Assembly: GCA_963714015.1 (NCBI GenBank)
Contig: OY970223.1
Span: forward strand, 2,752,001-2,816,000
Length of the DNA: 64,000 nt
Source of the DNA: Vulcanimicrobiota bacterium
GTDB taxonomy: Bacteria > Vulcanimicrobiota > Vulcanimicrobiia > Vulcanimicrobiales > Vulcanimicrobiaceae
Reading direction: 5' to 3'
Made by a program: the position numbers and the translations under genes. The notes beneath the pieces are model-generated. The model was not told the origin of the DNA. It made no database searches and saw only the letters and a program-made list of their open reading frames with translations. This document shows positions 1-64,000 of the stretch, in pieces (the first letter of the stretch is position 1; each line of letters opens with the position of its first letter).

Positions 1-377
1 TACGCTTTTTCGCCGTCCGGGTCGCCGCTGGAATTCCACGCGCTTCCCCAAGACACCACATAGATTTTGGGGGCGGTTTGAATAGGACCGCCGTGATACG
101 TGAGAAGGGCGGTTCCGGTAGAGGGGGCCGTGCCGGTATAAAGCTCGTCACCGACGCCGCCGCCCGTTTCGATCACCTTGGTGTAAAACATCACGGCTAG
201 ACTGCCGTCGGGGTTCACGATGGTGCGGGGAACGTAGAGAAGCTTGCCGCCGTGGCCGGACCCCCCGGCGTTGTCCGATGCCGGCGCTGCCGGAATCGAG
301 GCTCCCGTACCGCCTCCACATGCGGTCAAGAGCGAGGCTACTAAGGCTAAGGCCGATAGCTTCGTAGCGCTGTGCAT
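1..377 (-). CDS. Lipoprotein with probable Phi-1/EXORDIUM-like domain (partial, runs off the window start; absent from the ORF track)
   Basis: Manual translation from ATG at 377: MHSATKLSALALVASLLTACGGGTG...LLTYHGGPIQTAPKIYVVSWGSAW. Lipobox LTAC, GGAGG upstream, no stop before position 1. Confidence 0.75.
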   Translation of the reverse strand, partial: MHSATKLSALALVASLLTACGGGTGASIPAAPASDNAGGSGHGGKLLYVPRTIVNPDGSLAVMFYTKVIETGGGVGDELYTGTAPSTGTALLTYHGGPIQTAPKIYVVSWGSAWNSSGDPDGEKA

Positions 378-546
378 ACTTTCGATAGCCCTCCATTGCT
401 GTTGATGCAGCAAAGACTGCAGCGACTAAGGTCGCTACCGAAACATTATGCAAGAGCGAACGCAATTTTTATAGAGTTAATGTACGGCAAAGAACCGAAA
501 GTTCAGCTGCAGGTTTACACTTGCCTGCTAAGCGGGCATCCAGGCA

Positions 547-888
547 CTAACCGGGGGGCCATTGCATGCCTCTTCCTGCGAGCACATGAACGTGCAAATG
601 GTCGACCGTCTGACCTCCGTCGCGCCCCGTGTTGATCACGGCTCGAAAACCTTCAGGCCCCCGCGTACTGCCGATTTCGGCCACGATGTGCATGAGCATG
701 GCGACGATCGGCGCCTCCGCGGTCGAGGTGAACTCCGCCACGTTCTGGACATGTCGCACCGGCATTACCAGCACGTGCTCGGGCGCCTGAGGATTGACGT
801 CGCGGATGGCGACGACATGCTCGTTCCGATACACGAACTGCGCCGGAATCTCGCCACCAATGATTTTGCAAAAGATACAGTCGCTCAA
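547..888 (-). CDS. hinT: HIT (histidine triad) nucleotide-binding protein
   Basis: DCIFCKII N-terminus, HLHVHVLAGR triad, WPPG C-terminus. Confidence 0.93.
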   Translation of the reverse strand: MSDCIFCKIIGGEIPAQFVYRNEHVVAIRDVNPQAPEHVLVMPVRHVQNVAEFTSTAEAPIVAMLMHIVAEIGSTRGPEGFRAVINTGRDGGQTVDHLHVHVLAGRGMQWPPG

Positions 889-891
889 TCC

Positions 892-2409
892 TCACCTCTT
901 GATGTAAAACGTCCATTCTTTGACCACCGAGTTCCCCGCTTCGTCCGCTACGCTTACCTCCACACGCATTGCGCCGTCCGGATAATCGACGCCGGGGGAA
1001 TAGTCGATGAAACGTTCGGTGCGCATTGCGCTCGACGTCACGTCGTGTCCATTTACCACGAGCCGTTCGCTGGAGGCGTTCACCGGAACCGTACCGGCGG
1101 CAAACGTGGCATAAATGCTCGGGCGCGAAGAGTTCACGGTCGCGCCGCTGTCCGGCGCAAAATCGCTGACGCCCGGCGCTTCGGTCGAAACCGAGACCGT
1201 TGCATGCGACTCTGCGGGCGAGGCGTCGGTACCATGCACGTTCAGATGCGCGAAGATCGGAGCGTTAGCGAAGTTCTGACCGCGGCGGATGACATACGAG
1301 CCCGAGTACACTCCAGGCTCCGATTCGGTAAAGGTCAGGTTGGTAATGTACGGTCCGATGTCGTAGCCGCCGAAGCCGCCGGGCGTTCCGTGCATCGTTA
1401 CCGTCAGCGTGTCGCCGGCTCGCAATGGACGCGCAGGTTCGACGTCGATGCGGGTGATTGCCACGGCGCTGGCCGCTGCGGAGTCGCCTGCAGATTTCCG
1501 AGTCGCTACAATCTCACGGACCTCGGAGCTGTCGATGTTGTAGCGCACCATGACGTCGTCGCCGACGCGTATCTGATCGATCGTTGCGGCCGCGCCGTTC
1601 AGCGTAATCGTCGTCGCGCGGCTGGGCGCCACCACGTGACCGTCACCCAGGATCAGCTCGCCGGATCCGGCGGCAGCGACACTTCCGGTGCGGGAGCCGT
1701 AAGCATCGACGATATGCTTGACGTTGCCGTGCTTGTCCATCGATACTTGGGCGTAGTCGCCGACGTGCACTTCGCTCAAGTCGCCGCCGTTGCTTGTGCC
1801 GGTATCGACGTCCTGAACCATTACGGTCACGTTCGGATCGATCGTAAGCGTGCGCACCGAGGCGTTATAAGTGATCGTCAGCGTCGCGGGCGCCGAATTG
1901 ACGTCGATCGCGCTGATCGTGCCCATCTCCTCGACGCCGCCGTCCACGTTCACGATGCCGTTACCGCTGCGGCCTACGAGCGTGGAGATGATCTCGACGC
2001 TGTTCGTCTGACGGTCGAAAACGGCTTGCGCACCGAGCGCGTCTGTGTAAAAACGGAGCGGTGCATAAAGCGCGTTCTTGATCTCGACCGGCGCGGCGTC
2101 CAGTTCCACGGGCTGCGAATCCACGCTCGCCGTAAGGCTGCCGATCGTGAGGATAATCGTCTTTGCGCCGGCGTAGGTTCGGACGTAGCGCCCTTGTTTG
2201 TCGAAGGCAAGGCCGAGCGCGCTCAAGACGCGGCGAACCGGCACGAGCAAGTGATAGTGAAAGAAGACCGGCGCCGGATTGACGGCGAGGCGCTGTCCGT
2301 TCAGCACGAGCGCAATCGGCAAAACTTGCTTGCCGACTTTTTTCGGTTTGTGCGGCGCGGCCGCTCCAACCGCGAGCAGGCACAACAGCGCGGCAACCAG
2401 ACGTTTCAC
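892..2409 (-). CDS. Secreted protein with copper amine oxidase N-terminal (stalk) domain and Ig-like C-terminal region
   Basis: Signal peptide; LVPVRRVLSALG and LYAPLRFYTDALGA stalk motifs; C-terminal VSVADEAGN motif. Confidence 0.8.
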   Translation of the reverse strand: MKRLVAALLCLLAVGAAAPHKPKKVGKQVLPIALVLNGQRLAVNPAPVFFHYHLLVPVRRVLSALGLAFDKQGRYVRTYAGAKTIILTIGSLTASVDSQPVELDAAPVEIKNALYAPLRFYTDALGAQAVFDRQTNSVEIISTLVGRSGNGIVNVDGGVEEMGTISAIDVNSAPATLTITYNASVRTLTIDPNVTVMVQDVDTGTSNGGDLSEVHVGDYAQVSMDKHGNVKHIVDAYGSRTGSVAAAGSGELILGDGHVVAPSRATTITLNGAAATIDQIRVGDDVMVRYNIDSSEVREIVATRKSAGDSAAASAVAITRIDVEPARPLRAGDTLTVTMHGTPGGFGGYDIGPYITNLTFTESEPGVYSGSYVIRRGQNFANAPIFAHLNVHGTDASPAESHATVSVSTEAPGVSDFAPDSGATVNSSRPSIYATFAAGTVPVNASSERLVVNGHDVTSSAMRTERFIDYSPGVDYPDGAMRVEVSVADEAGNSVVKEWTFYIKR

Positions 2410-3422
2410 CGGACCTCCACGATCTCACGGTATACGGCCGCCGTCGCTTGGGCGCAGCGATCCCAAGTCAGCGTTGCGGCGCGCGCACGCGCTTCATTGA
2501 CGAGCCGTAACCGAAGACCCTCGTTCTGCAGAATCTGCAGCATGCACGCGCGTGCCTCAGCTGCGTCTCTCGCGCGGAACGTCAAAGCGGCATCGCGCAA
2601 CTCGCCCGGTATCGCGTCGTCGCAGGCGATTACCGCAGTTCCCGAGCCCATTGCCTCGACCATCGGCAGGCCGAACCCTTCGCACAGGGCCGGGTGAACC
2701 AGCGCAACTGCGCCGGCATAGTAGGCGGCCAAGCTCTCCGGCGGCACCTCGCCAAGGACGACGAACGTACCGGCCATTCGGTGCGGCCGGTTCGCTCCAA
2801 AGTCGTCGGGACCGGTGACATAGAGGTCAATGGCGAGATCGCCCGGCAGCGCTTCCCAGGCCTTGAAGAGCGTCTGCAGATCCTTATGCTCCCGGTGATT
2901 GCCGGCATAAATGAAATACGGCCGCTCGGCGCGGTACGGCGCAGTGGTCTTGAGGAACACTTCGTCGACCCCGAGCGGGATCACGCGCACTTTTTCCGCA
3001 TCGACGCCGAGAAATCGCTGCAAGTCGGAAACCGTCCGTTCGTCGTCGGTGATCACGCGTGTCGCGCGCGCGCAAACGAGACGCACGACGGTCTGGTAAT
3101 ACGGCCGCACTTTCGACTTGAAGTATTGCGGAAAACGCAGATGAATCAAATCGTGAATGGTGACGGCGTAGGGCCTCGGTGCAAAGGCCGGCGTATACAG
3201 TGAGAGAAAATGCGTTAAATCGACGCGCGCGCCGCGTATGGCAGCGGGCAGCCGGATCTGTTCCTCGACTCCGAAGTTTGGGCCCTCGCGAAAGATAGCG
3301 AACTCCATGTCCGGCGCAACTCGCGGCAAACGCTCCGCAAGCTCGCGCGCATACGCTTTCATGCCGATGGACATCTGCCGCGTCAGCCTCGCGTCCAGCG
3401 CGACTTTCGGCTTATGGTTCAC
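2406..3422 (-). CDS. Glycosyltransferase family 4 (GT-B)
   Basis: VTIHDLIH, HKDL, EGFGLPMVEAM (ExFGx6E) and TWDRCA motifs. Confidence 0.92.
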   Translation of the reverse strand: MNHKPKVALDARLTRQMSIGMKAYARELAERLPRVAPDMEFAIFREGPNFGVEEQIRLPAAIRGARVDLTHFLSLYTPAFAPRPYAVTIHDLIHLRFPQYFKSKVRPYYQTVVRLVCARATRVITDDERTVSDLQRFLGVDAEKVRVIPLGVDEVFLKTTAPYRAERPYFIYAGNHREHKDLQTLFKAWEALPGDLAIDLYVTGPDDFGANRPHRMAGTFVVLGEVPPESLAAYYAGAVALVHPALCEGFGLPMVEAMGSGTAVIACDDAIPGELRDAALTFRARDAAEARACMLQILQNEGLRLRLVNEARARAATLTWDRCAQATAAVYREIVEVR

Positions 3423-3437
3423 GAACCGTTCCGTCGC

Positions 3438-5819
<2,382 letters not shown>

Positions 5820-5830
5820 CTCGGGATTAT

Positions 5831-6739
5831 CTAATTCCGCAGGCGCTCTCTTCCCGCCTTCACGTAGAGGTAGCGTTCGAGGCCTGCGTAGTCATGCCGG
5901 ACTTCTATGCGAGCATCGGGCAAGGCGGCCGCCGCAAGCTCCTTGAGGCGCGCAATAGTCGGCGGCGCCGCTTCCATTAAGAGCAGCGCGCCCGGACGCA
6001 TCATCTGCGGAGCGCGAGCGAGCAACTTGCGATACTGGTCGAGCCCGTCCCGCCCCCCGTCGAGCGCAATGCGCGGCTCGAAACCCGCGCCTTCCGGCGG
6101 CTGCGGCACGTCGGCGGCAGGGATGTACGGGAGGTTTGCGGCGATCACGTCGTAGCTCTTGGAGTCGGTCGGTTTGACGACGTCGGCGACGTAGAACTTA
6201 CAGCGGTTGTGCACGTTCAAACGGCGCGCATTGTATTCGGCCACTTTTAGCGCCGAGGCGCTGATGTCGCTGCCTTCGACGATCGCGCCCGGGACTTCAG
6301 CGGCGATCGTGCACGCGATCGCTCCGCTGCCGACGCCGGCTTCGAACACGGTGAATATCGGCTTTGGCGGCGGAGGCCCCGATTCGATCCGTGCGCGCAA
6401 ATAATCGACGGCTTCCTCCACCAGATGCTCGGTTTCCGGACGCGGAATGAGCACGTGTTCGTTCACGGCGAACTCGCGCCCGAAAAATCCGGCGAAACCG
6501 GTAATATACGCAACGGGAATGCCGCTCGCCCGACGGTCGCACAGCGCCAGGTATTTATCGGCTTGGGCTCGGCTCAGAAACGCTTCCCCGTGGCTGATCA
6601 GCCACGCGCGATCGCGTCCCAAAGTAAACGCCAGCAGCAACTGCGCGTCATTACGCGCGCCGGTTATGGATTCGGTCAACAGCTCGGTTCCGCGCGCGAG
6701 CGTGTCGCTCACGGTTTGCGGGTTGTAGCCGGAGATCAT
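5831..6739 (-). CDS. prmC: Release factor glutamine methyltransferase
   Basis: LIPRPETE, GxGSGAIA, NLPY (NPPY variant), EPRIALDGG; directly downstream of prfA. Confidence 0.93.
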   Translation of the reverse strand: MISGYNPQTVSDTLARGTELLTESITGARNDAQLLLAFTLGRDRAWLISHGEAFLSRAQADKYLALCDRRASGIPVAYITGFAGFFGREFAVNEHVLIPRPETEHLVEEAVDYLRARIESGPPPPKPIFTVFEAGVGSGAIACTIAAEVPGAIVEGSDISASALKVAEYNARRLNVHNRCKFYVADVVKPTDSKSYDVIAANLPYIPAADVPQPPEGAGFEPRIALDGGRDGLDQYRKLLARAPQMMRPGALLLMEAAPPTIARLKELAAAALPDARIEVRHDYAGLERYLYVKAGRERLRN

Positions 6740-7824
6740 GCGGCCGGCTCTTCGCCGGCGAGCGCCCGCGCGCGCTCGTCCTTGAGCAATTCTTCCACGA
6801 TGTGTCCCATGTCGCCGTCCATGACGCCTCTTATGTTTCCGAAATTTTGATCGATGCGGTGATCGCTGATGCGGTCTTGCGGATAGTTGTACGTGCGAAT
6901 TTTCTCGGAACGATCGCCCGTGCCGACTTGACTGCGCCGCATGCTCCCCACAACCTCTTCGGCTTCCCGCCGCTTGCGATCGTACAGCATCGCCCTCAGC
7001 ATCTCCATCGCTTTGGCGCGGTTTTGGTTCTGCGAGCGCTCCTGCTGCGAGGCGACCACGATACCGCTGGGCACGTGGGTAATGCGAATTGCCGATTCCG
7101 TTTTGTTGACGTGCTGGCCGCCCGCCCCGCTCGCCTTGTACGTATCGATCTGAAGATCGACGGAATTGATCTCCACGTCGATGTTCTCCTCGACTTGCGG
7201 AAGAACCGCGACCGTTGCGGTGCTCGTGTGAACGCGTCCCTGCGATTCGGTAGCCGGCACCCGCTGCACGCGATGCACGCCGGACTCGTGTTTGAAATGC
7301 CGGTACGGCGAATTGTTTTTCACTGCAAAGACGATTTCCTTATATCCGCCCGCGTCGCTCTCGTTCTCTGAAACGAGTTCGACCTTCATTCGCTCGCGTT
7401 CGGCATAGCGCATGTACATGCGCGCGAGATCACCCGCAAAGATGGCGGCCTCGTCGCCGCCGGCCCCCGCCCGGATCTCGATGAACACGTCTTTTTCATC
7501 GTCCGGATCCTTGGGAATCATGAGCAGTTGCAGTTGCTCGAGGATCTGCGCGCTGCGTTCGCGCAGCGTCTTGGCTTCTTCTTCGGCCAGCTCGTGGAGT
7601 TCCGGATCGCTGCGGTCCTTGAGCAGCGCCTCGTTAGCTGCAATCTCTTGGAGCGTCTTTTTGTACCGGCGGTACACCGAGACCGTTTCCTCGATCGCCG
7701 CCCGCTCCTTTACGAGCGCGGTATAGCGAGCTTGGTCGAAGGTGTGTGAAGGGTGCGCGAGAGCAGCCTCGATCTCGTCAAAGCGTTTAGCGACCGTCTC
7801 GAGCCTGTCGAAAAATTTGCTCAC
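6736..7824 (-). CDS. prfA: Peptide chain release factor 1
   Basis: VPATESQGRVHTS (PAT motif), SGAGGQHVNKT (GGQ), DRSEKIRTYN; GTG start at 7824 inferred. Confidence 0.96.
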   Translation of the reverse strand: MSKFFDRLETVAKRFDEIEAALAHPSHTFDQARYTALVKERAAIEETVSVYRRYKKTLQEIAANEALLKDRSDPELHELAEEEAKTLRERSAQILEQLQLLMIPKDPDDEKDVFIEIRAGAGGDEAAIFAGDLARMYMRYAERERMKVELVSENESDAGGYKEIVFAVKNNSPYRHFKHESGVHRVQRVPATESQGRVHTSTATVAVLPQVEENIDVEINSVDLQIDTYKASGAGGQHVNKTESAIRITHVPSGIVVASQQERSQNQNRAKAMEMLRAMLYDRKRREAEEVVGSMRRSQVGTGDRSEKIRTYNYPQDRISDHRIDQNFGNIRGVMDGDMGHIVEELLKDERARALAGEEPAA

Positions 7825-7828
7825 GTTG

Positions 7829-8063
7829 AAAAGGCGCTTCGCCCTAGGCTCCGCGCCCCCCATGCTGAAGCATGGGGCCCCCCGGCCATAGCGCGCGCAT
7901 GCACGCTGCCATTGCGAAGCCTCCCCGAGGGCGCGCTAAACAAAGTGACAATCCAAAAGGCGCTTCGCCCTAGGCTCCGCGCCCCCCATGCTGAAGCATG
8001 GGGCCCCCCGGCCATAGCGCGCGCATGCACGCTGCCATTGCGAAGCCTCCCCGAGGGCGCGCT
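7829..8063. repeat. Two identical 109-bp copies (7829-7937 and 7955-8063), period 126 bp, 17-bp AT-rich spacer; structured REP/MITE-like element
   Basis: Direct sequence comparison; internal palindrome CCCCATGCT-GA-AGCATGGGG and complementary ends. Confidence 0.95.
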
Positions 8064-8111
8064 GGATAAGATTCGTAATTTAAGGCTAAACATAGATTTC
8101 AATCTGCAGAT

Positions 8112-8150
8112 AAAAAAGAAAACGAGCCCCAAAGCGGGGCCCGCTTTCTC
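8112..8150 (-). terminator. Rho-independent terminator after rpmE
   Basis: Minus strand GAGAAAGCGGGCCCC-GCTTT-GGGGCTCGTTTTCTT followed by a T run, starting 13 nt after the rpmE stop. Confidence 0.8.
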
Positions 8151-8162
8151 AATCCGGTGCAG

Positions 8163-8429
8163 TTAAGCTTCGGCTTTGGCTGCTTCGCGCTTGGCTCTGC
8201 GAACCGCGGCTTCTTGCTGTTTCTGCTTGGCGATCTCTTCGCGCTGACGGAACTTGTCTACGCGGCCCGCCGTGTCGACGAATTTCTGCTGTCCGGTGAA
8301 GAGCGGATGGCATGCCGAGCAAATCTCAACCCCGATCTCCGGCATGGTCGACCCGGTCGTGAACGTATTGCCGCAGGCGCAGTGCACGCGGGCTTCGGGG
8401 AACCACTTGGGATGAATCTTCTCTTTCAC
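8163..8429 (-). CDS. rpmE: 50S ribosomal protein L31, zinc-binding type
   Basis: MKEKIHP, CACG...[16 protein letters not shown]. Confidence 0.97.
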
Positions 8430-8438
8430 AGCCTGTCC

Positions 8439-8447
8439 ATTATAACA
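8439..8447 (-). promoter_or_regulatory. Extended -10 promoter element (TGTTATAAT) of rpmE
   Basis: Perfect TGnTATAAT 9 nt upstream of the GTG start. Confidence 0.65.
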
Positions 8448-8462
8448 GCGGTGGCAAGGGGG

Positions 8463-10556
8463 TTAGGGAACGCTCTGTCCCGTCACGGCTTGGATGAGAT
8501 GACCGGCAAAAGGAACGCCGACGCCGGTCACTTCGTCATAGCCGGCGCCCGCCACGTAGCCCGGGACGGGCGTCGCGAACGGGTTGGGCGTGTTGAGCGC
8601 ACCGGGTCCCGGGCTGTCCGGGTTCTGGCCGTAGACCACGTCGTAGAACACGTCGGGATAAGGAAGGGCAGCGGGCGCCAACCCGCCCGTATGCTTCTGC
8701 GCATAGATGCCGTAGAGCAAGGGCGCGGCGTTGCCCAGCCGATAGGGATGGCCGCCCGGCGCCGTGGCGCAGGAGGGCGTCTTCGAGCATGCTTCCAGCA
8801 CCAGCGCCCACATTGCCGCCATCTGCGGTGCAGCGACGCTGGTTCCGCCGATGTCCTCCGGACCGCCCCCGAACTGCGAGTTGACCTCGACCGTCACGCC
8901 GGTGTTCGGGTCGGCCAGCATCGCGGCGTCCGGAACCTCGCGCGTCGCCGCACCCGTCGAGGAATGCTGCGCCGCGATGGGCGGAAATATCGTCGATGGC
9001 CCGCCGCCCGATCCGCTGTGCCCGAGCACGCCCAGATTGTCCGGGGTTGTGGTCCCCCAAGTGGTCATCGGGGCCGTCATGCGGCCGAACTCGTCGAGGG
9101 GCGCAGTGACGCCGCCCACCGACGTGACCGACGGATCGCTTGCGGGATACTCTACGCAAGCACGCTGCGTGTTGACGAAGCATCCGGCGGCACCGTTGTC
9201 GCCGGAAGAGACAAAAACGGCAATGCCTTCCGCAGCCAGGGCGGCGAACTCTTCGGGCCCATAGCCCGCGCCTGTCGCGTCGTAGTACGCGCCGATCTCC
9301 TCGGGTTCACCGGCGCCCCAGCTAATCGAGACGACGTCGGCGGCGTCGTCCGCGATCGCCTGTTGAATCTCAGGATCCGCTTCCACCAAACCGATTTGCG
9401 GCGCACCGTAGTTGCCGTTCGGGTTGGGAGTAGCGGGCGCGGGCGGCGGCGTAGCGCACGGATTCGGAAAGAACGTCGGACAGTCCGAGGCATTGTATGC
9501 AAGATAAAAGAGCACGTTCGAGCCGGGTGCAAGTGTCGCGGTTTGCTGCGTGTCCAGTTGCGCTTCGACGTCCTCCGGATTGCATTTCGGCAGCGAACCG
9601 TTACAGTCCGGAGCCGTCACGGGCGGGGGAGACTGAAATCCCGCGGAGTACGGAAACTCTTGGGGATTCGGTGCCGGAAAATTCGGCGAAGGCGAGGCCG
9701 GCGCAGCCGTGGGGATGCCCGAAATCCCAAGTCCGGCAGCGACGCCGCTGGGCGTGACGGCGGCGATCGAAATCGGCGCCACTCTGGCGTGATAGAGCGC
9801 TCCGAGAGCCGCCGCGTCGGCGTCATGATTACTGACGACGTCGATCGGGCCGGTTCCGATGATACCGATCTTGATTCCGCTCCCGTCCAGAGGCGTTCCA
9901 CCAATCGACGTGCCGTACGCGCCTGTGAAATCGAACGCGGTCTGCACTTGCTCGGGCGCGTAACCGCCGAAAACACCGCTTCCGATGCGCGGAGGCGTGA
10001 CGATGAAGCGGCGGTTCAAATTCAGGCCGACCAAGTTGCCGACGGCGGTAACCGGCACCGCCGCGGGAATGTGCGGGGCACTCATCGGCGCGATGAATTG
10101 CCGGCCATTCTTTTCGTACACGCCGAAACGAGTGCCGAATGCGCGTTCCATCGCGCTCTGCGAACCTGCCACGGCCAGCGTCAGGCGCTGCGGCCAGCCC
10201 GCGGCTTGCAACCCTTGGGACGCGAAGTAGTGCGCGGCTGCATCGTAATCTTGCTGCGATGCGCCGAAACGTGCGGCGATTTGCTGCGGTGTGAGAAATT
10301 GCCGGTACAACGGCGAGGCCGGATCGCTCACCTCACGCGCGTATTGAATCAATGCGGTTGCGCTCTGCTGACGCACGAGCACGTTGACTTGCATGTATCC
10401 CGAATCAGCCGGACCCAGCAGCTGCGCACCGGAGAGGCGCTCTTGGCCCCACTCCAAACCGTTCGCGGGACCGGCGGGAATCGTCGATCCGCCTCCGCAT
10501 CCGCCTAGAATCGCGACGGCAAATACGGCGCCGATCAATTGCGCGTTAAACTTCAT
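8463..10556 (-). CDS. S53 (sedolisin/kumamolisin-like) peptidase lipoprotein with activation prodomain
   Basis: Lipobox LGGC; prodomain SPLYRQFLTPQQIAARFG; catalytic EAQLD, SSGDNG and GGTSVAAP; C-terminal GYDEVTGVGVP. Confidence 0.92.
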   Translation of the reverse strand: MKFNAQLIGAVFAVAILGGCGGGSTIPAGPANGLEWGQERLSGAQLLGPADSGYMQVNVLVRQQSATALIQYAREVSDPASPLYRQFLTPQQIAARFGASQQDYDAAAHYFASQGLQAAGWPQRLTLAVAGSQSAMERAFGTRFGVYEKNGRQFIAPMSAPHIPAAVPVTAVGNLVGLNLNRRFIVTPPRIGSGVFGGYAPEQVQTAFDFTGAYGTSIGGTPLDGSGIKIGIIGTGPIDVVSNHDADAAALGALYHARVAPISIAAVTPSGVAAGLGISGIPTAAPASPSPNFPAPNPQEFPYSAGFQSPPPVTAPDCNGSLPKCNPEDVEAQLDTQQTATLAPGSNVLFYLAYNASDCPTFFPNPCATPPPAPATPNPNGNYGAPQIGLVEADPEIQQAIADDAADVVSISWGAGEPEEIGAYYDATGAGYGPEEFAALAAEGIAVFVSSGDNGAAGCFVNTQRACVEYPASDPSVTSVGGVTAPLDEFGRMTAPMTTWGTTTPDNLGVLGHSGSGGGPSTIFPPIAAQHSSTGAATREVPDAAMLADPNTGVTVEVNSQFGGGPEDIGGTSVAAPQMAAMWALVLEACSKTPSCATAPGGHPYRLGNAAPLLYGIYAQKHTGGLAPAALPYPDVFYDVVYGQNPDSPGPGALNTPNPFATPVPGYVAGAGYDEVTGVGVPFAGHLIQAVTGQSVP

Positions 10557-12457
10557 CGCAGGTCTCCCTTGCGCACCGCGTGCTCGAGGTACGTTCGCAT
10601 CAGCTCCGCGCGCTGCGCGCGCTCCGTCTCCCGAATCGCGTCGATCGCTTGGACGCGCGCACGAACGAACGCCGGCGAGATGCCTTGGGATTCAGGCCGG
10701 CGTACCCGCGAGTTGATGACGGGGCTGGAGTTCATGACGTAGTTCTCGCTTAGGGTGTTCGATTGATAAGGTTGACCGTTGCCCGATACGAAGAGCAGGA
10801 ACGGCGTATCGAGCATGTAGTCGTAATACTCTTTGACGGTGTCCGCAATGGAAAGACAGACGGTCCCGTACGTTCGATCGTCGTAGGTGGTCACGCCGCG
10901 CTGCTCGGTATAGCCGAGCACCGGATCGGTCAGGTTGACGGTCTCCTGTATCTGCTCGACGTTTCCACTCGAAACCGCCGGAGCGCACCAAGACGGCAAC
11001 GACGATACCGCACCAAGATCGCGCGAAGCGTCGCTGTAGAGCGTGACCGGCGTGCCGAACCAAGCGGGGATCGTCAGCGTTTGAGTTTTGCCGCCGTCCG
11101 GCGTAAGCGTCAGCGTTATCGTCGATCGCGACGGCGGCGCGAAGGAAATCGTCGCCAAGCCGGGGATGTCGTACGTTCCCGCGCCGCTTGCAGCCGGAAT
11201 CGAGATAGTAGCACTTCCACCGGTCGCGGTCGTTTCCGTTTCGCTATACGTGCCGTCGCCGGCGACGGTACGCGCGATCGACGTGCCGTCCACGAGTTTT
11301 TCGTTCACGGTGCCGGCAGGATCGAGCGTCCATGCATTACCGGAGGTCTCCGGAAGTTTTACCAGCGTTTGCGGCGTCGCGTACGTCGTCGCGGTAACGT
11401 TGCCCGTTGTGTCCGTGACGGTCGATCCGTAGATGAACTCGCTCGACGCACTCTCGCCTACTGTGGCGTCCGTGGTCGTGGAAACTGTGTTCGTTGCAAA
11501 AGCATCGCTTTCGGCAGACCGCATATCCCACTGTGCGGTATGGTCCGGCGCGGTGGTCGGCACGATCGTTACGGAGTCGCTCACGCCCGCAACCGCGGTA
11601 GAAGTCGGCTCCGGGCACGGTTGAGTGCGTGACATCGTTTGCGTCAACGTTGAATTGCTTCCGCCGTACGAGAACGTATCGCCGCTAGCCAACGGACGCG
11701 GTCCGAGCGATTCGGTGCGGCGCGTGACGTCGAACGGCTGATTCGTGCACCCGAACGAAACGGGCGCCGTCGTCGGAGCGGGTGTCGGTGTCGCACCGGC
11801 CGAGCTCGCGACGTAAAGCGCGAACCAATACGTAGAGCCTTGCGCAAAATCGAAGAGGCCGCCGCCGTTGAAGGTCAGCGTCGCCGAGCCGGCTTCCGGA
11901 CCTTCGAAAGCCATTTGCCATCCCAGGCTCGACTGCGTGGGATCGTAGGCGGCAATCCAGTAGTCAGCCGACGGCAACACGTCGCCGGACGGAATCGTAA
12001 GCGTGAAAGCCGGAGGCCCCTCGAGCGCGATCGGATTCGGTGAAAACTGCAAACCGATATAAGCGATCGGCGTCACGGGATCTTTTGCGCTTTGCGTAAG
12101 CGACCTGATTCCTGACGGAAGTTGGTTACGCAGAGTGATTGAAACGGTCTCTCCGCTTCCGATTACGGCGTATTGCCCAGGTAAATTCATGGAACCGCCC
12201 ACGGCGCCCGGCGCATTGGGAAGCGCCAGCGCAATCGGTCCCGCGCTTCGCCCGCCCGGTGCGGGACTCGGTTGCGGAACGTTACGCACGGCGGTAAGGG
12301 AGTATTGCGTGCCCGGCGGAATCGGCGGCGCAGTCGGCCCGGACGAAACGGGCGTCGGATTTACGGGCGGGTTACCGCCGCCGCCCCCGCCTCCCCCGCA
12401 GGCCCCGAGCGCAGCCGAAAGAATCACGAGCCCGAACGCAAAAAGACGGCTCCTCAA
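10553..12457 (-). CDS. Hypothetical Thr/Pro-rich lipoprotein
   Basis: LGACGGGGGGG lipobox, beta-rich body; ATGA overlap with the S53 gene. Confidence 0.8.
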   Translation of the reverse strand: MRSRLFAFGLVILSAALGACGGGGGGGGNPPVNPTPVSSGPTAPPIPPGTQYSLTAVRNVPQPSPAPGGRSAGPIALALPNAPGAVGGSMNLPGQYAVIGSGETVSITLRNQLPSGIRSLTQSAKDPVTPIAYIGLQFSPNPIALEGPPAFTLTIPSGDVLPSADYWIAAYDPTQSSLGWQMAFEGPEAGSATLTFNGGGLFDFAQGSTYWFALYVASSAGATPTPAPTTAPVSFGCTNQPFDVTRRTESLGPRPLASGDTFSYGGSNSTLTQTMSRTQPCPEPTSTAVAGVSDSVTIVPTTAPDHTAQWDMRSAESDAFATNTVSTTTDATVGESASSEFIYGSTVTDTTGNVTATTYATPQTLVKLPETSGNAWTLDPAGTVNEKLVDGTSIARTVAGDGTYSETETTATGGSATISIPAASGAGTYDIPGLATISFAPPSRSTITLTLTPDGGKTQTLTIPAWFGTPVTLYSDASRDLGAVSSLPSWCAPAVSSGNVEQIQETVNLTDPVLGYTEQRGVTTYDDRTYGTVCLSIADTVKEYYDYMLDTPFLLFVSGNGQPYQSNTLSENYVMNSSPVINSRVRRPESQGISPAFVRARVQAIDAIRETERAQRAELMRTYLEHAVRKGDLR

Positions 12458-12583
12458 GCAATACTCCTAGAGAAAAACACGCGGACTCCGCGCAAGAAAA
12501 GCCGGGCGCACTTCGGCGGGGCGGGCAAATGTCATGCCGGATTCGCTGCGAAACGAACGATCGTAAGGGAGCGTTTTCCAAAT

Positions 12584-13132
12584 ATGTACAAAACTGCGAC
12601 CGCAATCGCGCTTATAGCGCTAGCTTGTCTTGGCACAGGTCTGCCCGCCGCGAGCGACACACGCGACGGCGCTATAATCCGCAATTCCGGTTCGAGCAAC
12701 TTCGCCGGGTACGTCGTCACCGTTTGGTCCGACGGCACCGCGCAGGGCTACCGGTCGCGCGCCGGCCGAACTGTCGGGAACGCAGTCAAGGGCTCGATCT
12801 CATCGCAGCTGGCGACAAAATTCTTCAACGATTTGAGCACGGCCAAGCACAATCAAATCGTTGCGCAGTCGTGCATGAAGAGCGCGTCATTCGGAAGTTC
12901 GATGATCGTCCAGTATCACCGGTGGACGACGCCCGACTTGGAATGCCCCGGCGACGGCTCGGTTATCGCGCTCGCTTCCGAAGCGCACCAGATCGCTGCA
13001 ACGCTGGGGCTATTGCAAGGAAGCCGCCGCGTGCCCATGCTGCCCAACGAGAAGCGCCGCCCGGTCATGGAGGTGACGCCGCCTTCGGGCCAAGCGAGCG
13101 CCACGCCGGAACCCAGCCCCTCCGCATCGTAG
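12584..13132 (+). CDS. Hypothetical secreted protein
   Basis: AAGGGAG upstream of ATG at 12584; signal peptide; CMKSASFG and DLECP motifs. Confidence 0.7.
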   Translation: MYKTATAIALIALACLGTGLPAASDTRDGAIIRNSGSSNFAGYVVTVWSDGTAQGYRSRAGRTVGNAVKGSISSQLATKFFNDLSTAKHNQIVAQSCMKSASFGSSMIVQYHRWTTPDLECPGDGSVIALASEAHQIAATLGLLQGSRRVPMLPNEKRRPVMEVTPPSGQASATPEPSPSAS

Positions 13133-13145
13133 TTAAGAGCCCGAT

Positions 13146-13763
13146 ATGAAGCGCCTTGCCCTTTCCTTCGCAGTCGTTGCCTTTGCGATGGCTGCTCTCT
13201 CCGGACTTCACACGACGGCCGCCAGGGCACAGACGCTGCCCACGGCTCCGCCGCCGCCGCCTCCCAACGCTACGCCGACACCAGTGCTTCCGCCGGGAGC
13301 GCTGCCTTCACCGGCCGGAAGCAGCGCAACGATAACGCTGCCGACACGAAGAAGATCCTCGACGCCGGCACCTCCCAAGGACGTCGACGCAAATCGCGTC
13401 GGCATATCCGGCGTTTGGGAAGTGGCGCTTCAGCAGTCAGATGGTGTCGTGTACACGCACTTCAAGCTTTCGCAGGCCGGCAACATTCTGACCGGCACGT
13501 ATCTCGACGACAAGAACAAGCGTTATCCCGTTTCGGGCTCGATCGATGGAAAAGACGTGCGGCTCGTCGTCTCGCTGCCCGACGGATCCGATTTAGTGTT
13601 TAAGGGCACGCAGGACGCGAATACCGACATGGTCGGAACGCTGGACAGCGCCAAAAACACGATCGGCTTTACGGCCGCGTACCGCGCCAAATACAAATGG
13701 ACCGATAACTTGAATCCGACGCCCGCGGGCGGCGGCATGGGGAACAACGGCGTCCCTTACTAG
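13146..13763 (+). CDS. Hypothetical secreted protein with Pro-rich linker and small beta-barrel-like domain
   Basis: Signal peptide, PPPPPP linker, ISGVWEV...LSQAGNILTG...VSGSIDG pattern. Confidence 0.75.
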   Translation: MKRLALSFAVVAFAMAALSGLHTTAARAQTLPTAPPPPPPNATPTPVLPPGALPSPAGSSATITLPTRRRSSTPAPPKDVDANRVGISGVWEVALQQSDGVVYTHFKLSQAGNILTGTYLDDKNKRYPVSGSIDGKDVRLVVSLPDGSDLVFKGTQDANTDMVGTLDSAKNTIGFTAAYRAKYKWTDNLNPTPAGGGMGNNGVPY

Positions 13764-13786
13764 CCGCCGCGGGCGAGTGGTTTCGA

Positions 13787-14293
13787 TCAGGATCGTGACG
13801 CGCTGCGTTCCGCCAACCGTTTTTCTACATAAGGTTGTAAGCCGCCGGCTTCGATCAAGGACTGCATGAACGGCGGAAACGCCGCGGCCTTGTAGGTTTC
13901 GTTTTTGGTTACGTTGCGAATGGTTCCGCTCGGCGCATCGATCTCGATTTCGTCGCCGCTGCGGATGCCGTCGACGGCTTCCGGAGATTCGAAGATCGGC
14001 AATCCGATGTTCAGCGCGTTGCGATAGAATATGCGGGCGAAGCTCTTGGCGATGACCGCGGACGTACCGGAGCCTTTGATCGCAATCGGCGCGACTTCAC
14101 GGCTCGAGCCGCAGCCGAAGTTGGTGTCGGCAACGATGATATCGCCGGCTTTCATTCGGGAAGTGAACTCCGGATCGATGCCTTCCAGTGCGTGCTTGCC
14201 GAGTTCCGCCTGATCCACGATGTTGCAGTATTTGCCTGGGATAATGACGTCCGTGTCGACGTTCTTTCCGTATTTATGAGCGTAGCCTTTCAT
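13787..14293 (-). CDS. leuD: 3-isopropylmalate dehydratase/homoaconitase family small subunit
   Basis: NVDTDVIIPG, NFGCGSSRE, SFARIFYRN; GGAG RBS. Substrate is not certain. Confidence 0.88.
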   Translation of the reverse strand: MKGYAHKYGKNVDTDVIIPGKYCNIVDQAELGKHALEGIDPEFTSRMKAGDIIVADTNFGCGSSREVAPIAIKGSGTSAVIAKSFARIFYRNALNIGLPIFESPEAVDGIRSGDEIEIDAPSGTIRNVTKNETYKAAAFPPFMQSLIEAGGLQPYVEKRLAERSASRS

Positions 14294-14300
14294 CTTCTCC

Positions 14301-15584
14301 TCAAACTCCGACTGCGGCGACTGTACGTGGATCGGTAATGTGTCCGGTGAGCGCTGACGCAGCGCACGTCGCCGGCGACCCAAGGTAGACCTCCGCCTTA
14401 GGCGACCCCATGCGGCCGACGTAATTGCGATTCGTCGTCGAGATGCAGCGCTCGCCGTCGCCCAGCGTGCCCATGTGACCGCCGAAGCAGGCGCCGCAGC
14501 CCGGCGTGTTTACGACGCAGCCGGCGCCGGCCAGCGTGGTTAGAATGCCTTCCTGCGCCGCTTGCATCCAGACTTTCTGCGATCCGGGGTTCACGATGAC
14601 GCGAAGGCTCGGCGCGATCCGCTTGCCTTCGAGAATGTTTGCGACGATGCGCAGATCTTCGATGTAACCATTGGTGCAGGATCCGATGAAGACCTGATCG
14701 ACCGGGAGGCGTTCGTTGGTCACCTCGGAGATCGGATGCACGTTGTCCGGGGTATGCGGACAAGCAACTTGCGGTTCGAGCTGCGAGACGTCGATCTCGA
14801 CGATCCTCTCGTAGTGCGCGTCTTCATCGGCCCGTTCGACGACGAACTGCCGATCGGTGCGTTCTTTGACGTACGCCAACGCTTTGGCATCGGCGTGGAA
14901 GATGCCGTTCTTCGCGCCGGCCTCGATCGCCATATTCGCCATGGTAATTCGACCGGTGATCGACATGTCGTCGATTGTCGAGCCGTGGTATTCGATAGCG
15001 CGGTACGTCGCACCGTCGATTCCCAAAATTCCGACGGTCTTGAGCATCAGATCCTTCGCGAAGACCATCTCACCCAGCCGGCCGTGGTACACCAGCTTTA
15101 TCGTGGGCGGAACGCGCAGCCAGACTTCGCCTAAGACAAAAGCCGCTGCGATGTCAGTGGATCCCATTCCGGTCGCAAACGCGCCGAACGCGCCGTACGT
15201 GCACGTATGAGAGTCGCCGCCGACGATCAGCTCGCCCGGCGCGACCAGGCCCTCCTCCGGAAGCACGACGTGCTCGATGCCGCCGCGGCCGACGTCGAAA
15301 AAGTGCTTGATCTGCTGTTCGCCCGCAAAATCTTTCATCAACTTGGCGATCTTCGCAGATTGCGCGTCCTTAGCCGGAACGAAGTGATCCTCGACGAGCG
15401 CGATCTTTTCCTTGTCGAAGACGCGATCCGCGCCTTTGATGTTGCGCATCACGCCGATCGCGACTGCGGCGGACAGCTCGTTGGCAAGAACGAGATCGAC
15501 CTTCGCGTTGATGATCTGGCCCGGTTCGACCGATTCCAGACCCGCGTGGCGCGCAAGAATCTTCTCGGTCAGGGTCATGCCCAT
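14301..15584 (-). CDS. leuC: 3-isopropylmalate dehydratase/homoaconitase family large subunit (LeuC type 2/HacA-like)
   Basis: MGMTLTEKIL, DSHTCTYGA, IGSCTNG, CGACFG, STTNRN; GAGGAG RBS. Confidence 0.88.
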   Translation of the reverse strand: MGMTLTEKILARHAGLESVEPGQIINAKVDLVLANELSAAVAIGVMRNIKGADRVFDKEKIALVEDHFVPAKDAQSAKIAKLMKDFAGEQQIKHFFDVGRGGIEHVVLPEEGLVAPGELIVGGDSHTCTYGAFGAFATGMGSTDIAAAFVLGEVWLRVPPTIKLVYHGRLGEMVFAKDLMLKTVGILGIDGATYRAIEYHGSTIDDMSITGRITMANMAIEAGAKNGIFHADAKALAYVKERTDRQFVVERADEDAHYERIVEIDVSQLEPQVACPHTPDNVHPISEVTNERLPVDQVFIGSCTNGYIEDLRIVANILEGKRIAPSLRVIVNPGSQKVWMQAAQEGILTTLAGAGCVVNTPGCGACFGGHMGTLGDGERCISTTNRNYVGRMGSPKAEVYLGSPATCAASALTGHITDPRTVAAVGV

Positions 15585-15645
15585 TTCCAACTCTCCTCTA
15601 GGTAGCCTGGGGTATGTTGCACTTCGAGTCGAAGTACGCGCGACC

Positions 15646-16900
15646 ATGCAAGACCGCACCTTCGGATTCGCAACGCGCGCCATCCACGCCGGAGCCCCGC
15701 CCGATCCGGTCACCGGCGCGCGCGTGACCCCGATTCACCAGACGGCCGCATACGTCTTCGGCTCCACGGAGCAGGCAGCCGAACTCTTTCAGCCTGCGCA
15801 GCTACGGCCATATCTACAGCCGGATCAGCAATCCGACCGTGGCGGCATTCGAGGAGCGCATGGCGAGTCTGGAAGGCGGACTTGGCGCGATCGCCTTCTC
15901 GAGCGGACTTGCAGCGCAGCTCGGCATCGTGCTGACGCTTGCGCAGAACGGCGATCACATCGTCAGCTCGCAGAACGTCTACGGCGGTACGGTTACCCAG
16001 TTCAGCATCACGCTCAAGCGGATGGGCATCGAAACGGCGTTCGCGCCGGTGAACGACTACGAAGCGATACGCGCGGCGATCCGGCCGAACACGAGGATGC
16101 TGTTCGCCGAGACCATCGGCAATCCGTCGGGTACGCTGGCGGACGTCGACAAACTGGCACAGCTCGCGCATGGTGCCGGCATCCCGCTCGTCGTCGACAA
16201 CACCTTTGCATCGCCGGCCCTCTTCCGCCCAATCGAACATGGCGCCGACGTCGTCGTGCATTCCGCAACCAAATTCATCTCCGGACACGGCACAGTGATC
16301 GGCGGCGTGCTGATCGAGTCGGGCAAGTTCGCCTGGGACAGCGGGCGTTTTCCGCTCCTGTCTCAACCGAGCCCGGGGTATCATAATAAAGTCTTCACGG
16401 AGACGTTCGGCGAGTACGCATTTCTGATGCGCGCGCGGGCCGAAGTTCTTCGTGACGTCGGATCGCAGATGTCGCCCATGGATGCTTGGCTTTTGCTCAT
16501 CGGGCTGGAGACGCTTCCGATCCGCATGCGGGCGCACGTCGAGAACGCTGCAACGATCGTGCAATTTCTCAAAGGCCGTCCCGAAGTTGAATGGATCAAT
16601 ATCCCAGCGATGGGCTCGATCTTTACGTTCGGCATTCGCGGCGGCCGGGACGCGGGCCGCAGATTCATCGACGCGCTGGAGCTCTGGAGTCATCTGGCGA
16701 ACGTCGGAGATGCAAAGAGTCTGGTGATTCATCCGGCTTCGACGACGCATTCGCAGCTCGGCGACGACGAGATGCGCAATGCCGGCGTCGCCCCCGAGAT
16801 GATTCGGCTTTCCGTCGGGCTCGAAGACGCGGACGATCTCATTTGGGATCTCCAAAACGCGCTTCAGGCGGCAGCCCTTCCGGTGGGGGGTCGGGCGTGA
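15646..16900 (+). CDS. metY: O-acetylhomoserine aminocarboxypropyltransferase/sulfhydrylase (frameshift near 15788)
   Basis: FATRAIHAG, PIHQT, YSRISNPT (after shift), DNTFASP, HSATKF (PLP Lys), HLANVGDAKSL, IRLSVG. Confidence 0.9.
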
Positions 16901-17373
16901 TTCTCGACACGGTTGCGGCACGGCGCGCAATGCTTGCAAAGGCAAAACGCATTGCGATGGTCGGCGCTTCCGCTAATCCGCTCCGCCCGAGCTATACGGT
17001 ATTCAGCTATCTGCGCACACAGAGTCCGTTTGCGGTAGCGCCGATAAATCCGACGATAACCGAAATCGACGGCGTGAAAGCGTATCCGTCTATCGAGGCG
17101 TACGCCGCCGAAAACGGTCCACCGGACATCGTCGACGTCTTTCGCAAGCCGAGCGAAGTAGTCGACGTCGTGAACGATGCCATCCTGGCCGAGGCGCGCG
17201 CTGTTTGGTTTCAATACGGGGTGATCAACCCCGACGCGATCGAACTTGCGCTCAAAGCGGGGCTCGACGTCGTCGTCGACCGCTGTATCAAAGTGGAATG
17301 GGCGCGGCTCAACGGCGGCCTCTCGACCAGCGGGTTGAACAGCGGGCTCATTACCAGCCGCCGCCGCACGTGA
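16897..17373 (+). CDS. CoA-binding protein (YccU-like)
   Basis: IAMVGASANPLRPS, DIVDVFRK, VWFQYG, DRCIKVE; GTGA overlap with metY. Confidence 0.9.
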   Translation: MILDTVAARRAMLAKAKRIAMVGASANPLRPSYTVFSYLRTQSPFAVAPINPTITEIDGVKAYPSIEAYAAENGPPDIVDVFRKPSEVVDVVNDAILAEARAVWFQYGVINPDAIELALKAGLDVVVDRCIKVEWARLNGGLSTSGLNSGLITSRRRT

Positions 17374-18446
17374 TCTACTGCGACGAAGCCCAGACGCTCG
17401 ATGCCGAGATCCTCGAGTGCATCTCGGCCCGCAGCGTTCCGGACTTCGACGGCCTTGCGCTGCGCATTTTCGCACACCAACTTCGTTACAACGTGCCCTA
17501 CGCGCGTTATTGCGCCGCAATGGGTGTCACCCCCGATACGCCGCCGGCATCGTGGGAACGGATCCCGCCGGTTCCCGCCGCGGCATTCAAAGAAGCGCAG
17601 CTGTGCACGTTCGATTTTCGCCGCGCCGAGCTCAACTTTCAGACAAGCGGAACGACTACCGGGTCCGCCGGCGTGCATTACATGGAGACGCCGCGGCTGT
17701 ACGATGCGGCGCTGCTCGCCGGCTTCCATGACGCAATGCTGGCGCGCGATCCTCGCCCGCTGCGGTATTTGCTGCTGGTACCCAATCCGGCGGAACGCCC
17801 GCATTCTTCGCTCGGATACATGATGCGCAAAGTCGCGGACACGTACGGCGACGGACGGGAAGCGTGGCTGCTCGAAGGCGACGTCCTGCATTTAGACCGA
17901 TTCGTTAACCACGTTCGAGCGTGTGCCGCGGACGGCACGGCAGTCTGCATTGCGGGCACGGCTTTTGCATTCGTCAACCTGATCGATCTGCTGGCCGAAC
18001 GGCGAATTGGCGCATTGCCCCTGCCGGATGGCTCGCGAATCATGGAGACCGGCGGGTTCAAAGGACGCGCGCGGATAGTCGAACGCGCGAGCCTGTACGC
18101 CGAACTCTCCGCGGCTTTTGCTCTGCCGGAACAGCGAATCGTTGCCGAATACGGAATGACGGAGCTGACGAGTCAATACTATGACGATGCCGCGCGCGTG
18201 AAACGGCCGCCGGCGTGGCTGCGTCCGAGGGTCGTCGGTACCGACGGAAAGACGCTGCCCGAAGGCGTGGTTGGGACACTCGTGCACGTCGATTTGGGCA
18301 ACCGTTCCTCGTGCGTAGCGATTCAAACGGAAGATCTCGGCGTCGGCGTCGACGGCGGCATCGTGCTCATCGGACGCGAACACGGCGCGGAATTGCGCGG
18401 CTGTTCATTGGACGCCGAGCAGCTTCGAACGTTGGCCGCGCACTAG
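17370..18446 (+). CDS. LuxE-like acyl-protein synthetase (ANL adenylation superfamily)
   Basis: FQTSGTT, SSLGYM, METGGFKGR, EYGMTELTSQYY, IQTEDLG, IGR and RGCSL motifs typical of LuxE homologues. Confidence 0.87.
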   Translation: MIYCDEAQTLDAEILECISARSVPDFDGLALRIFAHQLRYNVPYARYCAAMGVTPDTPPASWERIPPVPAAAFKEAQLCTFDFRRAELNFQTSGTTTGSAGVHYMETPRLYDAALLAGFHDAMLARDPRPLRYLLLVPNPAERPHSSLGYMMRKVADTYGDGREAWLLEGDVLHLDRFVNHVRACAADGTAVCIAGTAFAFVNLIDLLAERRIGALPLPDGSRIMETGGFKGRARIVERASLYAELSAAFALPEQRIVAEYGMTELTSQYYDDAARVKRPPAWLRPRVVGTDGKTLPEGVVGTLVHVDLGNRSSCVAIQTEDLGVGVDGGIVLIGREHGAELRGCSLDAEQLRTLAAH

Positions 18447-19669
18447 TGACTGCGCTCAGCCGCGTTCCTGCCGCAAAGATCGTGCGCGCCGTCGCCTGCG
18501 CGGCCGAACGCTGGAGCGATGCTGATTTTCCGCCGCGCGTGCGAGCAACGGATCGAATCGCGGCGCGCACGGGCTATTCCGTGCCTATGGTCGAGTACGC
18601 ACTCGATCGCCTCTTCTTTCCGATTGACGAAGGGGAAGTAGCAGGCGTCATCGCAGCGGAACTAGGCAGCGTCGAAGCTTTGGATGGTTTTTGCAGGCGG
18701 TCCGGCAAACCGGACGCCTGGGCTCGCCCCGCCGGCAACGTCTGTATCATATCCAGCCGCACGACGATCGGCGTTGCACTTTATCCGGCCGTCTTTGCGC
18801 TCTGCGCGAAGTGCGACGTAACGGTCAAAGATCGCGAAGATGCGCTCGTCACGTCATTCTTTGAGACGCTCGGCGAAGAACTCGACGAGTTACGAATTTC
18901 CGCTCGCGCTTCAGCATGGAACTCGGTTGAAACGCAAGCGCCGGATCTCGACCGCTTCGATCTCGTCGTCGCGTTCGGCAGTGACGAAGCGCTGGCGCAC
19001 ATCGCGGCGAGCGTAGGCTACCCGCGCCGCTTCATCGGATACGGCTCCCGGATGAGCGCAGGCTACGTCGCGCGCGAGACGCTAGCGGCCGCGGACGTGC
19101 TTGCGCTCTGCGAGGGCGCTGCCCGCGATCTGTTGCTGTACGAGACCGAAGGCTGTCTTTCGCTGCATGCGCTGTTCGTCGAGCGCGGCGGCGACATCGA
19201 ACCATCGGAATTTGCGCGAAAGCTGGCGGACGCGTCGGAGCGCGCGTCGATCGAGTTTCCGCCGGGGCGGATCGAGCCGTATCAATCCGCGCAATTCGTC
19301 CAGCGCCGCAACCTTGCGGCGTTTCGCGCCGCCGCGGGCCGAGGCGCAGTTTTTGCAGACGAAGTCTCGCGGATGGCCGTGGTACTCGATCCGTCGCATG
19401 ACGAGCCGCCGCCGTTTTTGCCGCGTATGCTCGGCGTGCTGCCGGTTGACGCACCGGCGCAGGCACTTGCATACCTTCGGCAACATCATCTGCCGCTCGA
19501 GGCATTCGCGCTTTCATCGCCGCGGCCGGACGTAGTGCAAATGGCCGTCGATGCGGGTGCAGTGCGTCTTGCGCGCTTCGGCGAATTGCAGGCACCGTCG
19601 CTTGGGAACGACCACGGCGGCCGCCCGCGCATCGCGGAATTCGTGCAATGGATCGACAAGACGATTTGA
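18446..19669 (+). CDS. LuxC-like acyl-CoA/acyl-protein reductase (ALDH fold)
   Basis: TGYSVPMV, VVAFGSDEA, GYGSRMS, YETEGCLS (catalytic Cys position), HGGRPRI C-terminus. Confidence 0.85.
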   Translation: MTALSRVPAAKIVRAVACAAERWSDADFPPRVRATDRIAARTGYSVPMVEYALDRLFFPIDEGEVAGVIAAELGSVEALDGFCRRSGKPDAWARPAGNVCIISSRTTIGVALYPAVFALCAKCDVTVKDREDALVTSFFETLGEELDELRISARASAWNSVETQAPDLDRFDLVVAFGSDEALAHIAASVGYPRRFIGYGSRMSAGYVARETLAAADVLALCEGAARDLLLYETEGCLSLHALFVERGGDIEPSEFARKLADASERASIEFPPGRIEPYQSAQFVQRRNLAAFRAAAGRGAVFADEVSRMAVVLDPSHDEPPPFLPRMLGVLPVDAPAQALAYLRQHHLPLEAFALSSPRPDVVQMAVDAGAVRLARFGELQAPSLGNDHGGRPRIAEFVQWIDKTI

Positions 19670-20938
19670 ACGGCGAGGAACTGGAAGAAGTTCGCACCGC
19701 AATACCCGGACCGCGTACGCGGGAACTCGCCGGTAAATTGCGCCGAGTGGAGTCGCGTAACGTCACCTTCGTAGACGAACGCTTTCCGGTTTTTTGGGAG
19801 TCAAGTTGCGGGGCCAACGTCACGGACGTCGACGGCAACCGGTACATCGATCTCACTGCGGGGTTTGGCGTCGCCGGGACGGGTCACAGCAATCCGCGTG
19901 TCGCGGCCGCAATCGCGGAGCAAGCCGGACGCATGATGCACGCCATGGGCGACGTGCACCCCGCCGAAGCAAAGGTCTCCCTGCTCGAAAAACTCGCGGC
20001 GATAACGCCCGGCGGCTTGAGCAAAACGTTTCTGGCATCCACGGGCGCCGAGGCGGTCGAAGCGGCGATGAAGACGGCCATAATCGCTACCGGCAAGTCG
20101 CGCTTCGTTGCTTTTCGCGGCGCTTACCACGGGCTGTCGTTCGGTGCGCTGGAGATTTGCGGAATCGAAAAATTCCGCGATCCCTTTCGCACCATGCTGC
20201 CGGACCGCGCGCACTTCTTGGACTTTCCGCAAAGTCCGGACGCACTCGATGACGTTCGGCAAGTGATGGACGCCGGCGGTGACGTCGCCGCAGTCTTTAT
20301 CGAGCCGGTACAAGCGCGCGGGGGAAACTACGTTGCCCCGGACGGATATCTGCGGGGGCTGCGCGAGCTCTGCACGACGCGTGGTGTGTTGCTCATTTGC
20401 GATGAGATCTACACGGGATTCGGACGAACGGGGCAAATGTTCGCGTGCGATTGGGAAAACGTCGCTCCGGATATCCTGTGCATCGGGAAAGCGATGGCGA
20501 ACGGTTTCCCAATCTCCGCGGCCGTCGCAGCTCCCAATATCATGGACGCTTGGCCGGAATCGCCCGGAGAGGCGCTTCACACTTCGACGTATTTGGGAAA
20601 CCCCATGGCCTGCGCCGCCGCGCTCGCGAACATCGGCGAGATCGAGCGGTTGAAGCTGCCTCAGCGCGCTCGCGAGCTGGGCTCGCTTCTTGAGGAACGT
20701 CTTACGCTGCTCTGCGCAAATCACCGCCTGCCTCAGCCGCGCGGGCGCGGTTTGCTGTGGGGATTCGAACTCGAGGATGGTGCCCGGGCTTCAAAGCTCG
20801 TAAAGGACGCGCTGAGAAACGGCATCATCGTTTTGCAAGCCGGGCCGCTGGGCAACGTCGTTTCGATCGCTCCGCCGCTCGTCATCTCGCGGCGCCAGCT
20901 CTTTGCATGCCGTCGACGTTCTCGAGGAGTGCTTATGA
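19648..20938 (+). CDS. Class III (omega) aminotransferase, GabT/ArgD-like; C-terminal 1-nt frameshift near 20908
   Basis: DVDGNRYIDL, GAEAVEAA, IEPVQARGG, DEIYTGFGRTG, IGKAMANG; the shifted frame ends AVDVLEECL* at TGA 20936-20938. Confidence 0.9.
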
Positions 20939-21960
20939 CGTACAAGGTCGGTCTGGTTGGTTCCGGGTTCGGAGTACGCGCGCACTTGCCCGCGTATAAC
21001 GCTCATCCGCAATTCGAAGTCGTCGCCATCGCTTCGCCGCATAGCGCCGCCGGGATCGCCAAACAACGCGGAATCGCGTCTTTCACATCGTGCGCGGAAC
21101 TGCTGAGCGAGGCCGACGTCGATATCGTCGACGTCTCGGCGCCGCCGTTCACGCACCACCGCGACGTTCTCGACGCACTCGCTGCCGGTAAGCACGTCAT
21201 TTGCGAGAAGCCGTTTGCGCTCAACGTCGCTCAAGCGCAAGAGATGGCCGCAGCCGCGAGCGCTTCGGGCAAAGCCACGGCCGTCATGCACGAGTTCCGC
21301 TGGGTTCCGCAGCGAATGGCAATCAAGGAATTGATCGTCAACGAGCATCTTACGCCGCTGCGTGAGATAGAGATCGTTCAATTGAGCACGAATCTTCGCG
21401 CCGAAGATACCTCCCGACCGCGAGGATGGTGGTTCGAGCGTGAACGAGGCGGAGGTATGGCCGGCGCGCTGCTCTCACACGCGATCGACTGCGCCACCTG
21501 GTGGGCCGGACGGCCGCCCGTTCGCAGCACGGGGTATCTGCGCACCGCAAATCCGGAGCGCCGCGACAGTGAGGGTCAATTCACCAGCACGTCGGACGAC
21601 GGGGCATTCGCGCTGGTCGACTACGGCGACGGCCTCGTCGCGCGGCTTTGCGTCGATGGAACGGTTGCGGTCGAATCAGCGACGTACGCAGCGCACGCCG
21701 AAAATCGCACGGCGGTCGCGAGCGGACTCAGCGCAATCGATCTGCGCCTGTTCAGCGTCGATACCGACGAGACGGCGGAGTTGGAGTGCAAGCCCTCGCC
21801 CTACCAAAAGTTTGCGGCCGTCGATCCGCTGGTTCCCCTCGTCATGCAGCTGCTGGACGAATTCCTCAAGCAAATCGAAACCGGCGCCGGCGACGTACCG
21901 ACCTTCGCCGAAGCCGTCGAAACGCAAAAGGTTCTGGAATCGATCGGCTACGCGACGTAG
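20935..21960 (+). CDS. Gfo/Idh/MocA family NAD(P)-dependent oxidoreductase
   Basis: Own GAGGAG RBS and ATG; VGLVGSGFG, GKHVICEKPFA, GGGMAG. Confidence 0.88.
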   Translation: MTYKVGLVGSGFGVRAHLPAYNAHPQFEVVAIASPHSAAGIAKQRGIASFTSCAELLSEADVDIVDVSAPPFTHHRDVLDALAAGKHVICEKPFALNVAQAQEMAAAASASGKATAVMHEFRWVPQRMAIKELIVNEHLTPLREIEIVQLSTNLRAEDTSRPRGWWFERERGGGMAGALLSHAIDCATWWAGRPPVRSTGYLRTANPERRDSEGQFTSTSDDGAFALVDYGDGLVARLCVDGTVAVESATYAAHAENRTAVASGLSAIDLRLFSVDTDETAELECKPSPYQKFAAVDPLVPLVMQLLDEFLKQIETGAGDVPTFAEAVETQKVLESIGYAT

Positions 21961-21987
21961 CACGCGCGGCGCGTGCCGTCATCGCGG

Positions 21988-23661
21988 TTACGGATAAACG
22001 GGATCGTGAAGGGCCGCAGCCATTGCGCGATAGACGTCGAGCTCGCCGCAGCCTTGGTGATCGGCGTCGGGTGCTGAAGTCAGCAATGGACGAGCGCTCG
22101 CGCACAGCAGATTGCTGATTGTCGCCGGATCGTCGGGAACGCCTGCGCTCAAAAGCAGCGCTGCGGCTCCGGCGACGTGCGGTGCGGCCTGCGATGTCCC
22201 AATCAGCGACGCGCGGCAATCGATGAGGTTTCCATTGGGATCGGGCGTGCAGTTCGCGCCGCCCGATGCTGTAGAGGAGTAGATGTTTTCGACCCAATGG
22301 AGGTTGTCGACGTCACCGCAGTTCGCGCCTTCGAGTTCCATCACGCACGAATCTCCTCCGGGCGCGATCAAACCCCAAGAATGCGAGTTCGCATTGTAAT
22401 TTGAGTAAGAGGCAACCTTCAAAAAGACGTTCGCCGGATTGGCGTCGTCGATGGCTGAGGAGCCCACGGCAATGACACCCGGATCTGCCGCCGGATATGA
22501 GAGGGCCGGATTTCCGAGGCCCGTGCTGGAGTTCCCGTTGCCCGCCGCTGCGACGACGACGACCTTTTGCGCAATCGCATTCTCGACCGCAGTTTCTTCA
22601 TCGCCGGCCTGTTCGTCGGCGCCCAAGCTCATGTTGATGACTTTCGCCCCGTGGCTCACCGCGTCGGTTACTGCGACGGCAATGTCTGCACTCGAGGCGG
22701 AACATTCGCCGTTCTGGCACGGCGGGTTGGGAAACACTTTGAAGATCATCAACGGTGCGTTGTATGCAACCCCCGCAAAACCGATGCCGTTGTTGGCAGT
22801 CGCTGCCGCAATGCCGGTAACGTTCGTTCCATGCCCATCATCGTCGTGCATCGCGGCCGTTCCGGGCGTCACCACGTCGTTCAACACTTGCTCGGCGTAG
22901 ATGATGCGGCTTGCCGGTTGCAAATCGGGATGCGTCAAGTCCGCGCCGGTGTCGATAATGGCGATGGGGAAAGCAGCGCTGCCGCCGGCGGCTCCGGGAT
23001 GTGCGACGCCGGTGCCGTTGGACGGATCGGCATATCCCCATGCGTCCGGCGCACAGATCACGTGCAGATCCCACTGCCCTTCCGAGCTGGGATTCTCGTA
23101 AAGCGGCGGCTCGTTCGAAGGCGCGAAACCGAGCTCGTACGGATCTTGCGTAAAGGCCGGACTGGAAGATTCCAGGTGCCGGTAGACGGATTGTCCGGCC
23201 GAGAGCACGTCGGGATCCCGTTCGAACTGTGCAATGGCCGCTGTTTCGGAACCCGCCGCAACGCGAACGAATCGCATGACCTCATCCAGAGCCCGAAAAT
23301 CCAACGCCCCCGCCGGCAGCGAGCCTTTCATACGCGTCAAGTAACCGCGCCGCTCGTACGTGACGAAAATGGAACCGGGAACGAATCCGCGATCGTGAGG
23401 CGCTGCCAAACGGCGCGTAATTAGCCGCGCGCCGAATGCGGCTGAGCGGTAGCGCGACTGGGCGGTCGGATTGCTTTCGCCGTCGCAGTTTATTGCCGAG
23501 GACGCAATTGCCGGTGCCACCGCGATCGCCGGCTGCGGCGTTCCGGCCGGAACGCTTATGGATGCAGGGACGTTTGAGCTGCCTCCGCCGCCGCATCCTG
23601 CCGCTGCAAGCAGAGCGATCAATGCCGCCCCGCGACCTGCACCGGTTCCGCGCCGTTTCAC
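21988..23661 (-). CDS. S8 subtilisin-like serine peptidase lipoprotein (paralogue 1)
   Basis: AAGC-GGGG lipobox; IIDTG, DGHGT, AAAGN and GTSQAAPHVAG catalytic motifs. Confidence 0.92.
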   Translation of the reverse strand: MKRRGTGAGRGAALIALLAAAGCGGGGSSNVPASISVPAGTPQPAIAVAPAIASSAINCDGESNPTAQSRYRSAAFGARLITRRLAAPHDRGFVPGSIFVTYERRGYLTRMKGSLPAGALDFRALDEVMRFVRVAAGSETAAIAQFERDPDVLSAGQSVYRHLESSSPAFTQDPYELGFAPSNEPPLYENPSSEGQWDLHVICAPDAWGYADPSNGTGVAHPGAAGGSAAFPIAIIDTGADLTHPDLQPASRIIYAEQVLNDVVTPGTAAMHDDDGHGTNVTGIAAATANNGIGFAGVAYNAPLMIFKVFPNPPCQNGECSASSADIAVAVTDAVSHGAKVINMSLGADEQAGDEETAVENAIAQKVVVVAAAGNGNSSTGLGNPALSYPAADPGVIAVGSSAIDDANPANVFLKVASYSNYNANSHSWGLIAPGGDSCVMELEGANCGDVDNLHWVENIYSSTASGGANCTPDPNGNLIDCRASLIGTSQAAPHVAGAAALLLSAGVPDDPATISNLLCASARPLLTSAPDADHQGCGELDVYRAMAAALHDPVYP

Positions 23662-23832
23662 GTTTTCGTACGTCTCCCAAAGCAAATGGCAACGTGAAAC
23701 TGACCGGCAGCTCGCGCCGCCGGATCAGCGGCTCCGCCGGCTGAGTAGCATGCGAAAGGGCGGAGGCCGTTACGGCTCTTTCCCGCCCTGAAGCTCTAGA
23801 AGGTTAGGACTGACGTACCTATGTGGCGTGAC

Positions 23833-25497
23833 TTACGGGTAGCTGGTATCTCCCAGCGTTTCCGCCATCGCGTGATAGACGTTGAGCTCGCCGCAGCCTT
23901 GATGTGACGCGTTCGTGTCCGATTGCTGAATGACCGTCGCCGAATTGCAGATAAGGCTCTGCATTGCGCTGGGGCTCTGTTGTGCGCCGGCGCTGAGCAG
24001 CAAAGCCACCGCGCCGGAAACATGCGGCGTTGCCTGCGAGGTCCCGATGATCAAGATGCGACAGTCGACTGTCGAGTTCTGGCTCTGAAAGTCGGGCGTG
24101 CACGAACCGGGCTGAGAGGCCGTGCTGGAGTAAATATTTTCGATCCAGTGCAGATCGTCGGTATCGGCGCAGTTCGTGCTGGACGGCGTGTTCGGACAGG
24201 CGTCGCCGCCGGGCGCAACTACGCCCCAGCTATTCGAATTCGGTTCGTAGTTCGAATACGAGGCGACCTTGAGATTTGGGCTGGACGCATTCGTGTCGTC
24301 GATCGCTGAAGCGCCGACGGCGATGACGCCCGGATCCGCTGCGGGGTAGTCCAGAGTCGGCTGGGCAATGCCGGTATTCGAATCGCCATTACCCGCCGCA
24401 GCCACTACCACGACGTTTGCCGCGATCGCATTGGCGACCGCACTTTCCTCATCGCCTGCAGCCGAGCTGCCGCCCAAGCTGAGGTTAATGACGTTGGCCC
24501 CGTTCGTCACCGCGTCGTTTATTGCGGTCGCGATATCGGATGTTGAAGCGGTACATCCGCCGCTGCCGCATTGCGACGGATCCTGGAAGACTTTGAAAAT
24601 CATGAGCGACGCATTGTAAGCAACCCCGGCAAAGCCTAGTCCATTGTTGCCCGTTGCGGCGGCGATTCCGGCGACGTCCGTTCCGTGACCGTCGTCGTCG
24701 TGCATCGACGCAATACCCGTCGTCACCTGACCGTTCACGACTTGCTCTGCAAACGCAATGCGGCTTGAAGCCGGTTGAAGCTCGGGATGGGTGAGGTCGG
24801 CGCCGGTATCGACAATCGCGATCTTTATGCCGGCACTTCCTCCGGCAGCCGCCGGCTGCGCGGTGCCCGTACTATTCGACGCGCTGGAATAGCCCCACGC
24901 GTCGGGTGCGCATACCACGTGGAGATCCCACTGGCCCGGCGTGCTCGCGCCTTCGTACAGCGGCGGCACGTTGTCGGGAGAAAATCCGACGGCGTACGGA
25001 TCGTTGGTATAGACGGGCGTTGCCGAGTCCAGATGACGGTACGCCGAACGGCCCACCGACAACACACCCGGAGACGTCCGCAGCGATGCCATCGCGGAAG
25101 CTTCCGTTCCGGGACGCACGTGAAGAATTTGAACCACTTTGCCGATGTGCGCAAAGTCCAGTTCCTTGACGACTTGTCCGCCGTAGCGTGCAGCGCTCCG
25201 CGTCAAGACCGCGCGCTTGGCTTGATAGAGCGCCCGATCGTAGGTGACCGTGATTGCGCCGGGTATGTAGCCGGATTCGAGCGCCGAAATTCGCGCGCGC
25301 CCGCGGCGCGCCGTCCTCATCTCGAAATTCGCCGCCAAACGCGCCTGCGGGGCGGTTGGATTTGACTGGTTGCAGAGAATGCCCACGGAGCCCGGAGGAG
25401 GGGTCGGCGTAACGTTGGTGCTTCCGCCGCAGGCCGAAAGAGCCGCAGTTGCTCCCATCATCGCAAGCACTTGAAACCCGAGTCTATGTCCGATCAT
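23833..25497 (-). CDS. S8 subtilisin-like serine peptidase lipoprotein (paralogue 2)
   Basis: LSAC-GG lipobox; IVDTG, DGHGT, GTSQATPHVSG; GGGAG RBS. Confidence 0.92.
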   Translation of the reverse strand: MIGHRLGFQVLAMMGATAALSACGGSTNVTPTPPPGSVGILCNQSNPTAPQARLAANFEMRTARRGRARISALESGYIPGAITVTYDRALYQAKRAVLTRSAARYGGQVVKELDFAHIGKVVQILHVRPGTEASAMASLRTSPGVLSVGRSAYRHLDSATPVYTNDPYAVGFSPDNVPPLYEGASTPGQWDLHVVCAPDAWGYSSASNSTGTAQPAAAGGSAGIKIAIVDTGADLTHPELQPASSRIAFAEQVVNGQVTTGIASMHDDDGHGTDVAGIAAATGNNGLGFAGVAYNASLMIFKVFQDPSQCGSGGCTASTSDIATAINDAVTNGANVINLSLGGSSAAGDEESAVANAIAANVVVVAAAGNGDSNTGIAQPTLDYPAADPGVIAVGASAIDDTNASSPNLKVASYSNYEPNSNSWGVVAPGGDACPNTPSSTNCADTDDLHWIENIYSSTASQPGSCTPDFQSQNSTVDCRILIIGTSQATPHVSGAVALLLSAGAQQSPSAMQSLICNSATVIQQSDTNASHQGCGELNVYHAMAETLGDTSYP

Positions 25498-25514
25498 CCG
25501 GGATTCTCCCAAAT

Positions 25515-25548
25515 AAGAAAGTGGCCGACAGGCATCGGCCACCTTCTT
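25515..25548 (-). terminator. Hairpin/probable terminator between S8 paralogues 3 and 2
   Basis: Minus strand AAGAAGGTGGCCGA-TGCCTG-TCGGCCACTTTCTT followed by ATTT. Confidence 0.6.
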
Positions 25549-25599
25549 GTTCGTCACGCGGGCTACTGACCCGCTAGGCACGGTTAAGAACGCGTGAGA

Positions 25600-27187
25600 T
25601 TACTGAGTCATTGCGTAGTTGACCGCGTTTGCGGCGTCGACTCTGCCGCAACCGGCCTTCGGATCGGGACTCGAGACGCTGGGTATCTTGTCTGCGGTCG
25701 AGCAGAGTCCGGTTACAACCTGAGCTGGGGTGAGGTTTGGATTGATGCTGAGCATGAGCGAAACGACGCCCGCGACATGCGGAGTTGATTGCGACGTTCC
25801 TTCGTAGAGCGCCTCGCAGTCGGTTTGTAGTGCCTGGTCTTCGCCGCAGTACGGATCGTTTGCAATCTCGCTTGACGTAATGTTCGCAATCCAGTGCAGA
25901 TTGTCGGAATCGCCGTTTCCGGAGATGTTGCCGCCGGGGGCGACGAGGTACGTTCCGCCGTCACTCCGCGGCGTCGTCGTGTAGTCGGAATAGGCTGACG
26001 CGAAGACTTCCGTAGGCGGATTAGTAGCGTCGTTCAAACCAGACGCTCCGACCGCAACCACTCCGGGATATGCGGCAGGACAGCCCAAGTTACCCTGACC
26101 GTCGTTGCCCGCAGCAGCAACGACCACGACGCCGGCCTTGATCGCGTTTTCGACCGCCGTTTCTTCAATTTGGTCTTGGCATTGCGAGAGCGGACCGGTT
26201 GCACCGAGACTGAGATTGATGACTTTTGCACTGTTCGCCACGGCGTCGTTGATCGCGCTTACCTCGTCGACGTCGGTGGACTGGCACTGTGCCGGCGGAT
26301 TCGAAACTTCGCAGCCGCTACTCGGATCGGTCGGAAATATGCGATAGGCCAGGAGCGGCGCATCCCAAGCGACGCCGGCAAACCCGAAGCCGTTGCCCGT
26401 ATCAGCATCAGCGATACCGGCAACGTTCGTACCGTGACCGTCGGTGTCGGTAACGTACGGGCCGGTCGTCTGCGGATTGTTGCTCGGATACGTGACGAAG
26501 CACTCGGTGCGGACAATCTTTCCGCCGCTCAAGTCCTGCAGCGTCACGTCGACGCCGGTATCGATCACGGCGATCGGCGCGCCGATGATGGGTGCGCTCG
26601 GGAAGAGGTTCCATGCACCCTGCACGTTCATCGCATGCAAGTCCCATTGACCGAGCAGGCTGCTCGTTTCCCAATAGGGACTGCTCGTACCGGGCAGGCC
26701 GGCATAGAACGGGTCATTGGCTATGTTGTTGGACAACCGGTGCCGGTACTGCGCTTGCTCGACGGATTTCACACCCGCGGTTTGGCGAAGATGCGCGATC
26801 GCTGCTGATTCTCGCGAAGGATCCACCGCGAAGGTGCGCGAGCGCAACCCGAGACCGTTGAACTGAACTTCCGGCCGCGTCTGCAGCGCATACGAAGCCG
26901 CGGCGCGTTCTATCGAATCGCTCGACGCGTCGCTTGCGTACGTTACGGTAATCAAGCCCGGCACATAGCGGGCGGTCTTAGCAACCAGCGTCGTGGCGCC
27001 ATGGCGCGAAATACCGGCCGCGCGCCGGTTCAAGCTGGAAGGAGAACTGCCCGTCGTCGGACAGGCGTCCGGATTGGGAGTCGGCGTCGCAGTGGGCGTC
27101 GGAGTGGGGCTGCCGCCTCCGCCGCACGCCGACAGCACCAGCGAACCGAGGAGCAATACGAGACAAAAATCGAGAGGGACGCTTCAC
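25600..27187 (-). CDS. S8 subtilisin-like serine peptidase lipoprotein (paralogue 3; frameshift near 27165 in the signal peptide)
   Basis: AAGGA RBS and GTG at 27187 (VKRPSRF), then LLLGSLVLSACGGGG in another frame; VIDTG, DGHGT, GTSQSTPHVAG. Confidence 0.88.
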
Positions 27188-27231
27188 AGTCAGTTCCTTT
27201 TACCTTGCAAGGGGTTAGAACGAAAACGCTA

Positions 27232-28480
27232 TTAGTCGATCAAATGTTTCCACAGCAAGGCTAGGCTTGCCGTCCGGGCGCGGCCTTGCACGGCCGCCCG
27301 GTCGCCGGGAAGGGTCATTCGAACCGCCCGGCCCACGCCCTCGCCCGCTAGACCGACGTAGACTAGGCCGACGGGTTTCTCTATACTTCCTCCGTCCGGG
27401 CCCGCAATACCCGTTGTCGCCAGACCCAGAGCGGCCCCAAGCCGCTGCCGGGCACCCTCGGCCATTTCGATTGCGGTCTGCTCGCTCACAGCGCCGTGGC
27501 TTGAGAGCGTCTCATCCTTCACCCCGAGCATTCCCATCTTTATGCGGTTGTCGTATGCGACGATGCCGCCGACGAAGCTCTTGGACGATCCGGGAACGGA
27601 CGTCAGCGCTGCGCAGATCGCCCCGCCGGTACATGACTCGGCGACCGCCAGGGTACGGCGCGATTCTTGAAGCAGCGCGTGAATGGCGCCCGGCAACGTC
27701 TGATCGTCGACCCCATAGACGTGTCCGCTGAGCCGGCGAACGATCTCGTGCTCGACCGGCGCGATCATTGCCCGCGCTTCTTCTTCGGACGAAGCCTTCG
27801 CCATAATCTTGACGTCGCAGCGGAAGTCGTGGGCAAGCACGGCGATCTTCGGATTTTCGAGCGAGCGGAATAATTCGTCGATGCGCCGATCGATCTCCGA
27901 TTCACCGATTCTTACGGTATGCAGAACGCGCGTATGAATCGCTTCGGTGAGCGCGAACCGCCCTCGCAGCCACGGCACCAAACGATCCGCCAGCATCGGC
28001 TGCATCTCGCGCGGCACACCCGGCATACTCGCGATGAATTTTTCGTTCCGCCCGAGGGCGATAAATCCGGGGGCAGTACCGTGTGGATTCTCCATCACGA
28101 TCGATCCCGCCGGCAGCATCGCTTGGCGGACGTTGTTTTCGGGCATGTCGTAGCCGAAGTGCTTGAACCGTTCGCGCATCGCTGCAAGCGACGGCTCGTG
28201 CAGTTCCGCCGTTAGGGCGAGCGCATCGCAGACCGCTTCTTTCGTGAGATCGTCGATTGTCGGTCCGAGTCCGCCCGTCGTGATTATCCCTCCGGCGCGG
28301 TCGAGTGCCGCGCGCAGCACGTTCGCAATACGTTGGCGATTATCACCGACGGCGTGCGTTCCGTACACGTCCATTCCGATCGAAGACAAAACGCTCGCGA
28401 TGTGCGGTGTATTCGTATCCACGAGCTGCCCGAGCAGCAGCTCCCGTTCCGATTGCAACGATCTCGACGCTGGCGCTCAT
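27232..28480 (-). CDS. cinA: Competence/damage-inducible protein A (MCF domain plus PncC NMN deamidase); frameshift near 28444
   Basis: MSASVEIVAIGT/ELLLGQ, GGLGPT, AESCTGG, TTGIAGPDGG. Confidence 0.92.
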
Positions 28481-28482
28481 TG

Positions 28483-29346
28483 CTAAAAGTCGACGGGCCG
28501 CAAGTAAAATTCGTTGATCGCGGTGTTGGTGAGCATCGCCGTCGTCGGGAGATGACGCTTCCAGTGCGTGCCGTCCAAACGACGGCGCACGAGTTCCACG
28601 TCGGCACGTACGAACCCGCGCTCGACGAGCTGCGCGTCGGAATAGCCTTCGAGCATTCGCGCTAAGATTGCGTCAGCTTTTGCGTACGTGATCCCCAAAT
28701 CGCCCTCGTCGGTTTGTCCCGCTTCGAGATCGGCACTGGGCGCCTTGTCTATGAGCGGCGCAGGCACGCCCAGGTGTCTTGCCAGCCCCCACACCTGCGT
28801 CTTGTACAAATCGCCTATGGGATTGACCGGGGGCGTGTCGTCGGCGTGCCAAGTGAAGTATCCCAGCAGCCGCTCCGTCTTATTCCCGGTTCCAATCGGC
28901 AGCGCGTTATATTTTGCCGATTGATCGAATAGCACCACCATGCGAACTCGCGCCATGACGTTGCCGCGCCGCCGCGCATTTGCATCCGGTTCGTATTGCA
29001 AATAGCCCTCAACCGCGGCCGTAATCTCGATCGTCTCCTCCTGAATACCCAGCGCCTCGACCACCAGTCGCGCGTCTTCCAAACTGGCCGCGCTCGAGGT
29101 TGCGTACGGCATCCGGATCGCATGCACGTTTTTCGGACCGAGCGCCCGGGCGCACAAAAAAGCCGTCACAGCCGAATCGACGCCTCCCGAGACTCCGATC
29201 ACGGCGCGCCGAATATTCCGGCGCCCGATCAGTTCGTCTTGCAGAAACGCAATCAGCCACTCGGCAGTCACCGTTGGGTTGACGTGCGGCGGCCGGGTAA
29301 AGCTGTCGGCCGGTTCATGGATGACCGGCAGCACACGTCTCTCCAA
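28483..29346 (-). CDS. nadE: NAD+ synthetase (synthetase domain only)
   Basis: GVSGGVDSAV, GNVMARVRM, GTGNKTE, DLYKTQV, PSADL. Confidence 0.93.
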   Translation of the reverse strand: MERRVLPVIHEPADSFTRPPHVNPTVTAEWLIAFLQDELIGRRNIRRAVIGVSGGVDSAVTAFLCARALGPKNVHAIRMPYATSSAASLEDARLVVEALGIQEETIEITAAVEGYLQYEPDANARRRGNVMARVRMVVLFDQSAKYNALPIGTGNKTERLLGYFTWHADDTPPVNPIGDLYKTQVWGLARHLGVPAPLIDKAPSADLEAGQTDEGDLGITYAKADAILARMLEGYSDAQLVERGFVRADVELVRRRLDGTHWKRHLPTTAMLTNTAINEFYLRPVDF

Positions 29347-29414
29347 TCACCTCGGGCCGTTTCTCAATCGAACGATGCGGCGATTTCAGCATTTTTATTT
29401 CGCGGGGTCTACTG

Positions 29415-29861
29415 TTAGTGACAATTGGCCGAAAGCAATCGGCGAATAGAACCATCTTTTTTCTGATCCGAAAGATAAAGCTTATCCAGGGAATCGGCGG
29501 TTACATCGAGAGATTCCGCCTTTGCGACTTCCTCTTCTGCATAACGAAACATCACGCACGCCTGCGGACGCTCCCGAACCTTCAGGTATGCATCGCCGGA
29601 GAATGTCGCAAACTTCGCGGCATCGAGCAAATCTTCGACTCTCGAGTCCATGAAGTGATGCGGCGAATCGGCGCATTCCGCGACCCTCGAAGACACTATA
29701 CGATACATATCGGCGGTATCGGACAAAGGAGGCGGCGTCCGGGATGGATAGTATCCATCAATTTCAATATGTTTCAGCGTCGACATTATCAAGGTACGGT
29801 TGCAGCGCGGGGACGCACTGGGAGTTGACACCAGGACCGAGAAAACTGCAGCAGCGAACAC
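29415..29861 (-). CDS. Hypothetical Cys-containing, probably secreted protein
   Basis: Hydrophobic N-terminus, four Cys, locally lower GC; start uncertain. Confidence 0.55.
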   Translation of the reverse strand: MFAAAVFSVLVSTPSASPRCNRTLIMSTLKHIEIDGYYPSRTPPPLSDTADMYRIVSSRVAECADSPHHFMDSRVEDLLDAAKFATFSGDAYLKVRERPQACVMFRYAEEEVAKAESLDVTADSLDKLYLSDQKKDGSIRRLLSANCH

Positions 29862-29881
29862 GGAAATATTCCTAGCGCAGG

Positions 29882-30302
29882 CTAACGGCTGAGCATTTCT
29901 TGCGCCTTCGCGGCGCTAAGACCAATGCTCTCGAGAACAGCAGCATCCATTGCACCCCCTCCGGCGTAGAGAACGGTATAACTGTAACAGACTTTGACAC
30001 TGCGACGTGTTGCCATAAAGCGCTACGGCGGTCCCGCTGGCGCCTCCGTTAATTGTATAACCCACGAGAATCGCCGAGGTAGACACGAGGCAGTGATGTC
30101 CGGCTGGGCAGAGGCTAATCTCGGAATAGCTATCCCCGTACGAAATCGTGTCCTTGGCGTTCACCGTCATAAATTGGCGGATCGCGCTTTGAAGCGCGGC
30201 AGGGGGAGGCCCGGTAACAGCTATCGCAGGGGTGAGTGGCGAAAAGACGAGCATGATGCAGGCGAGAATACAAATGGTGATTCGGGAGATGGAAAGTTTC
30301 AT
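29882..30302 (-). CDS. Hypothetical secreted protein (frameshift near 29990; corrected end YTVLYAGGGAMDAAVLESIGLSAAKAQEMLSR*)
   Basis: GGAAGGA RBS, signal peptide; the alternative frame gives a plausible C-terminus ending at TAG 29882-29884. Confidence 0.65.
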
Positions 30303-30354
30303 CGTTCCGTTCCTTCCAATGGCAGCATCTTAGATGCGATACGGCGACAAATCA

Positions 30355-31302
30355 TCACATGAGCTCGTCGGCGGGAGCGTTCGGATGATAATGATGGCGG
30401 GGCAGCGGAAGCTCGTCGTCGAGCAGCAGATCGGGCAGCACTGCACCGAGATCGCCTAACAGCGGCAGGGTGGCGCGGGCGAGATCGATCTCGCGCAGGT
30501 CGATTGTCCCCCGAACGATGTGAGCTCCGAGCGCCGGCGCGTGCACGACCGTTCGCCCGTACGGATCGACGATGCGCGAACTTCCCGTCATGCCTTTGCC
30601 GCCCTCAAATCCGGCGAGGCCGGCATATAGCACGTAGACGCCGTGTTCCGCCGCGGTAGCGTGCAAAATCTCTTTCCAGCGCGCGATGCTGCCGAGTTCG
30701 TCGTCTTCTTCGATTCCGCGGCCGGGTGCGGCACTTGGGACGATTAGGATGCGCGCGCCTTTGATTGCCGCGATCGTCGGCATGATCGCGTGCCACACGT
30801 CCTCGCAGATGAGCATTGCCATGCGGCCGAAGCGCGAATCGAACGCTTGAAGCCGCCGCCCGCGCGAATGAAAGCGCTCCTCGTCGAAGACTCCGTAAGT
30901 CGGCAGAAACATCTTGCGATGGACGTGACGCAGCTGCACCGATTCGCCGGCGATCTGAACGTATGCCGCGCTGTTATAGTACGTTCCGCCGTCATTCTCA
31001 AAGAAACCGCTCGCGATATCTACCGGCGAGTTACCGTTGGCCCTGCGCCATGCCCGCGCGAGATCGTGCGCGAACTGTGAGGCGTTCAGCGCGAGTTCAT
31101 ACACGGCGCCTTCCAAGAAATAGCCGGTCAGCGCACCTTCGGGAAGAACGACGAGATCGGGAACTTCTCCTTGACCGAGCTGCGCGAAGACTTCCGTCAG
31201 TTCCGTGAGGTTTTCTTCGTACCGGCCCTTACGGGGCTTGAATTGAACGATCGCGACGCGAGCCTGCGCGCCGCCGCGATCGGAACTAACCGGCGGTTCC
31301 AC
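30355..31302 (-). CDS. Nitrilase/carbon-nitrogen hydrolase, probable glutaminase partner of NAD synthetase
   Basis: E-K-C triad: LPEGAL, HRKMFLPTYGVFDEERF, LICEDVW; start approximate. Confidence 0.87.
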   Translation of the reverse strand: MEPPVSSDRGGAQARVAIVQFKPRKGRYEENLTELTEVFAQLGQGEVPDLVVLPEGALTGYFLEGAVYELALNASQFAHDLARAWRRANGNSPVDIASGFFENDGGTYYNSAAYVQIAGESVQLRHVHRKMFLPTYGVFDEERFHSRGRRLQAFDSRFGRMAMLICEDVWHAIMPTIAAIKGARILIVPSAAPGRGIEEDDELGSIARWKEILHATAAEHGVYVLYAGLAGFEGGKGMTGSSRIVDPYGRTVVHAPALGAHIVRGTIDLREIDLARATLPLLGDLGAVLPDLLLDDELPLPRHHYHPNAPADELM

Positions 31303-32728
31303 CCAGCGCGACTTCCGGTTCGATTTCGCCCGGTCCCGCCACGTGCAGTTTCGCCGCGCACTCCTCGGCAGGATACGTCCAAATCTCGGCGAGCGTCGGA
31401 TGCAGGTGCGGAATGCGCATGAAATCCTGGGCCGTCGCGTTGTAATGCATGGCAACGACTAATTCGTGGATGAGATCCGATCCGGCGGGGCCCAGCACGG
31501 CGGCTCCTAAAATCTTTCCGGTATCGGCCGCCGCCATGATCTTCACAAAGCCTTTGGTCTTGCCGATGCACTGCGCCTTGCCGTGTTCGGCAAAATCGTA
31601 CGAGCCCTTGACGTAGGCGATTCCCTTGGCCTGCAGTTCGCGTTCCGTCGCACCGGCCACGGCGACTTGCGGATCGCTGAAGACGGTATGCGTCTTGAAC
31701 AGGTCGTAGACCGCCTTTTCATTCGTACCGTGGACCGCGTTGCGCGCCGCGATTTCGCCTTCGTAGATTGCGACGTGGACCAGCATGTGCTTTCCGGCGA
31801 CGTCACCGATGGCGTAGAAGTCCGGATTGCACGTGCGCATGGACTCATCGGTCTCGATGCCGGTGATGTGGTGGCAGGGCACCTTGGCTACGTCGAGATC
31901 GAGACCGTCGAAATTCGGCACGCGTCCGAGGCAGTAGAGAATCTCCCCAGCTTCGAGTTCTCCGTCTATTCCGTCCCGGACGACGTGAACGACTTTGCGA
32001 TCGCCGCGCTTGCTGACCGCGACGATTTGGGTCTGCGTATGCACTTCGATGCCTTCGTCCCGATAATATCCCGTGAGCGCATCCCCGATGTCGTGATCTT
32101 CGCCGGAAAGCAGATGCCGGCTGCGCAGCACGATACTTGTTTTGACGCCCATACGCGCAAAGAATTGCCCCAGCTCGCAGCCGATGTAACCGCCGCCCAG
32201 CACGATGAGCGATTCCGGCAACGCGCTCAATTCGAGCGCGCCGTCGCTGTCGATGTAGCCAGTTTCTTCAAGTCCGTGAACGGCGCTCCCCGGTGCGACC
32301 ATGCTGCCCGTTGCAATGATGAACTTCTTCGCCTCGATAATCAGGTCGGAACCGACCTGCACTTCGTGGGGTGAAATGAACCGCGCCGGTCCCTGGTAGA
32401 GCGGAAATGTCTCGATGCCCTCGATGCGATAATCCGCAAACCCTTTGATAAGCTCGCGCTTGCGACGCATGATGTGCGGAAAGTCAATGCTAATGCGTTC
32501 CGCGTGTATGCCCAGTTCGGCGGCCTCTCGCATGTCATGGGCCGCATCGCTGGAGGCGATGAGCGTCTTGCTCGGCATACAGCCGCGCAAAATGCACAAG
32601 CCGCCAAGGGGCCCATGATCGATAAGCGCGACATCGGCGCCGCAATCACGTGCGGTGCGTGCGGCGGCAAAGCCGCCGGAACCGGCTCCAACGACGAGGA
32701 CGAAATGATTCTTACGCTGCATAGCCAT
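31286..32728 (-). CDS. Class I pyridine nucleotide-disulfide oxidoreductase (dihydrolipoamide dehydrogenase-like)
   Basis: VGAGSGG, GGLCILRGCMPSK, GGGYIGCE, HPTLAE; lacks the MerA C-terminal Cys pair. Confidence 0.88.
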   Translation of the reverse strand: MAMQRKNHFVLVVGAGSGGFAAARTARDCGADVALIDHGPLGGLCILRGCMPSKTLIASSDAAHDMREAAELGIHAERISIDFPHIMRRKRELIKGFADYRIEGIETFPLYQGPARFISPHEVQVGSDLIIEAKKFIIATGSMVAPGSAVHGLEETGYIDSDGALELSALPESLIVLGGGYIGCELGQFFARMGVKTSIVLRSRHLLSGEDHDIGDALTGYYRDEGIEVHTQTQIVAVSKRGDRKVVHVVRDGIDGELEAGEILYCLGRVPNFDGLDLDVAKVPCHHITGIETDESMRTCNPDFYAIGDVAGKHMLVHVAIYEGEIAARNAVHGTNEKAVYDLFKTHTVFSDPQVAVAGATERELQAKGIAYVKGSYDFAEHGKAQCIGKTKGFVKIMAAADTGKILGAAVLGPAGSDLIHELVVAMHYNATAQDFMRIPHLHPTLAEIWTYPAEECAAKLHVAGPGEIEPEVALGGTAG

Positions 32729-33714
32729 TAGGGAGACTTGGAATACACCGGCATTGGACGCGCGCCCAGACGATGGACCGACTCGATGAAGCGCACCGTT
32801 CCGTCCGAGTGCATGACGACCGAGTGCGTGCGAGCGTTGTTCCCGAAGAAGCGCACGCCCCGCGTCAAATCGCCGTCCGTAATGCCGGTCGCGCAGAACA
32901 CGACGTGCGCGCCTTTGATCAAGTCGTCGATTCCCAGCATGCGATCGCTCTGACCGAAGCCCATGGCTTTGGCGCGCTCGACCTCTTCGGCGTTACGAAA
33001 CTCGAGCCGTCCCATGAAATTCCCGCCCATGCATTTGAGTGCGGCTGCGGCAAGCACGCCTTCGGGCGCGCCGCCGATCCCCATAGCCACGTGAACACCG
33101 GTTCCCGGCACGGCGGTTGCAATACATGCGTCCACGTCGCCGTCGGAGATCAGTTTGATGCGCGCGCCGACCTCGCGAACCTGACGAATCAGCTCCGTGT
33201 GGCGCGGGCGATCGAGGATGACGACCGTGACGTCGTTGATCGGTTTTTCGAGCGCGTTCGAGACCGCCTCCAAGTTGTCGCGCACCGACGCGTCGATGTG
33301 CACGTACGGGGCGGCTTTGGGGCCGACGGCGAGTTTCTTCATATAAGTGTCCGGCGCGTTCAGCAATCCGCCGCGCTCCGAGATAGCCATGACCGCGATC
33401 GAGTTGGGAAGGCCGTTTGCAACCAGATTCGTTCCCTCGACGGGATCGACCGCGATGTCGACCTCGAACCCTCCGCGGCCGAGCTCCTCGCCGATGTACA
33501 GCATGGGCGCTTCGTCACGCTCGCCTTCTCCGATGACGATGCGGCCGGAAATCTCCATGGCGTTCAAGCTTTCGCGCATCCGCTCGACCGCGGCGCCGTC
33601 GGCGGTGTCGCGCTCTCCGCGGCCCATCCACCGCGAGGCCGCGAGCGCTGCGCTCTCCGTCACTTTCACGAAATCCAGCGTATTTATCGGGCTGGTTACC
33701 GTCCTTGCCGTCAT
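32728..33714 (-). CDS. glpX: Class II fructose-1,6-bisphosphatase (possibly FBP/SBPase)
   Basis: VIGEGERDEAPML, AVDPVEGT, DTYMKK, DGDV, GGAPEGV, ATGITDG. Confidence 0.95.
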   Translation of the reverse strand: MTARTVTSPINTLDFVKVTESAALAASRWMGRGERDTADGAAVERMRESLNAMEISGRIVIGEGERDEAPMLYIGEELGRGGFEVDIAVDPVEGTNLVANGLPNSIAVMAISERGGLLNAPDTYMKKLAVGPKAAPYVHIDASVRDNLEAVSNALEKPINDVTVVILDRPRHTELIRQVREVGARIKLISDGDVDACIATAVPGTGVHVAMGIGGAPEGVLAAAALKCMGGNFMGRLEFRNAEEVERAKAMGFGQSDRMLGIDDLIKGAHVVFCATGITDGDLTRGVRFFGNNARTHSVVMHSDGTVRFIESVHRLGARPMPVYSKSP

Positions 33715-33764
33715 GGTCACCACGCCGTTTGGCTACAAGGGAACACCGACGATTCCTTTAACTG

Positions 33765-35350
33765 TTGCTCCTCGTGTCGGCCCACGCAGAACATTCCCGC
33801 GCCGCTGCGCGAATCGTACTTCCTTCCGTCGACGTATTCCTGACGGCCGGCTGGGGGCCGCTCGTCGTCGTCGCTCTGTCCGGCCTCAGCTTAGGATTCT
33901 TCTTCTGGGACCAAGGCGTCATACCGACGCATCGGCCAACGCTGATTCAAGCCGGTCTGCTGTTCTTGCCGCCGCTGTGCGCGCTCGCGAGCGTGGGATT
34001 GTGGCTGTGGTACGGCCGATATTTCTCGCTGCGCACCGGCGTGAGGTATCAGCGCTCCCTCGAGTACGACGCTTTGGCGTGGCTGCCGTTCATCGGATTG
34101 TGGCTCACGTTCATGATCCCGATCTCGGTCTCGCACGGAAGCAGCCGTTTACTGCTTTACTGCTTTGCGGTGTTCTGCGCCGTGAAGCTCGCGGTGGCGG
34201 TGCGTTTCAATATGACCGTGCGCGAAGTCACGATCGATTTCATCGTTACGCGCTTTGCGATCATCGTCATTGCGGAACTGGCTGCGGTCATTATCGGCCA
34301 ACGTCCCGGCGTGCACGTCCAAGAATCGCGCAACCTGCTGCTGAACGTCTGGGGACGCTGGGATGCCGTGCACTACATCGACATCGCGACGGTCGGATAT
34401 CACGGGACCGACATGGCGTTCTTCCCGCTCTATCCCCTGCTCATCGCCGCGCTGGGAGTGTCGATCGGCAACCATCTCATCGCGGGCCTGGTGATCTCGA
34501 ACGTCGCCTTTTTCTTTGGGCTTCTCTTTCTCTACAAGCTGCTCGAACATGAATACAGCCGGGACGTCGCCCGCCGCGCGATTTTCTACGTTTCGATCTT
34601 TCCTACGTCGCTGTACTTTTCGGCGGTATATCCGGAGTCGCTCTTCTTTATGCTCTCGGTCGCCTCGTTCTATTACATGCGCGGGCGGCGCTGGTGGATG
34701 GCGGGGATCATCGGATTCTTTGCGGCGATGACGCGGGTCGAAGGCGTACTCTTGACGGTTCCGTTTGCAATCGAGTGGGTGACGGCCCATTGGAACACGT
34801 TCAAGGAGATGCTTCATCCACGCGGCACCGAGTGCGTAAGGTAACCATCGACGCATTGCCGGTGCTGCTGATCCCTGCGGGGCTGGCCGTGTACATGTGG
34901 TATCTGTGGGTGCTAAACGGCGATCCGCTTTACTTCTCGCACGTGCAAGTGAATTGGAACCGGCACCTGGCGGCGCCATGGACCGCGATCTGGAACTCCG
35001 TTCACAAGATCGCGACATCCGCCGCCACCGGCACGGTCGCCGGACAACAAACCGTTGCGAATCAAACATTGGAACTGGTCTTCACCGCGTTGATGATCGG
35101 CGTGCTGCTGGCGGGGTCGCGAAAAGTCAAATCATCGTACATTGCGTACATGGCGATCTCGATTCTCGTACCGCTCTGCACCTCGAGTTTGATGTCGATG
35201 CCGCGCTTTGCGCTCGTGCTCTTCCCGATGTTTGCGATCTTCGCGCTCTGGGGAAGCCGGGCGGCAGCCAACAACGCAATCGTTGCTTTCTCACTGCCGC
35301 TGCTCGGCCTGTACACCGTGCTTTTCGCGGATTGGTACTGGGTTGCTTGA
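33765..35350 (+). CDS. PIG-V-like (GT-C) membrane mannosyltransferase, split by a frameshift near 34830
   Basis: RWDAVHY, AFFPLYP, YPESLF, TRVEG in the first ORF; GDPLYF and SMPRF in the second; many TM helices. Start uncertain. Confidence 0.8.
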
Positions 35351-35741
35351 CCTGATTCAACGCCGCGGCGTACGGCAGTTCGTCAAGTTCGGCACCGTCG
35401 GCGCCACGGGCACGATTGTGAACTTCGTGGTTGCGCACGGCATTCAGAAGGGCGCCCCGAGCTTTCCGTGGGTCGGGGATTTTGCGATTGGGTTCATGGC
35501 GGGCGGCGTCTCGAATTGGTATCTGAACCGTATCTGGACGTTCCGGTCGAGCGCACATCCCGGCCGTGAAGCGCTTCAGTTTTTAACGGTCTCGGCGATC
35601 TCGCTCGGCGTCGGGTCGCTGATTTTCTTGTGGCGGCCGTTCGGTAATCACTTCTCGTTCACGTGGGCTGCCGCAACGCTGGCGGGCATTTTCGTCAACT
35701 TTTTCCTGAACAAGTATTGGACGTTCAAAGACGCGACCTAG
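35343..35741 (+). CDS. GtrA family lipid-linked sugar translocase
   Basis: QFVKFGTVG, NWYLNRIWTF, NFFLNKYWTF. Confidence 0.9.
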   Translation: MLDLIQRRGVRQFVKFGTVGATGTIVNFVVAHGIQKGAPSFPWVGDFAIGFMAGGVSNWYLNRIWTFRSSAHPGREALQFLTVSAISLGVGSLIFLWRPFGNHFSFTWAAATLAGIFVNFFLNKYWTFKDAT

Positions 35742-37327
35742 GCGCGCTTGCCTGGCGCGCCGCACTGGGTTCGATTTTGCTGCTCGGGCTGGTTCTGCGC
35801 CTGAAAGGCATCCACGATCCGCTTTTGGACCACCCCGGTTGGCGCCAAGGCGATACGGCTTCGATTGCCAAGAACTTCGCGACGCTGCAGTACAACATTC
35901 TGTACCCGCAGACGAACTACGACGGGCCGCCGCCCAACTACGTCGAGCTCGAACTCCAGATCGTTCCCTTTATTGCGGCGACGCTCTACAAGATTTTCGG
36001 CGTTCACGAAGTTTTCGGGCGCGTCATTACGATCGTCTTCAGCTTGGGAACGGTTGGAGTCGTCGGCTGCTTCGCGCGCTGGCTGTTTCTGAGCGACGTC
36101 GCGGGGCTGCTCGCGGCATTGCTCTACGCGATCATGCCCGGCAGCATCTATTACGGCCGCACGTTCACGCCCGATGCGACCATGGTGTTCTTCATGACCG
36201 CGGCGCTCTACGCGATTGCAAAGCTGCTGCTGCAAAGCGATCGCTGGACGCCGCGTGCGGTTTCCAGTTCGACGTTGCTGCTCGCTTTGGCGTTCTTAGC
36301 AAAGCCGGTTTCGCTGGTGGCGCTCGTCCCTATTGCAGCGCTCGCGGTGGTTGCGTTCCGTTCCCGCAAGCGCCTCGAGTGGGAGAGCCTCGCCGTAATC
36401 GTCATCGTTCCGCTGCTCCTCCTCTACGGCTACGATCGATTCGTGTCCGCACATGCGGAATGGCACTGGGCCTCGGGGATTACGACGCTGCACGTGCTTC
36501 CGGCTCTGGGACAATCGTTACGCAGCGCGGCGGCGCTGCATTTCAAGTTCACGCAGTTCCGTCTCGTTCTCGGCATGCTGGCGTGGATTATGATCGGCCC
36601 CGTCATCACCGCATTCGCGATTCTCGGCTGTTTCTTTACGCCTCCGGGCACGCGTTCGCGCGCGCTGCTGTGGGCTTGGCTCGCGGGCGGCCTCCTGTAC
36701 ACATACGTAGTCGTCACGGTGGAGCGCGTGGACTATTACATGTATCTCATGCTTCCGCTGGCCGCGCTTACGGCAGCCGCATTCCTTTCGCGGCTGTTCG
36801 AGGCCGTTCGTGAGAGCGCAGCCCGCAAAGAGCTGAAGTATGCCGCAGCGGTCGTGGGATTGCTGGCGCTTGCCGCAACGATTTACCAGAATCGGCAGAT
36901 TGTCGCGCCGTACTACCGGTACAGCAAGGCCGTCTATCGTGACGCCATTGCGCTTGATGGGACGCTACGGCCGGGACTGCTGGTCGTCATGGGACATTAC
37001 GATCCGTCGGTGCTTTATTATATCGGGCACTACGGCTGGGAAGAGGATCCGTATCTCTGGACACCGTTCGACGAGCAGAGCGCAATCCGCAAAGGCGCCC
37101 GGTACTACATCGACATCGAGCGTAACCGTTTCAACAAAAACGTCGAGCTCTGCGCATGGATGCAGCGCTTTCCGGTACTGGACACGAACGCGCGCTGGCC
37201 GGTCTACGTTACCGACCCGGCACTGGTCTTACCGAGCGCCGGCGCGCAATGGCGTGAATTCCGAAATGCCGAAAAAGCGGGCGATGCTCGCGCGTGGCTG
37301 GACGCGCACGGAATGTGTCTGAAGTAG
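35663..37327 (+). CDS. ArnT/PMT-like (GT39/GT83, GT-C) membrane glycosyltransferase; true start probably near 35740
   Basis: WRQGDTASIAKNF, GRVITI, YYGRTFTPD, LAKP, YYMYLMLP; polytopic. Confidence 0.82.
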   Translation: MGCRNAGGHFRQLFPEQVLDVQRRDLGALAWRAALGSILLLGLVLRLKGIHDPLLDHPGWRQGDTASIAKNFATLQYNILYPQTNYDGPPPNYVELELQIVPFIAATLYKIFGVHEVFGRVITIVFSLGTVGVVGCFARWLFLSDVAGLLAALLYAIMPGSIYYGRTFTPDATMVFFMTAALYAIAKLLLQSDRWTPRAVSSSTLLLALAFLAKPVSLVALVPIAALAVVAFRSRKRLEWESLAVIVIVPLLLLYGYDRFVSAHAEWHWASGITTLHVLPALGQSLRSAAALHFKFTQFRLVLGMLAWIMIGPVITAFAILGCFFTPPGTRSRALLWAWLAGGLLYTYVVVTVERVDYYMYLMLPLAALTAAAFLSRLFEAVRESAARKELKYAAAVVGLLALAATIYQNRQIVAPYYRYSKAVYRDAIALDGTLRPGLLVVMGHYDPSVLYYIGHYGWEEDPYLWTPFDEQSAIRKGARYYIDIERNRFNKNVELCAWMQRFPVLDTNARWPVYVTDPALVLPSAGAQWREFRNAEKAGDARAWLDAHGMCLK

Positions 37328-37341
37328 CGCCCAACGAATCG

Positions 37342-37992
37342 CTACGGTACGGGCAGCAGTGACCCTTCCGGAGCCGACGTAGTCGATTGTGCCGCGGCCG
37401 GAACGCCCGACTCCACCAACTGACGGTAGGCGATGAGCCGGTTCGTGTTCTTGGCGACGTCCAGTTCCAGCTCGTACGAACTCTGAATCGCCTTCGTCAG
37501 CTCCTGCGTGTCGTACGTGTAGCCGAAATTCTTGAGGTCTTTCAAGATGCTCTTCGTGTTGAGGGCCGCGTAGGATTCTTGCATCTGCAGGCCCGCGGCT
37601 TCGTACGTCGGATAGTTGGAAATGACGATCTCGCGTTTGAGGCGCGCGTCGTCGATCCGCGAACGCAGCGCCTGCAGCCGTACGCTCAGCGGATCGAATC
37701 GCTGCGCTTCGTTGAGGGTACTCAGCGCGTCGTCGAAATCGCCCTTGCGATAATCCGTTTCCGCGATGTCCGCGGCGGCGGTCGAGAAGCCGGCTCGCGC
37801 CCGCGCGTCGTGCAGATTCACGCGCAGGGCTAAGCGGTACGCCGTTTCGGCTTCGTGCAGGCTGCCCCGGTCCAGCGCTACGTCACCTTGATGAACGCGC
37901 GTATTGACGATCCAATGCTCGACGCTGCCGGCACAGCCGGAAAATACAAGCATGCTGCAGAGAAGTGCACAATATCGCCAAAAACCGTTCAT
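37342..37992 (-). CDS. TPR-like lipoprotein
   Basis: FSGC lipobox; TPR-like GDVAL...AETAYRLAL and GDFDDAL...AQRFDP. Confidence 0.75.
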   Translation of the reverse strand: MNGFWRYCALLCSMLVFSGCAGSVEHWIVNTRVHQGDVALDRGSLHEAETAYRLALRVNLHDARARAGFSTAAADIAETDYRKGDFDDALSTLNEAQRFDPLSVRLQALRSRIDDARLKREIVISNYPTYEAAGLQMQESYAALNTKSILKDLKNFGYTYDTQELTKAIQSSYELELDVAKNTNRLIAYRQLVESGVPAAAQSTTSAPEGSLLPVP

Positions 37993-38007
37993 CGCTTTTC
38001 CGAACCT

Positions 38008-38925
38008 CTAACGCCCATGGTTGACCAGGTGAGCTACTGCCGCGATGATCCATGCCGCGGGCCACAGCAGCACTTGAGAAAGCAGCCACCCGATTATTGC
38101 CGTAAGCGAAAGATAGAAGACCATGGCCTTGACTTCCTCGTGCGGGCGCTCGCCCTTGACGGCCTCGTCGACGATAATCGACGAAGTCGGGTCGACGAAG
38201 AACGTAAAGGCAATCGTTCCGATTCCGTTGATGATGCCGGAAGTTCCTATGGCCGTTCGTGCAACGTTCACGTCAATCACGCTCGCGTAATAGGCCGCGA
38301 CGACGCCGATCGCATAGATCCCGGTAACGACCACGTTGAATATAAGGAGCCGTCTGGGGATGTTCCGGGTTGAAAAGGCAAAAATTTCGCGGTAGTGCGG
38401 TACCCGCAGATGTGAGACGACGTTCCAAGCGACCCGCACGTCGGCTAGACGGGCGAGCGAATGCGGCAACGACTTGGTCCGCTCGAACGAACGCACGCCG
38501 CGCACGTACATATACGTGAACATGGGCAGCATCAGGCTTCCCAGAATCGTACCGAACATGCCGGCAAGAATGATGAGCCGCAATTGCCATTCAAAGGTGT
38601 GCTGCACTTGCGCGACGGCGGCAGCGGCGCCCGGAGCGATCGGGTGGCTCACGAGCGCCTTGACGGCGTTCCCGGCACGATCCGAAAGCGGGCCCAGCAT
38701 CAGCGTGTAGACGAGCGTGGCCAACCGGCTCGCGGTTACGAAAAGATTGAAGAGCGAAATCGACGTCGCGATGCGCCCCGTGCGCACGCCCGCCAAACGC
38801 GCTGCGTAGGCGCCGATCTGAATCGCTTGAACGACCACGTTGATCGCCAGCGCGGTCGCAAGCTGCCAACTCCAGAACGGTATGGCCGGCGCGATGCCGT
38901 TATGCAGCGCTACGGTTCCACTCAA
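38008..38925 (-). CDS. amj: Lipid II flippase Amj family (DUF2837)
   Basis: AYAARLAGVRTGRIATSISLFN, SGIINGIGTI, VDP; start approximate. Confidence 0.83.
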   Translation of the reverse strand: MSGTVALHNGIAPAIPFWSWQLATALAINVVVQAIQIGAYAARLAGVRTGRIATSISLFNLFVTASRLATLVYTLMLGPLSDRAGNAVKALVSHPIAPGAAAAVAQVQHTFEWQLRLIILAGMFGTILGSLMLPMFTYMYVRGVRSFERTKSLPHSLARLADVRVAWNVVSHLRVPHYREIFAFSTRNIPRRLLIFNVVVTGIYAIGVVAAYYASVIDVNVARTAIGTSGIINGIGTIAFTFFVDPTSSIIVDEAVKGERPHEEVKAMVFYLSLTAIIGWLLSQVLLWPAAWIIAAVAHLVNHGR

Positions 38926-40156
38926 CCGAGGCTTCGTCGACGGGACCGAGCACGCATAGACCCAGGCGATCCTCCGCCAGCAGTTCTTGCGCCAGCGTCT
39001 GAATCTCAGCGGCTGTAACGGCTTCGACCTTTTCCTCGATCTCTTCGGTCGTCAGCTGACGTCCGAGCGAAAACTCGCTGCGTCCGAGGCGAATCATGCG
39101 GCTCGAGGTGCTCTCGAGCGAGAGCGTCAAGCTGCCCTTGATGTGCTCCTTGGCCAGACGCAGTTCCGAGTCTGTGACCGGCGTGTCCCGCATACTCGCG
39201 AACTGCTCGCCGACGACTGAGACACATTCGCCGACGTTCTGGGGCGAGGTGCCTGCGTACACGGCGAAAAGTCCGGCGCCGCGGTACCCGGCTTGAAAGG
39301 AATAGACCGTATACACGAGCCCGCGCTTCTCGCGAATCTCCTGAAACAGGCGGCTCGACATCCCGCCGCCCAAAATCGTGTCGAGCACCGTCAGCACGTA
39401 CCGGCGATCGTCGCGAACCGAAAGGCCGCTGGTGCCTAGAACCACGTAGGCTTGCTCGCTGTCCTTCGAACGGAATAACCTGTTCGGTGTGGCAAGGGGC
39501 GATTCCGGAACCGGCAACTCGCACGAACCGCTGAAGGGCTCGAAGGCTTTTTCGATCATCGCCACGACCTCGTCGTGCTCGACGTTCCCCGCAGCTGCGA
39601 TCAGTACCGAGTTGGGCGCATAGCTGCGTCGCATGTGCGCGCGCAGATCGTCGGGCGTCAAACTCGTGACCGTGTCGGCGAAGCCGATCGTCGGCGCGCC
39701 GAGATTGCTGCCCTCCCACATCGTCTGAATGAAGAGATCGTGGATCAGCTCGTCCGGCGAGTCGTCGTACATCTTGATCTCTTCGAGGACGACTTTTTGT
39801 TCTTTGGCGAGCTCTTCGGGATCGAAGCGAGAGTTCAGGAACATGTCGGCAAGCACGTCGACCGCTAGCGGAAGATGCTGATCCATGACCTTGGCGTAAT
39901 AGCAGGTCGTCTCTTTGTCCGTGAATGCGTTCAGATTGCCGCCGATCCCGTCCATCTCTTCGGCGATGCGGCGCGCCGTGCGCGTCTGCGTGCCTTTGAA
40001 GAGCATGTGCTCGACCAAGTGCGAAACGCCGCGTTTTTCGGGCGCTTCGGCCGCGGATCCGACGTCGGCCCAGATGCCGATCGAAGCGGATCGAAAGGCC
40101 GGCATCGATTCGGTGATGACGCGGACGCCGTTGCGAAGTGTGGTCTTGCGATACAT
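38900..40156 (-). CDS. M16 (pitrilysin family) zinc peptidase
   Basis: HLVEHMLFKGT, NAFT, GGGMSSRLFQEIREKRGLVY. Confidence 0.93.
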   Translation of the reverse strand: MYRKTTLRNGVRVITESMPAFRSASIGIWADVGSAAEAPEKRGVSHLVEHMLFKGTQTRTARRIAEEMDGIGGNLNAFTDKETTCYYAKVMDQHLPLAVDVLADMFLNSRFDPEELAKEQKVVLEEIKMYDDSPDELIHDLFIQTMWEGSNLGAPTIGFADTVTSLTPDDLRAHMRRSYAPNSVLIAAAGNVEHDEVVAMIEKAFEPFSGSCELPVPESPLATPNRLFRSKDSEQAYVVLGTSGLSVRDDRRYVLTVLDTILGGGMSSRLFQEIREKRGLVYTVYSFQAGYRGAGLFAVYAGTSPQNVGECVSVVGEQFASMRDTPVTDSELRLAKEHIKGSLTLSLESTSSRMIRLGRSEFSLGRQLTTEEIEEKVEAVTAAEIQTLAQELLAEDRLGLCVLGPVDEASVEWNRSAA

Positions 40157-40164
40157 GCCCGGTC

Positions 40165-40680
40165 TCATTTTAGAGCGGTCCGGGCCCACTCCTGGTCCCA
40201 GAAGACGCCGGTCCCTTGCCGCATGCGCGCCAAAAGCGCATCGGCGCTCTCGCCCCGCCGCACGGAAACGCTGAAAACGGTGCGCGACGCCGGTTTGGCA
40301 AGGTCGCCCGAGACGACGATATCTTTACCGACGCGTATGGGAACGGTGGCCCAAACGTCGACCTCGTCGGGGGAAGACGCCGCAAAGGCGTCGTGCACCA
40401 GCGCAGCGATCTCGTCCAGGAATTGCTCGCGGCTGAGCGCGTGGTGAAAGTGCACCCCCGATACGTGCAGTCCCGCTACCCGAAAAGCGCCGATGCCGCT
40501 CTCGTAGACGTTCAAGACTTGGGCGGGCCACTCGGTGCGGAAGATCGCCCGGCCCATACGAACCGCGAGCGGCTTGAGATTTCCGGACGCGCGCGCATAC
40601 GCGTCGCTCGCGCCGACGCCGGGCGCCGCGGTGGGGAAAAGCGTCTGCGCCGCGAGCAGCAGACTAATAACTCTGAGCAA
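40165..40680 (-). CDS. Hypothetical secreted protein
   Basis: Signal-like N-terminus; fills the gap between proS and the M16 gene on the same strand. Confidence 0.65.
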   Translation of the reverse strand: MLRVISLLLAAQTLFPTAAPGVGASDAYARASGNLKPLAVRMGRAIFRTEWPAQVLNVYESGIGAFRVAGLHVSGVHFHHALSREQFLDEIAALVHDAFAASSPDEVDVWATVPIRVGKDIVVSGDLAKPASRTVFSVSVRRGESADALLARMRQGTGVFWDQEWARTALK

Positions 40681-42133
40681 AATAGGCGTTGACCTTTGCC
40701 GGCTCTCCGCATGCGACGCACCGAGATCCCGGCTCTTCCAAGTCGCGGGTGTTGCGCGAGGTCGCGCTCGTTTGAGCCTTCACGTCCGCCTCGCACTCTT
40801 CGCGCGCGCACCACGCGATGTCGATCATTCCCGCGCGCGACCGGCATTTTTCGAAGAACTCCTCGCGATCGCGCACGACGAGCGTGTGCGAAACCAGAAA
40901 TTCGTTGGCCCGCGCGTACATCGACTCGTGAATGCTCTGCAGCAGTTCACGCAGCTTCATACCGAGCTCCGCGAAGCTCGCCGGCGTCTTCGCGCCTTCC
41001 TCGCCCTTCTCTTTATCCCGGCGCACGAGCATCACGCTGCCGTTCTCCAAATCGCGCGGACCGATTTCGATCCGCACCGGAACGCCGCGCATCTCCCATT
41101 CGCTGTATTTCCAGCCCGGCGTTTGATCGCGATCGTCGACGCGCACGCGGAATCCGGCGGCGCGCAGTTCTTTTGCGAGCTCGTGCGACTTCGCGACCGC
41201 GGCAGTATTGCCGCCGCGTACGATTGGAACGAAGACGGCTTCGATCGGCGCAAGGTTAGGCGGAATACGAAGACCGCGATCGTCGCCGTGCGTCATGATG
41301 ACGGCGCCGAGCATACGCCACGACATGCCCCAAGAGGTTGTGTATACGTGCTTGATTTGCTGATCGCTGTCCGCAAACGTGATGTCGTACGCTTTGCTAA
41401 AGTTCTGGCCCAGATCGTGCGAGGTCGCAGACTGCAGCGCTTTGCCGTCCGGCATTAGGGCCTCAATCGAATAGGTCTCAACCGCACCCGGGAATCGTTC
41501 GTTGGCGCTTTTGGCTCCCGAATAGACCGGAACAGCCGCGACGCTGCGAGCGAAATCTTCATAGACGCCGAGCATCTGCAGCGTCTCTTCGCGCGCTTCC
41601 TTTGCGGAGGCGTGGGCCGTGTGGCCTTCCTGCCAGAGGAATTCCATCGTGCGCAAAAAGGGCCGCGTCGCCTTCTCCCAGCGCAGCACGTTGACCCACT
41701 GATTGATCAGCACCGGCAGATCGCGATAGGACTGAATCCACTTAGCGTACATGACGCCGATGATCACTTCGGACGTCGGGCGAATCGCCAACCGCTCTTC
41801 GAGTTTTTCCTGACCGCCTTCGGTGACCCACGCAACTTCCGGCGCAAAGCCTTCGACGTGCTGCGCTTCCTTAGTAAGTAAACTCTCGGGTATCAGGAGC
41901 GGAAAATAGGCGTTCTCGTGGCCGGTCGCTTTGAAGCGCTCATCCAGATGCTTTTGGAGATTCTCCCACATGCCGAAGCCGTGCGGACGCAGCACCACGC
42001 AGCCGCGCACTGGCGAATACGAAATCAGTTCCGCCTTCAGGCAAACAGCGGTATACCACGCAGAGAGGTCGGCCGCCTTAGGCGGAATCTCTTTGACCAG
42101 CGGTTCTTGAGAATCTTGGGGTTCTTCGGCCAT
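40664..42133 (-). CDS. proS: Proline--tRNA ligase, archaeal/eukaryotic type
   Basis: HVEGFAPE, RPTSE, FLRTMEFLWQEGHT, SHDLGQNF, C-terminal CxxC and FAQSY. Confidence 0.96.
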   Translation of the reverse strand: MAEEPQDSQEPLVKEIPPKAADLSAWYTAVCLKAELISYSPVRGCVVLRPHGFGMWENLQKHLDERFKATGHENAYFPLLIPESLLTKEAQHVEGFAPEVAWVTEGGQEKLEERLAIRPTSEVIIGVMYAKWIQSYRDLPVLINQWVNVLRWEKATRPFLRTMEFLWQEGHTAHASAKEAREETLQMLGVYEDFARSVAAVPVYSGAKSANERFPGAVETYSIEALMPDGKALQSATSHDLGQNFSKAYDITFADSDQQIKHVYTTSWGMSWRMLGAVIMTHGDDRGLRIPPNLAPIEAVFVPIVRGGNTAAVAKSHELAKELRAAGFRVRVDDRDQTPGWKYSEWEMRGVPVRIEIGPRDLENGSVMLVRRDKEKGEEGAKTPASFAELGMKLRELLQSIHESMYARANEFLVSHTLVVRDREEFFEKCRSRAGMIDIAWCAREECEADVKAQTSATSRNTRDLEEPGSRCVACGEPAKVNAYFAQSY

Positions 42134-42171
42134 GACCGGCCCGGTATTCCGAGCGTCGGGGTCAGGTTCCC

Positions 42172-43380
42172 CTAACGCCGTTGCACCGATGCAGCGCCTT
42201 CGGACGGCGTGATTTTGAAGACGAACGTCGAACCGCCCGGCGTCGATATCGAACCCCACACGTTCCCATCGGGGCCGCCAGCGACGGCCGGATAGATCAA
42301 GTACGATTGATCGACGCCGAATCCATAGCCCGCTACGCCGAGAAGCGTACCCGCCGGCGAAATCGAGAGAAATCCATGCGCCGGCACGTCCTGATTGCCT
42401 AATCCGCTCCACGCTCTATCGAAGACGTAGACATTTCCGTCAGGCCCGACTGCAAGCGGAGGAACGAACCACGTGTCTCCACTGACGCAATCGCCGCTGC
42501 ACACGATATTCTGCGGCAAATTCGTGAATGAAACCCCATAGCTGCCTTCGTCGATTGAAACTAATTGCTCCGGGGGTTCCGAAGGAGATACCGCCGTCGA
42601 CCACAAGACGCCGAAAATCTTACTCTCGCCCGCGGCAAAGCCCTGAATTGCGCCGGCCGGATTAGGCGCCGCGTACACTTTGCCGACGACTGGCGAGGCA
42701 GTAGGCATGATCTTGAGAAATCCCGCCGGATTTACCGTAGAAATCAGCAACGCGCCGTCCTTCGGATTGGTGACGATAGCGCTTCCGCCGAAAACGCCAT
42801 GCGATGCCGGAAGTGTCAGGGTTGTCACAACCCTATGCGTCGCCGGTGAAAAGCTAACGAGCGTGCTATCCCCGCGCAAACCAGCGCCGATATACCAAAG
42901 ATTGCCGTCACTGCCCAAAGCGATGGCCAACGCTGCACCATAAGCCGAAGGAATCGGGTAACTGCTGACGTTGCCGTCCGTATCGCTTCGCACCATGAAA
43001 TCGCCGTCGCCGTTGCCCATGGAAAACCAGAGCGCTCCATCCGGACCTGCCACGAGCTGCCCGGACAAAAGACCCTGGCTATTTGGAACGGGATACGCCG
43101 TGTAGTTTCCGCTCGTCGTCAGCTTCGCAAAGGAAAACCCGGCGTAACCGTTCAGAACGAACCACAGATTCCCATCCGGGCCCGAGACCGGTCCGCCGAC
43201 GGCGTACCAATGTCGCGGAAACGGGGTGCTGACCACGGCGCTCAAAGCCGGAACCATCGGCGGCGCCGGCGTGGCCGTGGGAGCCGACGACCGTCCGGCG
43301 GATGGCGTCGAGCCGCCGCCGCAACCAGCGCAAAGCAGCGCAATAAACGCTGCAAGAGACATTAAAACTCGATGTTGCAT
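42172..43380 (-). CDS. Vgb (virginiamycin B lyase)-like beta-propeller lipoprotein
   Basis: CAGCGGG lipobox; repeated GPDGNLWF, GPDGALWF, GSDGNLWY blades. Confidence 0.8.
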   Translation of the reverse strand: MQHRVLMSLAAFIALLCAGCGGGSTPSAGRSSAPTATPAPPMVPALSAVVSTPFPRHWYAVGGPVSGPDGNLWFVLNGYAGFSFAKLTTSGNYTAYPVPNSQGLLSGQLVAGPDGALWFSMGNGDGDFMVRSDTDGNVSSYPIPSAYGAALAIALGSDGNLWYIGAGLRGDSTLVSFSPATHRVVTTLTLPASHGVFGGSAIVTNPKDGALLISTVNPAGFLKIMPTASPVVGKVYAAPNPAGAIQGFAAGESKIFGVLWSTAVSPSEPPEQLVSIDEGSYGVSFTNLPQNIVCSGDCVSGDTWFVPPLAVGPDGNVYVFDRAWSGLGNQDVPAHGFLSISPAGTLLGVAGYGFGVDQSYLIYPAVAGGPDGNVWGSISTPGGSTFVFKITPSEGAASVQRR

Positions 43381-43482
43381 ACACTCCCCGCCGTTTGTGA
43401 AACGGACTTCAACGCAGCGCCGTTGGTCTCCGGTTCACGGCGTGAATAGGGATGAGCAAGCCGTGGATGCGAAAGTTCCCGC

Positions 43483-44088
43483 ATGCCTAAATTGACGCGA
43501 ATCTACACGCGCACCGGCGACGACGGGACCACCGGGCTCGTCGGCGGCGCGCGCGTGAAAAAGAACACGCTGCGCATTGCGAGCTATGGAACCCTTGACG
43601 AACTCTCCAGCCACATCGGCTTGGCGCGGGCCGCGATGCGCGGCCGATCGCAGGACGAGGGCGTTGCGCGGCTCGACGCCTGGCTCGCCTGGACGCAAGA
43701 TGCGCTGTTCAATTTGGGCGCCGAACTGGCAACGCCACACGATAAACGTTGGGAAGCTATGCCTCTGGTCTCGGCCGACGACGCAAAGGTACTCGAACGC
43801 GCTATAGATGAAGCGCAGAGCGATCTGCCGCCGCTTGCGAATTTCATTCATCCCGGCGGATCGACGGCGGGTGCGCATTTACACGTCGCGCGCACGGTGT
43901 GCCGCCGCGCCGAACGCCTGATGATCTCGCTGCGTGATGAAGACCCGGAAATCTCCCTCGATACGGTGCGTTTCGTGAATCGTTTATCCGATGCGCTCTT
44001 CGTTTGGGCTCGTTGGATCAATCACCGGTTCGGCGAACCGGAGCATCTGTGGGACTCGAAATCCTACCCTCCCGACCAGGTTCATTAG
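43483..44088 (+). CDS. PduO-type ATP:cob(I)alamin adenosyltransferase
   Basis: IYTRTGDDGTT, YGTLDELSS, RTVCRRAER, NRLSD. Confidence 0.94.
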   Translation: MPKLTRIYTRTGDDGTTGLVGGARVKKNTLRIASYGTLDELSSHIGLARAAMRGRSQDEGVARLDAWLAWTQDALFNLGAELATPHDKRWEAMPLVSADDAKVLERAIDEAQSDLPPLANFIHPGGSTAGAHLHVARTVCRRAERLMISLRDEDPEISLDTVRFVNRLSDALFVWARWINHRFGEPEHLWDSKSYPPDQVH

Positions 44089-44094
44089 CCAACT

Positions 44095-44655
44095 CTAGTA
44101 CGTCGCGACAGGCGTTTGAATCTGCAGTAGTCCGCTTTGGACGCCGTAGCGAAGCAATGCCGCAACGGTGACCGCGTCGTTGATCTGGCCGGCGGCTGCC
44201 GCTTTCACCGCGACTTCCGCGGGAACGCGGACGAGTTCGATGCTTTCTACGCTCTCGTTTTCGACTTCCACGTGCTCGACGCCATGCGCCAAGAATAACT
44301 CGATCGGCCGATCGATCAAGGAGGGAATCTCATACAGCCGCCCCAGCGGCTGCCAGTGGAGCGCGGTTACGCCGAGCTCTTCGCGCGTTTCGCGCTGAGC
44401 GCATTGTATGGCGTTCTCGCCCTCGTCCGCGCCGCCTTTGACGACCTCCAGCACGTCCGCTTGGGCACCGAAACGCGGTTGACGCGCGAATAGTAAATCA
44501 CTGCCGTCGGCAACGACGACAGCCGAACACGGCGGCGTCACGATCAACAGGTGTTCGCCCTCCACGCCGGTTGGGTGGATTATTTTGTGCGCTTCCACCG
44601 CGAGGTACGGATTGCGGTAGAGTTCGCTTTTGCTCAGGCGCTGGTATCCGGTCAT
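44095..44655 (-). CDS. NUDIX hydrolase (ADP-ribose pyrophosphatase-like)
   Basis: Nudix box GGADEGENAIQCAQRETREELG; INDAVT. Confidence 0.87.
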   Translation of the reverse strand: MTGYQRLSKSELYRNPYLAVEAHKIIHPTGVEGEHLLIVTPPCSAVVVADGSDLLFARQPRFGAQADVLEVVKGGADEGENAIQCAQRETREELGVTALHWQPLGRLYEIPSLIDRPIELFLAHGVEHVEVENESVESIELVRVPAEVAVKAAAAGQINDAVTVAALLRYGVQSGLLQIQTPVATY

Positions 44656-44710
44656 GACGCGGAAGACTTCGGGTAGGGCGCCCCGCGCTCTTGCGCGAAC
44701 GCCGGGCGGG

Positions 44711-46237
44711 ATGTCCATAGCCGACCGCCTCTTTGCCACGACTAACGTCGACAAGCTCCGAGCGCTTTCCCAGCAAAAGATTCTGCGCCGGGCTTTGACC
44801 GCCAAAGACCTGATCGCCATCGGCCTGGGCACCATGATCGGCGGCGGCATCTTCACCACCATTGGAACCGGCGTAAAAGGCGCCGGTCCTGCGGTCATCG
44901 TCTCGTACTTGCTGGCCGGCGTAACGTCGTTTTTTGCCGCCCTGTGCTATGCGGAGCTCGGCGCGATGGTGCCGATTGCGGGCAGCGCTTACACATACGC
45001 TTACGCGACGCTGGGCAAACTCTTTGCTTGGATCATCGGCTTTGCGCTGATCTTCGAGTACGGCATCAGCGCCGCGCCGGTCGCGCAGCAGTTCTCTGCG
45101 GCAATTCAGGATGTGCTCAAGACGGTCGGCATCGTGCTGCCAGTGTGGGCGCAGCAGTCGAATTTGGTGTTTCACGGCGCGTGGTGGATTCCGACGAACT
45201 GGGACCTAGCACATTCGCAAGGCGATTTCATCGCCTCGCTTTTCGTCATCGGTCTAAGCCTTCTGCTCAGCGTCGGAATCCGTGAAACGGCGACGACGAA
45301 CAACGTTTTCGTCGTGCTTAAAATCTCGGCGCTGCTGGTGTTCATCATTGCCGGCGTTTGGCTCTTTCACGGGGATCACTTTGCGACGTTCTCGCCATAC
45401 GGCTGGGGCGCGCTCAGACCGTTCGGCGGTATGGCGGACTACTCGTCCTCACTGCAGCCGTACGGCATCATCGCGATCGGCGCGTTCGTCTTCTTCAGCT
45501 ATATCGGTTTCGACACCGCCACGACGACTGCCGAGGAATGCAAGAATCCCAAGGTTGACGTTCCCGTCGGCGTCATCGGCGCTCTCGCCATCGGGACAGT
45601 CATTTACTGCGCGACGGCCGTCGTGCTGATTGGCGCCGTGCCATGGAACCAAGTGCCGATCAAAGATCCGCTCGTCTATGCGCTCGCGCCGCTTCACCTG
45701 CCGTTCCTAAGCGCGATCATCACGATCGGCGTTCTTGCCGGAACCACGAGTGTTGCGCTGGCTTCACTGCTCGGGCAAACGCGCATCTTCTACGTGATGG
45801 CGCGCGACAAGATGCTGCCGCCGGCCGTTGCCAAAGTTCACCCGCGGTTTAAAACGCCGGTGATTACGACCATGCTGACGGGAGTCGCCGTAGCCCTTCT
45901 GGCGCTGATCGTCCCGCTGACGCAGTTGCTGAATCTGGTCAACATCGGAACGCTCATCGCGTTCACGGTCGTCTGCGCCGGCGTGTTGTATCTGCGCAAG
46001 CATCGTCCGGAGATTCCCCGCAGCTTCAGGGTGCCGTTCGTTCCGCTCTTTCCGATTTTAGGGATCGTTTTCTCGCTGTTCCTCGCGATCTTCGGACTTT
46101 CGCGCACCACCTGGACATGGTTCGCCATCGCACTGGTGGTGGGTCTCATCTTCTTTTTCTCGTACGGATACCATAAGTCGGACCCCGAGCGAATCGAGCC
46201 GGTGATCGAACCGGAAGCCCTTCAGGAATTTGTTTAG
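44711..46237 (+). CDS. APC family amino acid permease
   Basis: IGGGIF, CYAELG, GSAYTYAY, YIGFD, MARD, NIGTL. Confidence 0.93.
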   Translation: MSIADRLFATTNVDKLRALSQQKILRRALTAKDLIAIGLGTMIGGGIFTTIGTGVKGAGPAVIVSYLLAGVTSFFAALCYAELGAMVPIAGSAYTYAYATLGKLFAWIIGFALIFEYGISAAPVAQQFSAAIQDVLKTVGIVLPVWAQQSNLVFHGAWWIPTNWDLAHSQGDFIASLFVIGLSLLLSVGIRETATTNNVFVVLKISALLVFIIAGVWLFHGDHFATFSPYGWGALRPFGGMADYSSSLQPYGIIAIGAFVFFSYIGFDTATTTAEECKNPKVDVPVGVIGALAIGTVIYCATAVVLIGAVPWNQVPIKDPLVYALAPLHLPFLSAIITIGVLAGTTSVALASLLGQTRIFYVMARDKMLPPAVAKVHPRFKTPVITTMLTGVAVALLALIVPLTQLLNLVNIGTLIAFTVVCAGVLYLRKHRPEIPRSFRVPFVPLFPILGIVFSLFLAIFGLSRTTWTWFAIALVVGLIFFFSYGYHKSDPERIEPVIEPEALQEFV

Positions 46238-46292
46238 GGCTTCGTTCTCCAAACTGAGGCGCCCTCAATTCGGAGAAATGCGGCGATCGCCC

Positions 46293-46531
46293 TTAGCTTT
46301 CGGGACGCTGCCGTTGTTGTGCGAAGATCATGAACGCCAACGCTCCCAGAGTAGGGTCAGCGGCACAGCGAGCCAAAGCCAGCGGGCGGCCGGAGGCGAT
46401 TCATCGCCAAAATGCAGACGCTCCCGCGCGCAGTGGTCGTGCTGCGGATCGCCTTCGACGAAAATATTCCGGTGTTTGGGGCAATGCCCGTTCAGGCAGG
46501 TGTAGTATACGGTCGTCGTTGCTTGCTCCAT
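46293..46531 (-). CDS. Small membrane-anchored protein with Cys/His cluster (frameshift near 46350)
   Basis: YTCLNGHCPKH...HDHC followed by a TM helix that continues LGALAFMIFAQQRQRPES* in a shifted frame. Confidence 0.55.
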
Positions 46532-46549
46532 GCAACGACTGTACCCGCG

Positions 46550-47023
46550 TTACTGAGCTTCGAACTGGGCAGGCGATGCTTCCGAGACGCCGGGCGTATT
46601 GACGTCAACCCGCGCCGTAAGTTTGTCGAAGCGCACACGCACGCCGAAGACCTGCTGCACCGAATGCAGGCTCACCATCACACGGCCGCGCACGCGGAAG
46701 GGCGCGTGCTTTAGCGTCACCGGCATGCCGTTGAGCTTGGCGTGCGTCGAGCCGACGTGGAAGCGAACGACCTGATCGCCGCGCGTCACGATGACGTCAC
46801 CGGACTTGCGCTCGTAATGCGTCTCGGCGCCGAGCGCATCGCCCACGGGGCGCAGCGGGACGAAGACGCCTTTTGACGTGGAAACCGGGGGAACGTCGCT
46901 AAGAACCGGCTGCCCGTCCACTCGGACCTCGACCGGCTTGGAATAGCTGAACGCCAGCGACCCCAGCAGCGCCAGGACCGTGGTGGCGATGAACGTCGCC
47001 CTAGACGGCGGTTGATATCTCAT
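46550..47023 (-). CDS. Copper amine oxidase N-terminal (stalk) domain protein
   Basis: VFVPLRPVGDALGA, AKLNG...APFRVRGRVMV. Confidence 0.82.
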   Translation of the reverse strand: MRYQPPSRATFIATTVLALLGSLAFSYSKPVEVRVDGQPVLSDVPPVSTSKGVFVPLRPVGDALGAETHYERKSGDVIVTRGDQVVRFHVGSTHAKLNGMPVTLKHAPFRVRGRVMVSLHSVQQVFGVRVRFDKLTARVDVNTPGVSEASPAQFEAQ

Positions 47024-48143
47024 GAACGTAGTCGGGATATTTTTCGGCAATCACTTTTTCGATCTCCAGCCGCAGGGCACCCAGAAGCTGCTCCTCGGGG
47101 AACGTTCCTACGAGCTCGCCAGCGCGGTAGATGGCTCCTTTGCCCTTCCCACCGGCAACACCGACGTCGGCCATCTTGGACTCGCCCGGACCGTTTACCA
47201 CACATCCCATCACGGCAACCTTGACGGGGGCTGAGTACTCTTTGGCAATTGCTTCCACGCTGCGCCCCAGCTCCAGGACGCTGATCTCGGCGCGGCCGCA
47301 CGAGGGACACGCGGTAATCTCAAAGCCCTTCTCGCGCAGGCCGAGCGACTTGAGAATCGACCAGCAGACCGGGACTTCTTCGATGGGGTCGGCCGCGAGC
47401 GAGACGCGGATGGTATCGCCGATGCCTTCCCACAGCAGCAGGCCCAGGCCGATGGACGATTTAATCGTGCCGTCCCGAAGCAGGCCCGCCTCCGTGATGC
47501 CCAAGTGCAACGCATACGGCGTCTCACGGTCGCGCAAGCGCTTGTCCATCAGCCGGTACGCGGCGACGGTCGTGCGCACGTCGTGCGCTTTCAACGAGAT
47601 GATGATATCGGTGTGATTCAAACCCTCGAGAATCTCGACATGGCGCATCGCCGACTCGACCATCGCCTCGGGCGTATGGCCCAGCGTTTTTTCAAGATCC
47701 GGCGCAAGGGAACCCATGTTCACCCCGATGCGAATCGGAATGCTCTTGGCCTTTGCCGCTTCGACGACTTCAGCGGTCTTTTTCGGATCGCGGATGTTTC
47801 CCGGGTTCAAGCGCAGCTTGGCAACGCCGGCTTCGATAGCCGCCAGCGCCATGCGATGATCGAAATGAATGTCGGCCACGATCGGCACCGGTGAGCGGTA
47901 CACGATCGCCGGCATTGCCGCCGCATCCGGCGGATCCTTGACCGTGACGCGCACGACTTCGGCGCCTTCCATCGCGAGCCCGTAGATTTGCGCCAGCGTC
48001 GCATCGGCGTCCGCAGTGTCCGTCGTCGTCATCGTCTGCACGACGACCGGATGATCGCCGCCGATCCAAACGCCCTTTGCGTCGGCCTTTCCCGTCTTAT
48101 TTTGCAGAAAAACGGGTTTGCTTTTCCTACGCAGGCTTATCAA
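47001..48143 (-). CDS. ispG: (E)-4-hydroxy-3-methylbut-2-enyl-diphosphate synthase
   Basis: VADIHFD, RLNPGN, RIGVNMGS, LHLGITEAG, CPSCGR, MGCVVNGPGE. Confidence 0.96.
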   Translation of the reverse strand: MISLRRKSKPVFLQNKTGKADAKGVWIGGDHPVVVQTMTTTDTADADATLAQIYGLAMEGAEVVRVTVKDPPDAAAMPAIVYRSPVPIVADIHFDHRMALAAIEAGVAKLRLNPGNIRDPKKTAEVVEAAKAKSIPIRIGVNMGSLAPDLEKTLGHTPEAMVESAMRHVEILEGLNHTDIIISLKAHDVRTTVAAYRLMDKRLRDRETPYALHLGITEAGLLRDGTIKSSIGLGLLLWEGIGDTIRVSLAADPIEEVPVCWSILKSLGLREKGFEITACPSCGRAEISVLELGRSVEAIAKEYSAPVKVAVMGCVVNGPGESKMADVGVAGGKGKGAIYRAGELVGTFPEEQLLGALRLEIEKVIAEKYPDYVHEISTAV

Positions 48144-49288
48144 AAGGGCCCCTTTCCTTCGACGATCTGGACGACGTTGTTCAGATTGATCACGAGCATT
48201 AAAGCAATCAGCACGGCAAAGCCGGTAACGTGCACCCAGGCTTCTTTCTCCGGATCGACGGGTTTTCCGCGTATGAGTTCGGCGATAATGAATGCTGCAC
48301 GTCCGCCGTCGAGCGCCGGAATCGGCAGCAGGTTGAAGATGCCCAGCGCGAACGAAATCAGCGCCGCAAACTGCAGGTAATAACCCCAGCCCCAATCCTG
48401 CAGCGTGATCGCCGCCTGACCCAGACCAACCACGCCCGAGAGCTGCCCGCCGTATTTGGCCGGGTGGCTGAAAATCATGGCAAGTTGCCCGAGCGTGCTC
48501 TCCGCGATCCCCGCGAATCCCGCGGCGCTGAGCTTGACCGCTTGCACGAACGGAACGTGTTTGTATTGGGCGACGGGAATGAATCCGATGCAGCCTTCGT
48601 TGCGCTGCGGCGCCGGACAGGCCCCCGGCGTAACCTTGATCCGGTGCGAAATGCCGCCGCGCAGGAAATCGATCGTCAGCCGTTTGCCCCGCGAATGATG
48701 AATGAAGTCGACGAGTTCGGTGCCGCCACTTACGGGCTTGCCGTCGATGGCGACGATCCTATCGTCGAGCTTCAATCCGGCGTGCGAGGCCGGTGAATTT
48801 GGTTCGATGTAACTGATGAGCGGTTGCGGTTGATCGCTCGCAACGCCGAACGCCAGCGCGCTCACGAGCAGAATGACGAAGGTCAAGATGAAGTTGGCGA
48901 TCGGTCCCGCGAGGACGATTGCCAGACGCGGCCATGCGCCTTTGGCCTGAAAGTTGTCCTCGTCGTATTCACGCCCGTTAACCGTTACGACGGAGCGGTA
49001 CTCACGCTGCTGCTCGGCCTCGGAAACCTTGTTGTCCTCGCCGTGCATCGCGCAGTAGCCGCCGATGGGCAGCAGCCGGAGCGAATACAGTGTGCCGCTG
49101 CGTTTGCTGCGCCGCCCGAAAAGCAGGGGACCCATGCCGACGGCAAACTCCAGCACGCGCACCTTGTTCAACCGCGCCAGCAGAAAATGTCCGTATTCGT
49201 GCAACACGACGAGCACGGACAACATCACCAGAAAGAGCAGAACCTTCCAGACGTTCGCGATGGCTATGACTGCCAGAAATGGGACCAC
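48140..49288 (-). CDS. rseP: RIP metalloprotease (M50) with PDZ domain
   Basis: HEYGH, PIGGYC, AGPIAN, NLLPIPALDGG; dxr-rseP-ispG synteny. Confidence 0.92.
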   Translation of the reverse strand: MVPFLAVIAIANVWKVLLFLVMLSVLVVLHEYGHFLLARLNKVRVLEFAVGMGPLLFGRRSKRSGTLYSLRLLPIGGYCAMHGEDNKVSEAEQQREYRSVVTVNGREYDEDNFQAKGAWPRLAIVLAGPIANFILTFVILLVSALAFGVASDQPQPLISYIEPNSPASHAGLKLDDRIVAIDGKPVSGGTELVDFIHHSRGKRLTIDFLRGGISHRIKVTPGACPAPQRNEGCIGFIPVAQYKHVPFVQAVKLSAAGFAGIAESTLGQLAMIFSHPAKYGGQLSGVVGLGQAAITLQDWGWGYYLQFAALISFALGIFNLLPIPALDGGRAAFIIAELIRGKPVDPEKEAWVHVTGFAVLIALMLVINLNNVVQIVEGKGPF

Positions 49289-50441
49289 TTACACCTCAAT
49301 GCTGCGGGAAAGCCGGCTTATCACTTCACGCGCATCCTCGCGCGCTTGGCGGTCCGCTCGCCGAACCCCGCCCAGACTGAGTTCCTCGCGGGTACTGCGC
49401 GACATCGCGTACTCGATGACCGCCGGCACTCCGCCGAAACGTATCTCTCCATCTACAAACGCTGCCACGGCAACCTCGTTTGCGGCTGAGAGAACCGCCG
49501 GCATCGTGCCGCCCGCCCGGAGGGCTTCGTAAGCAAGCTCGACGCAAGGAAACCGTTCGGGGTCGGGCCGCTCGAAGTCGTACCGGATCGCCTTCGCTTC
49601 CGAATGAGCCCCCACGGCGACGAGGGGGTCCGCCATTGCCTCCGGTCCCGCCGGTGTCGCCGGCAGCCGATCCGGATATGCCAAAGCATATCCGATGGGC
49701 AGCCGCATATCGGGCGCCGCGGCTTGAATCTTTACACTCCCGTCGGTGAAGACGACCAGACCATGTGCGATTGACTGCGGATGGACCAGAATCCGCACCC
49801 GATCCGCGGGCATCGAGAACAGCCGGCTGGCTTCGATGACTTCCAAGCCTTTGTTCATCATACTGGCGGAATCCACCGTGTTCTTGATACCCATCCGCCA
49901 GGTCGGATGCGCGAGCGCAGCATCGAGCGAAGCGTCGTCGATCTCACGTTTGGTCTTGCGCCAAAACGGTCCGCCGGACGCCGTGAGAATAATCGAAGCG
50001 ACGCGGTCCGGCCGCTCGCCAATCAAACATTGAAAGACGGCCGAGTGCTCGGAGTCCACCGGTAAAACGAGCGAACCGCTGCGCGCAGCAGCGGCAAGCA
50101 GCAGCTCACCCGCGGCGACGATCAGCTCTTTTGTTTGCCACGGCAATATTCGTGCCGCGTTCCACGGCGGCGAAGATTGCATCGAACGACACAAAGCCGT
50201 CCGTTGCAGCTAGGACGACGTCCGGTTTCGAGTCGACGGCAACGCGAAGCAGCCCTTGAGGTCCATCGGCGGCGTCGGCAATAACGGGAACGCCGAATCG
50301 CTGCGCCTGCTCGCGCAAACGCTCGACTTGTCTGCCGGCGGCCAAGCCGACGACTTCAAAACGATCGGGATGGCGCGCGATAACGTCGAGCGCCTGCGTT
50401 CCGATGGAACCGGTGCTGCCGAGAATCGCCACGCGCTTCAC
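49289..50441 (-). CDS. dxr: 1-deoxy-D-xylulose-5-phosphate reductoisomerase (frameshift at the T4 run 50129-50132)
   Basis: ILGSTGSIGTQ, ANK/E, PVDSEH, TASGG, HPTWRMG, NKGLE. Confidence 0.94.
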
Positions 50442-51283
50442 GTCGGAAATCCCAAGAGTCCAATGACATGCAGCAAACCAAAAAACGCCATGCCGCCAAA
50501 GAGATAAGAGTCGAAGCGGTCCAAGACGCCCCCGTGGCCTTGGATGACCGTGCCGGTGTCTTTTACGCCCGCGTCGCGCTTCAAAGCCGATTCCGCTAAG
50601 TCGCCGGCTTGCGCTGCCAAACATGTCACTGCGCCGAGCGCCGCACCCTGCCACCAACTGATGCCCAGTTGCGGAATCGAGGCGGCAGCCGCACCGATCG
50701 CGGCCACGACGAAGAATGCCGAAAGCGAGCCTTCAATCGTCTTCTTCGGCGAGATCTTCGTAAGCTGGTGTCTTCCGTAAACCGATCCGGTGAGCATAGC
50801 GGAGATGTCCGTCATCGCAATGAGCACGATTACGAAGAGCGTCCAATACATTCCGAATAGCGGCACGTCACGGATCAGCACGAAGTACGTGAGCAGTTTG
50901 CCGATGTAGAGCACTGCAAGCAGCGTGTAAGCCGTCCGCGCGAAGTAGCCTTTCTGCTCCCCGTACATGCCGAGCCAGAACGCAGCGAAAACGATGCCGG
51001 CGAGCAGTACGCCTTCCCATTTTGGCAGCAGATGGAAGATTGCAAGAAAGACGTAGGCCAGAACGCCCACCGCGGCGACTTGATACTCCAGCGGCTGACC
51101 TTTGATGTCGCATAGGCGCGAGAGCTCGTAGAGCATCACGCTTCCCACGATGATCAGCAGCGCGTAGAAGCCGGGCGCCCAAAGCACGCAGCTCAGCCCG
51201 ACCGCGGCAAGCGCCAGACCGGCGAGGACCCGCCGCATCGTGATGGGGCTCGCCGGCGCAGCGAGGGCCGGCGACGCCGTCAC
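50438..51283 (-). CDS. cdsA: Phosphatidate cytidylyltransferase
   Basis: ISPKKTIEG, GDLAES-KRDAGVKD, GHGGVLDRFDS; GTG overlaps the corrected uppS stop. Confidence 0.92.
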   Translation of the reverse strand: MTASPALAAPASPITMRRVLAGLALAAVGLSCVLWAPGFYALLIIVGSVMLYELSRLCDIKGQPLEYQVAAVGVLAYVFLAIFHLLPKWEGVLLAGIVFAAFWLGMYGEQKGYFARTAYTLLAVLYIGKLLTYFVLIRDVPLFGMYWTLFVIVLIAMTDISAMLTGSVYGRHQLTKISPKKTIEGSLSAFFVVAAIGAAAASIPQLGISWWQGAALGAVTCLAAQAGDLAESALKRDAGVKDTGTVIQGHGGVLDRFDSYLFGGMAFFGLLHVIGLLGFPT

Positions 51284-52030
51284 TAAGCGCCCCCGAAGCG
51301 TCGCTGCCGTTTTTGAAATTCTATCAGCGCCCGTACGAATTCGTCCTTGCCGAAATCCGGCCAATACACCTCGCTCATAACGAGTCTCCGTATATGCGAC
51401 CTGGTAGAGAAGGAAATTAGACAGGCGGTGTTCGCCGCCTGGTCTGATGAGGATGTCGGGGTCCGGCAGGTTCCCCGTGTCCAGATAGGACGCTATCAGT
51501 TCTTCGTCGATCGCGCCGGGTGCCAGGCGCCCCGTAGCAACGTTCTGCGCAATTTGCGCCACGGCGCGCTGCAGTTCCGATCGCGCGCTGTAATTCACCG
51601 CCAGGTTCAGCAGCAATCCGCTGTTGGAAGCCGTGCGCCGCATCAGGTCCTCGAGCGCTTCGCGGGAGGCCGGCGGGAGCGCCCGATAGGCGCCGATCAC
51701 GTTCACTCGCACGTCGTTGCGGCAGAGCTCGGCCAGCTCGTTCTGTGCGAAGTATACGCACAGATCGAGCAGCAGTGAAATCTCGGTGGAGTCGCGACGC
51801 CAATTCTCGGTCGAGAATCCATACACGGTCAGAATGCCGATGCCTAAGTCGCTGCAGGCACGGGTGATTTCGCGCAGCGCGATCATGCCCCGGCGATGGC
51901 CTTCTATCGCAGGAAGCGCGCGCTTTTTCGCCCAGCGCCGATTGCCATCCATGATGATGGCGACGTGTCGCGGAAGGTTCGCTGAATCGAGTTCCGCCGC
52001 CAGTGACGGAATGACGCCGGTTATTGTCAT
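51283..52030 (-). CDS. uppS: Undecaprenyl/polyprenyl diphosphate synthase (1-nt insertion near 51385)
   Basis: HVAIIMDGNRRW, FSTENW, RLSNFLLYQ; shifted frame continues LVMSEVYWPDF...RRFGGA*. Confidence 0.93.
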
Positions 52031-52276
52031 TGCCTTAGTATGCGCCTGAGGAAACGGCAGGGGCTCGTACGCCTCATACCCGCAAACGAGCTCGACCAAC
52101 GCTTCGTCCTGCGGCGGGGCGTCTCCGGCATTGACCGGCCGAGCTCGAAGAACGCGCAGCGTACCTCGGCCTGCGTATGCGCCGAGCGGCGCGAGGACGG
52201 AGAATTCGACGCATCGTCCTGCGAGGGCTTTACGAGCGTCGACTTCCGGCATAAGCGTGAGATATTCCAGGGACAT
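52031..52276 (-). CDS. Small hypothetical protein between frr and uppS (in frame with uppS in this assembly)
   Basis: ATG at 52276 after the frr stop; about 82 aa with no UppS similarity. Confidence 0.5.
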
Positions 52277-52284
52277 AATGGAGG

Positions 52285-52842
52285 CTACACCTCCATGATT
52301 TCTTTTTCTTTGCTCGCGATCAGCTGATCGATTTCTTTGACGAACTTGTCCGTGAGCTTTTGCAGCTGATCCTGAAAGCGCTTGTTCTCGTCCTCGGTAA
52401 TCTTGTGGTCTTTGAGCTGCGTCTTCAGATCGTCGTGAATCTTGTGGCGCACGTTGCGCACGGCGACCTTGCCGTCTTCGCCTTTTTTCTTGACGAGCTT
52501 GACCAGGTCTTTGCGGCGTTCTTCGTTCAGCGGCGGAATGACGAGCCGGATCTGCGTGCCGTCGATGTTCGGCGTCAGACCCAGGTCGCTCTTTTCGATC
52601 GCCTTTCGGATCTCGCCGACGGTGTTGCGATCGAAGGCGGCAATCAACAAGGATCGCGCGTCTGGAACGCTGACTGTCGCGACTTGCTTGAGCGGCACGG
52701 CGGAACCGTAAGCCTCGACGTGCAGCCGGTCGAGCAAAGCCGGTGAAGCGCGTCCCGTCCGGATTGAGGCGAACTCGCCGCGCGTGGCCTCGACCGCCTT
52801 GTTCATCCTGCTTTCGGCGTCTTTGATGTTGTCGGTTGCCAT
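52285..52842 (-). CDS. frr: Ribosome recycling factor
   Basis: IRTGRASP, PPLNEERRKDLVK, KEKEIMEV. Confidence 0.96.
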   Translation of the reverse strand: MATDNIKDAESRMNKAVEATRGEFASIRTGRASPALLDRLHVEAYGSAVPLKQVATVSVPDARSLLIAAFDRNTVGEIRKAIEKSDLGLTPNIDGTQIRLVIPPLNEERRKDLVKLVKKKGEDGKVAVRNVRHKIHDDLKTQLKDHKITEDENKRFQDQLQKLTDKFVKEIDQLIASKEKEIMEV

Positions 52843-52849
52843 CAAAAAA

Positions 52850-54203
<1,354 letters not shown>

Positions 54204-54236
54204 GGTTGACACAGATATTCTCCAGAACGGTTTTTT

Positions 54237-55060
54237 TTACTTAGTGCGGTCGGGTGCGAGAGGAGTGAAGAGCCGGCTTCGGCCTCGGCCAGCGTGGTGA
54301 CCGTTTCCTCGGGCTGGGCGTAAGATTCGTAGTCGATGCTTTCATCGCCATAGTCGGCGGCATCGCCCGCGCTCTGCGTCTCGGTCCGGCCTTCGATGAT
54401 CGCGTCGGCGATCTTAGAGACCATCAGTTTGACCGCGCGAATCGCGTCGTCGTTACCTGGAATCGGGAAGTCGATCTCATCCGGATCGCAGTTCGTGTCG
54501 ATGACGGCGATGATTGGAATCTTCAGCTTGCGCGCTTCCAGCACCGCAATGCGCTCTTTCTTGGGGTCGACGATGAAGACTGCGTCGGGCAAACGGTGCA
54601 TGTCCTTGATGCCGCCCAAGAAGCGCTCGAGCTTGCCCATCTCGTCGGAAAGCTTCGCGACTTCCTTTTTAGGAAGACGATCGAAGTCGCCTTGCTGCTT
54701 CATATTCTCTAGTTCACGCAGACGCGCGATGCGCTTCTGAATCGTCGCAAAATTCGTGAGCGTGCCTCCCAGCCAGCGCTGGTTCACGTAAAAAGTGCCG
54801 GCGCGTTCGGATTCTTCTTTGACGACGTCTTGCGCTTGCTTTTTGGTTCCGACGAAGAGGACGACTTTGCCCTCGCGCGACATCTGCTTGACCGCCTCGT
54901 ACGTCTCGCGCAGCTTTTGAACGGTAAGGGCGAGATCGATGATGTAGATGCCGTTACGCTCTTGGAAGATGTACGGCTTCATTTTCGGGTTCCACCGGCG
55001 GGTCTGGTGGCCGAAATGGACGCCCGCTTCGAGCAGGGCGCGCATGGAAATAACCGACAA
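54237..55060 (-). CDS. rpsB: 30S ribosomal protein S2 (probable indel in the acidic tail; TAA at 54237-54239 in a shifted frame)
   Basis: [36 protein letters not shown] start with GAAAGG upstream. Confidence 0.95.
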
Positions 55061-55168
55061 GTCAGTCAACCTTTCTGGACCTCGGGCCGGCCGCCGTCCT
55101 GGCACCTTCCCACGTTGAGGCCATAACCACCCTGCCTCCATGCCGGGTGAAGTAGGAACAACCGGGTG

Positions 55169-55177
55169 AGTATACCA
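55169..55177 (-). promoter_or_regulatory. Extended -10 element (TGGTATACT) of the rpsB-tsf operon, about 110 nt upstream of the start
   Basis: TGnTATACT on the minus strand, followed by a GC-rich leader. Confidence 0.6.
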
Positions 55178-55277
55178 CGCCGCTTAAAGCCATGTCATCC
55201 GCAGCCGGCGCTTCGCGCATAACGCGCGACCGGTCGCCGCGAACAGCGTCGAACCGCGCGGGCGGCGCGAGTGAAGC

Positions 55278-55604
55278 TTACCTGCTCACCCGGCAGGCAG
55301 CCGCCGCGTCATCAAGCGTTAGGAACGTCGGCCAAGCCTCGTCCAGGCGAACGATATGAAAGATGCGTTGGATCATAGGTGACGCGATGACGATTTTGGC
55401 TAGATCGAGCCCGCGGCTATCCCGCTCCTTGCGCAGGTGGACGAGCGCGCCCAGACACGTGCTGTCGATATAGTTCGCGCCGGACAGGTCGAGGATGACG
55501 TCGGGCGCGTCATACACGGACTCTAGCCGCTGGCGCAATTCGTCGACACGATAGACGTCCCAGTCGCCCTCCAGCGCTATAACCAGCGGCTCATCCGCCG
55601 TCAT
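55278..55604 (-). CDS. STAS domain anti-sigma factor antagonist
   Basis: LEGDWD, VILDLSGANYIDSTCLGAL, TLDDA. Confidence 0.87.
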   Translation of the reverse strand: MTADEPLVIALEGDWDVYRVDELRQRLESVYDAPDVILDLSGANYIDSTCLGALVHLRKERDSRGLDLAKIVIASPMIQRIFHIVRLDEAWPTFLTLDDAAAACRVSR

Positions 55605-55721
55605 GCTGTGCGGCTCTCTTGGCGCAAGCCCGTCCATTAAATAATAATAGCACGCTAGGCTACGACTTCCCTGTGAAACGCCGGAGGGCGCCTTCAGCAC
55701 GGCGCCATAAGATAGTGCGCC

Positions 55722-56403
55722 ATGGATCCGCACGTCCTCGACGACCTTGGGGCCCTATATCATGACTACCGGCTGTTCGGCGTGCAGAACCGGCAGCTGC
55801 CCAACTTCGTCGTGAACCAGCGAGTCAAGGAACCCATTCTGCTGGGCTACATCTCGCTGGCCATGGGAAAATGCCGCGCCAACGTGGATCAGCCGGTATC
55901 CTTTGCCGAGCTCTTCTGCGCCGACGGATATTTCACGATGGTCGCGAGCTTGCTCGGTGCGCGGCCTGCCGTAGGCATCGACAACAATCGGGACGGCTGG
56001 AGCAACAACATGATGGAAGTCGCCCGCCGCTTGGGTTGTGACGTTCAGTTTCAGCAGCGTGACGTCAACGAGCTGAGATGGGGCCGGGACGTACGACGTC
56101 GTCGCAAACATCGGCGGCTTGTACCACGTCCCTAACCCGGTCGAGATCCTGCGCAAGTCTTGGAATCTGGCCCGGCGCTATCTTATCGTCCAAAGCGTGG
56201 TCTCGATGGCGAACGAAGGCGAAACGTACTTCGAGTCTCCCGCACCGGGATGGGCGCACGGCAGCCGTTTCAGCGCAAAATCGTTCATCAACATGCTGCG
56301 AATCGAAGGCTACAAGGTCGTTGACGGACACTTCAACGTGCTCGAAGGCAACACGCGCCCGGAAGACCGCGGCAGCGTCTATTTTCTGATCGAAAAAGCA
56401 TAA
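55722..56403 (+). CDS. Class I SAM-dependent methyltransferase (frameshift near 56076)
   Basis: ELFCADGYF, AVGIDN; shifted frame gives YDVVANIGGLYHVPNP. Confidence 0.78.
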
Positions 56404-56485
56404 CGCACCACTAAGCTAAACCAACGTTAAATCGGCGATGCGCGGCTTGCTATGAAAAGGGCCATCGCCGCCGATAACATCCACT

Positions 56486-57361
56486 ATGGACGTTCTTCAA
56501 AGAACCTTGGGCGGCTACGGCATGGGAGCGCAAAAACAGCGAGTGCCGGTGGCGCATTTAGGCCAACGACAAACTATGGGCTTTGCCCACCTGAATTCGT
56601 ATCTTCAAGAGATACTGGGTCCGCGCACGTTCGGCTCCGTGCTGAACATCGGCGCAGGGCGCATGAGCATCATGTTTCGTCAAGCGGAGATGTTTGCCGG
56701 CGACGAGTACCATACGCTCGAAACGCCGGGTGCGGATATCGAGGCTACATATCACTGCTACGGCGAGAATATGGACACCGTCCCAAGCGATCGCTACGAT
56801 TGGCTGATTTCGACAGCCGTATTGGAGCACGTCGCCGATCCTTGGGCGGTCGCGCGTGAAGCAATGCGCGTAACCAAGCCGGGCGGCTTCATCTACACGC
56901 TAACGCCGTTCTACCAGCAGGTTCACGTCGGCCCCACATACAGCGACTACTGGCGATTCACGCCCGCGGGGCTCGAAGCGCTCTTTCCCGGCTGTCGCTT
57001 GCGTGAAGTAGAGATCTGGGGAGACAGCCCAATCACGCCCAACGCTTTTGCAATCCTCGTACAGAAGCCTCCGTTTGAGGAAGCCGCGCAGCTCCGTACA
57101 TCTGGCTTGACTTCCCGAACGAAGATCCGTGGCGGCCATTCACGCCAAATGCTCGTACGCAGTATGATTGCCCGCTGTATCAGCTCGACGAAAACGCCGT
57201 TCGTGATAACGAACGAAATGCAAATGCTGCGCGAACAAATTAACGTTTCCACGGGCACCTTCGTCCCGATTCATCAGATCGTCCGGGGAAGCATCGATCG
57301 GTATGCGCGGCGTATAGGGACGCTCGGCTTCCGGGGCGACACATCGTACGTCAGCGGGTAA
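56486..57361 (+). CDS. Class I SAM-dependent methyltransferase
   Basis: VLNIGAG, VLEHVADP, KPGG, DYWRFT; the C-terminal part may hold compensating indels. Confidence 0.82.
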   Translation: MDVLQRTLGGYGMGAQKQRVPVAHLGQRQTMGFAHLNSYLQEILGPRTFGSVLNIGAGRMSIMFRQAEMFAGDEYHTLETPGADIEATYHCYGENMDTVPSDRYDWLISTAVLEHVADPWAVAREAMRVTKPGGFIYTLTPFYQQVHVGPTYSDYWRFTPAGLEALFPGCRLREVEIWGDSPITPNAFAILVQKPPFEEAAQLRTSGLTSRTKIRGGHSRQMLVRSMIARCISSTKTPFVITNEMQMLREQINVSTGTFVPIHQIVRGSIDRYARRIGTLGFRGDTSYVSG

Positions 57362-57442
57362 TCGCTCGCATCGTCGCGCGCAACCGAGGCATCGCTGCCC
57401 AGGTTTGCGGGACTTTTTCTTTTCGCCTTCGATAATATTTAG

Positions 57443-58447
57443 ATGCGACTACTGGTCACCGGCGGCCTTGGATTTATAGGCTCGAACTTCATTCGTATCT
57501 TGCTGCGAGAGCGCCCAACCGCAACGGTCGTCAATCTGGACGCGATGACGTATGCCGGCAACCCGAACAACTGCGCCGACATCGCGAACGACCGCCGTTA
57601 CAGGTTCATCAAGGGCAACATCTGCGATCCGGCTGTCGTAGAAGCGGCAATCGAGGACGGCGTCGACGCCATCGTCAACTTTGCGGCCGAGACTCACGTC
57701 GATCGATCGATCCTCGACCCGGAAGAGTTTCTGCGGACGGACATTTTAGGCACTCACGTGCTGCTCGAAGCAGTTCGCAAGTTTCACATTCCACGCTACC
57801 TTCAAGTCTCCACCGATGAGGTTTACGGGCACGTGCCCGAGGGAGAATCGGCGGAATCCGATCCGCTTCGTCCGCGCAGCCCTTATAGCGCGAGCAAGGC
57901 CGGCGGCGACCTCCAAGTACTTGCATACTGGACCACGTACCGGACTCCAGTACTGATCACTCGCGGATCGAACACGTACGGCCCGTATCAATATCCGGAA
58001 AAGCTTATTCCGCTGTTCATTACGAACCTGATCGACGGCGAGAGTGTTCCCGTGTATGGCGATGGACTGCAAGTGCGCGATTGGCTTCACGTAAACGATC
58101 ACGCGCGCGGCATCCTTCACGTTCTCGAGCACGGAGAACTGGGCGAGATCTACAACATCGGCGGCGGCAATCCTCAAACCAACATCGACATCACGCGCCG
58201 GCTCATCGAAGCTTGTGGACGATCGATGGAAACCGACGTCAGGCACGTTGCGGACCGCGAGGGGCACGACCGGCGTTATGCGATTGACTGCACTAAGGCT
58301 CGAAAGCTTGGCTGGAAATCCGAAGTTCCGTTCGACCAGGGTCTCGCATCGACGATCGAGTGGTACAAGCGTAACGAGGCGTGGTGGCGGCCACTGAAGA
58401 GCGGCGAATTCCTGGCCTATTACAGGCGGCAGTACGCGCACAGATAA
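57443..58447 (+). CDS. rfbB: dTDP-glucose 4,6-dehydratase
   Basis: TGGLGFIGS, FAAETHVDRSI, STDEVYG, YSASK, EKLIP, HDRRYA. Confidence 0.96.
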   Translation: MRLLVTGGLGFIGSNFIRILLRERPTATVVNLDAMTYAGNPNNCADIANDRRYRFIKGNICDPAVVEAAIEDGVDAIVNFAAETHVDRSILDPEEFLRTDILGTHVLLEAVRKFHIPRYLQVSTDEVYGHVPEGESAESDPLRPRSPYSASKAGGDLQVLAYWTTYRTPVLITRGSNTYGPYQYPEKLIPLFITNLIDGESVPVYGDGLQVRDWLHVNDHARGILHVLEHGELGEIYNIGGGNPQTNIDITRRLIEACGRSMETDVRHVADREGHDRRYAIDCTKARKLGWKSEVPFDQGLASTIEWYKRNEAWWRPLKSGEFLAYYRRQYAHR

Positions 58448-58470
58448 ACCTTGGAGCCGTTGACGGAAAC

Positions 58471-59295
58471 TTAGCCCTGATGGCGGCGGTAAAGTCGACG
58501 GTCCTCGGGTTGGTAGTACTCGTCCAGATTCGTTACGACGCGCGTGTAATAACCCAAGAGTTGCTGGGTCCTCGGCGGCAGCGACAAAACCACGTCATCC
58601 CCAAGCGCTCGAACGTAGTCGATCTGCTGCTTGATAAACGACCGCGTAAACTGGTGGTTCATTGCGAGACGGTCTCTTCCGGAACTGTTTTGCCCCGCTG
58701 CGTGCCAAATCGTTGAATCAAAGATCACCATCGAACCGCTCGGCGCTACAGCGGGGACGCTCGCTCGTTGCATGTAATCCGGATCGGGAAGCTCGCCACG
58801 TTGGTGGCTCCCTGGAACGAATAGCGTGGAACCGTTGCTCTCGGTAAACTCATCGATGGCAAAGAATACGTTGATGGACGCAAGATAGCCATTCAGGTAC
58901 CTGGGAAAGTCGCGATGGAATGTATTTTGGAAAACTGCAGGTGAAGCAACCGTGGCGCAAGAGGGCAGAATGAAGCCATTTTGGAGATGGAGTATCGCCG
59001 TATCACCCAGTGTTGCATCGACGACGCGCAGCACCGGTTCGAGCTGCAAGAAATCGAAGAAATGGCGGTCGTACCTCAAAAGGAGACGCAGAGTTCCGAT
59101 CTCACCGGCGGCTCTGAGTCTGTCCTCTCCAATCTCCGCAACGATACCGTCACGGGCACGACGAAGCGCTGAGCGCGTGCGGTCGACGAACTCTTCCGAT
59201 AGGACACCCGTCACGACCCCATATCCGTCGTCTCTGAGCGCCTGAAGCGTAAGATCCAGCCATCGGTCGTCTTTAAGGGAAACGAGGAATGTCAT
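58471..59295 (-). CDS. PhyH-family Fe(II)/2-oxoglutarate dioxygenase
   Basis: FHRD (HxD), NGST-FVPGSH, WHAAG, distal R. Confidence 0.9.
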
Positions 59296-60197
59296 CGCAC
59301 CAATCGCGCTAGGCCGAAACCGGTTCTTCCGTACGAATTTCCATTGTAGAGCATATACCTAACACCCGCGTGATCGAACACGTGAGGGTAGCAAACCATC
59401 TCTGAATCCCAGCCATCAGGACTAACGTCGATTCCGGCCTCCTCGTCCTTCCGGGTCCAATCGATTCCGTCCGGCGATTCCGCATATCCTATTCGGTACC
59501 GCTCGCCGCGGAAACAATACCACATCCGGTAGATCGCATCGTCCCTAATGACGCTCGGACGGGCGATTGCGTACTCGCCAGGCTTGAAGTCAACGCACAC
59601 CCGGCCATCCCGGCGCCAAAAAATACCGTCATCCGATTCTGCATACCTGACATGATAAAAGTGCTTTGGAGCGCCGTTCTCGAGTTCCCATCGCTGACCG
59701 GAGATGTACCACATTCGCCAGAATCCCCTATCCCGCATTACAAACGGCGAGGCAGTCAAGAACGGGTCAGTGGGGTTGCGGTCGATAATCGGCGCGAGCG
59801 AAAGCTTCGCGTAGTTGAGCGCGGCAGCTTCGCTCGTTGCAAGCCCGATGTTGTAATAAAACGGCACGGTTTTTCCCAGCATGACGCCCGTGAAATACAT
59901 GAACTGACGGCCTTCGTGCACGACCGCCGAGGCGCTAAGCACGCCACGGTCATCGAAAGCCCCTAGAGGCCCAACCGTCAGAATTGGCGTCTTCGATATA
60001 ACGGCCGATCCTACCGGATCGCGAAGGTCGGTCTCGACATAGCCGATTTGGGCGCGCCCCTCGCGGTCACGTCCGGAGCAGTAGACCCGCACTCGAGTTC
60101 CTGCCAGCGGCGTTGCAAAAGGGAGGGCCGCATGCGTCACCATCCAATCCGCGGCATTCTCCGGATCGACGATCCGTCCGAGTTTCTGCCACTTCAT
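59292..60197 (-). CDS. Five-bladed beta-propeller glycosidase-like protein (GH32/43/130 clan-like)
   Basis: MKWQKLG, FDDRG, repeated YAESxDGxxW blades, MLYNGN-YG-TGFG. Confidence 0.75.
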
Positions 60198-61788
60198 CCT
60201 GCAAGCCGTTCTGCGACGAGCTCGCGAATGATCTCTGCGTAACGAGCAGTGCTCGCCCGAAGGTTGTATTGTTCGACGACGCGCTCGCGCAACGCGTTTC
60301 CGTCGACTACGCGGGCTTCAGGATCGTTTATGTAGCGCCGCGCGATTTCAACATAAGCCCCGATGTCGCCGGCGTCCGCTATCGGAACGATTCCGTCGAG
60401 TCGGGTCTCTGCAGTAGCCGTTATGGCACCGGCGCTCGTTGGGTCCAGATCGGGGTCTAAGGCGCGGCGCATGCCGACGATCGGCAGACCCGCTTGCATA
60501 GCATCCATTAGGCTCTGCCCACCGGTCCATGGATGAGTATCGCAGTAAAGATCAACGCTCTTTACCAGACGCGGTGCATCAGCTTGACGCATCCCTAAGT
60601 ACACAGTTTTGTTTGCAACGGCGCGGCGATCGAAGAACGCTCGAATTGCGGGCAGCCGGCCTGAAGAATCGGGGCCCGCTAAGACCAGCCACGCCTTTGC
60701 TTCAGATTCGAGAATCCTGGCCAGGCTCTCCAGGTACACGGGAGTGTCGCACTTTTCGATTCGACCGAACGTCGCCAGCGCAACCGCATCGCTGGGAATG
60801 CCGAGCTCGCTTTTCTGAATCGGCGTCGCGGCGTCTATTTCGTCTGCCATTGCGACGCCGCCGCCCGTAAAGCGGCTCTTTCCCGGCCACGCAGTTTTTA
60901 TCTCCTGTTCCGGCGAGACGCCATGATTGATAAGGTCGAATTTCCCGACCTGCGGTTCCAACGCACGGACGTCGAACGTTTGCACGGGAGCGACGCCGAT
61001 ACAGGCGATGAGTTTCGCCAAATTGTCAACGGCGGACGTAAGATAGACGGCCACATGCGGTTGGCGCACGTTGAAGTAGTTTATGAGCCAGCGCGTTCGC
61101 TGTTCCCACGTGCCGGCAGGCGTTTCGGCGAACGACACGCCGAGATCTCGCAGGATGCGAACTATCCGCGAACCGGCGCTGGCACCCATGCCGGTCGAGA
61201 CAACCTCCACCGAAAATCCGAGAGCCGAAAAATACTCTGTACGCTTGAGCGTCATTACGCTGGGTCCATCTTCGTCCGCAAGTACCGAACACAGGCAGAC
61301 CATCCTAAGGAGTCGGAACGCGCTGCGCCAAAGCGCGGACCCGGGACGAATGTGGCGAGCTTTTCGATCGCCCTGTCGATCTCGATATCGTGAGCGAATC
61401 TCATGGCGCGCCGGGAGCGCGCGTCCCGCCGCTGACCAGATGCAAAGCCGCGGTTCACAGCTTCTTGCAGATACTGCATGGCCGCATCGACGCTCCCTGC
61501 TTGCGCCGCTTGAATTCCGAGCCCCTTGAGGACCTCGATGAACGGCTCGTCCCAGTCTGAAATCTCGAGCAAGCGCTGGACCGCGTTCAGCGTTCCTTGG
61601 TCAGCGTACTGTTGCTCTCGCGCCAAATTCGCAGTCGCCTGCAAGGCGCTGCGAATAGCCGTCTTACCCAAGGCCAGGCGGGCAGTCGCGCGTGCCTTCG
61701 CGTCCCCCGACTCTAGTAAATCGCTCAACTCCGACTCGCTGAAATCCAACCGCGCGTTGATTCCAGCGATCAGTTCTTGAAGCGTCAT
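60194..61788 (-). CDS. GT-B glycosyltransferase with helical/TPR-like N-terminus, GT41/OGT-like C-terminal motifs (frameshift near 61308)
   Basis: TFGRIEK, DLYCDTHPWTGGQSLMDAMQAGLPIV; two ORFs joined by one indel. Confidence 0.75.
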
Positions 61789-61877
61789 GCCGCGAGGTTC
61801 GCGGCAAGAAATGGTGACACCCGTAACACCGCGAAGGCCCTCCACGATGCACCGGACCACAAGATCGGAGGCGCTAG

Positions 61878-62618
61878 ATTAAGGGTGTAATTCTTGCAGG
61901 CGGCCTAGGAACGCGGCTTCGCCCTTTAACTAAGGTCACGAACAAGCATCTCCTGCCGATCTACGACAAGCCGATGATCTATTACCCGATCGAGGCTTTG
62001 TGCCGAGCCGGCATTCGGGATATTATGATCGTGACGGGCGGGAATTCCGCGGGCGATTTTCTTAGACTGCTCGGAAACGGCAGAGAGTTTGGACTCAAGG
62101 ACATCAACTATACGTACCAAGAAGGCGAAGGAGGGATCGCGGACGCGCTAAAACTCTGCGAACACTTCGCCGAAGGCGATAGAATGTGCGTCATCTTGGG
62201 CGACAACATCGTTCAAGACGACATCTCTCCGTACGTGACTAAATTTCTAGAGCAAGATTCAGGCGCCCGCATTCTCCTCAAGCGCGTCGACGATCCCGAG
62301 CGTTTCGGCTGTCCGGTCCTCGACGGAGACCGAATCGTCGCAATCGAAGAAAAACCGCAAAGTCCAAAGAGCGAGTACGCCGTGACCGGAATCTACATGT
62401 ACGACCGGCGAGTGTTCGATTTTTGCCGCCGCCTCGAACCTTCGGCTCGCGGAGAGCTCGAGATCACGGACGTCAATAACGCTTACATTAAGGAAGGCGA
62501 CCTCTTCTACGATGTCCTCGAGGGATGGTGGACGGATGCCGGACAGTTTGAAAGCCTGTTGCGCGCTAATCAGCTCGTAGCCGAAATACGGCGAGTCCAA
62601 CCGAGCGCAACCGAATGA
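61878..62618 (+). CDS. rfbA: Glucose-1-phosphate thymidylyltransferase (short form), ATT start
   Basis: (I/M)KGVILAGGLGTRLRPLTK, LPIYDKPMI, LGDN, SARGELEITD, WTDAG. Confidence 0.9.
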   Translation: MKGVILAGGLGTRLRPLTKVTNKHLLPIYDKPMIYYPIEALCRAGIRDIMIVTGGNSAGDFLRLLGNGREFGLKDINYTYQEGEGGIADALKLCEHFAEGDRMCVILGDNIVQDDISPYVTKFLEQDSGARILLKRVDDPERFGCPVLDGDRIVAIEEKPQSPKSEYAVTGIYMYDRRVFDFCRRLEPSARGELEITDVNNAYIKEGDLFYDVLEGWWTDAGQFESLLRANQLVAEIRRVQPSATE

Positions 62619-63277
62619 AAAAAGCGGTCGTCTTCGGCGTCGGCGACTTCGCTCAGGTCGCTTCACTCTATCTTCGGGATGATAGCGAATACAAAATCGA
62701 GGCTTTTACGGTGAACAGAGCGTACATCGAACGGGAAAGCCTTTTGGATTTGCCCATAGTTGCGTTTGAAGACTTGGACCAAAGTTACCCAAGCGGCGAA
62801 TTCGCAATCTTCGTGGCAATTGGTTTCAGCAAGGTAAACGCGGCTCGCCGATCCGTTTTCGAGGCCTGCCGAGAGCGCGGGTACGTCGTACCAACGTACG
62901 TTAACTCCACTGTGAACGTATGGAGGGAAACGTCCATCGGAGACGGTTGCTTCATTTTCGAGAACAATGTGATTCAGCCGTTCGTCGAGATTGGAAGCAA
63001 CTGCGTGCTTTGGAGCGGGAACCACATCGGCCACCATTCGAGAATCGGCGACAACGTCTTCATTGCAAGCCATGTCGTTATCTCCGGAAAGTGCAGTATC
63101 GGAAACAATACGTTTATCGGCGTGAACGCAACTTTCCGTGACGGCATCACGGTGGGTCCGGACTGCGTTATCGGTGCCGGCGCCATCGTTCTCAAGGACA
63201 CCGTAGAAAGCGGCGTGTACAAGAGCGTCAACACGGAGCCGCAGGAACGCCGCAGCCACGAGCTCCGGAACTTCTAA
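62615..63277 (+). CDS. Hexapeptide-repeat sugar acetyltransferase (NeuD/PglD-like)
   Basis: VVFGVG, FVAIG, left-handed beta-helix repeats with IGHH. Confidence 0.88.
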   Translation: MKKAVVFGVGDFAQVASLYLRDDSEYKIEAFTVNRAYIERESLLDLPIVAFEDLDQSYPSGEFAIFVAIGFSKVNAARRSVFEACRERGYVVPTYVNSTVNVWRETSIGDGCFIFENNVIQPFVEIGSNCVLWSGNHIGHHSRIGDNVFIASHVVISGKCSIGNNTFIGVNATFRDGITVGPDCVIGAGAIVLKDTVESGVYKSVNTEPQERRSHELRNF

Positions 63278-63281
63278 TCCC

Positions 63282-63995
63282 GTGAGCGGCCCGCGCGTCG
63301 GCATTATTCAGTCGAATTACATTCCTTGGAAAGGGTATTTCGACTTTATCGACAGCGTCGACGAATTCGTACTTTTCGATGAGGTCCAATACACGCGCCG
63401 GGACTGGCGCAACCGCAACAGAATCAAAACCAAAGACGGATTGAAGTGGCTCACTATCCCCGTTGAAGTCAAGGGAAAGTACGACCAGCGAGTCAGCGAA
63501 ACGCGCATCTCCGACAAGCGCTGGGCCCACGAGCACGCATCTTCGCTACGGCATGCGTACGGAAAATCTCCGCACTTTCGCGAAGAGTGGACGTGGATAG
63601 AACCACTGTATGAAGAAAGCGCGTCGGTCGATTTTTTGAGCAGCGTAAACGAACTCTTCATTCGCGCGATCCGTGACCGGTTGTCGATTCAAACGCCGAT
63701 ACGGCTTTCCTCGGAGTTCGATTTACCCGACGGCAAGAACGAACGCTTGATTTCGATCTGCAAGCAACTTGGAGCCGCTGAGTATTTGTCCGGACCTGCC
63801 GCGCGCGGCTATATTGACGAGAGCCTTTGGACGGCGGCAGGTATCCGCGTCACCTACAAGTCCTACGACGATTACCCGGAATACGCACAGCCATACCCTC
63901 CTTTCGAGCACGCCGTCTCTATAGTCGATTTGCTCTTCAACACGGGCCCTCAGGCGCCAAGCTACATCAAAGGGACCGCGGATGTCCGTTCCTGA
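63282..63995 (+). CDS. WbqC family protein
   Basis: QSNYIPWKGYF, WRNRNRI, WLTIP, YLSGPAA, SIVDLLFN. Confidence 0.92.
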   Translation: MSGPRVGIIQSNYIPWKGYFDFIDSVDEFVLFDEVQYTRRDWRNRNRIKTKDGLKWLTIPVEVKGKYDQRVSETRISDKRWAHEHASSLRHAYGKSPHFREEWTWIEPLYEESASVDFLSSVNELFIRAIRDRLSIQTPIRLSSEFDLPDGKNERLISICKQLGAAEYLSGPAARGYIDESLWTAAGIRVTYKSYDDYPEYAQPYPPFEHAVSIVDLLFNTGPQAPSYIKGTADVRS

Positions 63996-64000
63996 CGAGC

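Follow-up and report, generated by a model that had tools for sequence, protein, structure and literature searches.

The window analysed here, a stretch of 64,000 nucleotides, belongs to the genome of an Eremiobacterota soil bacterium (single contig, 3.56 Mb, marker completeness of 89.6%) and carries six genes on the forward strand between positions 15646 and 21960. Pfam searches matched all six to the families named in the preliminary description of this DNA. These genes are metY, for O-acetylhomoserine sulfhydrylase (15646..16900; NCBIfam and Pfam Cys_Met_Meta_PP, 339.7 bits), and those for a 158-aa CoA_binding_2 protein (16897..17373; 117.3 bits), a 358-aa LuxE-like acyl-protein synthetase (17370..18446), a 407-aa LuxC-like thioester reductase (18446..19669), a class III PLP aminotransferase (AT; 19648..20938) and a 341-aa Gfo/Idh/MocA oxidoreductase (20935..21960; GFO_IDH_MocA, 94.9 bits). 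All five of the overlap strings described for the gene junctions were present in the sequence: GTGA at 16897 (metY/CoA_binding_2), GTGA at 17370 (CoA_binding_2/LuxE-like), TAG/GTG at 18444-18448 (LuxE-like/LuxC-like), an AT start codon (ATG) at 19648 that lies 22 nt ahead of the LuxC-like stop at 19669, and ATGA at 20935 (AT/Gfo). However, the LuxC-like start is at 18446 rather than 18444, and the ATGA string becomes a true stop/start overlap only once one T is deleted.

The assembly contains two 1-nt frameshifts, which were overlooked when the genes were read as intact. Relative to three relatives, metY contains one extra C near 15792 (DNA alignment and three-frame translation), so that the gene reads as 15646-15792 plus 15794-16900. 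The second insertion lies within a T run, assembled at 20902-20904, near the 3' end of the AT gene, and as a consequence AT and Gfo/Idh/MocA appear fused as one 770-aa open reading frame (19648-21960). A public soil run yielded one 189-nt contig (depth 2.7) that lacks exactly one base at 20902 and is otherwise identical. After frame correction the C-terminus of AT agrees with those of the relatives, in which metY and AT are both intact and AT and Gfo are two separate genes.

Co-occurrence of luxC/luxE homologues with the aminotransferase in related genomes had been suggested as a test of the arrangement, and it was borne out: in all 31 of the relatives' loci examined, from three families (f1, f2 and f3), the LuxC-like gene lay next to that for AT. 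The proposal that all six genes form one functional unit did not survive this comparison. Nine of the 31 loci had no metY, and six, those of f2 and f3 included, had no CoA-binding gene; the Gfo gene lay downstream of AT in 28. In genus g4 the CoA-binding gene keeps with metY and not with LuxE (loci L027 and L028), the LuxE gene is located after rpsD-rpoA, approximately 200 kb apart from LuxC-AT, and a Gfo orthologue was not found in four of five genomes. The conserved unit is thus LuxE-like, LuxC-like and AT, hereafter the triad; metY is an unrelated neighbor, the CoA_binding_2 protein is probably outside the module, and Gfo/Idh/MocA is a dispensable accessory neighbor to which we assign no role. 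The LuxC-like gene was present in 201/206 f1 and 3/3 f2 genomes, and the f3 triad was seen in the locus of one genome (L026). No biosynthetic-cluster features were found at the triad, which is surrounded by housekeeping genes and behaves like core genes of the whole bacterial class. A second suggested test, a search for luxAB elsewhere in the genome, likewise came out in favor of the proposal: the reported lack of luciferase in the window extends to the entire 3.56-Mb genome, which gave no match to PF00296 (Bac_luciferase).

The LuxE-like protein matched Pfam PF04443 at 43.7 bits (cut-off 24.9) over profile positions 23-384 of 391, and its sole PDB sequence match was the LuxE chain 7xc6_E (E = 5.3e-11). 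The segments SGTT (93-96), ETGGFKGR (226-233), YGMxE (261-265), D308 and GCS (344-346) were identical in at least 31 of 32 aligned sequences, and GCS, 14 residues before the C-terminus, was found in every C-terminus recovered (that of L011 is unaligned). LuxE of Photobacterium phosphoreum has an acyl-accepting Cys364 near its C-terminus (PMC12041015), to which Cys345 of the LuxE-like protein is matched by near-C-terminal position only. The LuxC-like protein matched PF05893 at 126.1 bits (cut-off 21), and a PDB sequence search gave no match for it. The best Foldseek match of its AlphaFold2 model (pLDDT of 90.8) was LuxC of the same structure (7xc6_A; E = 1.8e-21, TMq 0.84), followed by a match at 6.3e-15, with 0.70 as the best other TMq; in the structural alignment the two proteins are 18% identical and the LuxC-like protein is ~70 residues shorter. 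C237 is its one invariant cysteine, in 29 sequences. Neither protein belongs to the true lux-operon families NF052244 and NF052251 of NCBIfam (43.3 versus 550 and 14.6 versus 750 bits, respectively), and the wider LuxE/LuxC clade comprises 727 clusters (50% identity) at E <= 1e-30.

AT belongs to the class III aminotransferases (PF00202, Aminotran_3; 338.9 bits), although every NCBIfam equivalog scored it under its cut-off. Its best PDB sequence matches, with E-values to 1e-72, were E. coli GabT, PatA and ArgD, which have the same fold and share the PLP-associated residues; K281, D252 and T314, equivalent to GabT K268, D239 and T297, were conserved in all 32 sequences. In contrast, Arg141, Glu211 and Arg398 of GabT, verified in the E. 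coli K-12 sequence and taken here as the residues that set substrate and 2-oxoglutarate binding, are replaced in AT by L163, R224 and S406. Across the 32 sequences the first of these positions is Leu (31) or Met (1), the second is always Arg, and the third is Ser, Ala, Thr or Val. With the substrate arginines absent, AT does not fit the GabT/PatA/ArgD type of 2-oxoglutarate-dependent omega-aminotransferase.

Based on the conserved adenylation motifs and near-C-terminal cysteine of the LuxE-like protein, the invariant cysteine and predicted fold of the LuxC-like protein and the adjacency of the genes, the proposal of an ATP- and NAD(P)H-dependent two-component carboxylate reductase that would feed a PLP transaminase is supported, and the triad would form a carrier-free relay from carboxylate to primary amine. 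By analogy with LuxE-LuxC (PDB 7XC6), the LuxE-like protein would adenylate an acid with ATP and carry the acyl thioester on Cys345 near its C-terminus; the acyl group would then move to Cys237 of the LuxC-like protein, where reduction with NAD(P)H would release an aldehyde, and AT would convert this aldehyde to the amine. Both reductase families are common to the triad and the fatty acid reductase of P. phosphoreum, and the series described for that enzyme (adenylate, LuxE Cys thioester, LuxC Cys thioester and NADPH reduction; PMC12041015) is the one predicted here. Unlike the system of luminous bacteria, the triad occurs in a genome without luciferase and is coupled to a transaminase, and its substrate is probably a deazapurine acid rather than myristate. 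The statement that no characterised pathway has such an arrangement needs qualification, since the reductase-transaminase logic has precedents. Luciferase-less luxC/luxE genes are reported from flagellin glycosylation islands (PMC4875605, PMC7874193), and TabE, an acyl-ACP reductase of the LuxC cluster that acts with the class III transaminase TabA in the pathway for tambjamine BE-18591, and the fused enzyme TamH are described as taking a thioester to an aldehyde and on to class III transamination, like the triad (bioRxiv 10.1101/2025.08.11.669332). These enzymes use C12 acyl-ACP and are found in secondary-metabolite clusters, whereas the triad has a LuxE-type activator and no carrier protein.

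The genome offers a candidate substrate for such a relay. It encodes FolE2, QueD, QueE, Tgt and QueA of the queuosine pathway, with a queD-queE pair at 1499624-1500552, but neither QueC nor QueF was found in its single contig (89.6% marker completeness), so that the canonical de novo set (FolE/FolE2, QueD, QueE, QueC, QueF, Tgt and QueA) is incomplete. We compared 101 genomes of the phylum, of which 38 represent this genome and the triad-bearing families f1-f3 and 63 represent other families. Among the 38, QueD was present in all, Tgt in 37 and QueE (TIGR04508) in 34; the four f3 genomes were negative by this model, and in one of them (G041) QueE was detected by tblastn. None of the 38 contained canonical QueC (at least 150 bits). 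There were 27 weak QueC matches (25-37 bits) in f1; one that was checked is MnmA (tRNA_Me_trans, 223.7 bits), and the rest resemble it. QueF was likewise found in 0/38 genomes, which is weak evidence because the 81-position model failed to detect QueF in many QueC-positive families as well. In the other families, canonical QueC was present in 30 of 63 genomes and in 28 of the 31 that were QueD-positive. The three QueD-positive, QueC-negative exceptions were G040 and G052, in which no triad was found beside the LuxC-like matches fetched, and G098, which had no LuxC-like match; one genome (G063) carries the triad plus an atypical QueC-domain protein. This complementarity within the phylum may go back to one event in a common ancestor, and related genomes do not count as independent observations.

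Neighborhoods in other lineages, examined in 80 metagenome loci, place homologues of the triad beside que genes. The order QueE-AT-LuxE-LuxC was found in L185, L189 and, with ~1.5 kb between AT and LuxE, L187; QueD-QueE-LuxE-LuxC was found in L198, LuxC-QueD in L200 and L201, and QueG-AT-LuxE-LuxC in L145, L148 and L182. The ATs of L185, L187 and L189 are 47-49% identical to that of the window, which is their best match in the genome (378-401 bits, with the next paralogue at 226-235) and their reciprocal best hit. At the positions of GabT residues 50, 141, 211, 242 and 398, these ATs and that of the window have F, L, R, Y and a residue other than Arg, respectively, and the f2 and f3 ATs carry the same signature. 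Gfo genes lie upstream of QueE in L187 and L189 and are not orthologous to the Gfo gene of the window. Searches for a preQ1 riboswitch were negative at 17 que- or AT-linked loci, in the window and at the loci of seven relatives.

We therefore favor, with confidence only somewhat above even, the explanation that the triad fills the queuosine gap by converting 7-carboxy-7-deazaguanine (CDG) via 7-formyl-7-deazaguanine to preQ1. The change from R-COOH through R-CHO to R-CH2NH2 is the exact chemical difference between CDG, the QueE product and proposed substrate, and preQ1 (7-aminomethyl-7-deazaguanine), the presumed end product. The relay would stand in for QueC (CDG to preQ0) and QueF (preQ0 to preQ1) and would supply Tgt and QueA. 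It would thus share with the canonical route its start and end, its use of ATP and NADPH and its place between QueE and Tgt, but through unrelated protein families, and by way of an aldehyde and nitrogen taken from an amino acid via PLP rather than an amide and a nitrile formed with ammonia. A 2026 review covers the canonical pathway, mentions 7-formyl-7-deazaguanine as a known compound and describes QueF as a class that lacks any near functional counterpart in primary metabolism (PMC13740343); our literature search found no paper describing a LuxE/LuxC/AT route to preQ1. In favor of this explanation also count the core-gene behavior of the triad and a sister LuxE-LuxC branch controlled by TPP riboswitches, which shows that the clade serves cofactor pathways and not fatty acids alone. 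Against it count that the LuxE/LuxC enzymes characterised so far use fatty acids, and that in a quick LuxC tree the Eremiobacterota proteins sit on a long branch of their own, apart from the que-linked clades.

A different product is the strongest alternative, although we consider it unlikely: the triad would make another primary amine from a small, aromatic or heterocyclic acid, while preQ1, preQ0 or queuine is salvaged and QueD and QueE are kept for another 7-deazapurine or by inertia. Within Eremiobacterota the triad is not adjacent to que genes (queD-queE lies ~1.27 Mb away in the genome of the window and ~16 kb away in G041). The LuxE/LuxC clade itself is functionally mixed, with many loci that lack both AT and que genes, and includes the branch under TPP riboswitch control, whose loci have ABC transporters of the NMT1/THI5 type and, once, a Zn alcohol dehydrogenase. 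In addition, AT is followed by an MFS_3 exporter-type gene in the f3 locus, and family f6 contains Tgt in 19/19 genomes but QueD and QueC in 1/19 each, which indicates that salvage occurs in the phylum. Against another product, retention of QueD (38/38) and QueE (34/38) without QueC is hard to explain if CDG is a dead end, and the same AT subtype lies directly behind QueE in other lineages.

The product first proposed, a fatty amine or an omega-amino acid formed with Gfo acting on the aldehyde or imine, now appears improbable; it would derive from a fatty acid or a dicarboxylic acid and might go into an envelope lipid. Characterised LuxE/LuxC act on C14 fatty acids (PMC12041015), TabE/TabA and TamH provide reductase-transaminase precedents (bioRxiv 10.1101/2025.08.11.669332), the residues of the AT pocket that correspond to GabT 50, 141 and 242 are hydrophobic, and every polar lipid of Vulcanimicrobium alpinus, a cultured relative, is listed as unidentified (PMC9758169). 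However, no acyl carrier protein, thioesterase or fatty-acid/lipid gene lay beside the triad at any locus examined, and replacement of the GabT omega-carboxylate arginine by Leu or Met in 32/32 sequences is evidence against omega-amino acids. Such a product would also leave the QueC/QueF gap and the QueE-linked orthologous ATs unexplained, and we do not favor it given the missing substrate arginines and the phyletic and neighborhood evidence for CDG. Finally, replacement of a canonical step to a common metabolite (beta-alanine via malonate semialdehyde, ornithine or 5-aminolevulinate) is very improbable: PanD was not found in the genome, which has PanC, and was found in just 8/301 genomes of the phylum, but some families that lack the triad are likewise PanC-positive and PanD-negative (f11 3/3, f18 3/3, f19 4/5, f20 13/16), PanD genomes such as G214 retain it, two strong Semialdhyde_dh matches are taken as Asd and ArgC, and GlutR_N (HemA) adjoins a class III AT taken as HemL.

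Queuosine biosynthesis is generally regarded as settled. If the triad does convert CDG to preQ1, it would represent a non-orthologous replacement of two steps in a near-universal bacterial tRNA-modification pathway. More speculatively, at less than even probability, the whole class Eremiobacteria may have no way other than the triad to get from CDG to preQ1, with 7-formyl-7-deazaguanine as a true intermediate, and the LuxE/LuxC clade at large may constitute an unrecognised family of reductases for the heteroaromatic carboxylates of cofactors and modified bases, of which one branch would make preQ1 and the TPP-riboswitch branch would recycle a thiamine-pyrimidine carboxylate to the aldehyde or alcohol. 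Should the proposed conversion hold, LuxE/LuxC-type enzymes would gain a role remote from bioluminescence, and there would be an enzymatic path without a nitrile that turns heteroaromatic acids into aminomethyl compounds. It would also correct how metabolism is reconstructed for a soil phylum that is abundant worldwide yet almost uncultured, and genomes with the triad would no longer be mis-scored as queuosine auxotrophs.

The preliminary description had read metY to the Gfo/Idh/MocA gene (Gfo; window 15646..21960) as a six-gene pathway from an acid through an aldehyde to an amine. Pfam and NCBIfam searches confirmed six genes on one strand, of the families that it had named, and its five junction strings were all found in the window sequence, but two frame changes, in metY and in the class III aminotransferase (AT) gene, had been overlooked. 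DNA alignment showed one C too many in metY near 15792 relative to three relatives; no contig covered this site in the sole public DNA run that contains part of the window, and no RNA run was listed as containing any of it. In the assembled sequence, AT changes frame within a T run at 20902-20904, and for this reason AT and Gfo read as a single 770-aa ORF. An otherwise identical contig from a public soil run has one base fewer at 20902 (one contig, depth 2.7), and the frame-corrected AT C-terminus agrees with those of relatives, in which AT and Gfo are separate genes. At least four genes are broken by single frame changes in the assembly of this genome (G000; 3.56 Mb, one contig, C1), including panC (C1:167198-167999) and a second queA-like copy (C1:1710717-1711677), and its marker completeness is 89.6%, compared with 93-99% in relatives. 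Thus, the frame changes probably reflect indels introduced during assembly at short runs of one base, and not pseudogenes. The window spans C1:2752001-2816000 of G000, and the names of homologues put this genome among Baltobacteraceae- and Vulcanimicrobiaceae-type MAGs of the Eremiobacterota/Vulcanimicrobiota. The neighbourhood is of a housekeeping kind (CTP synthase, prmC, RF1, leuCD, subtilases, cinA and nadE). Three tandem subtilase (Peptidase_S8) paralogues lie 3' of Gfo (window 21988-27156, - strand) and a kumamolisin-type S8/S53 gene lies upstream of the cluster (window 8466-10556, - strand); subtilase copies recur next to the cluster in many relatives. No Rfam family matched in the window at the gathering threshold, so that no riboswitch was found there, and rRNA was the sole Rfam match in seven relatives' loci.

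LuxC-like matches at E <= 1e-10 were found in 201 of the 206 genomes sampled from the window's family (f1) and in 3/3 from a sister family (f2); a third family in this class (f3) had weak matches, of ~31% identity, in 17/22 genomes. Up to 10 unpublished genomes (G128, G178, G212, G230, G232, G237, G245, G247, G263 and G275) are included in these tallies and in those of PanD and PanC; the 101-genome samples (G000-G100) are free of them, and none supplied DNA for the loci studied here. Neighbours were counted by tblastn with the window's proteins in 31 LuxC-centred loci (29 from f1 and one each from f2 and f3), a non-random set picked for long contigs and genus spread. AT directly followed LuxC in all 31 loci, which bears out the co-occurrence of these genes in relatives, and LuxE was upstream in 29, Gfo after AT in 28, the CoA-binding gene present in 25 and metY in 22. 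The unit is split in one genus (g4), where LuxC and AT stay together, LuxE lies ~200 kb off behind rpsD-rpoA, and metY and the CoA-binding gene remain with each other; a Gfo orthologue was not found in 4/5 g4 genomes. Because of these counts and the split in g4, the conserved core, as judged from gene order, is LuxE, LuxC and AT (the triad) and not the six genes first proposed. The absence of luciferase was upheld genome-wide, as no Bac_luciferase gene was found in G000.

Four of the 29 LuxE-bearing loci have a ~1.3-kb gap between LuxE and LuxC, which in three holds a DUF1565 gene (PF07602, ~430-450 aa) on the opposite strand (L007:10625-11917, L014:10621-11931 and L017:8095-9444); the ORF in the ~1.3-kb gap of L010 had no Pfam match when tested. 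A DUF1565 gene also lies directly upstream of LuxC-AT in a g4 locus (L019:8117-9439). In the one f3 locus examined, a gene for an MFS_3 secretion-effector-type transporter follows AT on the same strand (L026:6352-7632). A predicted protein from a 4.6-kb contig (P0140, 818 aa) carries LuxC and Aminotran_3 in one chain and scores 383.6 bits to the Eremiobacterota LuxC-like family; it may be a genuine fusion or a frameshift artefact at an overlapping junction. A search of genome contigs for related loci, used for the titles alone, returned close relatives only, with 69 of 80 titles naming Eremiobacterota or Vulcanimicrobiota taxa and six merely 'uncultured bacterium' or 'bacterium'. The other five named Acidoferrum, Acidiferrales or Verrucomicrobiia and all came from one MAG series, so binning error is possible. 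In a protein atlas, only LuxC-family clusters were found, mostly from Vulcanimicrobiota.

The LuxE-like protein scored above the Pfam cut-off and far under the NCBI LuxE equivalog cut-off, and LuxE was its sole PDB match. Its adenylation motifs are retained. A Gly-Cys-Ser lies 14 residues before its C-terminus and, by this position, corresponds to Cys364 of LuxE, which is reported to carry the acyl group (PMC12041015). The LuxC-like protein had no PDB match by sequence. Its predicted model (pLDDT 90.8) matched LuxC of 7XC6 with an E of 1.8e-21 and a TMq of 0.84, whereas other aldehyde dehydrogenases matched at 6.3e-15 or worse and 0.70 or less; a single Cys is invariant in 29 sequences. AT is one of ~ten class III aminotransferases of G000, and its top PDB matches were putrescine and GABA aminotransferases. 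Alignment of 32 Eremiobacterota ATs to the GabT, PatA and ArgD of E. coli (K-12 record) showed the PLP Lys, Asp and Thr to be retained. The position of GabT R141 is Leu or Met, that of R398 is Ser, Ala, Thr or Val, that of Q242 is Tyr or Phe, and that of E211 is Arg in 32/32, a relocated arginine. Because these four positions are substituted, AT, to judge from its residues, is not of the GabT, PatA or ArgD type.

G000 has FolE2, Tgt and QueA, and its queD is followed directly by a QueE-type radical SAM gene. Neither QueC nor QueF, which canonically convert the QueE product 7-carboxy-7-deazaguanine (CDG) to 7-aminomethyl-7-deazaguanine (preQ1), was found in this genome. A sample of 101 phylum genomes was divided into those of f1-f3 plus G000 (38) and those of other families (63). 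QueD was present in 38/38 of the former and 31/63 of the latter, Tgt in 37/38 and 61/63, QueF in 0/38 and 12/63, and canonical QueC (150 bits or more) in 0/38 and 30/63. QueE, scored by TIGR04508, was found in 34/38 genomes of the first group and adjoined queD where coordinates were listed; the model is specific and its count in other families is not comparable. In f3 this model matched 0/4 genomes, and tblastn placed QueE beside QueD in one genome of that family (G041). Canonical QueC was present in 28/31 QueD-positive genomes of other families, the exceptions being G040, G052 and G098. No triad, AT or que gene lay beside the LuxC-like matches fetched from G040 and G052, and G098 had no LuxC-like match. 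Weak QueC matches in f1 numbered 27, at 25-37 bits, and the one checked was MnmA (tRNA_Me_trans, 223.7 bits). One f1 genome (G063) encodes a 403-aa atypical protein (L205:1158-2366) with a CxxCxxCC zinc/iron-chelating domain and a QueC-like domain (101 bits), the sole QueC-domain match that strong in triad-bearing families. The distribution of QueC and the triad is what non-orthologous displacement predicts, and within the phylum it may rest on one ancestral event.

A profile of the LuxC-like family matched 727 representative clusters at E <= 1e-30. Thirty-two of the more distant matches were aligned, and a scan of metagenome contigs with this alignment gave 80 loci, which were annotated by tblastn and Pfam, the latter covering 150 ORFs that came from 22 loci, out of 55 with a length of 4.5 kb or more, as well as chosen ORFs of 13 que- or AT-linked loci. 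Nine of the 80 loci, from a few related groups, were que-linked. The order was QueE-AT-LuxE-LuxC in L185 and L189, and also in L187, with ~1.5 kb separating AT and LuxE; QueD-QueE-LuxE-LuxC in L198; LuxC-QueD in L200 and L201; and QueG-AT-LuxE-LuxC in L145, L148 and L182. The window's AT shares 47-49% identity with those of L185, L187 and L189 and is their best G000 match (378-401 bits vs 226-235 for the next paralogue); these ATs have its five-residue signature of F, L, R, Y and a non-Arg residue. L145- and L175-type ATs belong to another, GabT-like subtype, with other paralogues as their best G000 matches. In the LuxC tree (quick method; the careful search was unfinished), Eremiobacterota stand on their own long branch, and the tree therefore neither joins them to the que-linked clades nor parts them from these. 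The Gfo of L187 was rejected by a reciprocity test as an orthologue of the window's Gfo, and the recurrence of a Gfo neighbour is thus a family-level resemblance only. Rfam at the gathering threshold matched nothing in 17 metagenome loci linked to que genes or AT. In most of the other 71 loci no que gene was seen with the limited queries used.

Two further LuxE/LuxC systems were observed. A separate branch of the LuxE/LuxC clade, without an aminotransferase, lies 3' of same-strand TPP riboswitches. Of 16 loci scanned, 11 (L124-L129, L147, L153, L156, L162 and L164; for example, L147:1180-4967) together gave 12 Rfam matches of 57-73 bits. L124 and L125 have NMT1/THI5-like ABC transporter genes, L126 and L147 have ABC genes, and L133 has ThiE; in L147, a Zn alcohol dehydrogenase gene stands between riboswitch and LuxE. 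This branch looks like an undescribed module for thiamine-pyrimidine carboxylate reduction or salvage. In other phylum families, a more canonical LuxE (129 bits) is found beside an 885-aa protein in which LuxC (309 bits) is fused to an AMP-binding domain, with no aminotransferase (L023:7474-11978, from G072). Pfam confirmed the fusion in L023 only; in L024, L025 and L206-L211, the LuxC match falls inside a long open frame. It is a system separate from the triad.

The acid-to-aldehyde-to-amine logic first proposed stands as predicted chemistry. As a substrate, however, CDG is better supported than the acids suggested then, by the pathway gap, the phyletic pattern, the QueE-linked loci and the AT orthology. 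The triad might instead make another amine, with queuosine precursors salvaged, which we consider unlikely. A fatty amine as the product is more doubtful still. That the triad replaces another common step is very improbable. A role as a beta-alanine source was rejected: PanC is present in G000 and PanD was not found there, but the PanD gap is phylum-wide, with or without the triad (PanD 8/301 and PanC 252/301 Eremiobacterota genomes, unpublished ones included), PanC-positive families without the triad exist, and phyletic support is lacking. An arginine step was rejected on two strong Semialdhyde_dh matches in G000, taken as Asd and ArgC, and a heme step on a GlutR_N (HemA) gene that adjoins a class III AT taken as HemL. 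In the literature searched, which lay outside subscription journals, nothing among the matches listed tied LuxC or a carboxylic acid reductase to preQ1 or paired 'eremiobacter' with lux terms. The supplements of the Vulcanimicrobium alpinus paper contain no queuosine, queE, queC, acyl-CoA reductase or LuxE.

Altogether, the reading that we favour, by a modest balance of probability, is that the triad converts CDG to preQ1 through 7-formyl-7-deazaguanine. This aldehyde is a known compound, one that QueF variants are reported to yield by hydrolysis (PMC13740343). The conversion would depend on ATP, NAD(P)H and PLP, and the triad would thereby replace QueC and QueF in these bacteria.
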